DNA of 64,000 nt from Candidatus Tayloriibacteriota bacterium (GCA_052034805.1 JBPOID010000003.1:3502-67501); one strand, 5' to 3'. Positions 1 through 64,000 are shown, counted from the first letter of the stretch. The notes: a model not told the origin generated them from the sequence alone. A program made the numbers and translations.

Positions 1-2
1 TA

Positions 3-230
3 TTCTTAACACCAGTTATATATCCATCTAGTATTGCTGGTAAATATTCATGGATAATGGCTATAAATCCAATGACAGGTGTAATACAGAATGCACGTGC
101 CGCACTTATAGGAACAACACCTATTAATTGGATATTAATACTCATATCATTCATAGCATGTCTAATATTGATGCTGATAGGTATATATGTATTTAAAAAG
201 ATTGAAAGGTTCTTTGCAGATATAATATAA
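3..230 (+). CDS. wzm: ABC-2 type polysaccharide exporter permease (Wzm-like), C-terminal fragment; 5' end lies outside the window
   Basis: Frame-3 translation ...FLTPVIYPSSIAGKYSWIMAINPMTGVIQNARAALIGTTPINWILILISFIACLILMLIGIYVFKKIERFFADII* is the typical hydrophobic C-terminus of ABC-2 permeases. It lies immediately upstream of the Wzt-like ATPase, in classic wzm-wzt order. Confidence 0.7.
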   Translation, partial: FLTPVIYPSSIAGKYSWIMAINPMTGVIQNARAALIGTTPINWILILISFIACLILMLIGIYVFKKIERFFADII

Positions 231-234
231 AAAA

Positions 235-1497
235 ATGGAAAAAGAAACAGTTATAGAAATAAAGAATATAGGTAAAAAATATAGGATTAATCATGAATCT
301 GGTAGATATATTACTTTAAGAGATATTATTACAAACATAATAATTAGTCCTTTACAATTCCTAAAAAAGAAAACAAAACAAATAGTTGGGTTTGAAAAGA
401 AAGAAGAATTCTGGGCACTTAAAGATGTAAGTTTTAATGTAAAAAGAGGAGAAGTTATTGGGATCATAGGTAGAAATGGCGCTGGTAAATCTACCCTTCT
501 TAAAATACTTTCACAAATTACCCCACCAACTATAGGTGAAATAAAAATAGATGGAAAAGTTAGTAGTTTACTAGAAGTCGGAACAGGTTTTCATCCAGAA
601 CTTACTGGACGTGAAAATGTCTTTCTAAATGGCGCAATATTAGGAATGACAAAAAAAGAAATGGTAAGAAAATTCAATAAAATAGTAGAATTTGCTGGCG
701 TAGAGAAATTCATAGATACTCCAGTAAAATACTATTCTAGCGGTATGTATGTAAGACTAGCTTTCTCTGTAGCAGCACATATGGATCCAGATATACTTAT
801 AATAGATGAGGTCTTGGCTGTTGGAGATGCTGAATTCCAAAAAAGATGTTTAGAGAAAATGGAAGATATAACAAAAAGAGAGAAAAGGACTATATTATTT
901 GTAAGTCATAATCTAGCTACGGTACAAAAACTATGTAGTAGAGTTGTTCTACTTGAAAATGGTAAAGTAAAAAATATAGGTAATACCAGTAGCATGATAG
1001 ATTATTATTTAAATAATAGAAATGATGAAAAGATAACAAAAACCAATAGTAGTTCATCAAATAGTATTAAACTTACAGGTATTAAAATCTTTAATTCTGA
1101 AGATTCAACAAGAATTAAAAGTGGTGATAAATTAAAAATAATACTTTCTTACAGTAGTAATATTAAAACAGACATAGAGAATGTAAGAGTATACATAACT
1201 GTAATAAGTGCCCTATCAGGTAAAAATGTATTAAGACTAGATAGTTATGTAACATCAAAATCACTTGGTAATAAAATAACTCCTAATGGTGAAATAATCT
1301 GCGAGACAGATAATGCAAATCTTATAGATGGAGAATACTTAATCAATACAGATTTATGTGTTAATAATATAAATGTAGATCATATAGAAAAAGCTACAGG
1401 ATTTAATATTGAACCTAATAAAGAGAGGTTTGATTATAAAGAAGATCCAGACAAGAATGCATGCGATAATATGATAAAATTTAGCTTCAGACAATAG
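235..1497 (+). CDS. wzt: Polysaccharide/O-antigen ABC exporter ATP-binding protein (Wzt-like) with C-terminal carbohydrate-binding extension
   Basis: Walker A GRNGAGKSTLLKIL, signature YSSGMYVRLAF, Walker B ILIIDEVLAVGD, H-loop SHN. About 170 aa of non-ABC C-terminal domain, as in Wzt proteins that recognise a modified glycan terminus. Confidence 0.9.
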   Translation: MEKETVIEIKNIGKKYRINHESGRYITLRDIITNIIISPLQFLKKKTKQIVGFEKKEEFWALKDVSFNVKRGEVIGIIGRNGAGKSTLLKILSQITPPTIGEIKIDGKVSSLLEVGTGFHPELTGRENVFLNGAILGMTKKEMVRKFNKIVEFAGVEKFIDTPVKYYSSGMYVRLAFSVAAHMDPDILIIDEVLAVGDAEFQKRCLEKMEDITKREKRTILFVSHNLATVQKLCSRVVLLENGKVKNIGNTSSMIDYYLNNRNDEKITKTNSSSSNSIKLTGIKIFNSEDSTRIKSGDKLKIILSYSSNIKTDIENVRVYITVISALSGKNVLRLDSYVTSKSLGNKITPNGEIICETDNANLIDGEYLINTDLCVNNINVDHIEKATGFNIEPNKERFDYKEDPDKNACDNMIKFSFRQ

Positions 1498-1501
1498 AAA
1501 A

Positions 1502-4500
1502 ATGCATAAAAATGAAAATAAATTAATAAGCGTATGCATACCAACATATGAAATGTATGGTCATGGTCATATTTTCCTAGAACATAGTTTACAAATCTTA
1601 TCTAAACAAACATTCAAAAAATTTAATGTAATTATATCCGATTATTCAAAAGATAATCTTATAGAAAATGTCTGTAAAAAATATACTAATATATTAGATA
1701 TAAAATATATTAAGAATAATAATCCCGTAATCGGCATGTCATTGAATATAAATAATTCAATCTTTAATGCTGATGGTGATTTAATAAAAATATTATTTCT
1801 AGACGATTTTCTATATGATGATAAATCCCTAGAGAAAATAGCTAATAATTTCAATTTAAAAAAAGATAAGTGGATGGTAACAGCTTGTATACATTCAAAT
1901 GATGGTAAGACTTTTGAAAATATTCATTACCCACAAAATAATAAAAATATTCACCTAGGTAAAAATACCATAGGCTCACCTTCTGTATTGACCATCAGAA
2001 AAGACTGTTTGATAGATTTTGATACTAATTTAAAATGGTTTGTAGATTGTGACTATTATAAAAGATGTTATGAGAAATATGGTAATCCGAAAATATTAAA
2101 TGATATTACAGTAGTTATAAGAACTGGTGAACATCAAATAACAAACACTGAAGTAAATAATGAATTAAAAATAAAAGAATCAAATTATTTGAGAGAAAAA
2201 TATAATATTAAAAATAAAAGACTAAATTTAAACAATGTTACATTGGTTGCAGTATCAGGGATAAATCCAAAAAATGCAGTAAAAGCATTAGAAATATCAA
2301 TGGAAAATATCGATTATCATGAGATTTTACTTATTTCACACTATTCACCAGAAAATCTAGACAAAAGAATAACTTTCAAAAAATGTAAGGATACAGAATT
2401 AATGAATCGAGATCCAAAAAACACTAATGATTATAGTAAATTCATAGCTTATGATTTATATAAATATATAAATAGTGATTATGTACTTATAGTACATAAC
2501 GATGCTTATGTATTAAGACCACATAAATGGGATAATAGATTTTATGATTATGATTATATAGGTGCACCATGGCCTCCAAATATACATTATACAAATGAAG
2601 GGGAAAATATAAGAGTTGGTAATGGTGGATTTTCATTTCGAAGTAAAAAGATGTTAAATGCTCTTAATGAATTGAAATTACCTTTTACAGACAACGGTAC
2701 CGGATATTATAATGAAGATGGAATCATATGTGTATATTATAGAAAAAAGTTAGAAGAATACGGGATTAAATATGCTCCAGTATCAATAGCATCAATTTTT
2801 AGCCATGAATTAGATTGTAATGATTCAGAATCTAAACCATTTGGATTTCATAATAACAAAAAAGTTATACCATTTTTATTCTTACTTGTATTTAATATAA
2901 ATAAATTCAGAAAAAACAAAAAAATGATGATCAAAAATTATATAAAGAAAATCAAGATAATAGTTTGGCCCATAGTAAAAACTCTTAGAGCAATAAAAAA
3001 GAAAAAAAGGGAAACTTTTAATAAAAAAAGTATATCTAGATTATTTCCAAACGGAATAAAGACGATGATTGAAATAGGTACAGCAAACGGTGATGATACT
3101 TTAGATTTTCTAAAATTATTTAATTCTAAAGACTTTAAAATATTCGGCTTTGAACCAGAACCTAAAAATATTGAAATAATAAAAAATAATATAGAAGATC
3201 CTCGTTTCAAATTATTTGAAGGAGTGGTTTCCGATATTGATGGTAAATTAACATTTAATAGATCTAGAAATGATGATCCAAACGGCTTGTCTCTCTCTGG
3301 TTCGATAATGAAGCCTAAAAATCATTTAAAACTATGGAGTTCTATATATTTTGACCAAACAATTGATGTAAAATCAATAACACTTGATACTTTTGTTAAA
3401 GAAAATAATATAGATGAAATAGACTTTATCTGGTGTGATGTACAAGGTGCAGAAGAAAAAGTGATTCTAGGCGGAAAAGAGACTTTTAAAAATAAAGTTA
3501 AATATCTTTATACTGAATATTCTAATGACGAACAATATGAAAATCAGCCAAATAAAAATAAAATACTTAAATTACTTCCTGATTTCGAAATCGTGAAAGA
3601 TTTCGGTACTGATATTCTATTAAGAAATAAAAATATGATTTCTAATCGTTTTGAGAAATATCCAAAACTAACCCTAATAACATCCATATTAATAGTATTC
3701 ATTATATTAGATCTTATAATTGGAAGTATGTTCTTACCTAAAGGAATAAGATCTGATAATCGAGTAGAAAGTCCTTATTTTAATCATACACTTAATGCTA
3801 ATTATAATGGTAAAGATTCATGGACAGCCGGTGAATACCCTTTAATAACAAACAGTTTAGGTTTCAAAGATAGAATTGTAAGAAATATAAATTCAACAAC
3901 AACGAAAGAACGTATAATTTTTATTGGTGATTCTTTTACCGAAGGTATAGGAATACCTTATGAGGAAACATTTGTAGGCTTAATCGATAAAGAATTAGAT
4001 TCAAAAAAATATGAGGTGCTTAATGCTGGAGTAGTATCTTATTCACCCTATATATATTATTTAAAAACAAAATATCTTATAGAACATGGACTAAAATTTA
4101 ATGAATTGGTGGTATTTAATGATATATCTGATGTGCAAGATGAAATAACATATCAAGATTGGAAACCTTCTAATCCAAATCAAATCCAATTAATATGGAA
4201 TAGTATTATAAAGAATACAGATTTCTTCTTAGAACATCATTCATTAATATATTTACACGGCATTAGACCTATTATATTTGGCGTGCAGACAAAAAGAATT
4301 AAAAAAATTTTCCTAGGAGCAAAATCTGATACAGATAAGATAACAGAGAAAGATAAAGAATATCTTAACAATAGAGGACGATGGACATTTGATGATAAGG
4401 TTTATGAAGAATGGGGTAAAAAAGGATTAGATCTTGAGATCAAACACATGAATGAATTATATGAATTATGTAAAAAAAATAATATAAAATTATCAATAGC

Positions 4501-4756
4501 GGTTTATCCTTGGCCAGATCAAATCATAAATAATGATTTATATTCAAGACAGGTTACAGTTTGGGAGAAATTCGCCAAGAATCATAAAATTGATTTCTAT
4601 AACTTATTCCCTATCTTTATTGATAATGGTTTAGAGAAAAGCAAAACTGTAGAAAATTATTTCTTACCACACAATGATGTCCATTGGAATAGTTTCGGAC
4701 ATAGAATAGTTGCAAATGAATGGTTAAGACAATATATTATAAATAATAATAAATAA
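1502..4756 (+). CDS. 1084-aa multidomain glycan-modifying protein: N-terminal GT2-like domain, central GT/DUF domain (GNGGFSFRS motif), FkbM-family SAM methyltransferase domain, one TM helix, C-terminal SGNH/GDSL hydrolase-like domain
   Basis: N-terminus VCIPTYEM...DDF resembles GT2. Residues about 520-690 (MIEIGTANGDDTLDF...FGFEPEPKNIEII...ITLDTF...IDFIWCDVQGAE) match the FkbM methyltransferase family. Hydrophobic helix LTLITSILIVFIILDLIIGSMF. C-terminal IIFIGDSFTEGIG (GDS block) and DVHWNSFGH (DxxH block) match SGNH hydrolases. Confidence 0.65.
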   Translation: MHKNENKLISVCIPTYEMYGHGHIFLEHSLQILSKQTFKKFNVIISDYSKDNLIENVCKKYTNILDIKYIKNNNPVIGMSLNINNSIFNADGDLIKILFLDDFLYDDKSLEKIANNFNLKKDKWMVTACIHSNDGKTFENIHYPQNNKNIHLGKNTIGSPSVLTIRKDCLIDFDTNLKWFVDCDYYKRCYEKYGNPKILNDITVVIRTGEHQITNTEVNNELKIKESNYLREKYNIKNKRLNLNNVTLVAVSGINPKNAVKALEISMENIDYHEILLISHYSPENLDKRITFKKCKDTELMNRDPKNTNDYSKFIAYDLYKYINSDYVLIVHNDAYVLRPHKWDNRFYDYDYIGAPWPPNIHYTNEGENIRVGNGGFSFRSKKMLNALNELKLPFTDNGTGYYNEDGIICVYYRKKLEEYGIKYAPVSIASIFSHELDCNDSESKPFGFHNNKKVIPFLFLLVFNINKFRKNKKMMIKNYIKKIKIIVWPIVKTLRAIKKKKRETFNKKSISRLFPNGIKTMIEIGTANGDDTLDFLKLFNSKDFKIFGFEPEPKNIEIIKNNIEDPRFKLFEGVVSDIDGKLTFNRSRNDDPNGLSLSGSIMKPKNHLKLWSSIYFDQTIDVKSITLDTFVKENNIDEIDFIWCDVQGAEEKVILGGKETFKNKVKYLYTEYSNDEQYENQPNKNKILKLLPDFEIVKDFGTDILLRNKNMISNRFEKYPKLTLITSILIVFIILDLIIGSMFLPKGIRSDNRVESPYFNHTLNANYNGKDSWTAGEYPLITNSLGFKDRIVRNINSTTTKERIIFIGDSFTEGIGIPYEETFVGLIDKELDSKKYEVLNAGVVSYSPYIYYLKTKYLIEHGLKFNELVVFNDISDVQDEITYQDWKPSNPNQIQLIWNSIIKNTDFFLEHHSLIYLHGIRPIIFGVQTKRIKKIFLGAKSDTDKITEKDKEYLNNRGRWTFDDKVYEEWGKKGLDLEIKHMNELYELCKKNNIKLSIAVYPWPDQIINNDLYSRQVTVWEKFAKNHKIDFYNLFPIFIDNGLEKSKTVENYFLPHNDVHWNSFGHRIVANEWLRQYIINNNK

Positions 4757-4757
4757 A

Positions 4758-6581
4758 ATGAATATTCTCGGAATATCAGCTTATTATCACGATAGTGCAG
4801 CCTGTTTAATACAGAATGGTAAAATAGTAGCAGCTGCTCAAGAAGAACGTTTTACTAGAAAAAAACATGATGATAAATTTCCTAAAAATGCTGTTAATTA
4901 TTGTCTTGAGCAAGGTAAAATACATATATCTGATATAGATTATGTTGTCTTTTACGAAAAGCCCTTCTTAAAATTTGAAAGAATATTAGAAACATATTTA
5001 TCTGTGGCACCATTTGGTATTTCTTCTTTCATAAAAGCTATACCAACATGGTTGAAAAATAAATTATGGCTTAGATTAAATATAGCAAACGAATTAAATT
5101 ATAAAGGAAAAATACTCTTTACAGAACATCACGAATCACATGCCGGATCTGCATTTTTCCCTTCACCATTTGAAAGAGCGGCTTTCTTAACTCTTGATGG
5201 TGTAGGAGAACATACAACAACAAGTTATGGAGTAGGAGAAAAAAATAAAATAAAAATATTATCTGAATTAAGTTTTCCACATTCATTAGGAATGCTTTAT
5301 TCAGCTTTTACTTATTATACTGGTTTTAAAGTTAATTCTGGTGAATATAAAATTATGGGATTGGCACCATATGGTGAATCAAAATATGTAGATATTATCT
5401 TAGAAAATCTGATTGATTTAAAAGAAGATGGTTCTTTCCATTTAAATATGGATTATTTCAATTTTACCAAAGGTTTAACAATGACAAATAATAAATTTTC
5501 AAAATTATTTGGTGGAGATCCTAGAAAACCAGAATCCCCTCTTACTCAAAAAGAAATGGATATAGCCAAATCAATTCAAGATGTCACAGATATTATTTTA
5601 ATAAAAATAGCAAAACATATAAAAAAAGTTACCGGAGAAACAAATCTAGTACTTGCCGGTGGTGTAGCTTTGAATTGTGTTAGTAATGGTAAACTCTTAC
5701 GTTCTAATATATTCAAAAATATATGGGTGCAACCAGCATCAGGTGACGCTGGTGGAGCTTTAGGATCAGCTCTATTTGTATGGTATCAATATTTAAATAA
5801 TAAAAGAGATGTAGATGAAATAAATGATTCAATGAATGGTTCTTATTTAGGACCAGAATATTCTAATTCAGAAATTAAAAAATATTTAGAGACCAATTCT
5901 ATTCCTCACAGAGAACTTTCAGATGAAGATATTCCAGAAATAATATCTGATTTGATAAATAAACAAGGAGTAATCGGCTGGTTTCAAGGACGTATGGAAT
6001 TCGGACCAAGAGCTTTAGGTGCTCGTTCAATAATAGGTGATGCTAGATCTCCGAAGATGCAAGACACTATGAATCTAAAAATAAAATTTCGAGAAAGCTT
6101 TAGACCTTTTGCACCCTCAGTATTGAGAGAGAAAGTATCTGATTATTTCGAAATAGAAAAAAACTATAATAGTCCTTATATGCTTATTGTGGCTAATATT
6201 AGAAAAGAGCACCGTAAAAAAACAGTAGAAAATAAAAATAGACTTTTTGGTATTGATCTTCTGAATGTTGTACGTTCTGATATACCAGCAATAACACATG
6301 TAGATTATTCAGCTAGACTACAAACAGTGGACGATTCAACAAATCCTCTTTATTATAGAATGATATCAGCTTTCAATAGAAAATATAATTGTCCAGTTAT
6401 AATAAATACATCTTTTAACGTACGAGGTGAACCCATAGTGTGTACACCGAAAGATGCTTATATGTGTTTTATGAGAACAAATATAGATTATCTTATAATG
6501 GGCAATTATCTTGTAGATAAAAGTAAACAAGAAAAGATTGATAATGATTCCGATTGGAAAAGAGAATTTGTATTAGATTAA
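4758..6581 (+). CDS. Carbamoyltransferase, NodU/CmcH/SxtI family
   Basis: N-terminus MNILGISAYYHDSAACLIQNGKIVAAAQEERFTRKKHDDKFP and the overall 607-aa length are typical of YrdC/Kae1-like O-carbamoyltransferases. Confidence 0.88.
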   Translation: MNILGISAYYHDSAACLIQNGKIVAAAQEERFTRKKHDDKFPKNAVNYCLEQGKIHISDIDYVVFYEKPFLKFERILETYLSVAPFGISSFIKAIPTWLKNKLWLRLNIANELNYKGKILFTEHHESHAGSAFFPSPFERAAFLTLDGVGEHTTTSYGVGEKNKIKILSELSFPHSLGMLYSAFTYYTGFKVNSGEYKIMGLAPYGESKYVDIILENLIDLKEDGSFHLNMDYFNFTKGLTMTNNKFSKLFGGDPRKPESPLTQKEMDIAKSIQDVTDIILIKIAKHIKKVTGETNLVLAGGVALNCVSNGKLLRSNIFKNIWVQPASGDAGGALGSALFVWYQYLNNKRDVDEINDSMNGSYLGPEYSNSEIKKYLETNSIPHRELSDEDIPEIISDLINKQGVIGWFQGRMEFGPRALGARSIIGDARSPKMQDTMNLKIKFRESFRPFAPSVLREKVSDYFEIEKNYNSPYMLIVANIRKEHRKKTVENKNRLFGIDLLNVVRSDIPAITHVDYSARLQTVDDSTNPLYYRMISAFNRKYNCPVIINTSFNVRGEPIVCTPKDAYMCFMRTNIDYLIMGNYLVDKSKQEKIDNDSDWKREFVLD

Positions 6582-6591
6582 TAAAATAATT

Positions 6592-7014
6592 ATGATCGAA
6601 GAATTCAAAAAAATACAAAGCAATAAAAAAGATTTGAGAAACTTTGGCTTGTTAATTGGATCTATTCTATTTTTATTTGGTGTATATATCTATTACAAGC
6701 ATAATGTAAATTATATTTATATAATATCTCTCGGTTTACTGCTTATAATATTTGGATTAATAGTACCTAAAATTCTTAAACCATTTCAGAAAATATGGAT
6801 GGGTACTGCAATAATATTAGGTTTTATTATTACACATGTGATTCTTATTTTATTCTTTTATCTATGTGTTACACCACTTTCGCTTATTGCAAAAATATTT
6901 AATAAAAAATTCTCTGATTTATCATTCAAAAATAAGAAAAATAAATCTAATACATATTGGGAATGTAGAAAAGACAATGAAGACAGTGAAAATCGACTAG
7001 AAAAACAGTTTTAG
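6592..7014 (+). CDS. SxtJ-like small membrane protein (partner of carbamoyltransferases)
   Basis: 140 aa with 3 predicted TM helices, directly downstream of the carbamoyltransferase, as in sxtI-sxtJ-sxtK-type arrangements. Confidence 0.5.
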   Translation: MIEEFKKIQSNKKDLRNFGLLIGSILFLFGVYIYYKHNVNYIYIISLGLLLIIFGLIVPKILKPFQKIWMGTAIILGFIITHVILILFFYLCVTPLSLIAKIFNKKFSDLSFKNKKNKSNTYWECRKDNEDSENRLEKQF

Positions 7015-7038
7015 TTAATATATAATAGCTGATAAATT

Positions 7039-7197
7039 ATGAATAAAATCAACATATTAAAAGAATTATATAGTTTCTTAAAAGCAAGAAAAAAGTGGTG
7101 GCTTATACCAATAGCCATATTCTTGATCATTCTTAGTGCTTTTATATTTCTCTCACATGGTTCTGTACTTGCACCTTTCGTCTATACCCTATTCTAA
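7039..7197 (+). CDS. SxtK-like / DUF5989-family small membrane protein; 52 aa, not in the supplied ORF track
   Basis: ATG at 7039, TAA at 7195. Translation MNKINILKELYSFLKARKKWWLIPIAIFLIILSAFIFLSHGSVLAPFVYTLF carries the characteristic RKKWWL(I/L)P ... APF(I/V)YTLF pattern of small proteins found next to SxtJ/carbamoyltransferase genes. Confidence 0.6.
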   Translation: MNKINILKELYSFLKARKKWWLIPIAIFLIILSAFIFLSHGSVLAPFVYTLF

Positions 7198-7208
7198 ATC
7201 TAAATCAT

Positions 7209-8249
7209 ATGATCTGTAATGAATTATATAATGGTCAAGGATTAGGAAATCAATTATGGAATTATGTTTTAACCAGAATTATAGCGGATAAAAAAAATAT
7301 AGAATATTCTATTCTGGGAAAAGAAAAATTTAAAGGAGAAGAATTTATTGATATTGATTTTGGCCAGACCTTATCTTGTGGTTTTTCCCCTGAGGGAGGA
7401 CCACCTCATAGATTGCCGAAAGGAATTAAGAATTATTATAGAGAACGCAGAGAAAATCTATTAGATACTAAGATAGATATATCTAGAACTGATTATAAAT
7501 TATTTGATTTACCATTAAATACAAAATTCGACGGTAATTGTCAATCAACAAAATATCTAGAGGGGTATCGAGATAAAATACTATCATGGATAAAAATAAA
7601 AGATAATTACAAAATACAAAAATTAGTAGAAAATAATTGTGTAATACACATACGTTGTGGTGATTTTAAATCAATTAGAGATGTATTTTTACCAAAAGAA
7701 TACTACAAAATGTCTATGGATTATATTAGAAATATAAATCCTGAGGTTAAATTCTATTGCGTAACAGATGAAAAAGAGGAAGCAGAGAAAATATTATCAG
7801 GAATTGAAGTAATAGGTTCTTCTATAGTTAATACTCATGATAATAAAAGAGCATCTCATCATAAAGGTGGAAATATTGCTATTGATTTTTCTATATTAAT
7901 GAATGCAAAATATCTAATAATACCTAATTCTAGTTTCTCTTGGTGGGCAGCATATTTAAATACAAAGAAAAAATTAGTAATAGCTCCAAAATATTGGGCG
8001 GCATATAATAAATCTGATGGTTATTGGTCTACCGAAGATATCATAACTAATGACTTCTTATATATGGACAGAGAAGGTAAAATATATACAGCAAAACAAT
8101 GTTCTGAAGAAAAAGAAGAATATGAATCAAAACATCAAGAAATATTCGTGGAGGGAGATTTGGATAAAAGGAAAATAGTAAGTAAATCAAAAATAATTAA
8201 AAAAAAGATTAAAGATTTTTACTATAATAAAATCAGAAAATATATATGA
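7209..8249 (+). CDS. GT11-family (alpha-1,2-fucosyltransferase-like) glycosyltransferase
   Basis: N-terminal GQGLGNQLWNY, central HIRCGDF (HxRRGD-type motif) and C-terminal SSFSWWAAYLN match the three GT11 motifs. Confidence 0.65.
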   Translation: MICNELYNGQGLGNQLWNYVLTRIIADKKNIEYSILGKEKFKGEEFIDIDFGQTLSCGFSPEGGPPHRLPKGIKNYYRERRENLLDTKIDISRTDYKLFDLPLNTKFDGNCQSTKYLEGYRDKILSWIKIKDNYKIQKLVENNCVIHIRCGDFKSIRDVFLPKEYYKMSMDYIRNINPEVKFYCVTDEKEEAEKILSGIEVIGSSIVNTHDNKRASHHKGGNIAIDFSILMNAKYLIIPNSSFSWWAAYLNTKKKLVIAPKYWAAYNKSDGYWSTEDIITNDFLYMDREGKIYTAKQCSEEKEEYESKHQEIFVEGDLDKRKIVSKSKIIKKKIKDFYYNKIRKYI

Positions 8250-9358
8250 AAGTAAAGATATTTACGATCGCAAATATAAGACCAGATTTTATAGAAATTC
8301 AATATGAATCGATTAAAAAGTTTCTAAAAGATAAAGACTTTGAATTTATTGTCTACAATAATTCATTTAACAATAAAAAAAGATATGAGTTAATTGAAAA
8401 TATATGTAGAAAATTGAAAATAGAAAATATAAAAGTAAATCATTATAGAGATAATAAAAATGATGCTAGTTTAATAGTAGCTGATAGTTTAAATTATATT
8501 TGGAATAAATATCTAAAATATGAAAAAGATATTTTATTGTATATCGATTCAGATATGTTCTTGATAAAAGATACATCAGTGGAAGAATTAATGAGAAATT
8601 ATGATTTCGCTTTTATATCGAACTATCGTGGCAAAGACTTTGAAATAAAGTATCCATGGACTGGTTTTATGATATTTAATATGAATACATTACCCAATCC
8701 AATAGAATTAAAATGGGATACAGGAATAATATTTGGGAATAGAGTTGATGTGGGTGGACTCAATCATTATTATCTATCAAAATATGAAAATAGGATAAGA
8801 ATATTAAATCTGGAGATGTGGACATTAAATGATATAGATTATCGTGATAATAATATTAAAAATATAAAAGGTAGTATAAATGGTAATGCTCAATTATCTT
8901 TATCTATTGATAAAGATAATAAATTGATTGAATTTAATATAAATGATATACATTTATCAAGAAATAGATTATTCCCTTATCAGAAAGAAAATGAAAAATA
9001 TGGAGAAATAGTGAAAAATAATTATATAGAATTCGAAAAATATATTAAAGATAATAATCTAAATTTCCCTAAGCCTATATATATAGATTTGATAAAGACT
9101 TATGAATCAAAATTTAATGATTGTTTTATATTACATTATAAATCAGGCAGTAATTGGTTAAACTTTTCAACAAAAGAATATAATCATAAAAAAACTGAGG
9201 CATTAGTTTATCTTATGAAAAAATTAGGTGTAAATATTACAAAAAACAATATTTATGATGATAATGATCTTTATACTGATGATAAAAAATATATTTATTC
9301 AAGTAAAATGAAATTATATAATTTATATAGAAGAATAATAAATAAAATAATAAAATGA
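8246..9358 (+). CDS. Hypothetical protein, possible GT-A-fold glycosyltransferase (DSD motif)
   Basis: Long ORF co-directional with and overlapping neighbours by 4 nt. Contains YIDSDMF, resembling a DxD motif. No confident family assignment. Confidence 0.4.
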   Translation: MKVKIFTIANIRPDFIEIQYESIKKFLKDKDFEFIVYNNSFNNKKRYELIENICRKLKIENIKVNHYRDNKNDASLIVADSLNYIWNKYLKYEKDILLYIDSDMFLIKDTSVEELMRNYDFAFISNYRGKDFEIKYPWTGFMIFNMNTLPNPIELKWDTGIIFGNRVDVGGLNHYYLSKYENRIRILNLEMWTLNDIDYRDNNIKNIKGSINGNAQLSLSIDKDNKLIEFNINDIHLSRNRLFPYQKENEKYGEIVKNNYIEFEKYIKDNNLNFPKPIYIDLIKTYESKFNDCFILHYKSGSNWLNFSTKEYNHKKTEALVYLMKKLGVNITKNNIYDDNDLYTDDKKYIYSSKMKLYNLYRRIINKIIK

Positions 9359-10152
9359 ATAAAACATACGATATATTTTCATTTTTCAATGAATTAGATA
9401 TGTTAGAAATAAGATTGAATATCTTAGATAAATTTGTAGATTATTTCGTAATAGTAGAAGCAACAGAAACATTTACAGGTCAATCAAAGCCTCTTTATTA
9501 TAAAGAAAACAAAGAGAGATTTTCTAAATGGAATCATAAAATAATACATTATATAGTAGATGATTATCCAAATGATAAAAATATATGCGAATTAGCAAAT
9601 AAAAGTCCTAATGTACCTAAAGATGGACCAATACATTGGCATAGAGAATTTTATCAAAAAGAAAGTATAAAAAAAGCACTTATAGGATTAAATGATGAGG
9701 ATGTATGTTTTGTAGGAGATGTAGATGAGATATGGAATTATAATAAAGATTATCACCTATTAGATAATGATATATTTAAATTGAGATTAGAAGTATATTC
9801 ATACTATTTCAACAATCATTCAAATGAAGAATTTGCTGGAACAATAGTTACAAAATATAAAAATATAAAAAATAATTGCTTAAATCATCTCAGAACTCAT
9901 AATTTAAAATATTTAGACAATGGTGGTTGGCATTTCACTAATATTGGTGGATTAGAACAAATAAAGAAAAAATTAAATGCTTCTTATACGGAAGATAGTT
10001 ATAATACAGAAGATGTAAGAAAAAATCTAGAAAAAAGATTGAATGAAAATAAGGATTATATGGGAAGAAAATTCAAATTCACAATAAGCGAAAAAAACCT
10101 ACCTGTGTATTTATTAGAAAATAAAGAAAAGTATAGTAAACTCTTTAAATAG
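9355..10152 (+). CDS. GT17-like (GnT-III-like) glycosyltransferase
   Basis: N-terminus DIFSFFNELDMLEIRLNIL...VIVEATETFTGQSKPLYY matches the conserved start of Glyco_transf_17 family proteins. Confidence 0.6.
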   Translation: MNKTYDIFSFFNELDMLEIRLNILDKFVDYFVIVEATETFTGQSKPLYYKENKERFSKWNHKIIHYIVDDYPNDKNICELANKSPNVPKDGPIHWHREFYQKESIKKALIGLNDEDVCFVGDVDEIWNYNKDYHLLDNDIFKLRLEVYSYYFNNHSNEEFAGTIVTKYKNIKNNCLNHLRTHNLKYLDNGGWHFTNIGGLEQIKKKLNASYTEDSYNTEDVRKNLEKRLNENKDYMGRKFKFTISEKNLPVYLLENKEKYSKLFK

Positions 10153-10154
10153 AT

Positions 10155-10679
10155 ATGCCATTTTCCTTCAAAAAATTAAATATTCCAGATATTATCCTTA
10201 TAGAGCCTACAGTGATGAAAGATGAGCGTGGTTTCTTTATGGAAACATATAAATCGAGTATTTTTAAAGAGAATAATATACCTGAATTTGTACAAGAAAA
10301 TCACTCTTATTCAATTAAAGGTGTTATTAGAGGTATGCATTATCAGATAGCTCCAAAAGCACAAGGAAAATTAGTAAGATGCGTAAAAGGAGAGATACTT
10401 GACATAGCTCTTGATATAAGAGAAAATTCACCGACAAGATATTCATTTGTTAAGGTAATACTTTCAAGTGAAAATAGATTAGAATTATACATACCAGAAG
10501 GATTTGCACATGGATTCTGTGTATTGAGTGATGAAGCAGAAATAGTATATAAATGCACTTCAGAATATTCAAAAGAACATGAAAGAGGAATATTGTGGAA
10601 TGATAAGAAATTAAACATAGATTGGCCTATAAAAGATCCCGTAATATCAGAAAAAGATAAAATATATAAACCATTATGA
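10155..10679 (+). CDS. dTDP-4-dehydrorhamnose 3,5-epimerase-like cupin (RmlC family) sugar epimerase/isomerase
   Basis: RGMHYQ...QGKLVRCVKGEILDIALDIR...LYIPEGFAHGF is the RmlC cupin core. Confidence 0.8.
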   Translation: MPFSFKKLNIPDIILIEPTVMKDERGFFMETYKSSIFKENNIPEFVQENHSYSIKGVIRGMHYQIAPKAQGKLVRCVKGEILDIALDIRENSPTRYSFVKVILSSENRLELYIPEGFAHGFCVLSDEAEIVYKCTSEYSKEHERGILWNDKKLNIDWPIKDPVISEKDKIYKPL

Positions 10680-11695
10680 AAAAAGTAATAAAGGCAAATT
10701 CAGATCTAAATAATTATAAAGGTAAAAAAGTATTAATAACTGGTGGATTAGGTTTTATAGGTAGCAATTTGGCACATAAACTTGTAGAACTGGGCGCTGA
10801 AGTTACTGTAATAGATAATCTAGCACCTCTTTATGGTGGAAATGATTTCAATATTAAAGATATAAAAGATAAAATAAAAGTTATTATAGGAGATATAAGA
10901 GACTGGCAATTAATAGATAAAATAGTAATAGACAAAGATATTATATTTAATCTTGCAGCTCAAGTAAGTTATATAGATAGTATAAATATCCCCTTTGAAG
11001 ATCTAGATATAAACTGCAAGGGACATTTAACAATACTTGAAAGTTGTAGAAAGCTAAATAAGAATGTAAAAATAGTATTTTCTAGTTCTAGACTTGCATT
11101 AGGTAAAATAATAGAGAATCCTATAACAGAAGAACATCCAACAAATCCATTAAGTCTTTATGGTATACACAAATTAACAGCTGAAAAGTATTGTTATTTC
11201 TATTATAAAAATCATAATCTAAAAACAACAGTATTAAGAATTACTAATCCATACGGAAAAAGACAGCAAATAAAGCATAGTAAATATTCTATACCTGGAT
11301 GGTTTATGAGATTAGCTATGGAAGGTAAAACTATAAGTATTTTTGGTAAAGGTACTCAGAAAAGAGATTATATATACATAGATGATTTAGTAGATGCATT
11401 TCTTTATGCTGGAATATCAGAGAAAACAAATGGTCAAATATATAATTGCGGATCTGGTAAATCTATAGAATTTAGAAAAATGGTAGAAAATATTGTCAAA
11501 TTAGTAGGAAATGGCAAAGTTGAATATATACCATGGCCAGATAATTATGAAAAAGACGAAACAGCAGATAAAATAGAGACTAGTATTAAAAAAATCTATA
11601 AAGACACAGGTTGGAAACCTAAAACGGAATTAAAAAATGGTTTAAAAGAAATGTTCAATTATTATAAAAATAATAAGGATAAATATATCGACTAA
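10676..11695 (+). CDS. NAD-dependent nucleotide-sugar epimerase/dehydratase (extended SDR)
   Basis: Rossmann motif VLITGGLGFIGSNL at the N-terminus and YxxxK-type SDR architecture; 339 aa. Confidence 0.8.
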   Translation: MKKVIKANSDLNNYKGKKVLITGGLGFIGSNLAHKLVELGAEVTVIDNLAPLYGGNDFNIKDIKDKIKVIIGDIRDWQLIDKIVIDKDIIFNLAAQVSYIDSINIPFEDLDINCKGHLTILESCRKLNKNVKIVFSSSRLALGKIIENPITEEHPTNPLSLYGIHKLTAEKYCYFYYKNHNLKTTVLRITNPYGKRQQIKHSKYSIPGWFMRLAMEGKTISIFGKGTQKRDYIYIDDLVDAFLYAGISEKTNGQIYNCGSGKSIEFRKMVENIVKLVGNGKVEYIPWPDNYEKDETADKIETSIKKIYKDTGWKPKTELKNGLKEMFNYYKNNKDKYID

Positions 11696-11700
11696 ATAAT

Positions 11701-12453
11701 ATGTTAATAGTGAAATTAACTGGTGGATTAGGTAATCAGCTTTTCCAATATGCAAACGGTAGAGCTATTTCCATAAAAAATAAAACCCCCCTATTAATAG
11801 ATGCTAGTTGGTATAAAGGAAGAATAGATCGTCAATATCTTTTGGATAAATATAATATAAAAAGTAGAATAGCAACAAAATTAGAAATCTTCTTAACAAA
11901 AATATTTAATAAGAAAAATTATATTCAGGGAGATTTTCAAAGTGAAAAATATTTTGAAAATATAAAGAATATAATATCAGAAGATTATTCAATAAAAGAA
12001 CCAATAAAAGATAAGGAGGATTTGATAAATAAAATAAAATCTACAAATTCAGTAAGTATTCATATGAGAGGTGGTGATTATGTAAGAGGCAAAAGAAGTT
12101 CTTTCCATGGTACATGCTCACCTGAATATTACTATAAAGCAATAGAAGAAATTAAATTAAATATAGATTCTCCATTTTTCTTTATCTTTACAGATGATAT
12201 ACCATGGGCAAAAAATCATATAAAATTTCCTGAACCTAATATATTTATAAGTAATGAAGAAAATAAACCTTATGAAGAGATTATTCTTATGTCATATTGT
12301 AAGAATAATATTATAGCCAATAGTACTTTTAGTTGGTGGGGAGCATGGTTAAATAATAATAAAAATAAAATAGTAATTGCCCCTAAAAAATGGTTTAATA
12401 ATGATTCAATAGACACAAAAGATATATTACCTAAACAATGGATAAAAATATAA
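11701..12453 (+). CDS. GT11 alpha-1,2-fucosyltransferase-like glycosyltransferase
   Basis: MLIVKLTGGLGNQLFQYANG (GT11 motif I), HMRGGDY (HxRRGD), NSTFSWWGAWLN (motif III). Confidence 0.85.
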   Translation: MLIVKLTGGLGNQLFQYANGRAISIKNKTPLLIDASWYKGRIDRQYLLDKYNIKSRIATKLEIFLTKIFNKKNYIQGDFQSEKYFENIKNIISEDYSIKEPIKDKEDLINKIKSTNSVSIHMRGGDYVRGKRSSFHGTCSPEYYYKAIEEIKLNIDSPFFFIFTDDIPWAKNHIKFPEPNIFISNEENKPYEEIILMSYCKNNIIANSTFSWWGAWLNNNKNKIVIAPKKWFNNDSIDTKDILPKQWIKI

Positions 12454-13418
12454 GGATAATCGATATAGAACCAGAAATAAGTGTATTAATGCCTGTATAC
12501 AATGGTGATAAATATTTGAAAGAATCTATAGATAGTATACTTTCTCAAACTTTTACTAATTTTGAACTGATAATAGTAAACGATGGTTCTAAAGATAATA
12601 GTCTAGAAATATTGAAATCTTATTCTGATCCGAGAATCATCATTATAGATAATAAAGTAAATAAAGGACTCATAGAAAGTCTCAATATAGGCTTATCAAA
12701 ATGTCGTGGAAAATATACAGCCCGAATGGATCAAGATGATATTTCCCTACCAGACAGACTACAGATACAGTTTGATTTTATGGAAAAAAATAAAGAAATA
12801 GATCTAGTTGGCGGTTGGACAGAATGCATAAATAAAAATGGTGATTATATAAAGACGTCTAGAAGTCCAGAAAATCCATGGATTATACGTTATGAATTAA
12901 TATTTAATAATGTGATGTTCCATAGTTCAATATTTTTCAAAACAGATATTGTAATAAAAAATGGAGGCTATGATAAGAAAGCCACTCATTCAGAAGATTA
13001 TGATATGTATTCTAGACCAAATAAAGAATTGATGTGTAGTAATATACAAAGAGTATTATTCAAATATAGAATACATAACGAATCTATTACTGGCAGTACG
13101 AATACACAACAAATAGTGCATGAAAATGCTTTAAATGTAGCTTTTAGAAATATTAACAAGTATATAATAATGGATAGAAATACCTTTGATTATCTCAAAG
13201 ATGTCTTAATAATAAAAACACCTAGTGATAAAATAACCATTGATATATTAATAAAATCTATTAAAATTCTAAAAAAGATAACGGAGAACTTCATAAAGAT
13301 TAATAATCTAGATAAAAATAATAGGAAAAATATAATTGATAAATATAAAGGAAAAAGAAATTCATTTATTAAAAATTATTTTATTGGTAAATATCATAAA
13401 ATAATTAAATGGGTATAA
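12438..13418 (+). CDS. GT2-family glycosyltransferase
   Basis: ISVLMPVYNGDKYLKESIDSILSQTFTNFELIIVNDGSKDNS, DQDD motif. Confidence 0.88.
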   Translation: MDKNIRIIDIEPEISVLMPVYNGDKYLKESIDSILSQTFTNFELIIVNDGSKDNSLEILKSYSDPRIIIIDNKVNKGLIESLNIGLSKCRGKYTARMDQDDISLPDRLQIQFDFMEKNKEIDLVGGWTECINKNGDYIKTSRSPENPWIIRYELIFNNVMFHSSIFFKTDIVIKNGGYDKKATHSEDYDMYSRPNKELMCSNIQRVLFKYRIHNESITGSTNTQQIVHENALNVAFRNINKYIIMDRNTFDYLKDVLIIKTPSDKITIDILIKSIKILKKITENFIKINNLDKNNRKNIIDKYKGKRNSFIKNYFIGKYHKIIKWV

Positions 13419-13454
13419 TAAAAACAAATAGATACTATTTAGAAATATAAATAT

Positions 13455-14408
13455 ATGAATAAATTTAATACCCCTATTATATTTTTAATATTCAAAAGAA
13501 AAAAAGAAACTTCTTTGGTATTTGAGGAAATAAGAAAGATAAAACCCAGTAAACTCTTTATAGTAGCTGATGGACCTAGAAACGAGGAAGAGAAAATACT
13601 GTCATCTGAGACAAGAAAAATCGTAGATAAAATAGACTGGGAATGTGAAATTTATAGAAATTATTCAGATATAAATCTAGGATGTAGAGAAAGAGTAATA
13701 TCAGGTATTAATTGGGCTTTTGAGAAAATAGACCGAGCTATTATATTAGAAGATGACTGTTTGCCTAATCAAGATTTCTTTAGATTTTCTGAAGAAATGT
13801 TAGAGAAATATAAAGACAATGAGAATATAATGCATATAGGTGGTAGTAATTTCCAAGATAATAATAAAGAATTTATAAACTCAATCAAAGGAGATAGCTA
13901 TTATTTTTCAAATATAGCTCAGATATGGGGCTGGGCTACATGGAAAAAAGCTTGGAATAAATATGATTCTAATATGATCACTTGGGAAAAAATAAAAGAT
14001 AAAAAGGATTTTATAAAACATTTCCCTAATAAATATATATATCAATATTGGAAATATTTTTTCGAAAAGATGCATAGAAACGAATTTGATACTTGGGATA
14101 TAGCTTGGACATATACATGTTTCAAAGAAAATGGATTATGCATAATGCCAAAAGTGAATCTAATAGAAAATACAGGTAGTGATGCATCAACAGCAACACA
14201 TAAATCCAATAATCTAACTCATATAAAGACATCAGCATTAATATTCCCTCTCACACATCCCAATATAATTAAAGAGAATAGAATCGCAGATAAATATACA
14301 TATAAAAGAGTATATGGGGTTAATACCAATATTAGAAATGTATTAAAATCTTATATGAAACATTATTTACCTTCTCTTTTTGAGAAAATAAAATCTTTCA
14401 TGAAATAG
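13455..14408 (+). CDS. Putative GT-A-fold glycosyltransferase with GnT-I (GT13)-like EDD...DFF motif
   Basis: IILEDDCLPNQDFFRF resembles the EDDLEVAPDFF catalytic DxD block of GlcNAc-transferase I. Family assignment is tentative. Confidence 0.45.
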   Translation: MNKFNTPIIFLIFKRKKETSLVFEEIRKIKPSKLFIVADGPRNEEEKILSSETRKIVDKIDWECEIYRNYSDINLGCRERVISGINWAFEKIDRAIILEDDCLPNQDFFRFSEEMLEKYKDNENIMHIGGSNFQDNNKEFINSIKGDSYYFSNIAQIWGWATWKKAWNKYDSNMITWEKIKDKKDFIKHFPNKYIYQYWKYFFEKMHRNEFDTWDIAWTYTCFKENGLCIMPKVNLIENTGSDASTATHKSNNLTHIKTSALIFPLTHPNIIKENRIADKYTYKRVYGVNTNIRNVLKSYMKHYLPSLFEKIKSFMK

Positions 14409-15110
14409 ATTGGGAAATATTCCGAAAATTATTTCAAATATGGGTTGCAATAACATAGCTATTCTAGGTAATGACCATAATTTCGGTACAAATAAACCAT
14501 AACTGATTGAATCTAGTATTTCAAAATCATTCTTTAAAAGATTTTCATAGCTCTTATAATCCCAATAATCTTTCAGGATTTCCATATTCTTTAATTTTAA
14601 TTTGGCAAATAGAGAATTATTAGATACTAGAGATAATATAATCAAACTATTATTATCAGTATGTGACTTTATAAAATCAAATTCTTCTTCGAATATTCCA
14701 GGACTAACAAAACCTATAGCTAAAAGTATATTAGCTTTTATATCTTTATTTAATTCATCTTTAACAGAAAAAGATAATAGATTTTCTAATTCTGATTTCT
14801 TGGCTTTATCTATCATTAATGGAGATATATCAACACCAATAGCTTTAGATATATTCTTCTTAAATTTAGATACTAAGGTTCTAATAACGAATCCATCCGC
14901 ACATCCATCTTCGATAATAACAAGATCACTCTTGTTATTTATATATTTATCTATTTTATTTATTAATAATTTTAATCTTCTCTGAAAAAAGAATTTATTA
15001 TAAGTATTAGGTACGGTCAAATACCTTTTCTCTGAATAATTTCCACTTTCTTTATCATAAAACGATGTATCGAAAAAATTTATATTCATATATTCTATAA
15101 ATGATACCAA
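14367..15110 (-). CDS. Class I SAM-dependent methyltransferase
   Basis: LVIIEDGCADGFVIRTL (motif I) with downstream acidic motif II; 247 aa. Confidence 0.65.
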   Translation of the reverse strand: MVSFIEYMNINFFDTSFYDKESGNYSEKRYLTVPNTYNKFFFQRRLKLLINKIDKYINNKSDLVIIEDGCADGFVIRTLVSKFKKNISKAIGVDISPLMIDKAKKSELENLLSFSVKDELNKDIKANILLAIGFVSPGIFEEEFDFIKSHTDNNSLIILSLVSNNSLFAKLKLKNMEILKDYWDYKSYENLLKNDFEILDSISYGLFVPKLWSLPRIAMLLQPIFEIIFGIFPNLFHERFYFLKKRR

Positions 15111-16336
15111 CTATCTAATTTCTGTATATATTTATCTATAGTAAAATTATTAATTATTCTATCATAAGAATGATTACCAAAATCTCTAAGAGTTGAATCA
15201 TTTTCAATTAAAAATCTTATTTTATTTTCAAGATCTGATTTATTATTAGGATTCAATATAAAACCATTTTTATTATCTTCTATTATTTCCTTTGCACCGC
15301 CAAAGCAATTCCCTATTACAGGTCTCCTACATATCATTGATTCTAATATATTAGTAGGAAACCAATCAAAGCATAAAGAAGGCACTAGAGTTATAAAACA
15401 AGCATTATAAGCATATTTAATATATTTATTGTCTAACCAACCAGTAAATACTATATTCTTGTCTATACGCATTTTAACAGCTTTAAAAAGCATTTTATTA
15501 GCATATTCATCTTTATTACCTACAATAAGCAAGATTATATCCGGATAATCTTTTATTAAATTAACAATTATGTCTAGTATGATTTCACCGCCTTTTGCAC
15601 TACTTAATCTGCCACCGAAAAATATTACTCTTTTACCATTAAGATTAAATTTATTTATAAAATTATCAGCCTCTTTGATATCTATTTCCCATTTATTTAT
15701 ATCTATACCATTATTTATGACTTCTATATTATCTATACCATTATCATTCAGGGCATTCTTCAAGGCATTACTTACAGAAAAAATCTTATTAGCTTTCTTA
15801 AGATAAGATTTTATTATTATATTTCTAAAAGGATTATATCTTGATTTAAAATCTTTTAATTGTTTAATTGGCGATATTTTGTAATTTATAACATTACAAT
15901 CAGAAGAATTTACGTCATCAGGAAATAATTTACTATAATGAAAAGACATTGAATCATGAATTGTTACAAAAACAGATTTAGAATATTTCTTAGCTAAAGA
16001 AATAGAGTAATAAGATATATGATAATGAATATTATGGAAATGTACTATATCAAAAGTCTCATTTTTTAAAATAGCTTTTATTTTATATATAATAAAAGGA
16101 TTATATAAAGATAGATATGATCTGTATCTAGGATTATAATTTGAATATAATCTTATTATACGAATACCGTTTTCTATAGATTCACCTACTAATTCTCTTT
16201 TATCAACAGTAGTTACTACAGTTACCTTATAACCTATTTTAGACAAACCTATTGCATGAATATTGGTAATAACAGCGGCGCCACCACCTCTCTGAGATAT
16301 ATCATCTGTGATTATTAATATATTTTTTCTATTCAT
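15095..16336 (-). CDS. GT4-family (GT-B) glycosyltransferase
   Basis: C-terminal GGRLSSAKGGEIILD...ESMICRRPVIGNCFGGAKEII EX7E-type motif. Confidence 0.8.
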   Translation of the reverse strand: MNRKNILIITDDISQRGGGAAVITNIHAIGLSKIGYKVTVVTTVDKRELVGESIENGIRIIRLYSNYNPRYRSYLSLYNPFIIYKIKAILKNETFDIVHFHNIHYHISYYSISLAKKYSKSVFVTIHDSMSFHYSKLFPDDVNSSDCNVINYKISPIKQLKDFKSRYNPFRNIIIKSYLKKANKIFSVSNALKNALNDNGIDNIEVINNGIDINKWEIDIKEADNFINKFNLNGKRVIFFGGRLSSAKGGEIILDIIVNLIKDYPDIILLIVGNKDEYANKMLFKAVKMRIDKNIVFTGWLDNKYIKYAYNACFITLVPSLCFDWFPTNILESMICRRPVIGNCFGGAKEIIEDNKNGFILNPNNKSDLENKIRFLIENDSTLRDFGNHSYDRIINNFTIDKYIQKLDSWYHL

Positions 16337-16343
16337 TTAATTC

Positions 16344-17486
16344 TTATATTTTATCTTTAGACTTCTTATTCAATACATTCTCATATTGTTTTATAAATTT
16401 ATTGCCAATATTATCCCAAGTATGTTCTTTAGCATAAAGAAAACCTGATTGACCTAGAGATTCTCTTAGATTTTTATTATCTAATAATCTCTTAATAGCA
16501 TTATATGTTTCATCTATATCACCTTCTTTTACAACTAAACCTGTTTTATCTGGTATAACAGCATCTAAAGTACCACCAGAATTAGAAGCTATAACTGGTT
16601 TACGCGAAGCTCCAGCTTCTAGATATACTATGCCGAAACCTTCGAAATTCCAATTAATCATTACAGGAGTATGAATATAAATATCTATAGCAGAGAAATA
16701 CCTAGGCATATCATCATCAGATATTGAACCCGTAAATGTAACATTATCAGTTAGTCCATTATCACTTATAATACTGTCTAATCTATTCACATAATCATTC
16801 CTCTTCTCATTATTACCGACTATAAGATAATGGAAATCATTTCTCTCTTTTATTAATTTAGATAAGGCATTCAAAACAATATCATGCCCCTTTCTAGGCT
16901 TAATAGCACCTACAGTCATTAATAATTTCTTATTTTTATATTTTTCTTTTATATCAGCTGTTTGATATGTATCAGAAAATCTATCAAAATTAGTAGCGCA
17001 ATGTATTATATTTATAGGAGTCTTTGTACCTGAATATTTAATAACAGAATCAGCGGTAAATTTACTTATAGATATCATCGATGTTGCATGATTGTAAGCT
17101 CTTTTAAGAAAAAAAGAACTAGGAAATTCAAATAATGGTTTTACAGCATAGGTACCAGCAAGTCCTATTATAAGAGGTATATTATTATATCTAGAAATAT
17201 TATCAGCTATCAAAGCATAAGGAAATTCGAAAATAGAATGTACTATATCTGCATCAGTCTTATATTTAAAAAATAGATAATTAAATGCTTCTATATTTCT
17301 TAAATCAAAAATATATTTAGGTAGAATATATTCTACCTTATATGAAGTATATTCATAATGTTTCTCATCAATAGGAAGTAATAATGTTATATCTGCCTTA
17401 TCTTTAAGAAAACTACATAATTCATGGGTAAGATTACCCGTACCACTTTGAATATTATTGGTAGATGCGATGAGAAGTATTTTCAT
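16344..17486 (-). CDS. GT4-family glycosyltransferase
   Basis: KPRKGHDIVLNAL...FGIVYLEAGASRKPVIASNSGGTLDAV (EX7E). Confidence 0.85.
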   Translation of the reverse strand: MKILLIASTNNIQSGTGNLTHELCSFLKDKADITLLLPIDEKHYEYTSYKVEYILPKYIFDLRNIEAFNYLFFKYKTDADIVHSIFEFPYALIADNISRYNNIPLIIGLAGTYAVKPLFEFPSSFFLKRAYNHATSMISISKFTADSVIKYSGTKTPINIIHCATNFDRFSDTYQTADIKEKYKNKKLLMTVGAIKPRKGHDIVLNALSKLIKERNDFHYLIVGNNEKRNDYVNRLDSIISDNGLTDNVTFTGSISDDDMPRYFSAIDIYIHTPVMINWNFEGFGIVYLEAGASRKPVIASNSGGTLDAVIPDKTGLVVKEGDIDETYNAIKRLLDNKNLRESLGQSGFLYAKEHTWDNIGNKFIKQYENVLNKKSKDKI

Positions 17487-18118
17487 TTCTTTTTTAAAAC
17501 CATATAATATCCACTCACAAGTATTCCTGATTCTTTATTTTTCCTTGCTATATCACCATATTCTTCTTTTATAAACCAATTGAAATGACTCAATATATTA
17601 GCAAATAAGAAAAGTACAAATTTTGAGATCTTATTTATTTTTAATCTAGTTTGATAACCTATTCTCTGTAGAAGTACAGATATTGTAGAGAAATCCGTGG
17701 TTTCGGTTTCTAATTCCAATATTTCAAAATCTTTAAAAAGCTCCATTAATCCATATTTTGTAAATCTCCAAAAATCATTAGGCGAATCATGAATTGGAAA
17801 AATAAATCTAGTACAAAAGATCACCTTACCACCCTTTTTCAATACTCTTTTCATTTCAGAAGTTGCTTTTACTGGATCTTTGAGATGTTCAAATACATCA
17901 GTAGATAAAATAGAATCTACTTCACCATCTTTAAATGGAAGATTATGAGCATCAGCTATAATATCCGGCTTTCTATTCGGATCCATATCCACAGAAATAC
18001 GGTTTGGGAAGAATCTATGATATGAAGAATTTCCAGACCCTATATCGACTATTTTATCGTCTGTGGCATGCTTTCTCAAGAATTCATCTAGTCTTTTCCT
18101 AGTTATTTTGCTTATCAT
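17483..18118 (-). CDS. Class I SAM-dependent methyltransferase (Methyltransf_11-like)
   Basis: VDIGSGNSSY motif I, ILSTDVFEHL post-I region, LKKGGKVIF. Confidence 0.75.
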   Translation of the reverse strand: MISKITRKRLDEFLRKHATDDKIVDIGSGNSSYHRFFPNRISVDMDPNRKPDIIADAHNLPFKDGEVDSILSTDVFEHLKDPVKATSEMKRVLKKGGKVIFCTRFIFPIHDSPNDFWRFTKYGLMELFKDFEILELETETTDFSTISVLLQRIGYQTRLKINKISKFVLFLFANILSHFNWFIKEEYGDIARKNKESGILVSGYYMVLKKK

Positions 18119-18172
18119 ACAAGCATTATAACAGGTATAAATACTATTTCAAAAACATGATAGAATCACTAT

Positions 18173-19789
18173 ATGGCTATAAGAAACATAGAGGAATTAG
18201 CTTCTCTAAACAATAAAGACTTAATATATGATATTTGTATTGTCGGTACAGGACCGGCTGGTATGACATTATGTAGTGAATTATCAAATACAAATAAAAA
18301 GATTTGCGTATTAGAATCTGGAACTCTAGAAAAGAATGATTATGCTGATTCACTAAGAGAGACAGAAAGTGATGGTTTAATAAAAATCAGAAATTCCTCT
18401 AGAGAAAGAGTTTTCGGTGGTACATCTACAACTTGGTCAGGTCTATCATCTCCTATGGATAAAGTGGATTTTGAAAAATGGCCAATAAAAATAGAGGACT
18501 TGGAAAAGTATTATATAAAAACCAATAAATACGGTTTTCCTAAATTCGAAGATTTTAATAAATCAAATACAGATGAAATAAAAAATAAATCTGAATTAAA
18601 ATTAGAATCAGATAAATTAGAAGAGAAAATATTTATTGCTCTAGATCCTCCATGGAATTTCGCTAATAGATTAAAAGGAATTTTTAATAAAGATAATATA
18701 GATCTATATCTAGATGCTACAGTTATAAAAATAAACAAGAAAGATAATCAGAGTATAGATAATCTGGAAATTACTGATTCAAAAAATAATAAATACAAAG
18801 TAAATGCAAAAATCTTTGTATTAGCTGTAGGGGGTATAGAAAGTAGTAGATTATTATTATCAAGTAATATAGGAAATGAACATGATCAAGTAGGTAAATA
18901 CATAATGAATCATCCTAAAGACAATCATGGAATATTAATACTAAATAAACCAATAGAAAATGCTGATTATCTATTCGGCTATCTGAATAAAGGATTTGCA
19001 AAATATTCAGGATTTAGAATAAATGAAAATCTACAGAAAAAATTGAATATAATGAATAGTTATATGAGATTTGAACCAATATTCCCTTGGACAGATAGTA
19101 GGGGTGTGGCTGATCTCATCACAATAACAAAAAAAATGAAAATATTTCTTGATTGGTGGAAGAAAAAACAGAAAAATATAATACGCTTGAGAGATTGGAA
19201 TGAAACGGGTGATGATAGAAAACCTCAAAACAAAAAAATAAATAATTTTAAATGGAATATCGCTATATACAATATGATAAAAGATATAAGAAAAGTATTA
19301 TCATATACATTACATAGATTATTACATAATAAAAAATTGTTAATAAAAACAATAAGAATAAGAAATTTCATGGATATGGAACCTAGAGCAGAAAACAGAA
19401 TAATACTCAGTGATAAATTGGATATAAATGGTAATAGATTGCCTAAAATAATACTTAATATTTCAGATATAGATAAATATTCACTTATGAAACTTCATGA
19501 AATATTCAAAGAAGAAATAGAAAAAAATAATATAGGAATATTCCAAAGTAATTTAGATAAAAATAAATGGCCTATAATATCAGAAGCTAGTCATCATCTG
19601 GGTGGTACTATAATGGGAAATGATAATAAAAAATCTGTAGTAGACAGAGACTTGAAAGTCCATTCTATAGAAAATCTATATATATGTAGTAGTTCAGTAT
19701 TCCCTACTGCAGGATGTGCAAATCCAACATATACAATATGTGCTTTAGCGATAAGACTAGCGGATAAATTATCTAGTATAAAAATCTAA
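18173..19789 (+). CDS. GMC-family FAD-dependent oxidoreductase
   Basis: N-terminal DICIVGTGPAGMTLCSEL FAD fold, C-terminal HHLGGTIMG...NLYICSSSVFPT GMC signature region. Confidence 0.8.
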   Translation: MAIRNIEELASLNNKDLIYDICIVGTGPAGMTLCSELSNTNKKICVLESGTLEKNDYADSLRETESDGLIKIRNSSRERVFGGTSTTWSGLSSPMDKVDFEKWPIKIEDLEKYYIKTNKYGFPKFEDFNKSNTDEIKNKSELKLESDKLEEKIFIALDPPWNFANRLKGIFNKDNIDLYLDATVIKINKKDNQSIDNLEITDSKNNKYKVNAKIFVLAVGGIESSRLLLSSNIGNEHDQVGKYIMNHPKDNHGILILNKPIENADYLFGYLNKGFAKYSGFRINENLQKKLNIMNSYMRFEPIFPWTDSRGVADLITITKKMKIFLDWWKKKQKNIIRLRDWNETGDDRKPQNKKINNFKWNIAIYNMIKDIRKVLSYTLHRLLHNKKLLIKTIRIRNFMDMEPRAENRIILSDKLDINGNRLPKIILNISDIDKYSLMKLHEIFKEEIEKNNIGIFQSNLDKNKWPIISEASHHLGGTIMGNDNKKSVVDRDLKVHSIENLYICSSSVFPTAGCANPTYTICALAIRLADKLSSIKI

Positions 19790-19813
19790 AGAGATAATCT
19801 AAACATTATCTCT
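19790..19813. terminator. Bidirectional hairpin at a convergent gene junction
   Basis: AGAGATAAT-ctaaac-ATTATCTCT perfect 9-bp inverted repeat lies between the stop of the + strand GMC gene (19787-89) and overlaps the stop of the - strand MTase gene (19806-08). Flanked by A/T runs. Confidence 0.5.
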
Positions 19814-20714
19814 TTAAATAAAAGACAATCATAGAGAAATCTTTTTCATTGAAAAGTCTGTTTAATGGTTTGATTAATTTATCAAAACCATATAATAAAG
19901 TATAAATTGAAAAAGAAAATATCATAAAAAGCAAATCCTTAATATTTTTATTTTTCTTATATCTTTTCAATAAATGTAAAGAACCTAATTCATAAGCGAG
20001 TCTAGGTGGCTTCAAGAAAATCTCTTTTATATTGTCGAAGCCTTTATGCTCCATAAAAAGATCGAGATTGGCTATGGAAAATTGGAAAAGATGATAAGGA
20101 GGAGTTACAGATGACCAAGGTATATTGAATAATCTATATAAAATAAATGTCGATTTTGACCATATACAATCAAGATTAGGTGTTGATATAACAATAAGAC
20201 CATTTTTCTTTAGAATTCTTTTACATTCATTTATAAAATCATGAGGAGAATTAACATGTTCTATTATATCTCCAAGAAATATAATATCGAAAAATTCATT
20301 ATCGAATTTAATATCATGCAAGAAACCATTATAAACATTTGGATTATTAGATTTGGCTATTTCTGCTGTCCTACGATTAAGTTCAATACCATAAGTATCA
20401 AAACCTCTTTTTCTAGCAAAATACATAAACTCACCACTAGAACATCCAACATCCAATAATTTACCTGAATCAAATTTATTTTTTATTATTTCTATAATTC
20501 TTTCTGTTTTTCTATCTGGATATTCTCCATAATTACCCTTTTTATTACTTTGATAACCTGATTCATAAGAATACACTTCATCTTTCAAGAATTCAGGCTT
20601 TGGTTGTGGATATACGAATACCAATGAACATGAATTACATTTATACAAATCAAAACCATCTTTCTTCATTAGAAATTCTGACTTTATATTACATATAATA
20701 CATTCTGGTTTCAT
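19806..20714 (-). CDS. SAM-dependent methyltransferase with N-terminal CxxC...CxxC zinc ribbon
   Basis: MKPECIICNIKSEF...YKCNSCSLVF zinc ribbon; LLDVGCSSGEFMYFA motif I; LKKNGLIVISTPN. Paralogous to the C-terminal half of the 25011..26588 product. Confidence 0.75.
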   Translation of the reverse strand: MKPECIICNIKSEFLMKKDGFDLYKCNSCSLVFVYPQPKPEFLKDEVYSYESGYQSNKKGNYGEYPDRKTERIIEIIKNKFDSGKLLDVGCSSGEFMYFARKRGFDTYGIELNRRTAEIAKSNNPNVYNGFLHDIKFDNEFFDIIFLGDIIEHVNSPHDFINECKRILKKNGLIVISTPNLDCIWSKSTFILYRLFNIPWSSVTPPYHLFQFSIANLDLFMEHKGFDNIKEIFLKPPRLAYELGSLHLLKRYKKNKNIKDLLFMIFSFSIYTLLYGFDKLIKPLNRLFNEKDFSMIVFYLKR

Positions 20715-20718
20715 AAAT

Positions 20719-21702
20719 CTATTCTATTATACTCATAACTCTAGATCTAGTATTATGATCCATTAAAATCTTTTCATATTCTATAATCATAGAATCTTGA
20801 TTATATGATTTTCTTATATAATCTCCTAATTCTATTAATCTTTTTTCAAATCCTTCTAAATCATTAAATTCATATATTCTACTATAATCAAAATTCTTAC
20901 CTTCTGGAGCTTTTATATCTATCTTTTCCGTAAGTAAAATACAATTATTACCCAATACTTCCCAGAATCTAGCCGTATCGAATCCACCACCACCTATAGA
21001 TATACCTATTTTTGTTCTTGCTAGAATATTATAGAATTCATCTCTACCCGCAATCTTTGTCGAATCATCAAAATTAAAACCATTGGTTCTTTTTGCCATA
21101 CAAGTAAAACCATTTTTCTTACAAAATTTTTCTAGCATAATCCTAGCCTCCTTTCTCATTTTAGGATAATCTTCTTGACCGAAGATACAAGTAAAATCAA
21201 TATCTTTTTTTATATTCTTATTAAAAAATTTTGTATATCGAGACTCAATACCGAATGGTAATGGTTTTATTCCATTTATATATGGTTTCTCTCTTCTAAA
21301 ATATGATTTGCATTTATCCAACATATCTTTATTTATTGCGCCTATACCATCATATTTACCCTCTATTATTTTATTCTGTATAACTTGATCAAATCTATTA
21401 TTCTTTCCTGTTTCAGAACCATCTATGAAAATAGTCTTATCCCATCTATTTATCTTTTCTGCCAAATCAAAATTAGTACTATTTTTACCCCAAGCTAGAA
21501 TAATAATATCTGAATCTTTTGCATATTCTATAAATTCATTATTCCCTAATATATATTTTCCAATATTAAAAGGTGTTGGATAATTATCTGTAACTCTAAA
21601 ATCAAGATAAGATTCATTTTCTAATATTATCAAACCATCTAATATGGTATTTGCTAAATAATCACTTTTAGCTATTGGTGTTATAACTGCTATTTTTTTC
21701 AT
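20719..21702 (-). CDS. Hypothetical protein within glycan cluster
   Basis: 327-aa ORF, co-directional and overlapping neighbouring GT genes by 4 nt. No recognisable motif. Confidence 0.4.
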   Translation of the reverse strand: MKKIAVITPIAKSDYLANTILDGLIILENESYLDFRVTDNYPTPFNIGKYILGNNEFIEYAKDSDIIILAWGKNSTNFDLAEKINRWDKTIFIDGSETGKNNRFDQVIQNKIIEGKYDGIGAINKDMLDKCKSYFRREKPYINGIKPLPFGIESRYTKFFNKNIKKDIDFTCIFGQEDYPKMRKEARIMLEKFCKKNGFTCMAKRTNGFNFDDSTKIAGRDEFYNILARTKIGISIGGGGFDTARFWEVLGNNCILLTEKIDIKAPEGKNFDYSRIYEFNDLEGFEKRLIELGDYIRKSYNQDSMIIEYEKILMDHNTRSRVMSIIE

Positions 21703-22826
21703 TTTTTTAATATAGATAATATAGTCTTTCTAACAGTATTTTCATGTCCAAATCTATTTTGTAGAAAAACTTTTGTATTAGATTTCATTTTATTATAAAG
21801 AGAATTATCATTCTTTAATTTTAGTATGGAATCTGATATTGCATTAGCATTTCTCTCGTCGACAACGAAACCAGTTTTACCATCTTCTATCGCTTCAGGT
21901 ATACCACCACTTCTTGTACCTATAACTGGCAGACCATACAATTGAGCTTCCAATAAAACCAAACCCAAACCTTCGAAATCACCTTCATTCTCTATAGTAT
22001 ATGATACCAAAGAACCGACTTTTGCTATGGAATAATATATAGACAGATCAGGAACTTTTCCTACAAAGATAACTCTGTCTTTTAAATCATATTTATCTTT
22101 TATTAATTCTAGATTTTTTCTCTCTGGACCATCACCAACTACAATCAATTTAATATTCTTATCCTTTATTAAAGAAATGGCTTCTATAAGATATTCCACT
22201 CCTTTTCTTTTAACCAATCTACATACCGTAACTATTACAAAATCATCATTATCTATATTCAATCTTCTCTTTTCTTCTTCTACTTTTTTATAGTCTATAT
22301 TATGAACCATATCCAATCTAGGAAGTATAGGATATATTACTTTTATATTATTTTTATTAGATAAATTATATCTCTGTATTACTTTGTTTTTTGTAAATTC
22401 ACTTATAGTTATAGCTATTGTGGCTCTTTTTATACTGAAAGATTGAAGTAATACCACTTTTCTAGTAGTACGAGTATCACAAGCATCTGCACCATAAAAT
22501 GTTATAACTGATTTTTTAAAGAAAATCTTTGACCAGAATACTGTCCAAAATCCAATAGGAAATAGATTCATAGCATAGAAATAATCAGCATTCAAATTCT
22601 TCACAAAATCCATAAAGATAATGAATCCAACATAGAAAAAGTTAACAGACCTTAAAGTCTCTAAAGATAAATTATTTATTTTTTCTTTTCTTGGATTCTT
22701 GTTGCCAAAAATCTTTACTTTACCGTTTATATCTTCTAGAGAAAAAGCATTGAGCCATTCTCTTGTATATGTGGCTATACCTCCATTTGTTGGTATATAA
22801 TCTGAACCGAAAAATATTATTTTCAT
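21699..22826 (-). CDS. GT4-family glycosyltransferase
   Basis: KRKGVEYLIEA...GLGLVLLEAQLYGLPVIGTRSGGIPEAIEDGKTGFVV. Confidence 0.85.
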   Translation of the reverse strand: MKIIFFGSDYIPTNGGIATYTREWLNAFSLEDINGKVKIFGNKNPRKEKINNLSLETLRSVNFFYVGFIIFMDFVKNLNADYFYAMNLFPIGFWTVFWSKIFFKKSVITFYGADACDTRTTRKVVLLQSFSIKRATIAITISEFTKNKVIQRYNLSNKNNIKVIYPILPRLDMVHNIDYKKVEEEKRRLNIDNDDFVIVTVCRLVKRKGVEYLIEAISLIKDKNIKLIVVGDGPERKNLELIKDKYDLKDRVIFVGKVPDLSIYYSIAKVGSLVSYTIENEGDFEGLGLVLLEAQLYGLPVIGTRSGGIPEAIEDGKTGFVVDERNANAISDSILKLKNDNSLYNKMKSNTKVFLQNRFGHENTVRKTILSILKK

Positions 22827-23962
22827 GATAATGGTTTTATAAAATCAGCTATGCCTTTCGCTCTATTTTCCCAAGTCAGACTCGATACTTTTTTTAATGC
22901 TTCACCACTAATTCTATGAGACAATTCTTCATTATTAAATAATATATGAATAGATTTAGAAAGACTTTCTATATCATTAGATTTGAAAAATACAGAATTA
23001 TTTTCATTCAATATTTCTCTTAATGAAGGTAAATCTGAAGCTACTATAGGTCTGTCACTTGCCATGTATTCGAATAATTTCAATGGTGAAGTATAAAGTC
23101 TAGAAATAATTTCTTTATCACTATTAGGCAATACTAGTACATCAGCAGATTTAAGGAATAGTGGTATTTCACTATGTTTTCTATTACCTATTATTATAAT
23201 AGTATTATTCTGAATACCTTCTCTATACTTATCTTTAAATAAAGACACATCTTGTTCTGTACCGCCCACAAATACAGCACATTCATCTTTATCAAAATAT
23301 TTCATAGCTGTATTGGCGAGAGTATCCGCACCTTTCCAATCATATAAATGACCAGAATATAAAGCTATTTTTTTATCTTTTGGTAAATTCAATATATCTC
23401 TACATATTGATTTACTTTTATTAATAGAAAACTCTTTTATATCTACAGCATCTGGAGAAATAAGGGATTTATCTTTATCTTTTAAATACTTTGAATACAG
23501 ATCAGAAAGACCTTTGCTTATTGATACCAATTTCGCCTTCTTTAATAAATTTCTAATTATAAAATTATTATTACCTTGATGAGCTTCATAAACTAGATTT
23601 GGATGAATTAAAATCATATTAAAGAGAATTATTTCATCTCTAGAATAAACAATATCTGGCTTTATTTTCCTCATTTCTATTGATACCTTCTCAGCAAAAA
23701 TCCAAGATTGCATAAGAAACCCTATTCTACCCAAAGCCAATAAATTATGAAAAATATTTATAGTCGGTATTTCTATTATCTTAAAATTATTCTTTATAGA
23801 ATAAAATTCATATGGATTATCTTTTATTTTACTCTTTCTTTTTGAAACTATCAGAGTGACCTCATGTCCCAAAGATGCAAAAGCCTCACACATTTTCATT
23901 ATCTGTATTCCATGAGCTTTCTCTGTGGGTATTCTTATATTAGCTATATAGCAGATTTTCAT
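22823..23962 (-). CDS. GT4-family glycosyltransferase
   Basis: GT-B architecture; C-terminal LKLFEYMASDRPIVASDLPSLREIL. Confidence 0.75.
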   Translation of the reverse strand: MKICYIANIRIPTEKAHGIQIMKMCEAFASLGHEVTLIVSKRKSKIKDNPYEFYSIKNNFKIIEIPTINIFHNLLALGRIGFLMQSWIFAEKVSIEMRKIKPDIVYSRDEIILFNMILIHPNLVYEAHQGNNNFIIRNLLKKAKLVSISKGLSDLYSKYLKDKDKSLISPDAVDIKEFSINKSKSICRDILNLPKDKKIALYSGHLYDWKGADTLANTAMKYFDKDECAVFVGGTEQDVSLFKDKYREGIQNNTIIIIGNRKHSEIPLFLKSADVLVLPNSDKEIISRLYTSPLKLFEYMASDRPIVASDLPSLREILNENNSVFFKSNDIESLSKSIHILFNNEELSHRISGEALKKVSSLTWENRAKGIADFIKPLS

Positions 23963-24990
23963 TATTTTGAAGTATATTTTATTATATTATCTTTCGTAAA
24001 GATAAATCTGAAAAATGAATCAATTCTTAGGTATTTTTCAAAAGCTTCCCTAGCACGTCTTTGCATATTAATCCATTCCTCATTTGAAATCTTATCATAA
24101 AAATCAGAAATTATTTTGTCTATATTTTTTATATCTTTATATGAAACTTTTATAATAAACTTTGAATAATCAATATCTTTATCCAAAGGTAATGGACAAT
24201 CTGTATCTATAAGTATTGGTATTCTACCTAGACTTAATATTTCATAAAATCTAACAGAGAAATTACCATCTCCCTTAGGGGCTAATACAAAATCACTATC
24301 TTTTATATTCTCTATATATTCATGTCTAGCCTTAATAGGATCTATGCTTATAGTATTTTTATTAGCGCTATATGATGATCTAATAATAAAGTTATTTTTT
24401 ACTAATTTGGATTTATTTAAAAGTTTAATCATTTTAATTCTAAAATAAAGACCCAATCGATGAGTACCTTTTAATATAAAAGTATTTTTAAACCAAAAAA
24501 TAATTTTATTAAAAAGACCATTAACACTAGCCCAACCACAAAAGCCGATAATGGGTATTTTTCTCTTTTCTCTATACATAATCTCATTACCATAAGACAG
24601 ATCAGTAGAATAAGCAGGCATTATTATTTCATTATCTTTTTTACGAGATAAATATTGAGACATTCTGAATATAATACTATTCGGAATATTTATATAAGAA
24701 GTAGAATCATTAGTTGAAAATATAATAATTTTTTTATTAAACTTATTAGATAAATCTACAAATTCTTTTATATAATCATCTACTTTATCTATATAATAAT
24801 AATTATGAGGAATAATAATAAAGTCACATAATTCTGGATTATCGACTATTTCTAATACAGATTTATTAAAATCATCAAAGATATCCTTATCACCAAATAC
24901 ATTATTTCTTTCTCTAAAGCCAAGATTTGGATTTAATATCTCTAAATATCTTTTATCTTTGTATAATTTACCGTAATAAACTTTTAACAT
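23962..24990 (-). CDS. Exostosin (GT47)-like glycosyltransferase domain protein
   Basis: APKGDGNFSVRFYEILSLGRIPILIDTDCPLP resembles the exostosin C-terminal block (R.YEAL..GCIPVI). Confidence 0.45.
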   Translation of the reverse strand: MLKVYYGKLYKDKRYLEILNPNLGFRERNNVFGDKDIFDDFNKSVLEIVDNPELCDFIIIPHNYYYIDKVDDYIKEFVDLSNKFNKKIIIFSTNDSTSYINIPNSIIFRMSQYLSRKKDNEIIMPAYSTDLSYGNEIMYREKRKIPIIGFCGWASVNGLFNKIIFWFKNTFILKGTHRLGLYFRIKMIKLLNKSKLVKNNFIIRSSYSANKNTISIDPIKARHEYIENIKDSDFVLAPKGDGNFSVRFYEILSLGRIPILIDTDCPLPLDKDIDYSKFIIKVSYKDIKNIDKIISDFYDKISNEEWINMQRRAREAFEKYLRIDSFFRFIFTKDNIIKYTSK

Positions 24991-25010
24991 AATTTGATTA
25001 TATTATAGAT

Positions 25011-26588
25011 TTATTTCAATTTGGCTATAATAAACATATTATCTCTTAGATTTATAGGTATGGATAAATGACCTAGTTTAGGATTCTTATTCATAAATGA
25101 AGCAATATTAAAGAAAAATCTAAATTTCAACCATTTACCAAGAGTGAGAAATACATATTCTAATGTGAATTTCTTTCCTATTGTAGTTGAAACAATAACC
25201 TCAAGACCTTCTTTATCTAGGAGTTTAGATATTGTATCTCTATTAAAATAATGAATATGTTCTGGTGGAACAATAAGATGCCATTTTTTACCTAGAATAC
25301 GAGCATAAAGACTTCCGGAATCGGGTGTATTTATTACAACAAGACCATTCTTTGTTAACATTTTCTTTGATTTATTTATAAGTATTCTAGGATCATCTAC
25401 ATGCTCTATCACATCAAGCATAGTGATAATATCAAATTTTTTATTTTTATTATCAAAATCTTCTATAGTTCCATTAAATATATTTAAACCTTTTTCAATA
25501 CCCTTTCTTGAAGCATCAGATGAAACTTCTATTCCATAGACTTCATAATCAAAATCTTTTGCAATCTTCATAAAATATCCAGTAGCGGCACCTATATCCA
25601 ATAGACTTTTATTATTTTTCTTATTCAAAATACCCTCTATTCTATTCATATAACCGACAAAGACATTCTTCATAGCTTCTTTATCCTTATCATAATCAAC
25701 ATAACCGAAACCATGCGAAGCTCCGGAAAAATAATCCTTATTGTAAATATCTTTATTATCTTTAGGTAATGGATGTATTTTCAATATTCCACATTCTTTG
25801 CATTTATATATATCATGACCATTCTTATTAGAATATTTTTTATGAATAGTTTTCTTATCACATATGAGACAATATATATCTTTTATAGGTTTACGAAAGA
25901 TAAGTCTCCAAGGAGCTTTTATACCTTCACCTATTATATGATTTGATATCTTTGATTCGCCTCCAATTCTATTTTTAAAAATAATTGGAATTTCAGTCAT
26001 TTTCGCTCCAGATTTATATAAACAATATTTCAATTCTATAAGAAAAGCATAACCAGAACTTCCAATACTATCGAGATCAATACGTCTCAATTTATCAGTA
26101 GAAATAGTACCAAAACCTGCCGTTATATCATTTAAAGGTATGCGAGTTATAGTACGAGTATACATATTACCGAAGAAACTCAATAGTCTCCTCCATAATT
26201 CCCAACCCTCTGTTCCACCACCTCTTATATATCTAGAACCAACTATAAAATCATATTTATCTCTTTTTTGAAGCATAATAGGTATATATTTCGGATCATG
26301 AGAAAAATCCGCATCCATTGTAATAACAGTAGAAACTTCAGGATTCTTTAATACTTCTATAAATGCAGATGTATAGGCCTTACCTAGTCCTTCTTTTCCC
26401 TTTCTTCTCATAATTGAGAGATTAGGGAATTCATTCATTAGTCTCTCTACTATTTTCTGTGTTCCATCTGGAGAATTATCATCAACAATCAAAATATTTA
26501 TATCTGGATTATGTTCAAAAACTTTTCTGACTATAATCTCGACGGTATCTTTTTCATTATATGTCGGTATAATAACAATATTTTTCAT
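25011..26588 (-). CDS. Fusion protein: GT2 polyprenyl-phosphate sugar synthase (DPM1/GtrB-like) + zinc ribbon + class I SAM methyltransferase
   Basis: N-terminus IVIIPTYNEKDTVEIIVRKVFEHNPDINILIVDDNSPDGTQ (DPM1-like). Middle CLICDKK...YKCKECG zinc ribbon. C-terminus LLDIGAATGYFMKIA...LTKNGLVVINTPD methyltransferase. Confidence 0.8.
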   Translation of the reverse strand: MKNIVIIPTYNEKDTVEIIVRKVFEHNPDINILIVDDNSPDGTQKIVERLMNEFPNLSIMRRKGKEGLGKAYTSAFIEVLKNPEVSTVITMDADFSHDPKYIPIMLQKRDKYDFIVGSRYIRGGGTEGWELWRRLLSFFGNMYTRTITRIPLNDITAGFGTISTDKLRRIDLDSIGSSGYAFLIELKYCLYKSGAKMTEIPIIFKNRIGGESKISNHIIGEGIKAPWRLIFRKPIKDIYCLICDKKTIHKKYSNKNGHDIYKCKECGILKIHPLPKDNKDIYNKDYFSGASHGFGYVDYDKDKEAMKNVFVGYMNRIEGILNKKNNKSLLDIGAATGYFMKIAKDFDYEVYGIEVSSDASRKGIEKGLNIFNGTIEDFDNKNKKFDIITMLDVIEHVDDPRILINKSKKMLTKNGLVVINTPDSGSLYARILGKKWHLIVPPEHIHYFNRDTISKLLDKEGLEVIVSTTIGKKFTLEYVFLTLGKWLKFRFFFNIASFMNKNPKLGHLSIPINLRDNMFIIAKLK

Positions 26589-26624
26589 AGATATTTAGAG
26601 TATAACTTATTTATCGAAAGCAAG

Positions 26625-28544
26625 CTATTTCTTCTTTAAGAATTGATATTTACCAATAGAATTATACAAAACATAGCCATTATGGCTCAATTCATTTATT
26701 GATTTTATATAATCAGGATTAGAATTTATAGCAATAATATCTGATAGTTTATTAGTTATTCTATTCAACGACTTTTCTCCAACTTTTATGGTCTCTGTAA
26801 TATCCATAAATTGTGAATAATTTTCACTCTTTATAAATGTTACAAGTTCTGGAGCTTGGTAAACAAATATTTCTTTATTTGAAGGTATTTCTCTTATAAA
26901 ATTCTCAAGTGATTTACTTTGATCACTATTTTTATAATGAGATATCCAGCTACCAAAAACTAATTGATAGAATTGCATAATTATTAAAATAATAACTATT
27001 ACTAAAGACAATATTTTGGCTTTATTATTATTTAATATATTTGTAGATAAATAATACAAATTATATGGAAGCATAATAATTGTAATAAATTCTCCCAAAA
27101 AGAAATACCTATAATAACCAACTGTGCGAAGATAAGCTAAAATTATTAGTATATTAAAAATAAATAGAATAATTTCAGATAATTTTATATTATCTTTCCT
27201 CTTTATTCTTATATATAAGACCAAGGTCCAGACAAGAGTAAGTATAAGAGTATAAATAGGTTGAACTTCTGTTATAAATCTTTTCATATTAAGGATAATA
27301 GATTTTGTCAGATCTGTACTATGAGGATTAGCATAGATAGATAATATATATCCCAATGATTCACCATGGAATTGGAATATAATCCATAAAAATATAGGGA
27401 TAATAAAAGCAATTAAACCAAAAAGAAAATTAATAATAAAGATTTTTTTATTATTTAAAATAAATATTTTATTTTTATAAAGATAATATATTAAGACAAT
27501 AAAGAAAGCCGGCAGAATCAATATAAAAATAGGTTTTGTAACTACAACAATCCCTATCAATAAAGAAGTTATAATTGTATTGAATATCTTTCTTTTATTT
27601 GTAGATACGGGATCAATATATATTCTATAAGTAAATTCTAAACTCAACATAGATAAAAATAAGAAAAATAATCCTGGAATTTCACCTAATACATTCTTTC
27701 CATGACCATAGAGTGGTGGAAAAGTTATTATTAAAAACAAAGTGATAATAGAAATCCAAATATTATTTGAAATACTTTTCCTAAACCATAATAAAGAAAA
27801 AATGATTAATAAAATTATAAAAATGACCATAACAATACGGGCGTGAAATAAATCATTAGCAAATAAATCAAAAGATATAGCTATGGGTAAGGTTACTGGA
27901 TAACTAGTGGTTACATAGCCAGAAGATACAATAGTCTGTGGATCTATACGAATACCAGAATATCCTGAAACAGAAAGATTCCTAGCTGTTTGAATGATAA
28001 TACCCTCATCCATCCATGTCGGTGGTGATTCTGTAAGATTAGAAAGAGAAAAATATAATAAGAAAATAATACCTATAGTAAATAATATTATTATAAATAT
28101 TTTTCTTAAATTATATTTAAAATCTATTGTGTTTACAGATGAATCATTTCTCTTAAATATAAATAATCTATATATGAAAAAAGATTCAATAGCGACTATT
28201 ATTCCAGAGATAATTTGAGCTATTACTACTGGTTTTAGAAACAAAAATCCATTAACTATATTAGAAGATAATAATAAATGAATTATAGTTGTATTTATAA
28301 AAACATTTATAATCGAAACAATTAAATACATTAGAGCTTGATGATGTGTTTTCCCGTGATCAGCATCTTTGAATGTCCAATATTTTTGCAGAGAAAAACT
28401 AACACCGAATGCAATAATAAAAGCAATATTAACACTTAAAATATAATGTATTCCTAAATTATCTAAAAAATGAAGAGAAATAAGATCAACGAGTGCTGCC
28501 GTTCCACCTGAAATAATATATTTAATTATAGTGAATATATCCAT
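26625..28544 (-). CDS. Fusion membrane protein: GtrA-like flippase domain + GT-C-fold (PMT/ArnT-like) polyprenyl-phosphate-sugar-dependent glycosyltransferase
   Basis: N-terminal ~130 aa IIKYIISGGTAALVDLISLHFL... with 4 TM helices matches the GtrA family. It is followed by ~500 aa with more than 10 TM helices typical of GT-C enzymes (GT39/GT83-like). Confidence 0.6.
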   Translation of the reverse strand: MDIFTIIKYIISGGTAALVDLISLHFLDNLGIHYILSVNIAFIIAFGVSFSLQKYWTFKDADHGKTHHQALMYLIVSIINVFINTTIIHLLLSSNIVNGFLFLKPVVIAQIISGIIVAIESFFIYRLFIFKRNDSSVNTIDFKYNLRKIFIIILFTIGIIFLLYFSLSNLTESPPTWMDEGIIIQTARNLSVSGYSGIRIDPQTIVSSGYVTTSYPVTLPIAISFDLFANDLFHARIVMVIFIILLIIFSLLWFRKSISNNIWISIITLFLIITFPPLYGHGKNVLGEIPGLFFLFLSMLSLEFTYRIYIDPVSTNKRKIFNTIITSLLIGIVVVTKPIFILILPAFFIVLIYYLYKNKIFILNNKKIFIINFLFGLIAFIIPIFLWIIFQFHGESLGYILSIYANPHSTDLTKSIILNMKRFITEVQPIYTLILTLVWTLVLYIRIKRKDNIKLSEIILFIFNILIILAYLRTVGYYRYFFLGEFITIIMLPYNLYYLSTNILNNNKAKILSLVIVIILIIMQFYQLVFGSWISHYKNSDQSKSLENFIREIPSNKEIFVYQAPELVTFIKSENYSQFMDITETIKVGEKSLNRITNKLSDIIAINSNPDYIKSINELSHNGYVLYNSIGKYQFLKKK

Positions 28545-28554
28545 AAATCTTATA

Positions 28555-29607
28555 TTATTCTCTAATCTTATCTGAAATATTTTTTATAAGACTTTTTGAA
28601 TTAAAATCTTTATTCACTTTATCAAATAAATATTTATTTATAGTATTATCCTTAATATCTATATAATTTGATTTCAATTCTAGTATCTTTTCTGCCAAAT
28701 CTTCTGAATTCCTATATTCAAAAATCAATTTATCATTATAATTACCAAAAATTTCCCTAAAAGTTGTATTTGATACTAATGGTAAACAAGAAGAGGCTAT
28801 ACCTTCTAAAATAACTTTATCTACCCCACCTGTTGGAGAAAGATTTATATTTATATCACTATTCCAATAATATTCTCTTATATTTTCATTTGATACCGCA
28901 TCTTTAAAGAAAATATTTTCCATTAATCTGTTTTCTTTTATTAATTTAGTCAATTCATCATAATAAATATTATCATCTGGAGTAACTCTTGGACCTATTA
29001 TATTACATATGAAATCATGATTTTGTCTCTTTAGAATTAAACATGTCTTTATCAAAGTCTCTAAATTCTTTATACGAGTTATTCTTCCAACACTCAATAT
29101 TGTAAATCTTTTATGTGGAAAATCGTCTTTCTTTTCAAATTTAGAAATATCTATACCGTGACCCATAATAGCAACTTTATTACTTTTAATATTGAAACTA
29201 TCTTTCGATGCAGTAAAGATTTTATTTGAAAAAATAGTAGCAATACGTAAACCCATACTTACAGCTCTATGTGTATACCATAAAGTTATTTTCTTTTTCC
29301 ATATTTTCCATAGAAATCCAGCTAATACAACATATATTTGATTCATATGAACGAATACCGCATCATAATTCTTTCTTTCATACCAAATATACCAATAAAA
29401 ATGTATTAAATATTGAAGTCTTGATTGTCTTTCTTCTTTTCCCAGAGATAAAACTTTTACATTAAAAGGTAAATCGGAATTACCCTTAAAAAGACATACT
29501 ACAATTACTGATTCAAAATTCTTTGAAAATTCTATAATCCAATTATGGAAAAATCCTAAAATTGGATCATCTTTATCTACTTTTTGTGTACAAATTAAAA
29601 GTTTCAT
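28555..29607 (-). CDS. GT-B-fold (GT1/GT4-like) glycosyltransferase
   Basis: Two-Rossmann-domain organisation; C-terminal ...GGVDKVILEGIASSCLPLVS. Confidence 0.6.
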   Translation of the reverse strand: MKLLICTQKVDKDDPILGFFHNWIIEFSKNFESVIVVCLFKGNSDLPFNVKVLSLGKEERQSRLQYLIHFYWYIWYERKNYDAVFVHMNQIYVVLAGFLWKIWKKKITLWYTHRAVSMGLRIATIFSNKIFTASKDSFNIKSNKVAIMGHGIDISKFEKKDDFPHKRFTILSVGRITRIKNLETLIKTCLILKRQNHDFICNIIGPRVTPDDNIYYDELTKLIKENRLMENIFFKDAVSNENIREYYWNSDININLSPTGGVDKVILEGIASSCLPLVSNTTFREIFGNYNDKLIFEYRNSEDLAEKILELKSNYIDIKDNTINKYLFDKVNKDFNSKSLIKNISDKIRE

Positions 29608-30287
29608 TATTTATTTTCAGTAATATCAAATAAATATTTATACATCTCTTCGCCACGCCATTCTTTCTGTTTCTTATCTGGATATTTGAAATCTGTATTA
29701 TTAATGGCTACCACATAAAGATGTGGAGCAATAAAACTGGCAATAGCATCTAAAAATCTATTTGAAAATATGAAAGGTCTTATAGATACAATATTCCATC
29801 CAGCAAACAATACTGTATACTTTAAAGATTCTTTAGTGAAAAAACTAATATGATTCGAAGCCAGAGTTCCTCTGAATTTCGATAATCTAATCAAAGAAGA
29901 TATTTTCGGTATAACTGGCACTCCTAATATTATAATGGTTTTGGAATCTGATATTTTCTTTAATTTTATTAAAAATGAATGCGGAGATAATAGATGTTCG
30001 AGAAGATTATTGGCCCAAATAGCTTCAAAATTATTTAATTTCAATAAAGTATTATAGTCTTCAATATTACCTTTTATTATATTTAGATTATTCTTCTTAC
30101 CATAATCAACTTCATCATCTGTAGTTGTAATACCTACACTATTTTTACCAAAACATGATAAATATTCACCGTATCCACAACCTATATCTAATACTTTCTT
30201 ATTTTTTAGATTTAATATAGATAATATTCTATTAAATACTCTTGAATTAGATACTCTTATAAATCTTTCTTTTATTTTATCATTCAT
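29607..30287 (-). CDS. Class I SAM-dependent methyltransferase
   Basis: VLDIGCGYGEYLSCF motif I, ...NNLLEHL. Confidence 0.75.
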   Translation of the reverse strand: MNDKIKERFIRVSNSRVFNRILSILNLKNKKVLDIGCGYGEYLSCFGKNSVGITTTDDEVDYGKKNNLNIIKGNIEDYNTLLKLNNFEAIWANNLLEHLLSPHSFLIKLKKISDSKTIIILGVPVIPKISSLIRLSKFRGTLASNHISFFTKESLKYTVLFAGWNIVSIRPFIFSNRFLDAIASFIAPHLYVVAINNTDFKYPDKKQKEWRGEEMYKYLFDITENK

Positions 30288-30294
30288 ATATATA

Positions 30295-31449
30295 CTATAA
30301 TAGATTAATAATCTCTCTGGCTATATTATTCGTATCAAAATCAACTATTTTTGCACCGACTTCTCTCGCAATACCGACATCAGTGGATATTATATTACAT
30401 TTTGAAGCTTCGGCTTCTTTTAGAGTCATTCCGTAGCCTTCATACCATGAAGTATTCAAGAAAATATCACATGTTTTATAATATGAAGCCAAAACGATAG
30501 GATCTTTTTGCCAATCTTCAAAGATAATAGAATCTTTTAGACCTAATTTGATTGATAATTTAATCAAATTGTCTTTTTCTTGACCATTTCCAACTATAAT
30601 AAGACCTATATTAATATTTTTATTATTAAATAGTTTTTCTTTTGCAATTTTGAAAGATTCTATAGCTCCATCTATATTTTTCTCTTTACCGAGACGAGAA
30701 ATCATAAGAATAATCTTTGAAAATTGAGGGTATTTATTATGTAAATTATTTTCAGATTTTATTTGTTCAAAAGATAAACTTTTTATACTATTTTCTCCGA
30801 TATCTATAGGTCTTACTGTTATTTTTGATTCATCAATATAATTTTTTATATATTCTTTTATCTTTTCTGATACAACTCTTACACTATCAGCTCTAGTCAA
30901 AGTATATTTTGAAATAATAGTTCTGATTTTATTCAATAGATTAAAGTTTTGGAAATATTTGCTACCTATATCAGTATGTATTTGTAATTCTAATTCAGGA
31001 GATAAACCTGTGGACTTTATCTTGTATCTATTCTTAACCAAAGTACCTACGAGACCAGTTTCAAAAGGATCTTGGCATGTTATATGGGTTATATTTCTCC
31101 TTTCTGATATAAATCTACCTAGTCTTAAAGCATTAAAAATATAACCTAATCTTGAATTAGAATTAGTAGGATATACAAAAACATTGTTAGATAATGACAT
31201 TTCTTTCCACTTATTTTCCCCAGAGTATTCCACATTATTATGGCTTTTATCCACATCATTTATAGACTTATCCACAGTTTTTCCACATTCTTTATTACAA
31301 TCAACATCATTTCCACAACTTTTCCCCTTTTTAGTAAAAACTATTATATTCACCTCTTCATAATTTTTTGCATAATCTATTTGCCTTCGTGCTACTGCAC
31401 TATTTTTATCAAAAATATTTCTATCTGTAGATATCATTAAAAGTCTCAT
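30295..31449 (-). CDS. GT4-family glycosyltransferase with Cys/Asp-rich N-domain insertion
   Basis: C-terminal YEGYGMTLKEAEASKCNIISTDVGIAREV (EX7E). Insert KSCGNDVDCNKECGKTVDKSINDVDKSHNNVEY within the N-terminal Rossmann domain. Confidence 0.7.
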   Translation of the reverse strand: MRLLMISTDRNIFDKNSAVARRQIDYAKNYEEVNIIVFTKKGKSCGNDVDCNKECGKTVDKSINDVDKSHNNVEYSGENKWKEMSLSNNVFVYPTNSNSRLGYIFNALRLGRFISERRNITHITCQDPFETGLVGTLVKNRYKIKSTGLSPELELQIHTDIGSKYFQNFNLLNKIRTIISKYTLTRADSVRVVSEKIKEYIKNYIDESKITVRPIDIGENSIKSLSFEQIKSENNLHNKYPQFSKIILMISRLGKEKNIDGAIESFKIAKEKLFNNKNINIGLIIVGNGQEKDNLIKLSIKLGLKDSIIFEDWQKDPIVLASYYKTCDIFLNTSWYEGYGMTLKEAEASKCNIISTDVGIAREVGAKIVDFDTNNIAREIINLL

Positions 31450-31452
31450 ATT

Positions 31453-32490
31453 TTATTGTTTTCTATTTATTTTATTGAAAATATCTAAAATTTCTTTGGA
31501 GATTTCGGTATATGTATGAGTAAAATTGAAATTCTTTATTTTTTCTACTTGCATATCATAATTATTTTTATCAGAAAGCCATAATACTTTTTCTCTTATA
31601 TCATTTATATCTTTTGGATTAATTGTGATAGCAATATCCTTTATTCTATTCATCAATCCATTTTCTTCTGTAATTATAAAAGGTTTATTATATTTTATTG
31701 AATCAAGAATCATATTTGGACTTATATCTCCGAGAGAAACTAGTATAACAGCATAAGAATTAGAGATTATATTCATAAAATCATCATAATCCAGACTATC
31801 TGTATTTAATATTAAACCTTTTCTTTTTATTTCTTCAGAATCAAAACTTTTTTTCAAAAGATCAATATTTTTCCATTTCAAAACTCTAGTACTTGCTATA
31901 AAATCCTTTTGATTTGGATTAAAGGACTTTTCTTTTTCTCCATATTTATTTTCTATAATAGAAATAGGTACATTTTCCAGAGAATATGGTTTCATCCATA
32001 TATTTTTCTGCCATTCTGTACTGAATATTAGATTATCTACGCGATGAAATGTCCATTTCATCAAATTAAATATTGTTTTATCTTTATTTGACCATTTTTT
32101 ACCATAATTATTATTGGAAATTTCATTTTCTTTGTAGAAATCACGCAAAAGTACTAATTCCCCTGTTCTTTCTACATAATTTTCCCATAGGAAATCACCA
32201 CCGGTTCTCATTATTATTTTTTTACCAAGAATTTTAGCTAATATAGTCGCTGGGATACCTGTACTGAATGTGTCTAAAGCAAATATGAAATCAGATTTTA
32301 TTGCTTTAGGTATTATTTTAAATAAATAGAATAAATGCCTAATAACAGTAGGTAAATTGTTTTCAATATTAAAAGTCTTTATATATACGGTATGTCCTAA
32401 TTTCTCCCATTCTGACTTTATTTGTTCGGCGTATTTAGCGGGACCACCTATAGCTGGAGGATAAATACCTGTAGCAATAAGGATTTTCAT
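31453..32490 (-). CDS. GT-B-fold glycosyltransferase (GT4-like)
   Basis: MKILIATGIYPPAIGGPAKYAEQI N-terminus typical of GT4/GT-B enzymes. Confidence 0.65.
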   Translation of the reverse strand: MKILIATGIYPPAIGGPAKYAEQIKSEWEKLGHTVYIKTFNIENNLPTVIRHLFYLFKIIPKAIKSDFIFALDTFSTGIPATILAKILGKKIIMRTGGDFLWENYVERTGELVLLRDFYKENEISNNNYGKKWSNKDKTIFNLMKWTFHRVDNLIFSTEWQKNIWMKPYSLENVPISIIENKYGEKEKSFNPNQKDFIASTRVLKWKNIDLLKKSFDSEEIKRKGLILNTDSLDYDDFMNIISNSYAVILVSLGDISPNMILDSIKYNKPFIITEENGLMNRIKDIAITINPKDINDIREKVLWLSDKNNYDMQVEKIKNFNFTHTYTEISKEILDIFNKINRKQ

Positions 32491-32514
32491 GGGAATATTC
32501 TAACATAAATTAAG

Positions 32515-32542
32515 AAAAATAGCCTGTATTCAGGCTATTTTA
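32515..32542 (-). terminator. Rho-independent terminator downstream of groEL
   Basis: AAATAGCCTG-tatt-CAGGCTATTT 10-bp perfect stem. On the minus strand it is followed by TTTTTCTTAATTT, 26 nt after the groEL stop. Confidence 0.7.
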
Positions 32543-32567
32543 TAATATTATATTATTATGATTAATC

Positions 32568-34211
32568 TTAGTATTCCATTCCCCCCATACCTGTATTATT
32601 TGAAACTGGTTTTTCTTCTTTTGGCTCCTCTGCTATTGCAACTTCTGTTGTAAGCAATATAGCCGCCGCGGAACATGCATTCTGCACACCTAATCTAGTA
32701 ACCTTTACAGGATCTACGATGCCGGCGATTATCATATCGGCTATCATTTCATCTTTTAATGCATCATAACCCATATTTCCCTTTCCATTTTTTATTTTTT
32801 CTATTATTACAGATCCATCATCCTTGCCAGCATTTATTGCTATTTGACGAAGTGGTGACTCTAGAGCCTTTAGTACTATTTTATACCCTAATTCAAATTC
32901 TTTCGTGAAATTCTTCTTAAGAGATAGTGTTTTTTCTACTTCTAATATTGTTTTTATAAGTGCTACGCCACCACCCGCGACAATTCCTTCTTCTATTGCG
33001 GCTTTTGTAGCATTTACAGCATCTTCTATCTTTAATTTCAAATATTTCATTTCAGTTTCTGTAGCTGCTCCTACCTTTATCACAGCTACGCCACCAGAAA
33101 GCTTTGCAATTCTTTCGTCTAATTTCTCTTTATCAAATTTTGAATCATTATTGTCTTTTTGTTTCTTTATTTGAGCAATTCTTGATTCTATATCTGATTT
33201 TTTACCCTTTCCTCCAACAATTATTGTATTATCTTTCTTTGAAATAACCTTTCTTGCGCGACCTAGCATTGTAATATCTGTATTCTCTAACTTTATTCCT
33301 ATATCTTCAGATATAACCTTTGCACCTATTGTTATAGCTATATCTTCTAATATTTCCTTTTTCCTATCGCCATATCCAGGTGCCTTTATGGCAAGAACGT
33401 TAAAGCCACCACGTAGTTTATTTACTATGAAAGTAGCCAAAGCTTCTCCATCAACATCTTCTGCAATTATAACTAATTCCTTTTTGCCTTGATGTGCAAG
33501 CTTTTCTAATAAAGGTAAAACTTCTTTTATTGATGAAATCTTCTTATCTGTAATGAGAATTGGAGTATCTTCGTATTCTGCTTCCATTCGATCTGCATTT
33601 GTAATCATATATGGAGATATATAACCCTTATCGAATTCCATACCCTCTACAACTTCGGAATCCAATCCGATTGTTTGTGATTCCTCTACAGTAACAACAC
33701 CATCTTTTCCAACTTTTCTTATAGTATCAGCTATAATAGTTCCTAATTCTACTGATTCTGCAGAAATAGTAGCCACCTGTCTTATTTCTTCATCTGTTTT
33801 TATAGGTTTTGCGAGTTTCTTCAATGCTTCTACAACATCTTTTGAGGCTGTATCTATACCGAACTTAACACCCATAGGATTTACACCCATAGTAGTTTGT
33901 TTTAATCCTTCTGTAACTATCGCTTGAGTGAGTATTACAGATGTAGTAGTTCCATCTCCAGCTAAATCATTTGTTTTTGTGGCAACTTCCTTTATGATCT
34001 CTGCACCCATATTTTCTATCTTATCTGCAAGAGTTATCTCTTTTGCTATAGAAACACCATCGTTGGTAATGGTTGGATTTCCATATCCTTTGTCTAAAAC
34101 AACATTTCTACCGCGAGGTCCTACTGTTATCTTTACAGCATTTGCCACAGCATCTATACCTTTCTTTAGAGACTTTCTAGCCTCTTCATTATATAAGATT
34201 CTCTTTGCCAT
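32568..34211 (-). CDS. groEL: Chaperonin GroEL (Cpn60)
   Basis: MAKRILYNEEARKSLKKGIDAVANAVKITVGPRGRNVVL..., AGDGTTT, C-terminal GMGGMEY. Confidence 0.97.
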   Translation of the reverse strand: MAKRILYNEEARKSLKKGIDAVANAVKITVGPRGRNVVLDKGYGNPTITNDGVSIAKEITLADKIENMGAEIIKEVATKTNDLAGDGTTTSVILTQAIVTEGLKQTTMGVNPMGVKFGIDTASKDVVEALKKLAKPIKTDEEIRQVATISAESVELGTIIADTIRKVGKDGVVTVEESQTIGLDSEVVEGMEFDKGYISPYMITNADRMEAEYEDTPILITDKKISSIKEVLPLLEKLAHQGKKELVIIAEDVDGEALATFIVNKLRGGFNVLAIKAPGYGDRKKEILEDIAITIGAKVISEDIGIKLENTDITMLGRARKVISKKDNTIIVGGKGKKSDIESRIAQIKKQKDNNDSKFDKEKLDERIAKLSGGVAVIKVGAATETEMKYLKLKIEDAVNATKAAIEEGIVAGGGVALIKTILEVEKTLSLKKNFTKEFELGYKIVLKALESPLRQIAINAGKDDGSVIIEKIKNGKGNMGYDALKDEMIADMIIAGIVDPVKVTRLGVQNACSAAAILLTTEVAIAEEPKEEKPVSNNTGMGGMEY

Positions 34212-34216
34212 ATATT

Positions 34217-34531
34217 TTATTTTATTATAGCTAATAATTCACTCTCTTTTACTAGATAAAATTCTTCATTGTCTATCTTTATTTTATCTCCCCATTGGAA
34301 TAACACGGTATCACCTATTTTTACAGAAATAGGGATTAATTTGCCATCTTCATAATGTCCATTACCTATGGCAACTATTTCACCCTTTTTACTACCCTTA
34401 TCTTCATCTACAGTTATGGGGATAATAATTCCTGATGCGGTTTTACGTTCTTTATTTTCTATTTCTTCTTTTATGAGCACTCTGTCCTGCAATGGTCTAA
34501 TTCTTTTTGAAATATCAATATTTTTTGACAT
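34217..34531 (-). CDS. groES: Co-chaperonin GroES (Cpn10)
   Basis: 104 aa, IRPLQDRVLIK...GEIVAIGNG...; 5 nt upstream of groEL. Confidence 0.95.
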   Translation of the reverse strand: MSKNIDISKRIRPLQDRVLIKEEIENKERKTASGIIIPITVDEDKGSKKGEIVAIGNGHYEDGKLIPISVKIGDTVLFQWGDKIKIDNEEFYLVKESELLAIIK

Positions 34532-34698
34532 ATTTTTGTATTATATATTAGTGCTAATAATAATTTCACTTAATTTGATAATAACCCCATCTAATTTGGT
34601 ATTAATTTGTATTATATACTAAAAAGATAAAATTTTTACAACTTCTCTTTATATTCAATATATTATCTATTATTTATTTTATATTTTCTGCTATATTC

Positions 34699-34971
34699 TT
34701 GCATTTCCTAATAGATATGATATATTGGCTTCTAATGAAAGCTATTCAATCTATACTTCCGTATATACAGCTTTTCCTAGCGGTAATCCTAGTGGGAGCA
34801 ATACTATTACAGAGAACTGGAGCGCAGATTGGTGGCGCCTTTGGAGGAAGTGACAATTTCAGCTCGGCATATCATACTCGTCGTGGTTTCGAAAGAACAC
34901 TTTTCATTGTAACTATTGTTATATCTATTATATTTGCCCTTTCTGCATTGCTAAATCTGGTAGTTGTATAA
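34699..34971 (+). CDS. secG: Preprotein translocase subunit SecG (true start may be an internal Met)
   Basis: LFLAVILVGAILLQRTGAQIGGAFGG...FERTLFIVTIVISIIFALSAL is the two-TM SecG pattern with a Gly-rich loop. Confidence 0.7.
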   Translation: MHFLIDMIYWLLMKAIQSILPYIQLFLAVILVGAILLQRTGAQIGGAFGGSDNFSSAYHTRRGFERTLFIVTIVISIIFALSALLNLVVV

Positions 34972-35058
34972 TTAAATCTTGATTAAATAAAATAGAATTT
35001 ATTAAATAATTATTATAGTAATCTAGCTTATATTGCTTAAATTTCTGTATATACTATC

Positions 35059-36789
35059 GTGAATGATTCAAAAAAAGAATTCCATATAAAAGGAGGAGAG
35101 AAAATTCAAAATATAATAAAGAATTTTTCATCTACTGAGAAATTCGTATTTGCCATATTTACCATAATTGCATTGATAAGCTCTATGGTTATGGCCTTAT
35201 CTATAAACAATATGTTCCTAGTGCCAATACCGAATCATGGAGGAAAAATGGCAGAAGGCGTAGTAGGTTTGCCTAGATATATAAATCCTGTACTAGCCAT
35301 AACAGATGTAGATAAAGATCTGTCCAATCTTATATATTCTGGTTTAATGAAATATGATAAAGATGGAAGATTAGTAACTGATATGGCAGAAAAGTACAAT
35401 GTATCAGATGATGGTTTGATATATTCATTTACTCTAAAGAGTGATTTACGTTTTCATGATGGAATACCCGTAACTACAGATGATGTAGAATTTACTATAC
35501 AAAAAATAGAAGATGCAATAATAAAAAGTCCAAAAAGAGCTGATTGGGCAAATATAGGTATAAAGAAAATAAATTCAAGAGAAATTCAATTTATATTAAA
35601 GCAACCATATACACCTTTCCTTTCAAATACTACAGTTGGAATATTACCTAAACATATATGGAGCAAGGTTTCTCCAGAACAATTCATATTCAGTCAATAC
35701 AATCTAGAACCAATAGGTACAGGACCATATAGACTTGGAAATATAAAAAGAGATAAAGGAGGAATACCAGAATATTATGGGCTTTATTCATTCAGTCGTT
35801 ATGATGGTGGAGAAGCTTATATAAATGAATTTGATATGTATTTCTATCCAAATGAAAAATTAGCTACAGATGCATATAAATCAGATACCATACAAGCAAT
35901 AGCGAGAATATCACCCACAGAAGCAAGCAGTATAGCAACTACTTCTTCTAATATACATATATTACATTATCCTTTGCCTAGAATATTTGGAATATTTTTT
36001 AATCAAAATCAAGCACCCATTTTTACAAATGATTCAGTAAGAAAAGCTTTGAATATTTCTGCACCTAAAGACAAAATAATAGATGATGTATTACATGGAT
36101 ACGCTATACGTAGTGATAGTCCTTTACCCATAGACAATATTCCAAAATTAGAGAAAGAAAATCAGGAACAGAATATATCAACTGCAAAAGATATTTTAAC
36201 CAAAGATGGCTTTTCTCTTGGAAGTGATGGGGTTATGGAGAAAAAAGATAAAAAAGGCACTATCAGATTAGAATTCTCTATAGCTACAGTTGATTCTCCA
36301 GATCTAAAACAAGTAGCAGAAATAATAAGAAATGAATGGATAAAAATAGGTGTAAAAGTAAATATAAAAGTATTTGAATATGGTGATCTATACCAGAATA
36401 TTATAAGTATGAGAAAATATGATGCTTTGCTATTCGGAGAAACTATAGGAAAAGATGTTGATCTATATGCATTCTGGCATTCATCACAGAGAAATGCCCC
36501 AGGATTGAATATTGCTATGTACGTTAATAGTAAAGTAGATAAATTATTAGAAGATGCTAGAGAAAGTCTAGATGAGAAAATAAAAGCAGATAAATATTCA
36601 CAATTCGAAACGATTATAAAGAATGAAACACCAGCAATATTCCTATATTCCCCAGAGTTTATATATATAGTTTCTGATAAAGTAAAAGGATTAAATATAA
36701 ATGAATTAAATAGCCCTTCAGATAGATTTTATGGAATAAACAAATGGTATACAGAAACAGAAGATGTATGGAAAATATTTGTAAAATAA
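35059..36789 (+). CDS. ABC transporter peptide/oligopeptide substrate-binding protein (SBP family 5), membrane-anchored
   Basis: N-terminal TM helix, then YINPVLAITDVDKDLSNLIYSGLMKYDKDG...DDVEFTIQ typical of OppA/DppA-type binding proteins. Confidence 0.75.
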   Translation: MNDSKKEFHIKGGEKIQNIIKNFSSTEKFVFAIFTIIALISSMVMALSINNMFLVPIPNHGGKMAEGVVGLPRYINPVLAITDVDKDLSNLIYSGLMKYDKDGRLVTDMAEKYNVSDDGLIYSFTLKSDLRFHDGIPVTTDDVEFTIQKIEDAIIKSPKRADWANIGIKKINSREIQFILKQPYTPFLSNTTVGILPKHIWSKVSPEQFIFSQYNLEPIGTGPYRLGNIKRDKGGIPEYYGLYSFSRYDGGEAYINEFDMYFYPNEKLATDAYKSDTIQAIARISPTEASSIATTSSNIHILHYPLPRIFGIFFNQNQAPIFTNDSVRKALNISAPKDKIIDDVLHGYAIRSDSPLPIDNIPKLEKENQEQNISTAKDILTKDGFSLGSDGVMEKKDKKGTIRLEFSIATVDSPDLKQVAEIIRNEWIKIGVKVNIKVFEYGDLYQNIISMRKYDALLFGETIGKDVDLYAFWHSSQRNAPGLNIAMYVNSKVDKLLEDARESLDEKIKADKYSQFETIIKNETPAIFLYSPEFIYIVSDKVKGLNINELNSPSDRFYGINKWYTETEDVWKIFVK

Positions 36790-36820
36790 AAATATAAAAA
36801 TAAAATAATAAATTAAAAAA

Positions 36821-38665
36821 ATGACAATAATCAAACCAATTCACAAAAAAGAACCAGCAACGCATAGTTCTCATAGCTCTCATGATAAACCTTATAGACC
36901 ATCTAAAAGATTTTCTACAAGACAAACTTCTGCAAAACCAATGACTCAGATTCACAAGAAAGTTGAGGATAGTATACCTCCTTTCGAAAGTGATTCTGTA
37001 CGTATAATACCTCTAGGAGGAGTAGAAGAAATAGGAAAAAACATGACAGCCATAGAATATGGTGATGATATTATTGTTATAGATATAGGTTTCCAATTCA
37101 AAGATGAAAATACTCCAGGTATAGATTATATATTACCGAATACAAAATACCTCGAAGAAAGAAAAGATAAAGTAAAAGCTGTTATAATCACCCACGGTCA
37201 CTTGGACCATATAGGTGGAATACCTTATGTTATGCCAAGAATAGGAAATCCTCCAATTTATACAAGAATGCTTACATCAGTGATGGTGAAGAAGCGTCAA
37301 GAAGAATTCCCACATCTAGAAGCTCTAGATATAAAGGTAGTCGAAAAAAATGAAACCATAACGATAGGAAAATTAAAGATAAATTTCTTTGCGGTAACAC
37401 ATACAATACCAGATGCTATGGGAGTTATAATCGATACTCCTTATGGTTCTATAGTTCATACAGGAGATCTTAAACTTGATCATATAGATGGAATACCGAC
37501 AGAAGATGAAGAAGCAGAATACGATAGAGTATTTAAAAATAGAAAAGTACTTTTGCTTATGGCTGATTCTACAAATGTAGAAAATCCAGGATTCTCTATT
37601 CCAGAAAAAACAGTTCATAAAAACATAGAAGATATAATAAAAAATACAAAAGGCAGATTAATAATAGCTACTTTCGCATCTTTACTTGAAAGAATGTTGA
37701 AAATAATAGAATTCGCAGAAAAATATGGCAAAAAAGTAGTTGTGGAAGGACGTAGTATGAAAACAAATATAGAAATTTGTAGAAATCTTGGCATACTTAA
37801 ACCTAAAAAAGATACATTGATAACAGTAGAAGCTATGGGTCAATTCCCTCCAGAAAGAATTATAATACTTGCTACAGGAGCTCAAGGAGATGAATTCGCA
37901 GCGATGATGCGTATGTCGAATAAAACTCATAAATACGTAAAGATTACCAAACGCGATACTGTATTGTTATCATCATCTATAGTTCCAGGAAATGAAAGAG
38001 CTGTACAGAAATTAAAAGATAATCTTTCTAGACAAGGTGCTCATATAATACATTATAGAATTGCAGATGTTCACTCTTCAGGACATGCCAATCGTGATGA
38101 AACTGCATGGATACATAAAAAGATACATCCAAAATTCTTTATACCTGTTCATGGATATCATTATATGCTTCGTGTTCATGGAGATATAGCGAGAGAAGCC
38201 AATAATTTGCCTGAAGATAATATAGTAATACCAGATAATGGTTCTATTATAGAAATAAAGAGTAGTGGAGAAAAAATAGTTAAATTAAAAGAAAAAGCAC
38301 CTTCAGGAATAGTGATGGTTGATGGATTCTCTATAGGAGATATACAAGACGTTGTTATTCGTGATAGACAAATGCTTGCTCAAGATGGAATATTTATTGT
38401 TTTCGCTATTATAAATGCTCAAACAGGAAAATTAAAAAAGAGTCCAGATATAATATCTCGTGGTTTCGTATATCTAAGAGAATCTCAGGATCTATTGCAT
38501 CATGCTCGTATGATAATAAAGAATACAGTAGAAGAATCTACAAAAGGCATGAATCCTATAAATGTAGAATTTGTAAAAGCGAATATCTCCGACAATGTAA
38601 GTAAATTCTTATTACAAAAAACAGCAAAAAGACCTATTGTTATACCAGTACTATTGACGATATAA
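36821..38665 (+). CDS. rnj: Ribonuclease J (metallo-beta-lactamase/beta-CASP) with ~55-aa basic N-terminal extension
   Basis: VRIIPLGGVEEIGKNMTAIEY, HGHLDHIGG metal-binding motif, beta-CASP motifs, C-terminal domain. Confidence 0.88.
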   Translation: MTIIKPIHKKEPATHSSHSSHDKPYRPSKRFSTRQTSAKPMTQIHKKVEDSIPPFESDSVRIIPLGGVEEIGKNMTAIEYGDDIIVIDIGFQFKDENTPGIDYILPNTKYLEERKDKVKAVIITHGHLDHIGGIPYVMPRIGNPPIYTRMLTSVMVKKRQEEFPHLEALDIKVVEKNETITIGKLKINFFAVTHTIPDAMGVIIDTPYGSIVHTGDLKLDHIDGIPTEDEEAEYDRVFKNRKVLLLMADSTNVENPGFSIPEKTVHKNIEDIIKNTKGRLIIATFASLLERMLKIIEFAEKYGKKVVVEGRSMKTNIEICRNLGILKPKKDTLITVEAMGQFPPERIIILATGAQGDEFAAMMRMSNKTHKYVKITKRDTVLLSSSIVPGNERAVQKLKDNLSRQGAHIIHYRIADVHSSGHANRDETAWIHKKIHPKFFIPVHGYHYMLRVHGDIAREANNLPEDNIVIPDNGSIIEIKSSGEKIVKLKEKAPSGIVMVDGFSIGDIQDVVIRDRQMLAQDGIFIVFAIINAQTGKLKKSPDIISRGFVYLRESQDLLHHARMIIKNTVEESTKGMNPINVEFVKANISDNVSKFLLQKTAKRPIVIPVLLTI

Positions 38666-38672
38666 TATATAG

Positions 38673-39851
38673 ATGCGACATCGCATAACTTCTCTCAAAA
38701 GTAATACTATTTATACTATTGCTATAGTTGGATTTATATCTACTATACATTTAGTTTTACCTACATATTCTAATTCTAGTTTCCTATCGACTTTTATACC
38801 AGAAGATATGGTTGGTATTATCTATATGATAAGTTCAGCCATAACTATACTTAGTTTTCTAATAATACCTAGTATATTAAAGAAAGTTGGGAATTATATA
38901 ACAGCATTATGGTTAATAGTATTACAAATAATATTATTTTACGGTTTAGTAACAACAAAAGATCCTATATTATTGACCTTATTCTTTTCATTACAGACTG
39001 CAATAATCGCACTCATAGGATATTGTATAGATATATTTTTGGAAGTTTATTCTGATGCTGAACACGCTGGAGTAACTAGAGGTATGTATCTTACAACTAT
39101 AAACAGTGCATGGCTCATAGCACCACTTATAGGTAGTATGATAATAGGTGGTAATAATAATTATCATAATGTATATATAGCATCATTGTTAATGCTATTT
39201 CCTTTATTCTATTTGGTATACAAAAATTTCAAAAACTTCAAAGATCCTCATTATGGACATCTATCATTATGGAAGAATATCGTGCATATGAAGAAGAATA
39301 GTGATTATGTAAAATTATTTACAGCAAATACAATACTTCAGATCTTTTATTCATGGATGGTTGTATATAGTATAGTTTATTTAAATAAAGTTATAGGTTT
39401 TGATTGGGCAAGTATAGGTATTATACTCACCGTTATGCTCATACCATTCCCTATTATAGAATGGCCATTAGGTAAATTAGCCGATATGAAGTATGGAGAG
39501 AAAGAAATGATGACGATGAGTTTCGCGCTTCTAGGACTATCTACAATGGCTTTAGCCACAATAACGTCTAATAATCTATTCTTATGGTCATTAGCATTGT
39601 TTATAACTCGTATAGGAGCTGCTGGAGCAGAGATTATGATAGAGACTTATTTCTTCAAAACTGTTAAACCCGAAGATTCTGGATTGCTTGGATTCTTCCG
39701 TATTACTCGTTCTCTTTCATATTTTATAGCTCCATTAGTGACTGGAATAAGTTTAATCTTTTCTAAAGATCAATCATTTATTTTTATAATACTTGGTATT
39801 ATATGTCTTCTAGCTATGATACCTAGTTGGACAATAAGAGATACGAAATAA
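38673..39851 (+). CDS. MFS-type transporter
   Basis: 392 aa, ~12 predicted TM helices, two 6-TM halves. Confidence 0.6.
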   Translation: MRHRITSLKSNTIYTIAIVGFISTIHLVLPTYSNSSFLSTFIPEDMVGIIYMISSAITILSFLIIPSILKKVGNYITALWLIVLQIILFYGLVTTKDPILLTLFFSLQTAIIALIGYCIDIFLEVYSDAEHAGVTRGMYLTTINSAWLIAPLIGSMIIGGNNNYHNVYIASLLMLFPLFYLVYKNFKNFKDPHYGHLSLWKNIVHMKKNSDYVKLFTANTILQIFYSWMVVYSIVYLNKVIGFDWASIGIILTVMLIPFPIIEWPLGKLADMKYGEKEMMTMSFALLGLSTMALATITSNNLFLWSLALFITRIGAAGAEIMIETYFFKTVKPEDSGLLGFFRITRSLSYFIAPLVTGISLIFSKDQSFIFIILGIICLLAMIPSWTIRDTK

Positions 39852-39878
39852 TCATAATAATATTGAGATAATAGAAAA

Positions 39879-39900
39879 GGGGGTGACATAAATCACCCCC
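39879..39900. terminator. Bidirectional GC-rich hairpin terminator
   Basis: GGGGGTGA-cataaa-TCACCCCC 8-bp perfect stem in an AT-rich context. On the minus strand it is followed by TTTTCTATT. Lies between the convergent MFS gene (+) and the 39907..40254 ORF (-). Confidence 0.7.
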
Positions 39901-39906
39901 CTTAAA

Positions 39907-40254
39907 TCAATCCCACCCTTTGTTTTTTGCCTTCTCTTTTTTCTCCTTGTATTCGATGAACCTACACCGAATATTGTCAACAAGAAGTATTGCCCATATT
40001 CCAGGACCTACCGCAATGTACAGAATGATTGGAAAATCTAAAGTCTTTTCTCCAAACACCTTCCACCCACAATCCGTACCGCTTAAAAAGACAAAAGCGA
40101 TTCCGAAGATTGTCCAAACGATCAACACCATACAGATGTTGGTAACGTTAATATCAATGCCGATACCCATATTGGTCTCCTTCTCTTTTTGTTGTTGTTT
40201 TGTTGCTACTACTATATCCTTATATAGCTTACTATATATATGAAATAATGTCAA
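39907..40254 (-). CDS. Small hypothetical membrane protein
   Basis: 115-aa ORF with 2 hydrophobic helices. Its stop is 7 nt from the hairpin terminator. An overlapping + strand ORF (39920..40243) is considered less likely. Confidence 0.4.
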   Translation of the reverse strand: MTLFHIYSKLYKDIVVATKQQQKEKETNMGIGIDINVTNICMVLIVWTIFGIAFVFLSGTDCGWKVFGEKTLDFPIILYIAVGPGIWAILLVDNIRCRFIEYKEKKEKAKNKGWD

Positions 40255-40270
40255 TAGGTGTTGTATTTGC

Positions 40271-41560
40271 CTATTTTAAAGCATTATTTTCTATAATCTC
40301 TTTCTTTAAGAAGATCGAACCTATATACCTTATAAGCAATATTCCACTTGTAGATAGAAATATCCCTATAGCCCATCCAGCTATAACATCTGATGCCCAA
40401 TGAACATTGAGTATTATTCTACTTAACCCTATTAGGAATGAACATAAAAAACATAAAACTATTAATGATTCTCTTGTAATCCAATTCTTTATTTTGGGAG
40501 CTAATATATAGGCTAAAGATAAAAAGAAAGCGGCAGAGATTGCGGCGTGACCGCTAGGGAAACTTGGATCTGTTAATATTTGAAAAGCATTATTTGGTCT
40601 AGAACGTAAAAATAAGTCTTTAAGCAAAACAACAGATCCAGCTGTGGATATTACAGAAAAAAGCATTATAGCTCCCCTTCTCCATTTATGTTTATACATA
40701 AAATAAAGACCTATAACAGTGCCTATAGATATAATCGGTATTGTACCCCCGATTGTACTAATAAAATGAAATATTTTTATTGATAATTGATTCGCATACT
40801 CTACAGATAATAGATTTGCCCATATATCAAAATTCTTCATAAAAGAACTTATAGATAAACCGTCTTGTATAGTCTTTGCCAATACCCATACAGAAAGTAG
40901 ATTAAGTATTAATACAAAAATTTCATATTTTTTGAATATATGGAAACGTAAATTTACAAAACGATAACCCCATAATATAAGTATTGAAGCTATAAAAGCC
41001 ACCAAGAAAAATTCTCCGAGATATTTCGCACCTATATTATAACTAGCACCAAAGACATATCCAACCATAACAGAAAGATATACCCATAGTGAACCACCTA
41101 AAATATTATAAAACCAGAATGTTTTTGGATGTATGCCATTTGCACCTACCATATAAGGTATAAGTGGACGAGTAACCGGACTAAATTTACCTATTATAAT
41201 AGCCTTGCCTGTATGATTATCTATAATATTTTTTGCTTTATCTATATGATGTTCTTTCAGGAAAACATATTTAGTCAATCTTTGCAAAAATGGATAACCT
41301 TTTTTCTTACCAAAAAGATATCCTATTATATCTGCAATAGCCGAAGCGGTAATACATATAATTAAAACTATAAAAAGATTAAGTATTCCAAATTTTGCTA
41401 AAAATCCACTACAAATTATAGCGATATGACCAGGTATAAATGATCCTAATATAGGTAAACCTTCAAAAAAGACAATAATGAATAAAAGCCAATATCCTCC
41501 AGTAGCTATCAGTTCAGGAAAATTCTGTATAATATGCGAAAAATATGTAGTTAAATGCAT
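40271..41560 (-). CDS. DedA-family membrane domain fused to PAP2-family phosphatase (undecaprenyl-diphosphate phosphatase-like)
   Basis: N-terminal half GYWLLFIIVFFEGLPILGSFIPG (DedA/SNARE-associated). C-terminal half PSGHAAISAAFF and SRIILNVHWASDV (PAP2 motifs PSGH and SRxxxxxHxxxD). Confidence 0.8.
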   Translation of the reverse strand: MHLTTYFSHIIQNFPELIATGGYWLLFIIVFFEGLPILGSFIPGHIAIICSGFLAKFGILNLFIVLIICITASAIADIIGYLFGKKKGYPFLQRLTKYVFLKEHHIDKAKNIIDNHTGKAIIIGKFSPVTRPLIPYMVGANGIHPKTFWFYNILGGSLWVYLSVMVGYVFGASYNIGAKYLGEFFLVAFIASILILWGYRFVNLRFHIFKKYEIFVLILNLLSVWVLAKTIQDGLSISSFMKNFDIWANLLSVEYANQLSIKIFHFISTIGGTIPIISIGTVIGLYFMYKHKWRRGAIMLFSVISTAGSVVLLKDLFLRSRPNNAFQILTDPSFPSGHAAISAAFFLSLAYILAPKIKNWITRESLIVLCFLCSFLIGLSRIILNVHWASDVIAGWAIGIFLSTSGILLIRYIGSIFLKKEIIENNALK

Positions 41561-41634
41561 ATAGATTATAATTATAACACATAGATAGGATCTCTTATAT
41601 TGAATTAATTACATTATTACTATACAATTCGGCC

Positions 41635-42303
41635 ATGAAAATCTTAATTATTGAGGATGATCCTGATATATCACTATTCATAAAAGTAGGTTTTGAAACC
41701 GAAGGATATGTAGTGGATAGATCATTTGATGGAAAAGAAGGTTCATACATGGCAAGAACAAATAAATACGATGTAATCATTCTAGATAATTCTCTACCAT
41801 TAAAGAACGGTCTAGAAGTATGCGATGAAATAAGGGGTTCTGGCTCAACTGTACCCATTATTTTCTTATCTGTTATAGGAGATACAAATAGGAAAATATT
41901 AGCTTTAGAAAAAGGAGCTGATGATTATATGACAAAACCATTTTCATTCGAAGAATTAAAAGCAAGAATAAAAGCACTTACAAGACGACCTAGGAAAATA
42001 GAAAGTCCAATTATAAAGGTTGGAGAATTGTCTTTGGATATAGAAAAACAAATAGCCTATAGAAATGATAAAGCTATATATTTAACAAGAAAAGAATATA
42101 ATTTATTAGAATATCTGATCAGAAATCATGGAATGGTTGTATCTAGAGGTATGATAATGGAACATGTATGGGATGCAAATAGTGATCCATTTTCAAATAC
42201 TATAGAGGCACATATAGTAAATCTCAGAAAGAAAGTAAATATCGATAATAAGAAAGACATTATAAGAAATGTACCTGGACGAGGTTATATTATTGATGCA
42301 TAA
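41635..42303 (+). CDS. OmpR-family response regulator
   Basis: MKILIIEDDPDI...DVIILDNSLP (receiver Asp) and C-terminal winged-helix ...VWDANSD...RKKV...PGRGY. Confidence 0.9.
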   Translation: MKILIIEDDPDISLFIKVGFETEGYVVDRSFDGKEGSYMARTNKYDVIILDNSLPLKNGLEVCDEIRGSGSTVPIIFLSVIGDTNRKILALEKGADDYMTKPFSFEELKARIKALTRRPRKIESPIIKVGELSLDIEKQIAYRNDKAIYLTRKEYNLLEYLIRNHGMVVSRGMIMEHVWDANSDPFSNTIEAHIVNLRKKVNIDNKKDIIRNVPGRGYIIDA

Positions 42304-42484
42304 CTATAAATTTTATCATTTCTTTATTATTTTTTTATAATTTCTTTATCTGTTATATGTACAATAATCCCAATTATGAAGGTCGACATAATTATCCATT
42401 AAATATTTATAAGACTGTTAGATTATTATTGTTATGGGTATTGGGAATAAACAATAATTACAGTCTTATTTATATTTAATTATA

Positions 42485-43387
42485 TTGATAAATAATATGA
42501 AGGATTTATTAACTTATATACCAATATTAATATTTATAATAATATTATTTAAACTATCTGATAGAGAAATAAAGAAAAGCCTAAATAAAGCAAAAGCATC
42601 AGAAAAACTATTATTATTACAAAAGAAGCAATTAGAAATAGAAATAGGAGAAGAAGCAAATAAACTCAGAGAAAATAGATTTCAGAGAATGAATGAGTTA
42701 TCGAAAGCTGCAGAATTTGGAAAATTGGCTCAAGGCATATTCCACGATCTTATGACTCCCCTAACATCTATAATACTTCATACAGAAAGGTTAGATAAAA
42801 CATCAATAAAAGACATAGAAACAATAAACAATACATTAAAGAAAACAGCTGAGGCCTCACATAAAATGGCTCAGTATATAGAAAATATAAAATCATCCAT
42901 AAGAAATGAGCAAATGAAAAAAGAATGCTTCATTGAACAAGAAATAAATGATGTATTAGATATATTAGGATACAAAATAAGACAAGCAAATATATCTATA
43001 AATAAGAATGTATCAGATAAATATTCTCTGTATGCAGATCAAATAAAGATAAGACAAATTCTATTAAATATAATCTCAAATGCCATAGATTCATATAATG
43101 ATACAGATAAAGAAGATAGAACCATCAATATAAATGTAAGCAAAATAGATAATAATCTAATTATAAAAATAAAAGATAATGGATGTGGTATAAAAAAAGA
43201 AAATATTGATAAAATATTTCAACCATTCTTTTCAACAAAAGATAAAGAGAAAGGTATCGGCATCGGATTAACTACAGTAAAGAAAATAGTGGAGGAGGAT
43301 TTATATGGAAAAATATATGTATATAGTGAAGAAAATAATGGTACCTCTTTAAATATAGAAATACCTCATACAATATATAAATCTTGA
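42485..43387 (+). CDS. Sensor histidine kinase (single TM, HisKA + HATPase_c)
   Basis: H-box GIFHDLMTPL; N/G boxes NIISNAIDS, DNGCGI, GIGIGL. Confidence 0.85.
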   Translation: MINNMKDLLTYIPILIFIIILFKLSDREIKKSLNKAKASEKLLLLQKKQLEIEIGEEANKLRENRFQRMNELSKAAEFGKLAQGIFHDLMTPLTSIILHTERLDKTSIKDIETINNTLKKTAEASHKMAQYIENIKSSIRNEQMKKECFIEQEINDVLDILGYKIRQANISINKNVSDKYSLYADQIKIRQILLNIISNAIDSYNDTDKEDRTININVSKIDNNLIIKIKDNGCGIKKENIDKIFQPFFSTKDKEKGIGIGLTTVKKIVEEDLYGKIYVYSEENNGTSLNIEIPHTIYKS

Positions 43388-43400
43388 TTGATTATATAGA

Positions 43401-44270
43401 TTACACAATATATAAATCTTGATTCATTTCTCCAGAACCTATATACAAAGCCTCCCCTCTTAATATCTTTTCGAATGGTTTACAATAAAAACAACCTTTA
43501 TCACCATTTGGACATAGGAAAACTTCATCTGGAGAAGTATTAGAAGCTTCTTCTCTAGCTTGTTTTACTTTCATCGCTACCTTCATTACTCTATTATAAG
43601 ATTCATCTTTATCTGGTAATAAAACTTCTATAGGTTTATTATCTCTATCTATATACCAATAACTCGCACCATTGACCTTTCTCTTTTGTAAATTTTCAAG
43701 AAGTAATCTATATATAGGTAATTGAAGAGATTCTCCATCTTCTTCATTTTTACCAGTTTTGAAATCTAGAATATGAACACTATCGTCTTCTGGTCTATAT
43801 ATTAGCCAATCTATTTTTCCACAAAGTATTATATTTTCTTCTTCAGATAAAAGAAAATTTGGCGGTAAACCATTTTCCCCATCATTTAATTTCACTGTTT
43901 TATGCAATAAAGGTTCTGGATTATTCTCAACTCTAGACAACATATTCTCTGCCCTTTTCTTTACTTCTATTTCTTCATCTTTATTCAAGAATCCACCATT
44001 TTTACCTGATACTTTTTGCCATACTTTATCTAATATTTCTTTTAATGGCTTTTTGAATCTATCTTCTGCTTTTATTCTATTCTTTGCTAACCCTTCCAAT
44101 ACTTCATGTACAGCAATACCTAGAGAAAGTGCAGGATTAACAATACTTATCTTTCTTCTTGAGTTTTTGTCTTTATATATATTATGTAGATAATACAAGC
44201 GTGGGCATTTCAAAAAATCACCCATTGAAGAATGTGATACCCATACTGCATTATATTTATCCTTATGCAT
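43401..44270 (-). CDS. PD-(D/E)XK nuclease with Cas4/AddB-type Fe-S cysteine cluster (stand-alone Cas4-like)
   Basis: One N-terminal Cys (KCPRLYY). Nuclease motifs GKIDWLIY...HILDFKTGK. C-terminal CPNGDKGCFYCKPF gives the 1+3 Cys arrangement. Confidence 0.65.
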   Translation of the reverse strand: MHKDKYNAVWVSHSSMGDFLKCPRLYYLHNIYKDKNSRRKISIVNPALSLGIAVHEVLEGLAKNRIKAEDRFKKPLKEILDKVWQKVSGKNGGFLNKDEEIEVKKRAENMLSRVENNPEPLLHKTVKLNDGENGLPPNFLLSEEENIILCGKIDWLIYRPEDDSVHILDFKTGKNEEDGESLQLPIYRLLLENLQKRKVNGASYWYIDRDNKPIEVLLPDKDESYNRVMKVAMKVKQAREEASNTSPDEVFLCPNGDKGCFYCKPFEKILRGEALYIGSGEMNQDLYIV

Positions 44271-44278
44271 TTATTCTA

Positions 44279-44956
44279 CTATTCTACTGTGACTTTGTTT
44301 ATTATAATTTTTTCTACTGGTCTATCGTTTTCACCTGTCTTTGTATTTGCTATTGCATCTACAGTCTCTATACCCTCGAGAACATGACCGAAAATAGTGT
44401 AATTATGAGGCAAAGGATAATCTGCATGCATTATAAAGAATTGACTACCATTGGTATTGGGACCAGCATTTGCCATAGCTACAACTCCCCTCTTATAACC
44501 TATTTTATATGATTCTGTATTTGGATTAAGTTCGTCTTCAAATGTGTATCCTGGACCACCCATACCTGTACCAGTAGGATCACCGCCCTGTATCATAAAT
44601 CCTTTTATAACTCTATGGAATATAACTCCATTATAAAAACCCTTATTTGCTAAATCTATAAAATTTTTTGCGGTCTTTGGAGCATCAGAATTATATGTTT
44701 CAAAAACGATTTTACCTTTATTTGTATCTAATGTTATTTTATTCATATTCTTATTTATTATATTATCTGATTTTGTGCTTGTACTTATATTTATATTATT
44801 ATTTTCTATTGTTGTAGTGAATTCATTTTCTTTTATTATATTGATTTCATTATTTTTCTTAATATTCGTTGAGAAATAATAAATACCTAGAATTACAAGA
44901 ATAATAATTATAATAATACCTATATAAAATGGTGCTTGTGATTTTTGTTCATTCAT
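44279..44956 (-). CDS. Cyclophilin-type peptidyl-prolyl cis-trans isomerase, N-terminally membrane-anchored
   Basis: FHRVIKGFMIQGGDP...GYKRGVVAMANAGPNTNGSQFFI. N-terminal TM helix. Confidence 0.9.
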   Translation of the reverse strand: MNEQKSQAPFYIGIIIIIILVILGIYYFSTNIKKNNEINIIKENEFTTTIENNNINISTSTKSDNIINKNMNKITLDTNKGKIVFETYNSDAPKTAKNFIDLANKGFYNGVIFHRVIKGFMIQGGDPTGTGMGGPGYTFEDELNPNTESYKIGYKRGVVAMANAGPNTNGSQFFIMHADYPLPHNYTIFGHVLEGIETVDAIANTKTGENDRPVEKIIINKVTVE

Positions 44957-44958
44957 AA

Positions 44959-45966
44959 TTAGAGATTATATAACAACTTTGCAGTTTCAACTACTTTACT
45001 TAAAGCTTGTTCTAATGGCATAGACAATACAGCACCAGCAGCTGCTGTATGTCCACCTCCACCCAAAGCTTTTGCTAATAAAGATACATTATATTTATCT
45101 GAATCCCTTGTTCTTAGACTTATTTTAACAATATTAGGTTTAACTTCTACCATAGAGATTCCTATATTCCAACCTATAACTGATTTCAATATATTAGATA
45201 CATCATGAACACTTATTAGATTTATATCTATATTCTTACTTTTCAAATCATCATTTGATACCATAGATACAGCGATATTATCATTAAAATAAGTCTTTAT
45301 AGAGTTTAAAGCTAATGCTTTGAAATATATAGATTCTTTATTTTCACTATTTTCCATAATAAAAATAGTTTTATGATAATCTGGAGCTATTTTTGCAAGC
45401 TCACTAACTATTTCTAATGTGCGATAATCTGTTAATTGATATTTGAATCCTCCAGTATCTGTATATATACCCATAAATAAGTTCAGAGCAATAGAATAAT
45501 CTATTTTTATATTCCATTCCTTGAATAAATCAAATAACATTTGAGATGTAGCTGGATAATCGGAATCTACAAAATTTATATCTCCATATTTAGTATTGGT
45601 TAAATGATGATCTATTACAATACTTTTTATTGATAATGGAAATATTGGAGTCTTTATACCAGATATCATTTCTCTTGTAGATGAATCTAATATTATAAAT
45701 AAATCAAAGTCTTCTATATTTATTTCACTAAAATTCTTTTGAAGAATATCTTTGGCGCCAGGAAAATGCATAAAAGCTTGTGGTATTTCTGAATCACCTT
45801 TTATGACAGTAACTTTTTTATTTAGCCCTTCTAATGCAAACTTCATAGCCAAAGCAGATCCCATACTATCTGGATCTGGAGAAGGATGACAATGTAGAAG
45901 TATTGATTTTGACTTATTTATTTCATCTAAAATCTGTTTTGAAATCTCTTTTATATTATTTTCCAT
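44959..45966 (-). CDS. nrnA: DHH/DHHA1 phosphoesterase (NrnA-like oligoribonuclease/pAp phosphatase)
   Basis: LLHCHPSPDPDSMGSALAM (DHH motifs) and C-terminal GGGHTAAAG (DHHA1). Confidence 0.8.
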   Translation of the reverse strand: MENNIKEISKQILDEINKSKSILLHCHPSPDPDSMGSALAMKFALEGLNKKVTVIKGDSEIPQAFMHFPGAKDILQKNFSEINIEDFDLFIILDSSTREMISGIKTPIFPLSIKSIVIDHHLTNTKYGDINFVDSDYPATSQMLFDLFKEWNIKIDYSIALNLFMGIYTDTGGFKYQLTDYRTLEIVSELAKIAPDYHKTIFIMENSENKESIYFKALALNSIKTYFNDNIAVSMVSNDDLKSKNIDINLISVHDVSNILKSVIGWNIGISMVEVKPNIVKISLRTRDSDKYNVSLLAKALGGGGHTAAAGAVLSMPLEQALSKVVETAKLLYNL

Positions 45967-46023
45967 ATCTTTATATTCTATCTTTAACTAAATTAATTCT
46001 ATAATCTAATCAATAAATCAAAT

Positions 46024-46099
46024 TGGAGCCGATGATCGGGATCGAACCGATGGCCTCCCCATTACCAATGGGGTGCTCTACCAACCGAGCTACATCGGC
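46024..46099 (-). tRNA. tRNA-Thr (anticodon GGT), CCA encoded
   Basis: Reverse complement GCCGATGTAGCTCGGTTGGTAGAGCACCCCATTGGTAATGGGGAGGCCATCGGTTCGATCCCGATCATCGGCTCCA: 7-bp acceptor, D arm GCTC/GAGC, anticodon loop TTGGTAA, T arm ATCGG-TTCGATC-CCGAT. Confidence 0.85.
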
Positions 46100-46152
46100 G
46101 ATATAAACCTTATATTACAATAAAATATAAAAATTAACTATCTTTTAATATC

Positions 46153-47472
46153 CTATTTAGGCAATTCAACTGTAACTGTTGTACCAACATTTAATTCTGA
46201 AGAAAGAAAGATTGTACCTCCATGAAGTTCTATTATTTTCTTTGATATATATAGACCTATACCACTTTCATTTGGTTCTATAGATATAGCATTCTTCGAT
46301 CTATGAAGTCTATAGAAAACATAAGGCAAATCACCTGAAGCAATACCTATTCCGGTATCTCTAACAGTAATTCTTACAAAAGAAGGTATTTCTTCTACTG
46401 TAATAGTTACATGACCTTTCGGAGAATACTTTATTGCATTATCTATTATATTTGCAAGAGCAGGTCTCATTTTCTCTCTATCTGCATTTATAAGGAAAGA
46501 GCTAGGAGCAATGAAAGAAACTTTAACTGATTTCTTTATTATAAGGAAATTTAATTCAGCAATGATAGATTGTATTATTCCGACAATATCTACTTTTTCT
46601 ATATATATTTTTACCGAATTCTCTGTATCTTCTGCGGTTTTTAGCATTTGATTCACAACTTCTATAGCACCTTTTATTCTATCCATACCAGCATCTATAA
46701 GAGATATAGTCTCTTGTGGTAGGGATTGTGAGGACTTTATCATTTCTAATGTCCATTTTACAGCTGATAAAGGTGTACGTAATTGATGTTGTGCAACGCT
46801 CAAGAAATCCCCTTTCAGGCTATCTATTTGTACAGTTTCTGCTAATTTCTTTGCAGTCTCTTCATTTCTATATTTATGATACATTATTTCTATAATCAAA
46901 CTATATACAAAATAAGATATAACACCTATAAGAAATGTTTCTATTATATGTTTAGCAATAAGTGCAGAATCAATACTCGCAGATGGAGTGAAAACTATCA
47001 TAAAAGCAAAAGCTATAGTTATGACCATGCCCATTATTCTGGTATATATTCTATCCAAGAATACAGAAGTAGATATTATAGGAAAAAATAAAGTAAATAT
47101 AAAAGAACTATTAGTACCGCCTGTTATATATATTACATATAAGAAAAATAATACATAAGCATATATAGCAAGTACAAATAATGCATTCTTTTTCAAGAAT
47201 TCATTTAATGTAACTAATATAAAATACACTATACCTATCGCAAATAAAGCCATAACAGCATTATCTATATTCTCATTAAGCCATGTAAAGTATTGAGGGA
47301 GAAAATAAACAAAAAAACCAACAACAACTGGTATAAGTGCCCCCATCAAGCCTAGAGCATAATAATATTTCTTGAGTTGTAGGGCCGATAATTCTTGTGA
47401 GCTTTTATTAACTTTATTATCTGTATTTTTTACTATCTCATTATTTATATTATTTTTATTTAAAGGTTCCAT
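46153..47472 (-). CDS. Sensor histidine kinase with ~6 N-terminal TM helices
   Basis: H-box SVAQHQLRTPLSAV; ATP-binding NIIDNAIKYS, DTGIGI, GIGLYISKKIIELHGG. Confidence 0.85.
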   Translation of the reverse strand: MEPLNKNNINNEIVKNTDNKVNKSSQELSALQLKKYYYALGLMGALIPVVVGFFVYFLPQYFTWLNENIDNAVMALFAIGIVYFILVTLNEFLKKNALFVLAIYAYVLFFLYVIYITGGTNSSFIFTLFFPIISTSVFLDRIYTRIMGMVITIAFAFMIVFTPSASIDSALIAKHIIETFLIGVISYFVYSLIIEIMYHKYRNEETAKKLAETVQIDSLKGDFLSVAQHQLRTPLSAVKWTLEMIKSSQSLPQETISLIDAGMDRIKGAIEVVNQMLKTAEDTENSVKIYIEKVDIVGIIQSIIAELNFLIIKKSVKVSFIAPSSFLINADREKMRPALANIIDNAIKYSPKGHVTITVEEIPSFVRITVRDTGIGIASGDLPYVFYRLHRSKNAISIEPNESGIGLYISKKIIELHGGTIFLSSELNVGTTVTVELPK

Positions 47473-47500
47473 TTATATTTTTACTAAAATTTGTACTATG

Positions 47501-47575
47501 CGCGGTCGACGGGACTCGAACCCGCAACCTCTCCCGTGACAGGGGAGTGCTCTAACCAAATTGAGCTACGACCGC
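47501..47575 (-). tRNA. tRNA-Asp (anticodon GTC)
   Basis: Reverse complement GCGGTCGTAGCTCAATTTGGTTAGAGCACTCCCCTGTCACGGGAGAGGTTGCGGGTTCGAGTCCCGTCGACCGCG; anticodon loop CTGTCAC. Confidence 0.85.
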
Positions 47576-47659
47576 ATAATAAAACTAATAAAATAAGCTC
47601 ATGAACAGAGCAATATCTTATTTTTGTTATTATACACGATTCTATGAATTTTTAAAGGG

Positions 47660-47733
47660 TGTCGGCGGAAGGGATCGAACCTTCGACCTTGGGCTTATGA
47701 GTCCCACGCTCTAGCCAACTGAGCTACGCCGAC
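47660..47733 (-). tRNA. tRNA with CAT anticodon (Met/fMet, or Ile2 if lysidinylated)
   Basis: Reverse complement GTCGGCGTAGCTCAGTTGGCTAGAGCGTGGGACTCATAAGCCCAAGGTCGAAGGTTCGATCCCTTCCGCCGACA; anticodon loop CTCATAA. Three consecutive G-C pairs in the anticodon stem hint at an initiator type. Confidence 0.75.
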
Positions 47734-47755
47734 ATATGAATTGTTGAAATAATTG

Positions 47756-47827
<72 letters not shown>

Positions 47828-47923
47828 ATAAGGCATAGTGTAACATAAAAAATATATAACGCAAGGGGTTCGCAATATCAGAATAGCTTGGAATAAGCTA
47901 ATAATTTACTGATTTACTAGGTA

Positions 47924-48529
47924 TTAAATAGATATATGATAAAATTCTTCGAATACTTTTTTATAAAGATCTATAACCTTTTTTGCTTCTAATTGATTCA
48001 AAGAGAAATCAGAGCCACCATGGGCTATAGCATTTCTTATTTTATGAGCTTCCCAAGCTTCATCTAATGATTTAAAATCACCCTTATTTACCCTTTTTAA
48101 TTTTTCACCCAAACTCTCTCCCCTATAACCAAGTTTAGTAATTAAATTATCCAATATTGTATCAGCATCTATAATAGCCTGTTTCCAATCATTCTGATTC
48201 GGAGAGTCTATATGACTTAATACTTTATTCCAACGCTTACCCAACTCTTCATCTATTTCTTTATCTTCTGTATAAGCTATTTCAATAGGTTTATTATATA
48301 TTTCATCCTCTTTCTTTCTAACATTCTTTATACCTTCAACTGATATTATTATTCCAATTAAAAATACAACAGATAATATTATACATATAGCCAAAACCCA
48401 ACCCTTTATAGAGTTTATGAAATAAAAAGCGCTGGGATAAGAACCTGTTAAGAAATTTAAAAGATTTTTAAAATAATAAGGTACATCTATACTAGGTACA
48501 CTTATTATTTCATTTACTTCTGCTAACAT
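47924..48529 (-). CDS. Membrane-anchored hypothetical protein with C-terminal R-x4-H (HEPN-like RNxxAH) motif
   Basis: TM helix GWVLAICIILSVVFLIGIIISV. C-terminal domain contains EAWEAHKIRNAIAHGG. Confidence 0.45.
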   Translation of the reverse strand: MLAEVNEIISVPSIDVPYYFKNLLNFLTGSYPSAFYFINSIKGWVLAICIILSVVFLIGIIISVEGIKNVRKKEDEIYNKPIEIAYTEDKEIDEELGKRWNKVLSHIDSPNQNDWKQAIIDADTILDNLITKLGYRGESLGEKLKRVNKGDFKSLDEAWEAHKIRNAIAHGGSDFSLNQLEAKKVIDLYKKVFEEFYHISI

Positions 48530-48547
48530 GTATATATTATAGCAAGT

Positions 48548-49984
48548 TTATTGCTCGTCTAGGAAGTCTTTACCTATTTCAAAAAGAGTATTTTCATCAC
48601 CATGACGAGCAGTCATCTGTATTCCTAGGGGTAATTTCTTCCCTTCTATCTCTGAATATCCTGATGGTATAGATATAGCAGGCATACCTGTAAGATTCGC
48701 TGTAACAGTGAATATATCTTCCAAATACATAGCAACTGGATCAGATGTCTTTTCTCCAATTTTGAAAGCTGGAGCTGGAGTAGTAGGTGTAAGAACTATA
48801 TCAACTTCTTTGAATGCTTTTATAAAATCTTCTGTAATAACTCTTCTTAATGCATTTGCGCGATTATAATATGCATCATAATATCCCGAAGAAAGAACGT
48901 ATGTTCCTAAAAGAATTCTTCTTCTCGCTTCTTTACCGAATCCAACACCTCTAGTTTCAAAATAATCTCTAACTATATCTTTTCCATCTTTATGTAAACC
49001 ATATTTTACTCCATCAAAGCGAGCTAGATTGGAAGAAACTTCAGCTGGCATTATCACATAATACACAGGTAATGAATAAGCGATATTTGGTAGATTTATA
49101 TCTTTTATTTCATAACCTTTTTTCTTGAATGTATTTTCAATTCCTTTAAAATTATTTAGAACATCTTTATTTATTCCTTCACCACCAAGAAAATGTCTGG
49201 GTATACCTATAATCGGTTTCTTTTTGCCTAATCTATCTATACTGTATGTATTAGGAGATATAGTAGTACCATCATGAATATCTTTACCCTTTATAGTATT
49301 AAAAACTATTTCTGTATCTGAAACTGTTTTTGCTATTGGACTTATTTGATCCAATGATGAACCCATAGCCATAACACCATAACGCGAAACTTGTCCATAT
49401 GTAGGTTTCAATCCTACTAGACCACAGAGACTTGCTGGCTGTCTGATAGAACCTCCGGTGTCTGATCCGAGTGAAACAAGCGCTCCATCCATAGCCACGG
49501 CTGCGGCAGAACCACCTGAAGAACCCCCCGCCACGCGCGTGGTATCGTGAGGATTTTTCGTAACACCGAAAGCAGAATTTTCTGTTGAACCACCCATGGC
49601 GAATTCATCCATATTTGTTCTACCGATAAATATTGCACCCTGTTCTTTTAACCTAATAATAACAGTAGCGTCATAAGTAGCATGATAATCATCTAGAATC
49701 TTGGAAGCAGAAGTTACTTTTTTACCTTTTATAAGAATATTGTCTTTTATGGCAAAAGGTATACCAGTAAGAAGATTGGCTTTACCAGATTTTATTTTCT
49801 TATCTGCTTCTTTTGCTTGTTCTAGAACATCATCGTAAACTTCTAAATAAGCATTTATATCTTTATTTTTCTTAGAAATGATATCTAGATAAGCTTTGAC
49901 CAAATCAACCGAAGTGAAATCCCCTTTTACAAGAGATGAATGGGCTTTCTTTATGGTTAAATTCTTCAAGTCTATATTTACCAT
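48548..49984 (-). CDS. gatA: Glutamyl-tRNA(Gln)/aspartyl-tRNA(Asn) amidotransferase subunit A
   Basis: Amidase signature GGSSGGSAAAVA, LTGIPFAIKDNI, 478 aa. Confidence 0.88.
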   Translation of the reverse strand: MVNIDLKNLTIKKAHSSLVKGDFTSVDLVKAYLDIISKKNKDINAYLEVYDDVLEQAKEADKKIKSGKANLLTGIPFAIKDNILIKGKKVTSASKILDDYHATYDATVIIRLKEQGAIFIGRTNMDEFAMGGSTENSAFGVTKNPHDTTRVAGGSSGGSAAAVAMDGALVSLGSDTGGSIRQPASLCGLVGLKPTYGQVSRYGVMAMGSSLDQISPIAKTVSDTEIVFNTIKGKDIHDGTTISPNTYSIDRLGKKKPIIGIPRHFLGGEGINKDVLNNFKGIENTFKKKGYEIKDINLPNIAYSLPVYYVIMPAEVSSNLARFDGVKYGLHKDGKDIVRDYFETRGVGFGKEARRRILLGTYVLSSGYYDAYYNRANALRRVITEDFIKAFKEVDIVLTPTTPAPAFKIGEKTSDPVAMYLEDIFTVTANLTGMPAISIPSGYSEIEGKKLPLGIQMTARHGDENTLFEIGKDFLDEQ

Positions 49985-50085
49985 ATATTTTATATTAACA
50001 ATATATCATAAAAAGAAAAAACCGCCATTTCTAGCGATTTATTCTATTAAATATTTTCAATCAATTAAATAACCAGAGAGTAATA

Positions 50086-51120
50086 TTATACAGTTGATGA
50101 ATATACATCTTTTTCAACACGTAAAGCTATTCTAGTCATCATTTCTACTGATTCTACAGGATAATCACCCAAAGTTGTCTCTTCAGAAAGCATTACGGCA
50201 TCTGTACCGTCTATAATAGCATTAGCAACATCAGAAACTTCTGCACGTGTTGGCACTGGACTCTTTATCATTGATTCTAACATTTGTGTAGCTGTGATAA
50301 CCGGCTTATTCATTGCATTACATTTCTGTATTAACATTTTCTGAACCATAGGCACTTCTTCTGCTGGTATTTCTATACCTAGATCTCCACGAGCGATCAT
50401 CACACCATCAGTAAGTCTTATAATCTCATCTATATTATCTAGAGCTTCTGGAGTTTCTATTTTCGCTATTATGCGAGCATTTGATCCTTCTCTTTTTAAT
50501 ATATCTCTTAATTCTAGAATATCTGATGGTCGTCTTATGAATGAAAGTGCAAAATAATCTACTTTATTCTTTATACCGAATATCAAATCACTTTTATCTT
50601 TTTCTGTAATAGAACTTATAGATAAATAAGCTCCAGGAATATTAACTCCTCTTTTACTCTTTATATCTCCACCAATAATAACCTTTGTTATTATTTTATT
50701 TCCATCAATACCGGTAATCTGTAATTTCTTTTTTCCATCATGAAGAAGTATATAACCACCAACTCTTACTTCTTCAGGTAATAGAGGATAATTCACATTA
50801 ACTATATTTTCATTTCCTATAATATTATCAGTAGTCAATACGAATTCATGACCAGGTTTTAGATTTATAGAACCATTTTCGAATTCTCCTATTCTTATTT
50901 TAGGACCACTTAAATCTTGTATTATTTCTATATTCTTATTTGTATTCTTCATTACTGTTCTCATATTATCAACACGATGTTGATGCTCTGAGAAATCACC
51001 ATGAGAGAAATTCAAACGCATAATATTCATACCTGCATTTACAAGTGCTGTGAGCTTCTCTATTGAACTAGTAGCTGGTCCTATCGTACAGACTATCTTT
51101 GTTTTCTTTTTAGAAATCAT
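50086..51120 (-). CDS. pyk: Pyruvate kinase, short form lacking the C-terminal regulatory domain
   Basis: [12 protein letters not shown]...[12 protein letters not shown]...GPKIRIG...[12 protein letters not shown]. The 344-aa protein ends after the A-domain. Confidence 0.85.
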
Positions 51121-51222
51121 ATATAAATTAAGCTTTATTAATAATCCAATATCATGAATAATCTGAATTTATAGGGTCCATTCATTTCAAAATATGGATT
51201 TATAAATATATCATAAAAAAGA

Positions 51223-51246
51223 AAAATCGCCAATAGTGGCGATTTT
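51223..51246 (-). terminator. Rho-independent terminator immediately downstream of the 16S rRNA transcription unit
   Basis: AAAATCGCCA-atag-TGGCGATTTT perfect 10-bp stem. On the minus strand it is followed by TTTTCTTTTTTATGAT. Located 12 nt past the 3' half of the rRNA processing stem. Confidence 0.7.
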
Positions 51247-51258
51247 CTTTTACTGTAC

Positions 51259-51276
51259 TTTATTTTGTTCCGTTCA
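51259..51276 (-). other. 3' half of the pre-16S rRNA processing stem (pairs with 53065..53082)
   Basis: TTTATTTTGTTCCGTTCA is the exact reverse complement of TGAACGGAACAAAATAAA at 53065..53082. The two flank the 16S gene in a single transcript orientation, typical of an RNase III processing helix. Confidence 0.7.
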
Positions 51277-51439
51277 CTCGGAGAGTATCTCTATAGAGGA
51301 TACCCTCCTGTGCCCTTTATCTTGCGGGCTAAGTGTTCACTTTAAAGATGTAGAACAATAATCTTTGCTTGTGATAAATAAATATCAACAAAAATCGACT
51401 CGGTCAGATAATCTGAGTAAACTCAGACATATCGTATGA

Positions 51440-53060
51440 TCAAATTGAAATAATCCACGAGCAGCTTCCGCTACCCGTGCCTTGTTACGACTTACTCCCT
51501 GTCATTGAGCTTACCTTAGGCCGCGACAAGCGCGGACTTCGGGTACTCCCAACTCCCTTGAGTTGACGGGCGGTGAGTACAAGACTTGAGAACGTATTCA
51601 CCTCGGTATAGCTGACCCGAGATTACTAGCAATTCCGGTTTCATGAGGTCGAGTTGCAGACCTCAATCCAAACTGACGCACCCTTTATAAGGATTTGCTC
51701 CGCCTTTTATCGGCATTGCTTCCCGTTGTAGGTGCGATTGTATCGCGTGTGTAGCCCAGGGTATCAGAGGGACATGCTGACCTGGCGTCATCCTCACCTT
51801 CCTCCCACGACGCAGAGCACAATTATATATTGAAAAATGAATCTCTAAGAAAATTGGTTCGCTTCTCTTGCGGTCGGGAGACCTTTTCGGTCCGCTTTCG
51901 CTCTCGAAAAGGCTCCCTCCCCGGAAGCTCACACAATTTTCTAAATATAATTCCGCGCTATGTCGTGGGCAGTCTCGCCTGACAAATATAACAGGCAACG
52001 AGGGTTGCGTTCGTTACCCCACTGAAGGGAACAACTCAAGCCACGAACTGACGACGGCCATGCATCACCTGCCTAACTGTCTTGCGACGACCAAAGTTTC
52101 TTCTGGTCTTCAGCTAGGTTTCAAACCCTGGTAAGGTTCTTCGTTTGTCATCGAATTAAACCACATGATCCACTGCTTGTGCAAGTCCCCGTCTATTCCT
52201 TTGAGTTTTAACCTTGCGGTCGTACTACCCAGGCGCTTCTCTTAACGCGTTAGCTAAGCCTCTCAGAGGGTCGATACTCCGAAAAGCGAGAGAAGATCGT
52301 TTAGGGCGTGGACTACTGGGGTATCTAATCCCATTCGCGACCCACGCTTTCATGTTTCAGTGTCAGGAGTGCTCCAGTTTCTTGCCTTCGCTTTTGGTGT
52401 TCCCCATAATATCAACGCATTTCACCGCTACACTATGAGTTCCAGAAACCCCTCGCATCCTCTAGTTGTACCGTTTCCTTTGCATGTCCCCGGTTAAGCC
52501 GAAGAATTTAACAAAAGACTAATACAACCACCTACACATCCTTTACGCCCAATGATTCCGGATAACGCTTGAGGCACTCGTATTACCGCTGCTGCTGGCA
52601 CGAGTTTAGCAACCTCTTATTCGCCAAGTACTATCAATAAACTTTCTCCCTGGCAAAAGGTTTTTACGTCCCTAGGGACTTCATCAACCACGCGGCGTCG
52701 CTCCGTCAGGCTTTCGCCCATTGCGGAAGATTCTCGACTGCGGCCACCCGTAGGTGTATGGACCGTCTCTCAGTTCCATCGGTGGGGGTCACCCTCTCAG
52801 GTCCCCTAAGCGTCTTAGCCTTGGTAGGCCATTACCCTACCAACTAGCTGATACTGAACAGGCCCATCCAAAAGCGATAAATCTTTACTCTTTCGAGACC
52901 ATCAAGTATTAACTCATCTTTCGATGAGGTATCCCTGACTCTTGGGTTGGTACCTGCTTATTACTACCTCGTCTGCCACTGTGTATTGCTACACCGTTTG
53001 ACTTGCATGCCTTATCCACGCCGCCAGCGTTCATCCTGAGCTAGGATCAAACTCTTAACT
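51440..53060 (-). rRNA. rrs: 16S ribosomal RNA (about 1.62 kb, with internal expansion and atypical 3' tail; boundaries approximate)
   Basis: Reverse complement contains the 5' end AGAGTTTGATCCTAGCTCAGGATGAACGCTGGCGG (53035..53055), the 806R site GGACTACTGGGGTATCTAATCC, decoding-centre GTACTCACCGCCCGTCA, the 1492 region AAGTCGTAACAAGG, and helix 45 with GGAA loop. No 23S/5S follows. Confidence 0.92.
51806..51968 (-). other. ~160-nt AT-rich expansion/insertion in 16S helix 40 region
   Basis: Conserved flanks ...GACGCCAGGTCAGCATG/GGAGGAAGGTGAGGATGAC and ...GAGACTGCCCACGAC are separated by ~165 nt, against ~12 nt (CCGGTGACAAACC) in typical 16S. The flanks CCACGAC...GTCGTGG can pair to extend the helix. 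Confidence 0.6.
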
Positions 53061-53064
53061 AAAA

Positions 53065-53082
53065 TGAACGGAACAAAATAAA
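53065..53082 (-). other. 5' half of the pre-16S processing stem
   Basis: Exact 18-nt complement of 51259..51276; lies ~5 nt upstream of the mature 16S 5' end. Confidence 0.7.
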
Positions 53083-53347
53083 AAACAGTAATACTTTTAG
53101 GAATTATTATCTTATATTTTGAATTCTTTTAGATGCTATAGAGTTTGAAACAGCTCATGTTAATGTGAATATATTAACTTGGAATCATTGTTTCAAAATA
53201 AACATTAAACTTGCACATATTCAATCAAAAGTTGAATTCGAATACGTTCTTTCTAATGCATAACTTAAACTTAATAAATTTTCAAAAAACATGCTCTTCT
53301 TGGAGCGTAGATACCATTCTACTTATAGATAGAATAAAGTCAAGTAC

Positions 53348-54610
53348 TTAACGACTTTCTAGAGAATTTACCTCATTTTCCTTGATTTTCTTTATAATTC
53401 TCCATCTATGTCTGAAATGGCTTATTGTTACATAACTTATAAATGCCAATGCCAATACTATATAAACGATATAATCTATTACAAATCTAATAAGTGAAAA
53501 AGATGATCTTATTTCTATTGATTCATCTCTTATATTGCCCGCCTTATCTATAGCACGCACTATAACCTGTAAATTACTAGTATCAGTTACTGGTACTTGG
53601 AATGGACTTTCTGTTTGTATAAATACTGGGGAAACAGTTAGAGGTTGAGACTTATCTATAATACCAACTTCATAATGATCAATGCCAGAAAGATTATCTG
53701 TGGTAAAGAAAGAAACTAGGGTTCTTTGTGAAAGTATTGTCGCCGCTAATAAATAATTAGCTTCGGGTTTAAAATCTGCAGGAGGAGCAGTATCTATCCT
53801 TATTAGGAAATGTCCTGTACTTCCCCATTCACCCTTCGCTCCACCCTTGTGAGCCTTCACGTGGAAATACCATAGACCATCCGCCAAATCAGTAAATCCT
53901 TTACTCGTATCATTAGAATTTATTACACTATCTGGAATAGTAGAAAATTTATTATCTAAAACATAACTAAAACCATCTACATCTGTATCACGATCCCATG
54001 ATACAACCGGACTATTATTATTATACCAATCATCTTGTACTGGATGTGTTTCTGAGAAAATTCTCACACCATCTGGAGCCTTGGTAATTATTTCATAATT
54101 AGCTCTGCCTAGATCTGCAACAGCTTCAGTACCCATACCATCATTCAAAAGTATTTTTGAATCCGAACGAATACTTACTGTAGCATTACCTGTTTTCAAT
54201 GCCTTAAATGTTATAGTACCAATAAGACCTGATTTTGTAGTTATACCATCAGGTATAACTCCAACATATCTAGCCATACCTCTTTCATTATCATATTTTG
54301 GTGGTTCAACCCATATACCGATAATCGATTTACCTCCAGATGGTTTTATTATTGATAATTTATTTTTATCAAAATTAACTACTATTTCTACACCATTTAT
54401 ACTAGAATTTTTTGTATTTATAATAATAGGAACTTCAAATGTCGAACCTTCAACGAAACTCCCAGAACGAGGAGATAATGATACTTCAACTTTCGGAAGT
54501 AATTTCATAGCATTTACTGTTACTGTTTCTGCATGAAGAGGTAGAGAAAATGACATTGATATAGTCAATGCAATAATTAAAAATAAATATGATTTAATTC
54601 TATTAATCAT
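53348..54610 (-). CDS. Cell-surface protein: signal peptide, cohesin-like beta-sandwich module, second conserved domain, C-terminal TM anchor
   Basis: Signal peptide MINRIKSYLFLIIALTISMSFSLPLHA. Module VEVSLSPRSGSFVEGSTFEVPIIINT...IGTITFKALKTGNATVSIRSDSKILLNDGMGTE has cohesin-like periodicity. C-terminal helix FVIDYIVYIVLALAFISYVTISHF + RHRWR. Paralogous to the next two genes. Confidence 0.55.
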   Translation of the reverse strand: MINRIKSYLFLIIALTISMSFSLPLHAETVTVNAMKLLPKVEVSLSPRSGSFVEGSTFEVPIIINTKNSSINGVEIVVNFDKNKLSIIKPSGGKSIIGIWVEPPKYDNERGMARYVGVIPDGITTKSGLIGTITFKALKTGNATVSIRSDSKILLNDGMGTEAVADLGRANYEIITKAPDGVRIFSETHPVQDDWYNNNSPVVSWDRDTDVDGFSYVLDNKFSTIPDSVINSNDTSKGFTDLADGLWYFHVKAHKGGAKGEWGSTGHFLIRIDTAPPADFKPEANYLLAATILSQRTLVSFFTTDNLSGIDHYEVGIIDKSQPLTVSPVFIQTESPFQVPVTDTSNLQVIVRAIDKAGNIRDESIEIRSSFSLIRFVIDYIVYIVLALAFISYVTISHFRHRWRIIKKIKENEVNSLESR

Positions 54611-55764
54611 TATAATTCAATGTCTCTAATCTCTCTACCTATAGTTCTTTCAGCAGAATTTATATCTTTCTTTAATAAGGATTTATCTTCTATATCTTCT
54701 CGGAGAATATCAAAGGATTTATGTACTATATCTTCTACTTTATGCATCTCTCTTTTATATTTTCCATTACTATTTGTCTTTCTTTTTTCATCTTTATCTT
54801 CTGTATATATATGTATTATTAAATAAACAATAATAAGTATTAGTATTAACAATATAATCCATATTTGCCATGGAATATCAGAGAAAAAATTACCTATATT
54901 TATAATTATTTTATTTGATTCATTACTATGAGTACCATCACTCTTTATCATAATAGCTGTTACTGTATATTCACCAGACTTTAGAGAATTAGGTACTGGT
55001 AAATTGAAATTTCCATTATCTTCAGCTATATCAGTTATAAATATCTTAGTACCTTTTTCAGAGATAAAAGTTATTAATACTTGTGCTTTAGAATAATCAG
55101 ATATTCCTATAATAGATGGCTGATTATACTTTATTCCATATACTATCTCTGGCGACTTTAGAGTTAAAGGTTTCTCTATCACAGGTGCTGGTACTACTTC
55201 TGGAGTATTTTCTTTTATCTCTTTAATTGGTTCCGGCTTTACACTGGCTTCTTTTATAGAAAACATTGCCCCTGATAGATTGCCAGTTATGTCTGTGCCT
55301 TCTCCATCATTTGCAAGTATTTGACCAGATTGAAAAGAAATATTAGCTGAACCGATCTTTAATGGTCTTATAACTATAGTAAGAATATTACCGATTGAAC
55401 CACCTTTATATCCACCGAGTGCAACTCCTTCGAAACGGACTGTACCGTTTGATCTAGAAAGAGTTGGTTCTGTTACCCAAAAATTCAAAGCGGAACCAGA
55501 TTTTGAAACAGATTCAATAGAAAATAATGATGTTGGAATATTTATAACAGAAGATACAGCATTAAAAGCTATATCACTAGTAACATTTACCTTTAATATT
55601 ATAGAACTACCAACTTCATAACTACCAGAAGATGGACTGATGGATAGTGTCGCAGCAAAAACTGTATTAGAAAATAATGGTACAAAAAAGAATATTAAAG
55701 ATAACAATACTAGCGGATAAATATTGATTTTATTTTCTTTTTTGAAAAAATCACAAATGTACAT
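54610..55764 (-). CDS. Cell-surface cohesin-like module protein (paralog 2) with C-terminal TM anchor and ~70-aa charged cytoplasmic tail
   Basis: Signal peptide, LSISPSSGSYEVGSSIILKVNVTSD...ILTIVIRPLKIGSANISFQSGQILANDGEGTD, TM helix IWIILLILILIIVYLIIHIY. Confidence 0.55.
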   Translation of the reverse strand: MYICDFFKKENKINIYPLVLLSLIFFFVPLFSNTVFAATLSISPSSGSYEVGSSIILKVNVTSDIAFNAVSSVINIPTSLFSIESVSKSGSALNFWVTEPTLSRSNGTVRFEGVALGGYKGGSIGNILTIVIRPLKIGSANISFQSGQILANDGEGTDITGNLSGAMFSIKEASVKPEPIKEIKENTPEVVPAPVIEKPLTLKSPEIVYGIKYNQPSIIGISDYSKAQVLITFISEKGTKIFITDIAEDNGNFNLPVPNSLKSGEYTVTAIMIKSDGTHSNESNKIIINIGNFFSDIPWQIWIILLILILIIVYLIIHIYTEDKDEKRKTNSNGKYKREMHKVEDIVHKSFDILREDIEDKSLLKKDINSAERTIGREIRDIEL

Positions 55765-56600
55765 ATTACTAAAATTATAGCAAGAATTATGTAATGTTCA
55801 TACCATGGAATATTCTTCGGATTAACCATAACTACTCTTATATTGTTTGATTTATCAACAGCTTTTACATAAATCTTGGTTCTTAATTCTTGATCCTTCA
55901 AAAGATATGGGCTTGTAGCCTCTATACAATCAGATTCAATACCCTCACAAATCTCATAATGATCAATACCAGAAATCTTATCTTGAGTATTAAATACTAT
56001 AAAATATTTATCATCAAAAATATTAGGGTCTTTATTTATTTCTGGAACAAATGTTTCCGGCAAATCTTTATCTAAAATATTATATTCACTAGGTATATAA
56101 TCCTTATTAGTTTTATTAAAAATATTTAATTGTAAATTCTTTATTTTGGCTTTTATTTCTGTACCCTTTCCATCATTACGGAATAATTGTGATTTGATTA
56201 CCTTTAGAGATGTATTACCAGACTTCTTTATCTCAAAAATAATCCTTATAATATTTCCCTTATCTCCATTATATCCACCAGGAGTTATACCAGAAAGATA
56301 TATTTCACCATCTTTTAATATATTTGGTTTATCTATCCAAATATTAACTATAGAATCGCCTGTGTATATATTTTTAAAATCAAGTATATCGCTAGGATAA
56401 GAAATGGTACTTGCTATAGTGTTTATAGATTCATTTTGTGTATTCAAATATAAATCTACAGATATAATATCTCCAACTCTTAAAATATCATTAGAAGGAT
56501 TAACAATACTTAATTCAGCAGCATAAACAGTATTACTAAATAGTAATACTGTAATTAAAAATAAAATTGTAATAATTATTTTCTTCATTATCCTGTCCAA
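55710..56600 (-). CDS. Cell-surface cohesin-like module protein (paralog 3) with C-terminal TM anchor
   Basis: Signal peptide MKKIIITILFLITVLLFSNTVYA. LSIVNPSNDILRVGDIISVDLYLNT...IIRIIFEIKKSGNTSLKVIKSQLFRNDGKGTE. Shares SGIDHYE...VKAVDKSNNIR with paralog 1. TM HYIILAIILVICTFVIF. Overlaps the downstream paralog by 55 nt in a different frame. Confidence 0.55.
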   Translation of the reverse strand: MDRIMKKIIITILFLITVLLFSNTVYAAELSIVNPSNDILRVGDIISVDLYLNTQNESINTIASTISYPSDILDFKNIYTGDSIVNIWIDKPNILKDGEIYLSGITPGGYNGDKGNIIRIIFEIKKSGNTSLKVIKSQLFRNDGKGTEIKAKIKNLQLNIFNKTNKDYIPSEYNILDKDLPETFVPEINKDPNIFDDKYFIVFNTQDKISGIDHYEICEGIESDCIEATSPYLLKDQELRTKIYVKAVDKSNNIRVVMVNPKNIPWYEHYIILAIILVICTFVIFSKKKIKSIFIR

Positions 56601-57955
56601 TTAAATGCCATAATACTGAAATCTATAAGATCTATTTTTGCATCACCATTCAATCTTTCTTTTTCTATAAGCTTAAATGATTCACTGAGTATATGTTTAT
56701 ACCAAAAAGCAGCAATAGAGAAGTCTACAAGATTAACTCTGCCATCTTTATTCAAATCTCCTCTCAAAATTTTATTTGCCAAAGAGACTGCGGCAACATT
56801 TTTATTACCGACAATAAAACCTAAAGAATTACTGAAAGGACTTATTTCACCATTGATTGCTGCTTTTAATTTTGTAGAATGTTGACCCATTTCGAGAGGA
56901 GTAGTATCAAAATTATATAAATATATACCATTCTTATCAGAATTAGTTTTAGAGAAAATAGTTTCATTAGAATTAACTTGAATAGTTAAATCTCCATTGC
57001 CAACAGATTGTCCAAATATGGCTATATTATCACCTCTCTTAACTTCACTTTTATCTAAAGAAATCGTAGGAGTTATGAATATACCACCAACACTAGTTAT
57101 AACACCTCTTGTTACAAATATCTGAAATGTAAAAGGACTAGATTTCACATTTCTATTATCTTCACCGTAAACACCAAAAATATAACTACCTGGTGAAAGA
57201 TTGGTTATTCTTGCTGTAAAATTACTATCGGGACCAGCAATTGTATTAAGTATTAATTGTCCATCTTTTAGAAATCCTACCTTACTTAAAGGATAAGCTC
57301 TCCCAGAAAGGACAACTCCTGTATCTCCAGAATCAGTATCACCACCCCCACCTCCTCCTCCGCCCCCGCCACCACCTCCCCCTCCTCCGCCACCACCTCC
57401 ATTATTATTGTTTGAAGATACTGGTGTAGAAGATATTTGACTTGAAGAAGCTATAGCGTTACCAAAAATATCTTTAACAACTATAACGAAATAATAAGTA
57501 GTATTATTAGTCAAACCAGAAATACTAGAAGATGTGACATTACCGAGAGAAGTATAAGTATATGGACCTCCTGACACAGTCGATCTAGCTATATTATAGC
57601 CAGATGGAGTCCAGCCTAAAAATCCAGATGAATTTGTCCATGATAAACTAATAGAAGAATCGCCTGGTGTAGCAGAAACCACAGGTGAAGATACGAATGG
57701 ATAGAATAATGAACCCGCATTCAATTTATAATCTGTTGCACTACTAGTACCAATACTCATTTGCGATAGACTACTCCATAATTGAAAACTCGTAGAAGTA
57801 GCGTAATTAGCGGAAAACATAACTGGATCTACAACTTGATAAGATCCTGATGTGTATTCATCAGCATTAGATACAAAGACAATAGAAAGGAATAGGAATA
57901 ACGCCAGTGTTAAAGCTCTTAGATATCTAATGCCTTTATATACATCTTTTGTCAT
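56588..57955 (-). CDS. Secreted dockerin-containing protein: signal peptide, Fn3-like domain, 22-Gly linker, Ig-like domain, C-terminal type-I dockerin
   Basis: Signal peptide ...LFLFLSIVFVSNA. Fn3-like SATPGDSSISLSWTNSSGFLGWTPSGYNIARS...TTYYFVIVVKD, G22 run. C-terminal GDLNKDGRVNLVDFSIAAFWYKHIL...LNGDAKIDLIDFSIMAFNW has two Ca-binding DxNxDGxVNxxD-type dockerin repeats. Confidence 0.7.
   Translation of the reverse strand: MTKDVYKGIRYLRALTLALFLFLSIVFVSNADEYTSGSYQVVDPVMFSANYATSTSFQLWSSLSQMSIGTSSATDYKLNAGSLFYPFVSSPVVSATPGDSSISLSWTNSSGFLGWTPSGYNIARSTVSGGPYTYTSLGNVTSSSISGLTNNTTYYFVIVVKDIFGNAIASSSQISSTPVSSNNNNGGGGGGGGGGGGGGGGGGGGDTDSGDTGVVLSGRAYPLSKVGFLKDGQLILNTIAGPDSNFTARITNLSPGSYIFGVYGEDNRNVKSSPFTFQIFVTRGVITSVGGIFITPTISLDKSEVKRGDNIAIFGQSVGNGDLTIQVNSNETIFSKTNSDKNGIYLYNFDTTPLEMGQHSTKLKAAINGEISPFSNSLGFIVGNKNVAAVSLANKILRGDLNKDGRVNLVDFSIAAFWYKHILSESFKLIEKERLNGDAKIDLIDFSIMAFNWTG
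57341..57410 (-). repeat. 70-nt near-100% G+C (CCN)n tract encoding a 22-residue poly-glycine linker
   Basis: ACCACCCCCACCTCCTCCTCCGCCCCCGCCACCACCTCCCCCTCCTCCGCCACCACCTCC in a ~28% GC genome; mixed GGN codons. Confidence 0.8.
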
Positions 57956-57979
57956 TTTCTAATAAACCTCTATTGTCAA

Positions 57980-58363
57980 TTATTGGCCGATCTTTAGAGT
58001 TGCAACTTCAACTATTATATTAGACTTATCATCATATATAAGTGCTGTCTTGGATACAGGATAGACTATAAGATAATCACCTACCTTTGCTTTAACGAAA
58101 AATGGATTATTAACAAAAGGTTTAGTATCAGAAATCATAGCCACTACTGGTTTCTCATTTGTTGGTAAAGCTATTAATTTACCAACTTTATCTATAAGCA
58201 TAGTTACTTTTGCTTCATTTTCTTTATCTTGATTCTGTTTTAGAGAAACGGTTTTACTGTAGAAATAAAATAAAGATACTGATGCAATAATTATAAGTAT
58301 GATTATCACTAGAATTGGTTTAGTGAGAAACTTTGTTTTTGTATTGTTTGTATTAGGTTCCAT
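57980..58363 (-). CDS. Small N-terminally membrane-anchored protein, paralog A of a tandem triplet
   Basis: 127 aa. TM ILVIIILIIIASVSLFYF, then conserved LIALPTNEKPVVAMISDTKPFVNNPFFVKAKVGDYLIVYP...EVATL. Confidence 0.55.
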   Translation of the reverse strand: MEPNTNNTKTKFLTKPILVIIILIIIASVSLFYFYSKTVSLKQNQDKENEAKVTMLIDKVGKLIALPTNEKPVVAMISDTKPFVNNPFFVKAKVGDYLIVYPVSKTALIYDDKSNIIVEVATLKIGQ

Positions 58364-58373
58364 ATTTTTTTAA

Positions 58374-58751
58374 TTATTTTGAAGAATTTTTATTTGTTGT
58401 TTCCAAATTTATCTTGGCTACTTCCAGAATCTTATTTGCTACTGGATCATAAAGATATATTTTGCCAGTATTTTTATAAAAGACTACATTATCACCATTT
58501 TTTGCTTTTGCGAAAAATGGGTCCTTATTCAACTTTTCTATATCATTTACAACCATTATAACAGGTGTTTCATCTTCTGGTAGAATTATCAATTTACCTA
58601 ATCTAGAAACCAAATCCTCAGTTTGTTGTTCTACTGAACTCTGTGGATTATCTTTAATGTTTCCTGCTTTCTTGTAAAAGTTAAACGCAAAGCCACTTAT
58701 GATAATAAACACAACTAAAAGTAAAAAGAAAATTTTATTTCTGTAATTCAT
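58374..58751 (-). CDS. Small N-terminally membrane-anchored protein, paralog B
   Basis: 125 aa; LIILPEDETPVIMVVNDIEKLNKDPFFAKAKNGDNVVFY...EVAKI aligns with paralogs A and C. Confidence 0.55.
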   Translation of the reverse strand: MNYRNKIFFLLLVVFIIISGFAFNFYKKAGNIKDNPQSSVEQQTEDLVSRLGKLIILPEDETPVIMVVNDIEKLNKDPFFAKAKNGDNVVFYKNTGKIYLYDPVANKILEVAKINLETTNKNSSK

Positions 58752-58816
58752 AATGACAATTATAAACTATTGATAGTTATTAAAGCAAATCTATTATCCA
58801 CAAAATAGCCAGTAAA

Positions 58817-59221
58817 TTAGCGATTTGTTGTGGAATTTATATCTGTTGTTTTATTTGCAGAAACAGAAGATATTTCTATAATTTTCTTTATGGAAGGCCT
58901 CCATAATATAGCCTTTTGAGATGTTTGATATATAAGAACCTTATCCCCCACTTGTGCATTAGCAAAGAATTTCTGATCTTTTAATTTTGATGGGTCTGAT
59001 ACTGTCGCCAAAGTTGGTGTTTCATCTTTTGGTAATACTATAAATACACCTATATCTTTAACTATTTGATTTGTTTCTCTAGAAATAGCTTCACCAGGAT
59101 TCTCTAGATTACGTATTTTATTTATAAAAATAATATTAGATACTATAAGACCAATAATTATTATAATAAGACTTATAATAAAAACTTTTATTCTTGATGG
59201 TAATAAATTAAATGTTTTCAT
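58817..59221 (-). CDS. Small N-terminally membrane-anchored protein, paralog C
   Basis: 134 aa; VFIVLPKDETPTLATVSDPSKLKDQKFFANAQVGDKVLIYQ...EISSV. Confidence 0.55.
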   Translation of the reverse strand: MKTFNLLPSRIKVFIISLIIIIIGLIVSNIIFINKIRNLENPGEAISRETNQIVKDIGVFIVLPKDETPTLATVSDPSKLKDQKFFANAQVGDKVLIYQTSQKAILWRPSIKKIIEISSVSANKTTDINSTTNR

Positions 59222-59245
59222 ATCTAGAGTATATCATAATTTATT

Positions 59246-62200
59246 CTATTGATTAGAGCTTGTATCAGAAGTTGCTGGTACGGTAACTACCGCTTCTGGT
59301 ACTGGAACAGAAGCAGATGTATCAGGAGTTATAGATACTGGAGCTACTTCTGTATTTGTCTGTACTGAATTATTTGTATTAGATATTGTATTGGTATTTG
59401 TATTAACATTATTATCTGTATTTATTACAGTATTTGTCTCTGTCTGATTTTCAGTATTAGGTACTGATGTATTTACTTCTGTATTATTAGAAGAACCAGA
59501 AGATTGACTTGTATTAGGCGTTATAACTGGAGTTGAAGTTGGAGTAGATGTTGAAATAGTTGTAGTTATAGTATTTAATATTGGAGAAACTATTTCTGTA
59601 TTTCCAATATAAGGAGTTGTTGTTGATATTGTTGGTGTTGTTATTATTGGATTTACTATAACTGTACTTGTTGCTGTTGAAGTAGCATTTAATGTATTTG
59701 CTTCTGTATTTACCATATCAGAATCTTTTGAAGTAAATAACTTTGCATTCTTCACAGCGAATGCTGTCCAACTAAATTCTATATCAACAGGTGCTGGTCT
59801 ATTTAGAATAATTGTGAATCCTTTTACACTTCTCTTTGTTATTAGAGATCTTATATCCTTATCAAATATTATATCTTCAATAGATTCTGTAGAAGTAGCT
59901 TCGTCTACACTAATCGAAGCATTAACGATAGGAGTATCTATATATTCTCTATCAAAGACAATATCGACTTTCTTTGCACCCTTCTTTATAAGAGCATTGC
60001 CTGCAGTATCGACGGTAAAGTATGGTCTTCCAAAGAAGATAGTATCAGAAAGTATAGATACCATAGTTGAAGTGGCACCTATAGAATCAACTAACAATCC
60101 TCCAGAGAATAGAGCTTGTTTGCTTATATTTATAGAATCAAATGCTGCAATATTTGCTGTTATAGAACCCTTGAATAAAGCATTTCCAATATTATCAAAT
60201 GACAACAATACAGTCTTTGTAGATGTAGCTATTGTAGGCAATGTAGATGTAGCTTCTGTAGAAGTTGATGAGTCTGTATTTATATCTACAACTGAAGCTA
60301 ATATATTCTTGCTCAAAGAGAATATACCATCATTTCCTAATTCCATAACTATAGAACCATTCTTTATAATAGATGTTTCAAGTGTATTTGTCTTTATGTT
60401 CTTAGCAGATATAGTTATACCTTCTACTGATTCTGATTTTAATATTCTAGTTATAACATTTGAACTTAGAACATCTGATACTGCTGTAATTTTATCTGCA
60501 AATACTTCAGATCTAGCAGAAGCCATGGTATCTCTCTGTTTCTTTACATTTGAAAGATAAGATAAGAGATCTGCTTGATGTGAATCATATATTCCAGAAG
60601 CAAATCCTGCTAATTCATTTGTAGAAGTAGCTATGTCTTGAGGATTAATATCTGAATTAATATTTGAATTAGTATTTGAATCTAGAAGAGATTTCAATTG
60701 ATCACCATTCAAAGCTAGAGAATCATCAGCGGAATCTCCTAGATAATCAACTAGATTTACGAACATTGTTATAGTTGTACATTTTCTATTTGGTATTGCA
60801 ATTCCACCCGCTGGACAATCGACTAGATTTGCAGTGTCAATACCAGATAATGCTTTTCCTATAACATGACCAGCTAAAGTTGCCTTCATAGCATAACCAG
60901 GAATACTTGATGGAGTAAGTTTATCACCTTGTCTTATCATTCCATTTTCTGTTGTAACCTTTACAGGTACACGACCTATAAGAGCTATTGGATAAGAATT
61001 CTCTGTATATGCACCAGCTACGAATCCAGGATCAGTTGAAACAACTCCCATTACATCTCCTTGATATTGATATGTCGTTTTCTTTACACCATGATTATTC
61101 TGTGGATCTATAGCTACAACATCTCCGAAATCTAATTCTTCTTGTGATGTATATCTTTCTGCAAGATCGGCACCAGAAGTATTGAATGTTCCTCCAGTCT
61201 GAGCAAATATATCTCCAGCAGAACTTACGCGGAACATAGATAATCCATCTGATTGCAAATCAATAAGATCTTTATCTTTTGTAACCTTGTATTCATACAA
61301 TACTGGAGTTATAACAGGTCTCTGAGGATAAGCCATAGCAGAACCACCATTGTTATTCCATGTATCAGTATATATACCTCCATAAGATGGGAATGATCTT
61401 CGGAAATTAAAGTTTATAGAAAGCCAAGTATCATTTGGTCCTGGATTTATAAGTCCACCCGATTTTGCAATTTCTCTTGTTGTAGATGTTGACAATGCAG
61501 CTTGAGTAGGAGCGGTTCTAACCTCTGCAGATATACCTCCTAGAGCAGTCATACCGACATTTGACTTCCATACCAAGGTAGAATTTGAATCAAGTTTTGT
61601 ACCCACAGGAGAAAGGTCAAATTGTTCAGATTTATATATACCACTAGGTACCCAACCAGCATCATATGTTTGAACAAGACTAGTTGCAGAAGTTGTAGCA
61701 CCTCCCAATATAATTACGAATTTTCCATCAGATCTTTGGAATGCAACTCCTCCAGAGTTAGCAGTAGCAGAGTTTGCAAGAGTAGGTCCAGCTACAAACG
61801 ATCCTATAGTTGATTGTGGTCCCAAAGCAGTAAGAGCACCAGCCTGTTCTATATAAATATTTGTAGTGTTCTGACCAGCTAGAGCGGCAGTACCAGCACC
61901 TTCTACTATGAGCCATGAACCATCTGGACGAGGTAATGCATAACCACCCAATCCTACTCCATTACTTGATGTAAATGCAGGACCAGTTGTTGTTATTTGG
62001 TTTTGAATAGGATTGTAAACACCAGTACCAGTTGAACCTGCACAAGAAGCAGCTGTAGCACCTCCACGAACTATAATCCATTGTCCATCAGATCTTTGGA
62101 ATGCAAATGCTCCTGGTCCAGTACCTCCAGTGTTTGTAGGAGCTCCAGTAAATGTGAAATCCATAGTATAAGGATCGAAGTTATTCGTAATAGTGTTAGG

Positions 62201-64000
62201 AGTAGGACAAGTTTTACCTCGAGGATATGTAGGCATACCAGGAATAAATAGATATGTACCATTTGGACGAGGCACCCATAGAGATCCAGGACCAACAGCA
62301 GCAAATGTTGCAGCAGTTGTCAGAGGACGAGGTCCAACTGTCATAGTATTATTCACAGGATCATATATAGAAGAATTACTTGTAAGACCTCCATGCATTA
62401 TAAGTACACGTCCATTAGGAAGTGGTATAGCAGAAGCACCGATACCAGCACCAGTTGTACCAGATACACTGGCTAAGTTCGGACCATCTATAAATGTATT
62501 TGCTACTGGATCATATATATTTGTTGTAGAAGTCGCAGCGAAACTACCTTCACCAAGAATAATTAAGAATTTGCCATCTGGCCTCTTGAATGCAAATCCT
62601 CCTGTACCTATAGGTGCTGTAGGAGAAACTGTATTTAGAGTTGTTGTACCAGTTGCTTCATCATATATTTGAGAGTTTGGAATAGATGAACTTGCAGATA
62701 TAATTACGAATTTTCCATCAGGCCTCTTCATAACTATAGTAGTTGAAGCTGTAGGAACATAAAGTCTTGGGGCATTCTGGAATGAGCCATTGTAGAAATT
62801 AGGATTTGTAGCATTTATAGTAGAGCCATATCCAACACCAGCAGCCAAAGCCAATGCATTTGCACGATTCTTATCATTTGTAATATTTATAGCAGCAGGA
62901 CCAGAATCTGGAGCAGTTGAAGAAGATACGGCATTTCCAAAATCAAATTGAGTTCTATGAAGTGATGTACTATTATCTACAACAATTGATGATATAGTTG
63001 GATCAGCATTCACACGACGATATCTGGTTATACCTCCCTTTCTTAATCCCCATTCTTGATCAAGGAATCTCGGTAATTCACGTTGGAATGTAAATTTGAA
63101 TTGAATAAGATTGTCAGCTGTTGTAGTTGCACGTATAAGATCTCCACTATTTCCTATTGGTCTATATTCTGCAGAAGAACAGGAAGATGGACTTGTAGCT
63201 GTTCTTACATAAACTTTAATAGTTCCTTCACTATTTGTAGTCCAATTCAAAGTAGAATCAGGAGAAAGATTTGTACTACTTATACATTCACTTTCATAAT
63301 ATGCATCTTGTTGATTGGCACGATTAGTACCTGTAATAAAGTTCATATCATATATATCCATGGTGTTCTTGAATCCACCATTTATAACAGCATATCTACC
63401 ATCAGGTAACATAAATGCAGTTAGACCATAACCACCAGTATTAGATAGAGTCAAACTAGTATTAGAGAATTGTGGTGCAAGATAATTACTTGTACCAGGT
63501 ATACCAGATCCAGCATCTATAACATTTATCATATTTCCTACTGTGGTACTTGCTGAAAGTAATAGATAATTACCATCTTGTCTCCATATAGATTGAGCCC
63601 CATCAGAAAGTATAGATGTAGGTCCAACACCTAGATCACCAGAGAATCCTCCTGTTGAACCAGTTGTTGTTCCGACAGGTTTGTAAATAAATGATTGAGA
63701 AGCAGGACCTGGTAATGTAAGGAATGTACCATCTTGTCTTCTTATAGAGAATGCTCCATTAGCTATTCTTACTGGCGTAGTAGGTCCTGTAAGCATAGTA
63801 CCTGTAATAATGTTTGAGGCAACTGTGTTTCCAGAATAAGGATTATATACATATGTTGTATTAGTACCTCCTTGATAAATAAGGAAAGTACCATCATCTC
63901 TTTGTAATGCATGTGTACCAGCACCCCAAGTACCAGTTATACCTATACTTACATTTGTATATCCTGCATTTGTTGCAGCAGAAGGGTTATATATACCCCA
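59246..64000 (-). CDS. Giant (>1580 aa) Kelch-type beta-propeller repeat surface protein with Thr/Ser/Asn-rich C-terminal tail; 5' end beyond window edge
   Basis: At least 12 repeats of ~45-50 aa with YDP/YNP...N and R.DG..L(I/V)..GG hallmarks (e.g. FAFQRSDGQWIIVRGG, NIYDPVANTF, SSIYDPVNNTM). The frame stays open upstream of the first Met (63796) to position 64000 and continues in Kelch-like sequence (LQRDDGTFLIYQGG). Last ~170 aa are TSTPTSTPVITPNTSQSS...NTNTNTISNTNN low complexity. Confidence 0.75.
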   Translation of the reverse strand, partial: WGIYNPSAATNAGYTNVSIGITGTWGAGTHALQRDDGTFLIYQGGTNTTYVYNPYSGNTVASNIITGTMLTGPTTPVRIANGAFSIRRQDGTFLTLPGPASQSFIYKPVGTTTGSTGGFSGDLGVGPTSILSDGAQSIWRQDGNYLLLSASTTVGNMINVIDAGSGIPGTSNYLAPQFSNTSLTLSNTGGYGLTAFMLPDGRYAVINGGFKNTMDIYDMNFITGTNRANQQDAYYESECISSTNLSPDSTLNWTTNSEGTIKVYVRTATSPSSCSSAEYRPIGNSGDLIRATTTADNLIQFKFTFQRELPRFLDQEWGLRKGGITRYRRVNADPTISSIVVDNSTSLHRTQFDFGNAVSSSTAPDSGPAAINITNDKNRANALALAAGVGYGSTINATNPNFYNGSFQNAPRLYVPTASTTIVMKRPDGKFVIISASSSIPNSQIYDEATGTTTLNTVSPTAPIGTGGFAFKRPDGKFLIILGEGSFAATSTTNIYDPVANTFIDGPNLASVSGTTGAGIGASAIPLPNGRVLIMHGGLTSNSSIYDPVNNTMTVGPRPLTTAATFAAVGPGSLWVPRPNGTYLFIPGMPTYPRGKTCPTPNTITNNFDPYTMDFTFTGAPTNTGGTGPGAFAFQRSDGQWIIVRGGATAASCAGSTGTGVYNPIQNQITTTGPAFTSSNGVGLGGYALPRPDGSWLIVEGAGTAALAGQNTTNIYIEQAGALTALGPQSTIGSFVAGPTLANSATANSGGVAFQRSDGKFVIILGGATTSATSLVQTYDAGWVPSGIYKSEQFDLSPVGTKLDSNSTLVWKSNVGMTALGGISAEVRTAPTQAALSTSTTREIAKSGGLINPGPNDTWLSINFNFRRSFPSYGGIYTDTWNNNGGSAMAYPQRPVITPVLYEYKVTKDKDLIDLQSDGLSMFRVSSAGDIFAQTGGTFNTSGADLAERYTSQEELDFGDVVAIDPQNNHGVKKTTYQYQGDVMGVVSTDPGFVAGAYTENSYPIALIGRVPVKVTTENGMIRQGDKLTPSSIPGYAMKATLAGHVIGKALSGIDTANLVDCPAGGIAIPNRKCTTITMFVNLVDYLGDSADDSLALNGDQLKSLLDSNTNSNINSDINPQDIATSTNELAGFASGIYDSHQADLLSYLSNVKKQRDTMASARSEVFADKITAVSDVLSSNVITRILKSESVEGITISAKNIKTNTLETSIIKNGSIVMELGNDGIFSLSKNILASVVDINTDSSTSTEATSTLPTIATSTKTVLLSFDNIGNALFKGSITANIAAFDSINISKQALFSGGLLVDSIGATSTMVSILSDTIFFGRPYFTVDTAGNALIKKGAKKVDIVFDREYIDTPIVNASISVDEATSTESIEDIIFDKDIRSLITKRSVKGFTIILNRPAPVDIEFSWTAFAVKNAKLFTSKDSDMVNTEANTLNATSTATSTVIVNPIITTPTISTTTPYIGNTEIVSPILNTITTTISTSTPTSTPVITPNTSQSSGSSNNTEVNTSVPNTENQTETNTVINTDNNVNTNTNTISNTNNSVQTNTEVAPVSITPDTSASVPVPEAVVTVPATSDTSSNQ

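Follow-up and report, generated by a model that had tools for sequence, protein, structure and literature searches.

A predicted giant surface fibre of Patescibacteria combining Kelch-type propellers with a phage gp12-type chaperone domain

Introduction

The 64,000-nucleotide stretch of Candidatus Tayloriibacteriota DNA analysed here (the window) ends in a very long reading frame, which raises the question of what kind of protein is encoded and what it would do for the cell. How the ultra-small cells of the Patescibacteria/CPR attach to their hosts is an open question, and the largest genes of these bacteria are almost all annotated as "hypothetical". The region is read here, at a probability of roughly 0.55, as coding for the last 1,584 residues of a secreted, self-cleaving surface fibre that exceeds 2,043 residues in length and belongs to the Patescibacteria (Minisyncoccota/CPR). 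The fibre is a plausible candidate adhesin and would be a good candidate for how these ultra-small cells attach to other cells.

Extent of the gene and domain order

The frame on the minus strand is open up to the window edge; its stop codon occupies 59246-59248, and the ATG at 63796 is internal and not the beginning of the frame. As the earlier note had held, the N-terminus lies outside the window. The extension of the contig past 64000, which that note had advised, revealed no closing stop: the Logan contig L001, identical to the window (100%) across 10,972 nt, lengthens the frame by 459 codons to at least 2,043 and reaches no start codon. The closest relatives all come from Patescibacteria MAGs. 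Evidence for export is taken from complete relatives, in which signal peptides of the Sec type are present (P0123, P0124, P0128, P0130, P0131 and P0135, and also L034 and L035).

The query alone matches nothing in Pfam, NCBIfam, PHROGs or the PDB sequences; all domain assignments (Table 1) rest on profiles, relatives or predicted folds. According to these, a fibre-like N-terminal part, located outside the window, would be followed by two propeller-plus-sandwich units and the gp12-type chaperone domain, and then by helices and a stalk, an H-type-lectin-like domain and a mucin-like Thr/Ser/Asn tail.

Table 1. The fibre gene, its predicted domains and the genes downstream, with positions counted from the first letter of the window.
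Feature	Residues	Position	Strand	Basis or remark
Part of the gene in the window	1-1584	59246..64000	-	1,584 codons + stop; gene at least 2,043 codons; N-terminus beyond 64000
Propeller 1, last 4 blades + part of fifth	1-231	63308..64000	-	blade signature positions; first blades outside window
Beta-sandwich 1, after propeller 1	232-350	62951..63307	-	aligned with sandwich 2 in alignment A2
Propeller 2, 7-bladed Kelch-type	395-785	61646..62818	-	AF2 model, Foldseek, profile vs PDB
Beta-sandwich 2, placed like galactose oxidase domain 3	786-905	61286..61645	-	Foldseek alignment
gp12-like (Peptidase_G2-related) intramolecular chaperone/autoproteolysis domain, beta-tulip fold	944-1089	60734..61171	-	central block of the earlier note
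Predicted catalytic/cleavage motif D945-L-A-E948; predicted cut A944/D945	945-948	61157..61168	-	translation SGADLAE
Helical segment, possible coiled coil	1090-1160	60521..60733	-	AF2 helices, model residues 187-205 + 233-254
Ser/Thr/Ile-rich beta stalk	1161-1328	60017..60520	-	low-confidence model; length variable among relatives
H-type-lectin-like domain	1329-1419	59744..60016	-	fold match
Thr/Ser/Asn-rich low-complexity tail	1430-1584	59249..59713	-	composition
Three paralogous small bitopic membrane proteins (134, 125, 127 aa), directly downstream		57980..59221	-	sequences
Surface-protein genes: fn3-like + weak dockerin (455 aa), 296 aa, Ig-like (384 aa), cohesin (420 aa)		53348..57955	-	downstream

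Kelch propellers and beta-sandwiches

The blade signature R/K-x-D/N-G-x-[FYW]-x-[IVL][IVL] repeats every 45-65 residues. Four complete blades and part of a fifth belong to propeller 1 within the window, all seven blades of propeller 2 are contained in it, and the total for the whole protein is 14, arranged in two seven-bladed propellers; the earlier estimate of at least 12 blades in two or more propellers was essentially right. When aligned, homologous unit-1 segments and unit 2 share about 30% identity. In the AlphaFold (AF2) propeller model (pLDDT 85, pTM 0.84), 28 strands are found, corresponding to 7 x 4. Foldseek places this model with galactose oxidases (E 1e-12) and Kelch domains (about 1e-9), the alignment to the former covering about 545 columns, that is, propeller and sandwich. 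The family profile A2 retrieves Kelch-domain and galactose-oxidase chains from the PDB (E 5.7e-8 to 5e-3), and the relatives P0144 (48.8 bits) and P0139 (34.3 bits) exceed the Kelch_6 cut-off of 25.3. With the query itself, 0 Pfam families are obtained even at E<=1, the Kelch models (Kelch_1/2/6 clan) included. Kelch identity is visible by profile and fold only, so that the proposal to discard the propellers should the repeats fail to score as Kelch would misfire on a single-sequence scan. In Paceibacteria, the same Kelch propeller unit is also found joined to the N-terminal part of a prepilin.

In structure, the propeller-plus-sandwich unit is matched best by galactose oxidase, glyoxal oxidase, GlxA and fungal alcohol oxidases, a set that would suit an enzyme of the galactose oxidase/copper radical oxidase (AA5) family acting on host glycans or on those of the bacterium itself. 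However, a single His and two Cys are present in the unit, and across 20 homologous units neither residue has a conserved column; therefore, the copper site, which takes two His and two Tyr together with a Tyr-linked Cys, cannot exist, and an oxidase is improbable in the extreme. Lacking this site, the propeller units are to be regarded as binding modules.

The central chaperone domain

The central block is real and strongly conserved, with 6 invariant and 19 nearly invariant columns in 57 diverse homologues; what has to be revised is the earlier statement that it matches nothing nameable, since by profile and fold it is a domain of the phi29 gp12 type (Peptidase_G2). Profile A1 matches gp12 with an E-value of 0.006, the similarity extending across about the first 80 residues, and the central domain adopts the fold of the gp12 C-terminal fragment in its model, a fold also common to non-proteolytic phage capsid decoration proteins. 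The HMM of PF11962 is not matched by the query; it is weakly matched by 16 of the 57 domain relatives and passed by P0098, which scores 28 bits against a cut-off of 25 over positions 36-101 of the 228 in the profile.

The D-x-A-E motif is kept in 278 of 299 domain copies (93%), and among the 57 homologues its Asp is invariant while Ala and Glu are each conserved at 90% or more. DLAE of the query is aligned on DFAE, which stands at residue 1 of the crystallised cleaved gp12 fragment (3gqh); the 772-residue chain 3suc, which we take to be the uncleaved E695Q construct of gp12, has DFAQ at the same spot. In Peribacteria homologues, the domain is located at the extreme C-terminus, the classical chaperone position. 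In the query, it is preceded by the propellers and followed by 495 residues, and in the 150 best-scoring relatives it occurs in two or three copies each, which makes it a poor fit to a simple "cleave and discard" chaperone. That the passenger consists of globular propellers and not of a trimeric beta-helix also counts against a gp12-like mechanism. ATP takes part in the processing of phi29 gp12 and is unavailable in the extracellular space, which by analogy may speak against self-cleavage of an exported fibre.

At E<=1e-3, the chaperone domain family comprises 32,556 cluster representatives, mostly giant CPR proteins, and single-sequence scans against Pfam and NCBIfam in their current form miss it almost entirely; a curated model of the domain would annotate tens of thousands of proteins.

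The C-terminal portion and its membrane partner

The fold predicted for residues 1329-1419 matches the H-type lectin fold. The PF09458 HMM does not match the query; weak matches are found in 15 of 29 relatives (best E 4.7e-4), and P0045 passes the model (29.2 vs 24 bits). The lectin-like domain, which was overlooked in the earlier note, is a better argument for carbohydrate binding than the propellers, and a sugar ligand is predicted on this basis. The Thr/Ser/Asn-rich character ascribed to the C-terminal tail is borne out by a content of 26% Thr, 15% Asn and 14% Ser, and its putative glycosylation is plausible. Relatives end in Pro/Thr/Glu/Ser-rich tails. At the C-terminal end of the fibre, neither a recognisable covalent anchor motif nor a membrane segment was found.

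Of 80 related loci, 55 encode a homologue of the small membrane proteins downstream and in the same orientation, and the co-occurrence of this homologue with the lectin extension is 46/9/8/14. No family and no PDB match was obtained for these proteins, which accompany the C-terminal cassette as a conserved partner.

These data bear on a possible second reading of the same secreted fibre, which we hold to be well short of an even chance. The gp12-like domain would be non-cutting, serving as a beta-tulip trimerisation module or clamp in an intact chain; the lectin-like domain, the Thr/Ser-rich tail and the small membrane protein would constitute a cell-proximal anchor on the bacterium's own wall glycopolymer, with the variable N-terminal heads, here the Kelch propellers, directed outward. 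The internal and often repeated domain would suit this, as would the conservation of the C-terminal cassette and the partner gene in the face of a varying upstream passenger, Kelch units being confined to the loci L005-L043, and the SH3_3 wall-binding-type domain that follows the lectin in one relative. The arrangement is like that of Gram-positive surface proteins, which are anchored via their C-terminal end. In the fibre, however, this end is devoid of a recognisable anchor, and the (near-)invariance of D-x-A-E, internal and duplicated copies included, is hard to explain without catalysis, the more so as the motif is aligned exactly to the gp12 cleavage point.

Genomic context

About 20 of the 80 related loci share the set of surface-protein genes found downstream. 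The glycosylation island, which had been described as adjacent and as a possible source of the tail glycans, is not a neighbour: its glycosyltransferases are found at about 7-31 kb of the window, at least 27 kb from the fibre gene, and GroEL, RNase J, two-component systems, tRNAs, 16S rRNA and pyruvate kinase lie in between. With these and an amidase, the 64-kb window is cellular, and up to its edge at 64000 no phage genes were found near the fibre gene.

A tail fibre or tail spike of a phage or prophage, that is, a virion protein which chances to be on the contig, would have in its favour the gp12-type domain and the GNVGIGTTSP-type motifs typical of phage fibres, the tail-spike-like matches of the C-terminal region (Pam1, LKA1, AP22, pyocin fibres), and the collagen, YadA-head or T7 tail-fibre segments present in some distant domain relatives. 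It is nevertheless very unlikely, given the absence of a PHROGs match, the cellular surroundings, and downstream genes that encode membrane and cohesin/dockerin-type proteins. Moreover, the complete homologues carry Sec signal peptides and are located among housekeeping genes, and therefore the fibre is assigned to the cell and not to a phage.

Proposed assembly and processing

For the secreted cellular fibre, the following route is proposed. After Sec export, the chaperone domain would set three chains in register and would then cut its own chain at A944/D945 by means of the conserved D945/E948 pair. The cut would separate, or at least nick, the N-terminal propeller-bearing fibre from the C-terminal lectin-bearing piece. 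The neighbouring small membrane proteins would probably assist assembly or anchoring, and the fibre would mediate glycan-based attachment, with either a host cell or the wall of the bacterium itself as its target. The predicted cleavage site and residue pair make self-cleavage directly and cheaply testable, and for the recognition of host glycans the propeller and lectin domains offer concrete candidates.

From this scenario, a recurring design of giant proteins emerges, in which a phage tail-spike assembly and putative self-cutting module is placed inside a secreted cellular protein and flanked by carbohydrate-type binding domains, the gene being paired with that of a conserved small membrane protein. 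More speculatively, the cassette of gp12-like self-cleaving domain, helices, lectin-like domain and mucin-like tail, together with the downstream membrane protein, might represent an undescribed Patescibacteria-wide system derived from phage tail spikes, which would assemble, cut and mount trimeric fibres with interchangeable N-terminal heads (here Kelch) and would be a main means by which these episymbionts recognise and hold their hosts; this wider proposal is tentative. If it were true, proteins in which the domain is present two or three times would be polyproteins that process themselves into several fibres.

Comparison with known systems

Galactose oxidase and the other AA5 copper radical oxidases, including Streptomyces GlxA, resemble the fibre unit in the succession of a seven-bladed Kelch propeller and a beta-sandwich, whereas the fibre unit is without copper ligands, tandemly duplicated and embedded in a fibre. 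The lectin-like domain has a fold like that of H-type lectins (Helix pomatia agglutinin, SLL-2, the discoidin C-terminal domain; PF09458), although some of its best-aligned structures are C-terminal domains of tail spikes and not lectins. H-type lectins are trimeric, which, by analogy, would suit a trimeric fibre.

In the phi29 gp12 pre-neck appendage, or tail spike (MEROPS/Pfam Peptidase_G2, PF11962; PDB 3gqh/3suc), D-x-A-E is situated at the N-terminal edge of the domain, likewise in the fibre. In contrast, the gp12 domain lies at the extreme C-terminus, as in the Peribacteria homologues, while that of the query is internal; the host protein is cellular, with complete relatives bearing a signal peptide; and Kelch propellers take the place of the beta-helix passenger, the cleavage of the fibre being only predicted. 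In its second half (ALxGRVPVKVxxENGxIxxGDxLTxSSxPGxAMKA), the domain of the fibre has more in common with capsid decoration proteins. The beta-tulip decoration or cement proteins compared (TW1 gp56, HFTV1, Sf11 gp40, XM1 gp53 and the BB1 decorators) belong to a class of small, stand-alone capsid binders that are not known to be proteolytic.

No Peptidase_S74 domain was detected in the query by Pfam scan; this endosialidase-type family is unrelated and uses a serine-lysine dyad, and its representative MYRF (myelin regulatory factor) is eukaryotic and membrane-bound. In MYRF, a centrally placed chaperone domain of phage origin trimerises and cuts the protein, thereby freeing its N-terminal part from the C-terminal one (PMC3742440, PMC8326128), and in principle this autocleavage works in the same way as the processing proposed for the fibre.

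Extent and Setting of the Gene

The giant gene lies in a minus-strand frame with its stop codon at 59246-59248, which stays open up to the window edge at position 64000 and comprises 1,584 codons; the ATG at 63796 from the ORF list was rejected as start codon, since it is internal and the frame runs on past it. The earlier note had placed the N-terminus outside the window, and extension of the contig bears this out. L001 (Logan SRR34217545), a contig identical to the window across 10,972 nt, continues the frame by 459 codons and ends within the gene, so that the product exceeds 2,043 residues and its N-terminus is not reached. Exact-match searches of genome_contigs and metagenome_contigs for DNA beyond position 64000 gave 0 matches each, leaving L001 as the only extension. 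Closely related genes from Patescibacteria bins have frames of 2,400-2,650 codons, the 5' end being still open in the fetched DNA; as the close GTDB relatives are 5'-open in the fetched loci, several of them at contig ends, these provide no N-terminus for the long Parcubacteria-type form. Without exception, the close protein relatives belong to Patescibacteria/CPR bins (Minisyncoccia, Parcubacteria, Kaiserbacteria, Moraniibacteriota, and Peribacteria).

In the N-terminal extension upstream of the window (L001 2-1000, and likewise in the related loci L013, L014, and L016), GNVGIGTTSPYAKLSV-type motifs are repeated in Thr/Ser/Ala/Gly-rich sequence, for which no Pfam match was obtained; the motifs resemble ones present in tail-fibre-like proteins from phages and Bacteroidota. 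The G+C content of the window is about 27%. It is 36-38% at 60001-64000, within the giant gene, versus 25-31% for most of the window, which may reflect the Gly/Ala/Thr-rich composition or a different origin.

Among the genes of the window are one for bacterial 16S rRNA, four tRNAs, and housekeeping genes. The 16S rRNA gene (51443-53062, minus strand) measures 1,620 nt versus 1,533 positions of the model, which suggests insertions; it is adjoined by pyruvate kinase instead of a 23S gene. A glycosyltransferase and sugar-nucleotide cluster that looks like a polysaccharide cluster is found at 7209-31449 on both strands (GT11, GT2, at least five GT1, a GT47/exostosin-like protein, and a GDP-mannose-dehydratase-like epimerase). 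This is the large glycosylation island that had been described as adjacent to the giant gene; it exists, but at a distance of at least 27 kb, with about twenty housekeeping genes, the tRNAs, and the 16S gene in between.

In each of the three small paralogues downstream (27-31% mutual identity), an N-terminal transmembrane helix is combined with a conserved ~90-residue domain, in which L-P..E.P ... F-F ... G-D is invariant; against Pfam, NCBIfam, and PDB, the family gave nothing beyond transmembrane-segment noise. In the surface-protein run, the 455-aa protein combines a poly-Gly stretch with an fn3-like region and matches dockerin weakly, the 384-aa protein has weak Ig-like matches, and the 420-aa protein contains a cohesin domain (E 4.9e-8), so that cohesin and dockerin may form a pair in this CPR bacterium. 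The same set is present in about 20 of 80 related loci.

Features of the giant protein and of the genes downstream of it (residues counted from the window edge)
Feature	Position	Strand	Remark
Propeller 1 + sandwich 1	to residue 350		first of two units
Propeller 2 + sandwich 2	residues 395-905		second of two units
D-L-A-E motif, predicted scissile bond A944-D945	61157-61168	-	from alignment to gp12
Helices	about residues 1091-1158		AlphaFold2 model
Ser/Thr/Ile-rich stalk, variable length	residues 1161-1328		modelled with low confidence
Alpha/beta domain, H-type-lectin-like	residues 1329-1419		confident model
Low-complexity tail	residues 1430-1584		Thr + Asn + Ser = 55%
Small protein, 134 residues	58817-59221	-	paralogue; directly downstream of giant gene
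Small protein, 125 residues	58374-58751	-	paralogue, same group
Small protein, 127 residues	57980-58363	-	paralogue, same group
Predicted surface-protein run	53348-57955	-	after small proteins; 455, 296, 384, and 420 aa

Kelch Propellers

Each domain of the giant protein is of a known kind, and the domain identities are assigned with very high confidence. Scans of the 1,584-residue product by itself yielded no match from Pfam, NCBIfam, or PHROGs at a threshold as lax as E ≤ 1; a phmmer comparison with PDB sequences gave only chance-level matches, the best of which (E 0.2) falls within the low-complexity tail. In such a single-sequence scan, the repeats previously read as Kelch blades of two or more propellers do not score as Kelch, an outcome that the earlier note had named as refuting; nevertheless, that reading is right, as follows from repeat spacing, profile homology, and predicted fold. 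The signature R/K-x-D/N-G-x-aromatic-x-hydrophobic-hydrophobic is spaced at 45-65 residues and forms two groups of seven. A profile of 20 homologous units, each consisting of propeller and beta-sandwich, matched Kelch-domain and galactose-oxidase-family chains of the PDB (E 5.7e-8 to 5e-3), and, of the more distant relatives, P0144 and P0139 score above the Kelch_6 cut-off of Pfam. In the confident AlphaFold2 model of residues 390-905 (pLDDT 85, pTM 0.84), 28 strands form seven four-stranded groups, and a beta-sandwich comes after them. The best Foldseek matches of this model, extending over ~545 columns of propeller and sandwich, are galactose oxidase, glyoxal oxidase, GlxA, and fungal alcohol oxidases; plain Kelch domains rank after them. 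An oxidase function of the unit is largely excluded and has only the slightest chance of being correct, because the copper ligands are absent: there are only one His and two Cys in the unit, and neither residue occupies a conserved column across the 20 units. Copper oxidase identity was rejected on these grounds.

In the Paceibacteria proteins P0151 and P0152, the Kelch-plus-sandwich unit is fused to a prepilin N-terminal methylation motif. The gene of another relative, P0135 (L085 1-7490), encodes a complete, signal-peptide-bearing N-terminus and lies in divergent orientation to type IV pilus genes (T2SSE, T2SSF) and to five genes without annotation. These arrangements hint at display on pili in some lineages.

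The gp12-Like Chaperone Domain

The central block (residues 944-1089), for which no nameable match had been recognized in the earlier note, belongs to a domain, about 125-145 residues long and sharply conserved, with the consensus GGADLAExY..LExGDVVxID...V.KS...Y...V.GVVST.PG...G....P.AL.GRVPVKV..ENG.I..GD.LT.SS.PG.AMKA...G.VIGKAL. A profile of 57 diverse copies found the pre-neck appendage protein gp12 of phage phi29 as best match in the PDB. Pfam PF11962 (Peptidase_G2, IMC autoproteolytic cleavage domain) matches 16 of the 57 copies weakly, one of which, P0098, passes the curated threshold, and an AlphaFold2 model of residues 905-1440 renders the domain at a pLDDT of about 90. The D-L-A-E of the domain aligns on D-F-A-E of gp12, with which the crystallised C-terminal fragment 3gqh begins (residue 1); the 772-residue chain of 3suc has D-F-A-Q instead. 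Phi29 gp12, whose processing involves ATP, is reportedly cut between S691 and D692, the exchange E695Q blocking the cut; these positions agree with the 3gqh and 3suc sequences.

This catalytic-type motif is conserved throughout the family, the Asp being invariant and the Ala and Glu at least 90% conserved; of the 299 copies with a complete N-terminal end from the best 150 of 32,556 representatives, 278 keep D-x-A-E. Its near-invariance argues against the main alternative, in which the domain would be a non-cutting beta-tulip clamp and the conserved C-terminal cassette a cell-proximal anchor. Given that the domain occurs internally and in multiple copies, that it is akin to capsid decoration proteins, and that ATP is absent outside the cell, such a clamp is conceivable, albeit the less likely reading. 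The literature search yielded no paper under "Peptidase_G2" and none connecting CPR giant proteins with a gp12-like domain.

Homologues of 1,500-1,566 residues from Peribacteria/Peregrinibacteria, which share 41-48% identity with the giant protein across about 1,290 residues, are complete and carry Sec signal peptides. In these, the chaperone-like domain is the end of the protein (...MFVNLSDWPGP*), which is the classical chaperone position; in gp12, the intramolecular chaperone domain is missing from the mature virion (review, PMC9863714). One Peribacteria homologue has ordinary cellular genes as neighbours. With the cellular surroundings and the signal peptides of the complete relatives, a prophage fibre was rejected, and the reading as a phage-virion protein is largely excluded, at a very low residual probability.

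The C-Terminal Region

The giant protein and its Parcubacteria-type relatives extend about 495 residues beyond the chaperone-like domain. No fold can be assigned to the stalk from the low-confidence AlphaFold2 model. In Foldseek, the following domain matches the H-type lectins SLL-2 and Helix pomatia/aspersa agglutinin (prob 1.0, TMt 0.56-0.57), and its fold also matches C-terminal domains of tail spikes; PF09458 has weak matches in 15 of 29 relatives, and P0045 scores above threshold. The Thr/Ser/Asn-rich tail noted before is confirmed; neither a membrane segment nor a sorting motif is present at its end. The relatives terminate in Pro/Thr/Glu/Ser-rich tails. For the earlier note as a whole, what had been observed is confirmed, and its interpretation has partial support.

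Distribution

Using the chaperone-like domain, 80 loci were fetched from species-representative genomes. A homologue of the small membrane protein is encoded downstream on the same strand in 55 of them, making it a conserved partner gene; it coincides with the lectin-bearing extension in 46 loci, both are missing from 14, and the small protein or the lectin occurs alone in 9 and 8, respectively. The upstream passenger varies, Kelch units being confined to roughly the closest half. The domain is found in at least 577 loci among species-representative genomes, and its profile retrieved 32,556 cluster representatives at E ≤ 1e-3 (26,172 at 1e-10) from a library of 1.84 billion proteins. Among the best 150 representatives (P0153-P0302), of up to 5,766 residues, 144 contain two copies and five contain three, the ranking by summed score favouring multi-copy proteins. 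Nearly all copies retain D-x-A-E. These proteins may be self-processing polyproteins. In distant relatives, the domain is joined with collagen repeats, a YadA head, a papain-like protease, or Ig-like domains.

Proposed Mechanism and Comparison with Known Systems

The giant protein would be exported by the Sec pathway first, whereupon the gp12-like domain would align three chains in register and cut its own chain between A944 and D945. The products would be an N-terminal fibre with two nonenzymatic Kelch units and a C-terminal piece comprising the lectin-like domain and the tail. The whole protein would most likely be used for glycan-mediated attachment, while the small membrane proteins would aid assembly or anchoring. 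To this scenario of trimerisation, cleavage, and glycan-mediated attachment a probability of about 0.55 is ascribed; trimerisation, cleavage, and adhesion, taken individually, each stand near even odds.

Unusual features are the presence of a chaperone domain in a giant cellular protein secreted by CPR bacteria, its internal position ahead of a lectin cassette, the conserved partner gene without known family match, and the size of a domain family overlooked by current domain libraries. A precedent for a phage-type chaperone domain located mid-protein and freeing the N-terminal part is MYRF, whose domain, however, is of the S74 type and unrelated to the gp12-like domain.
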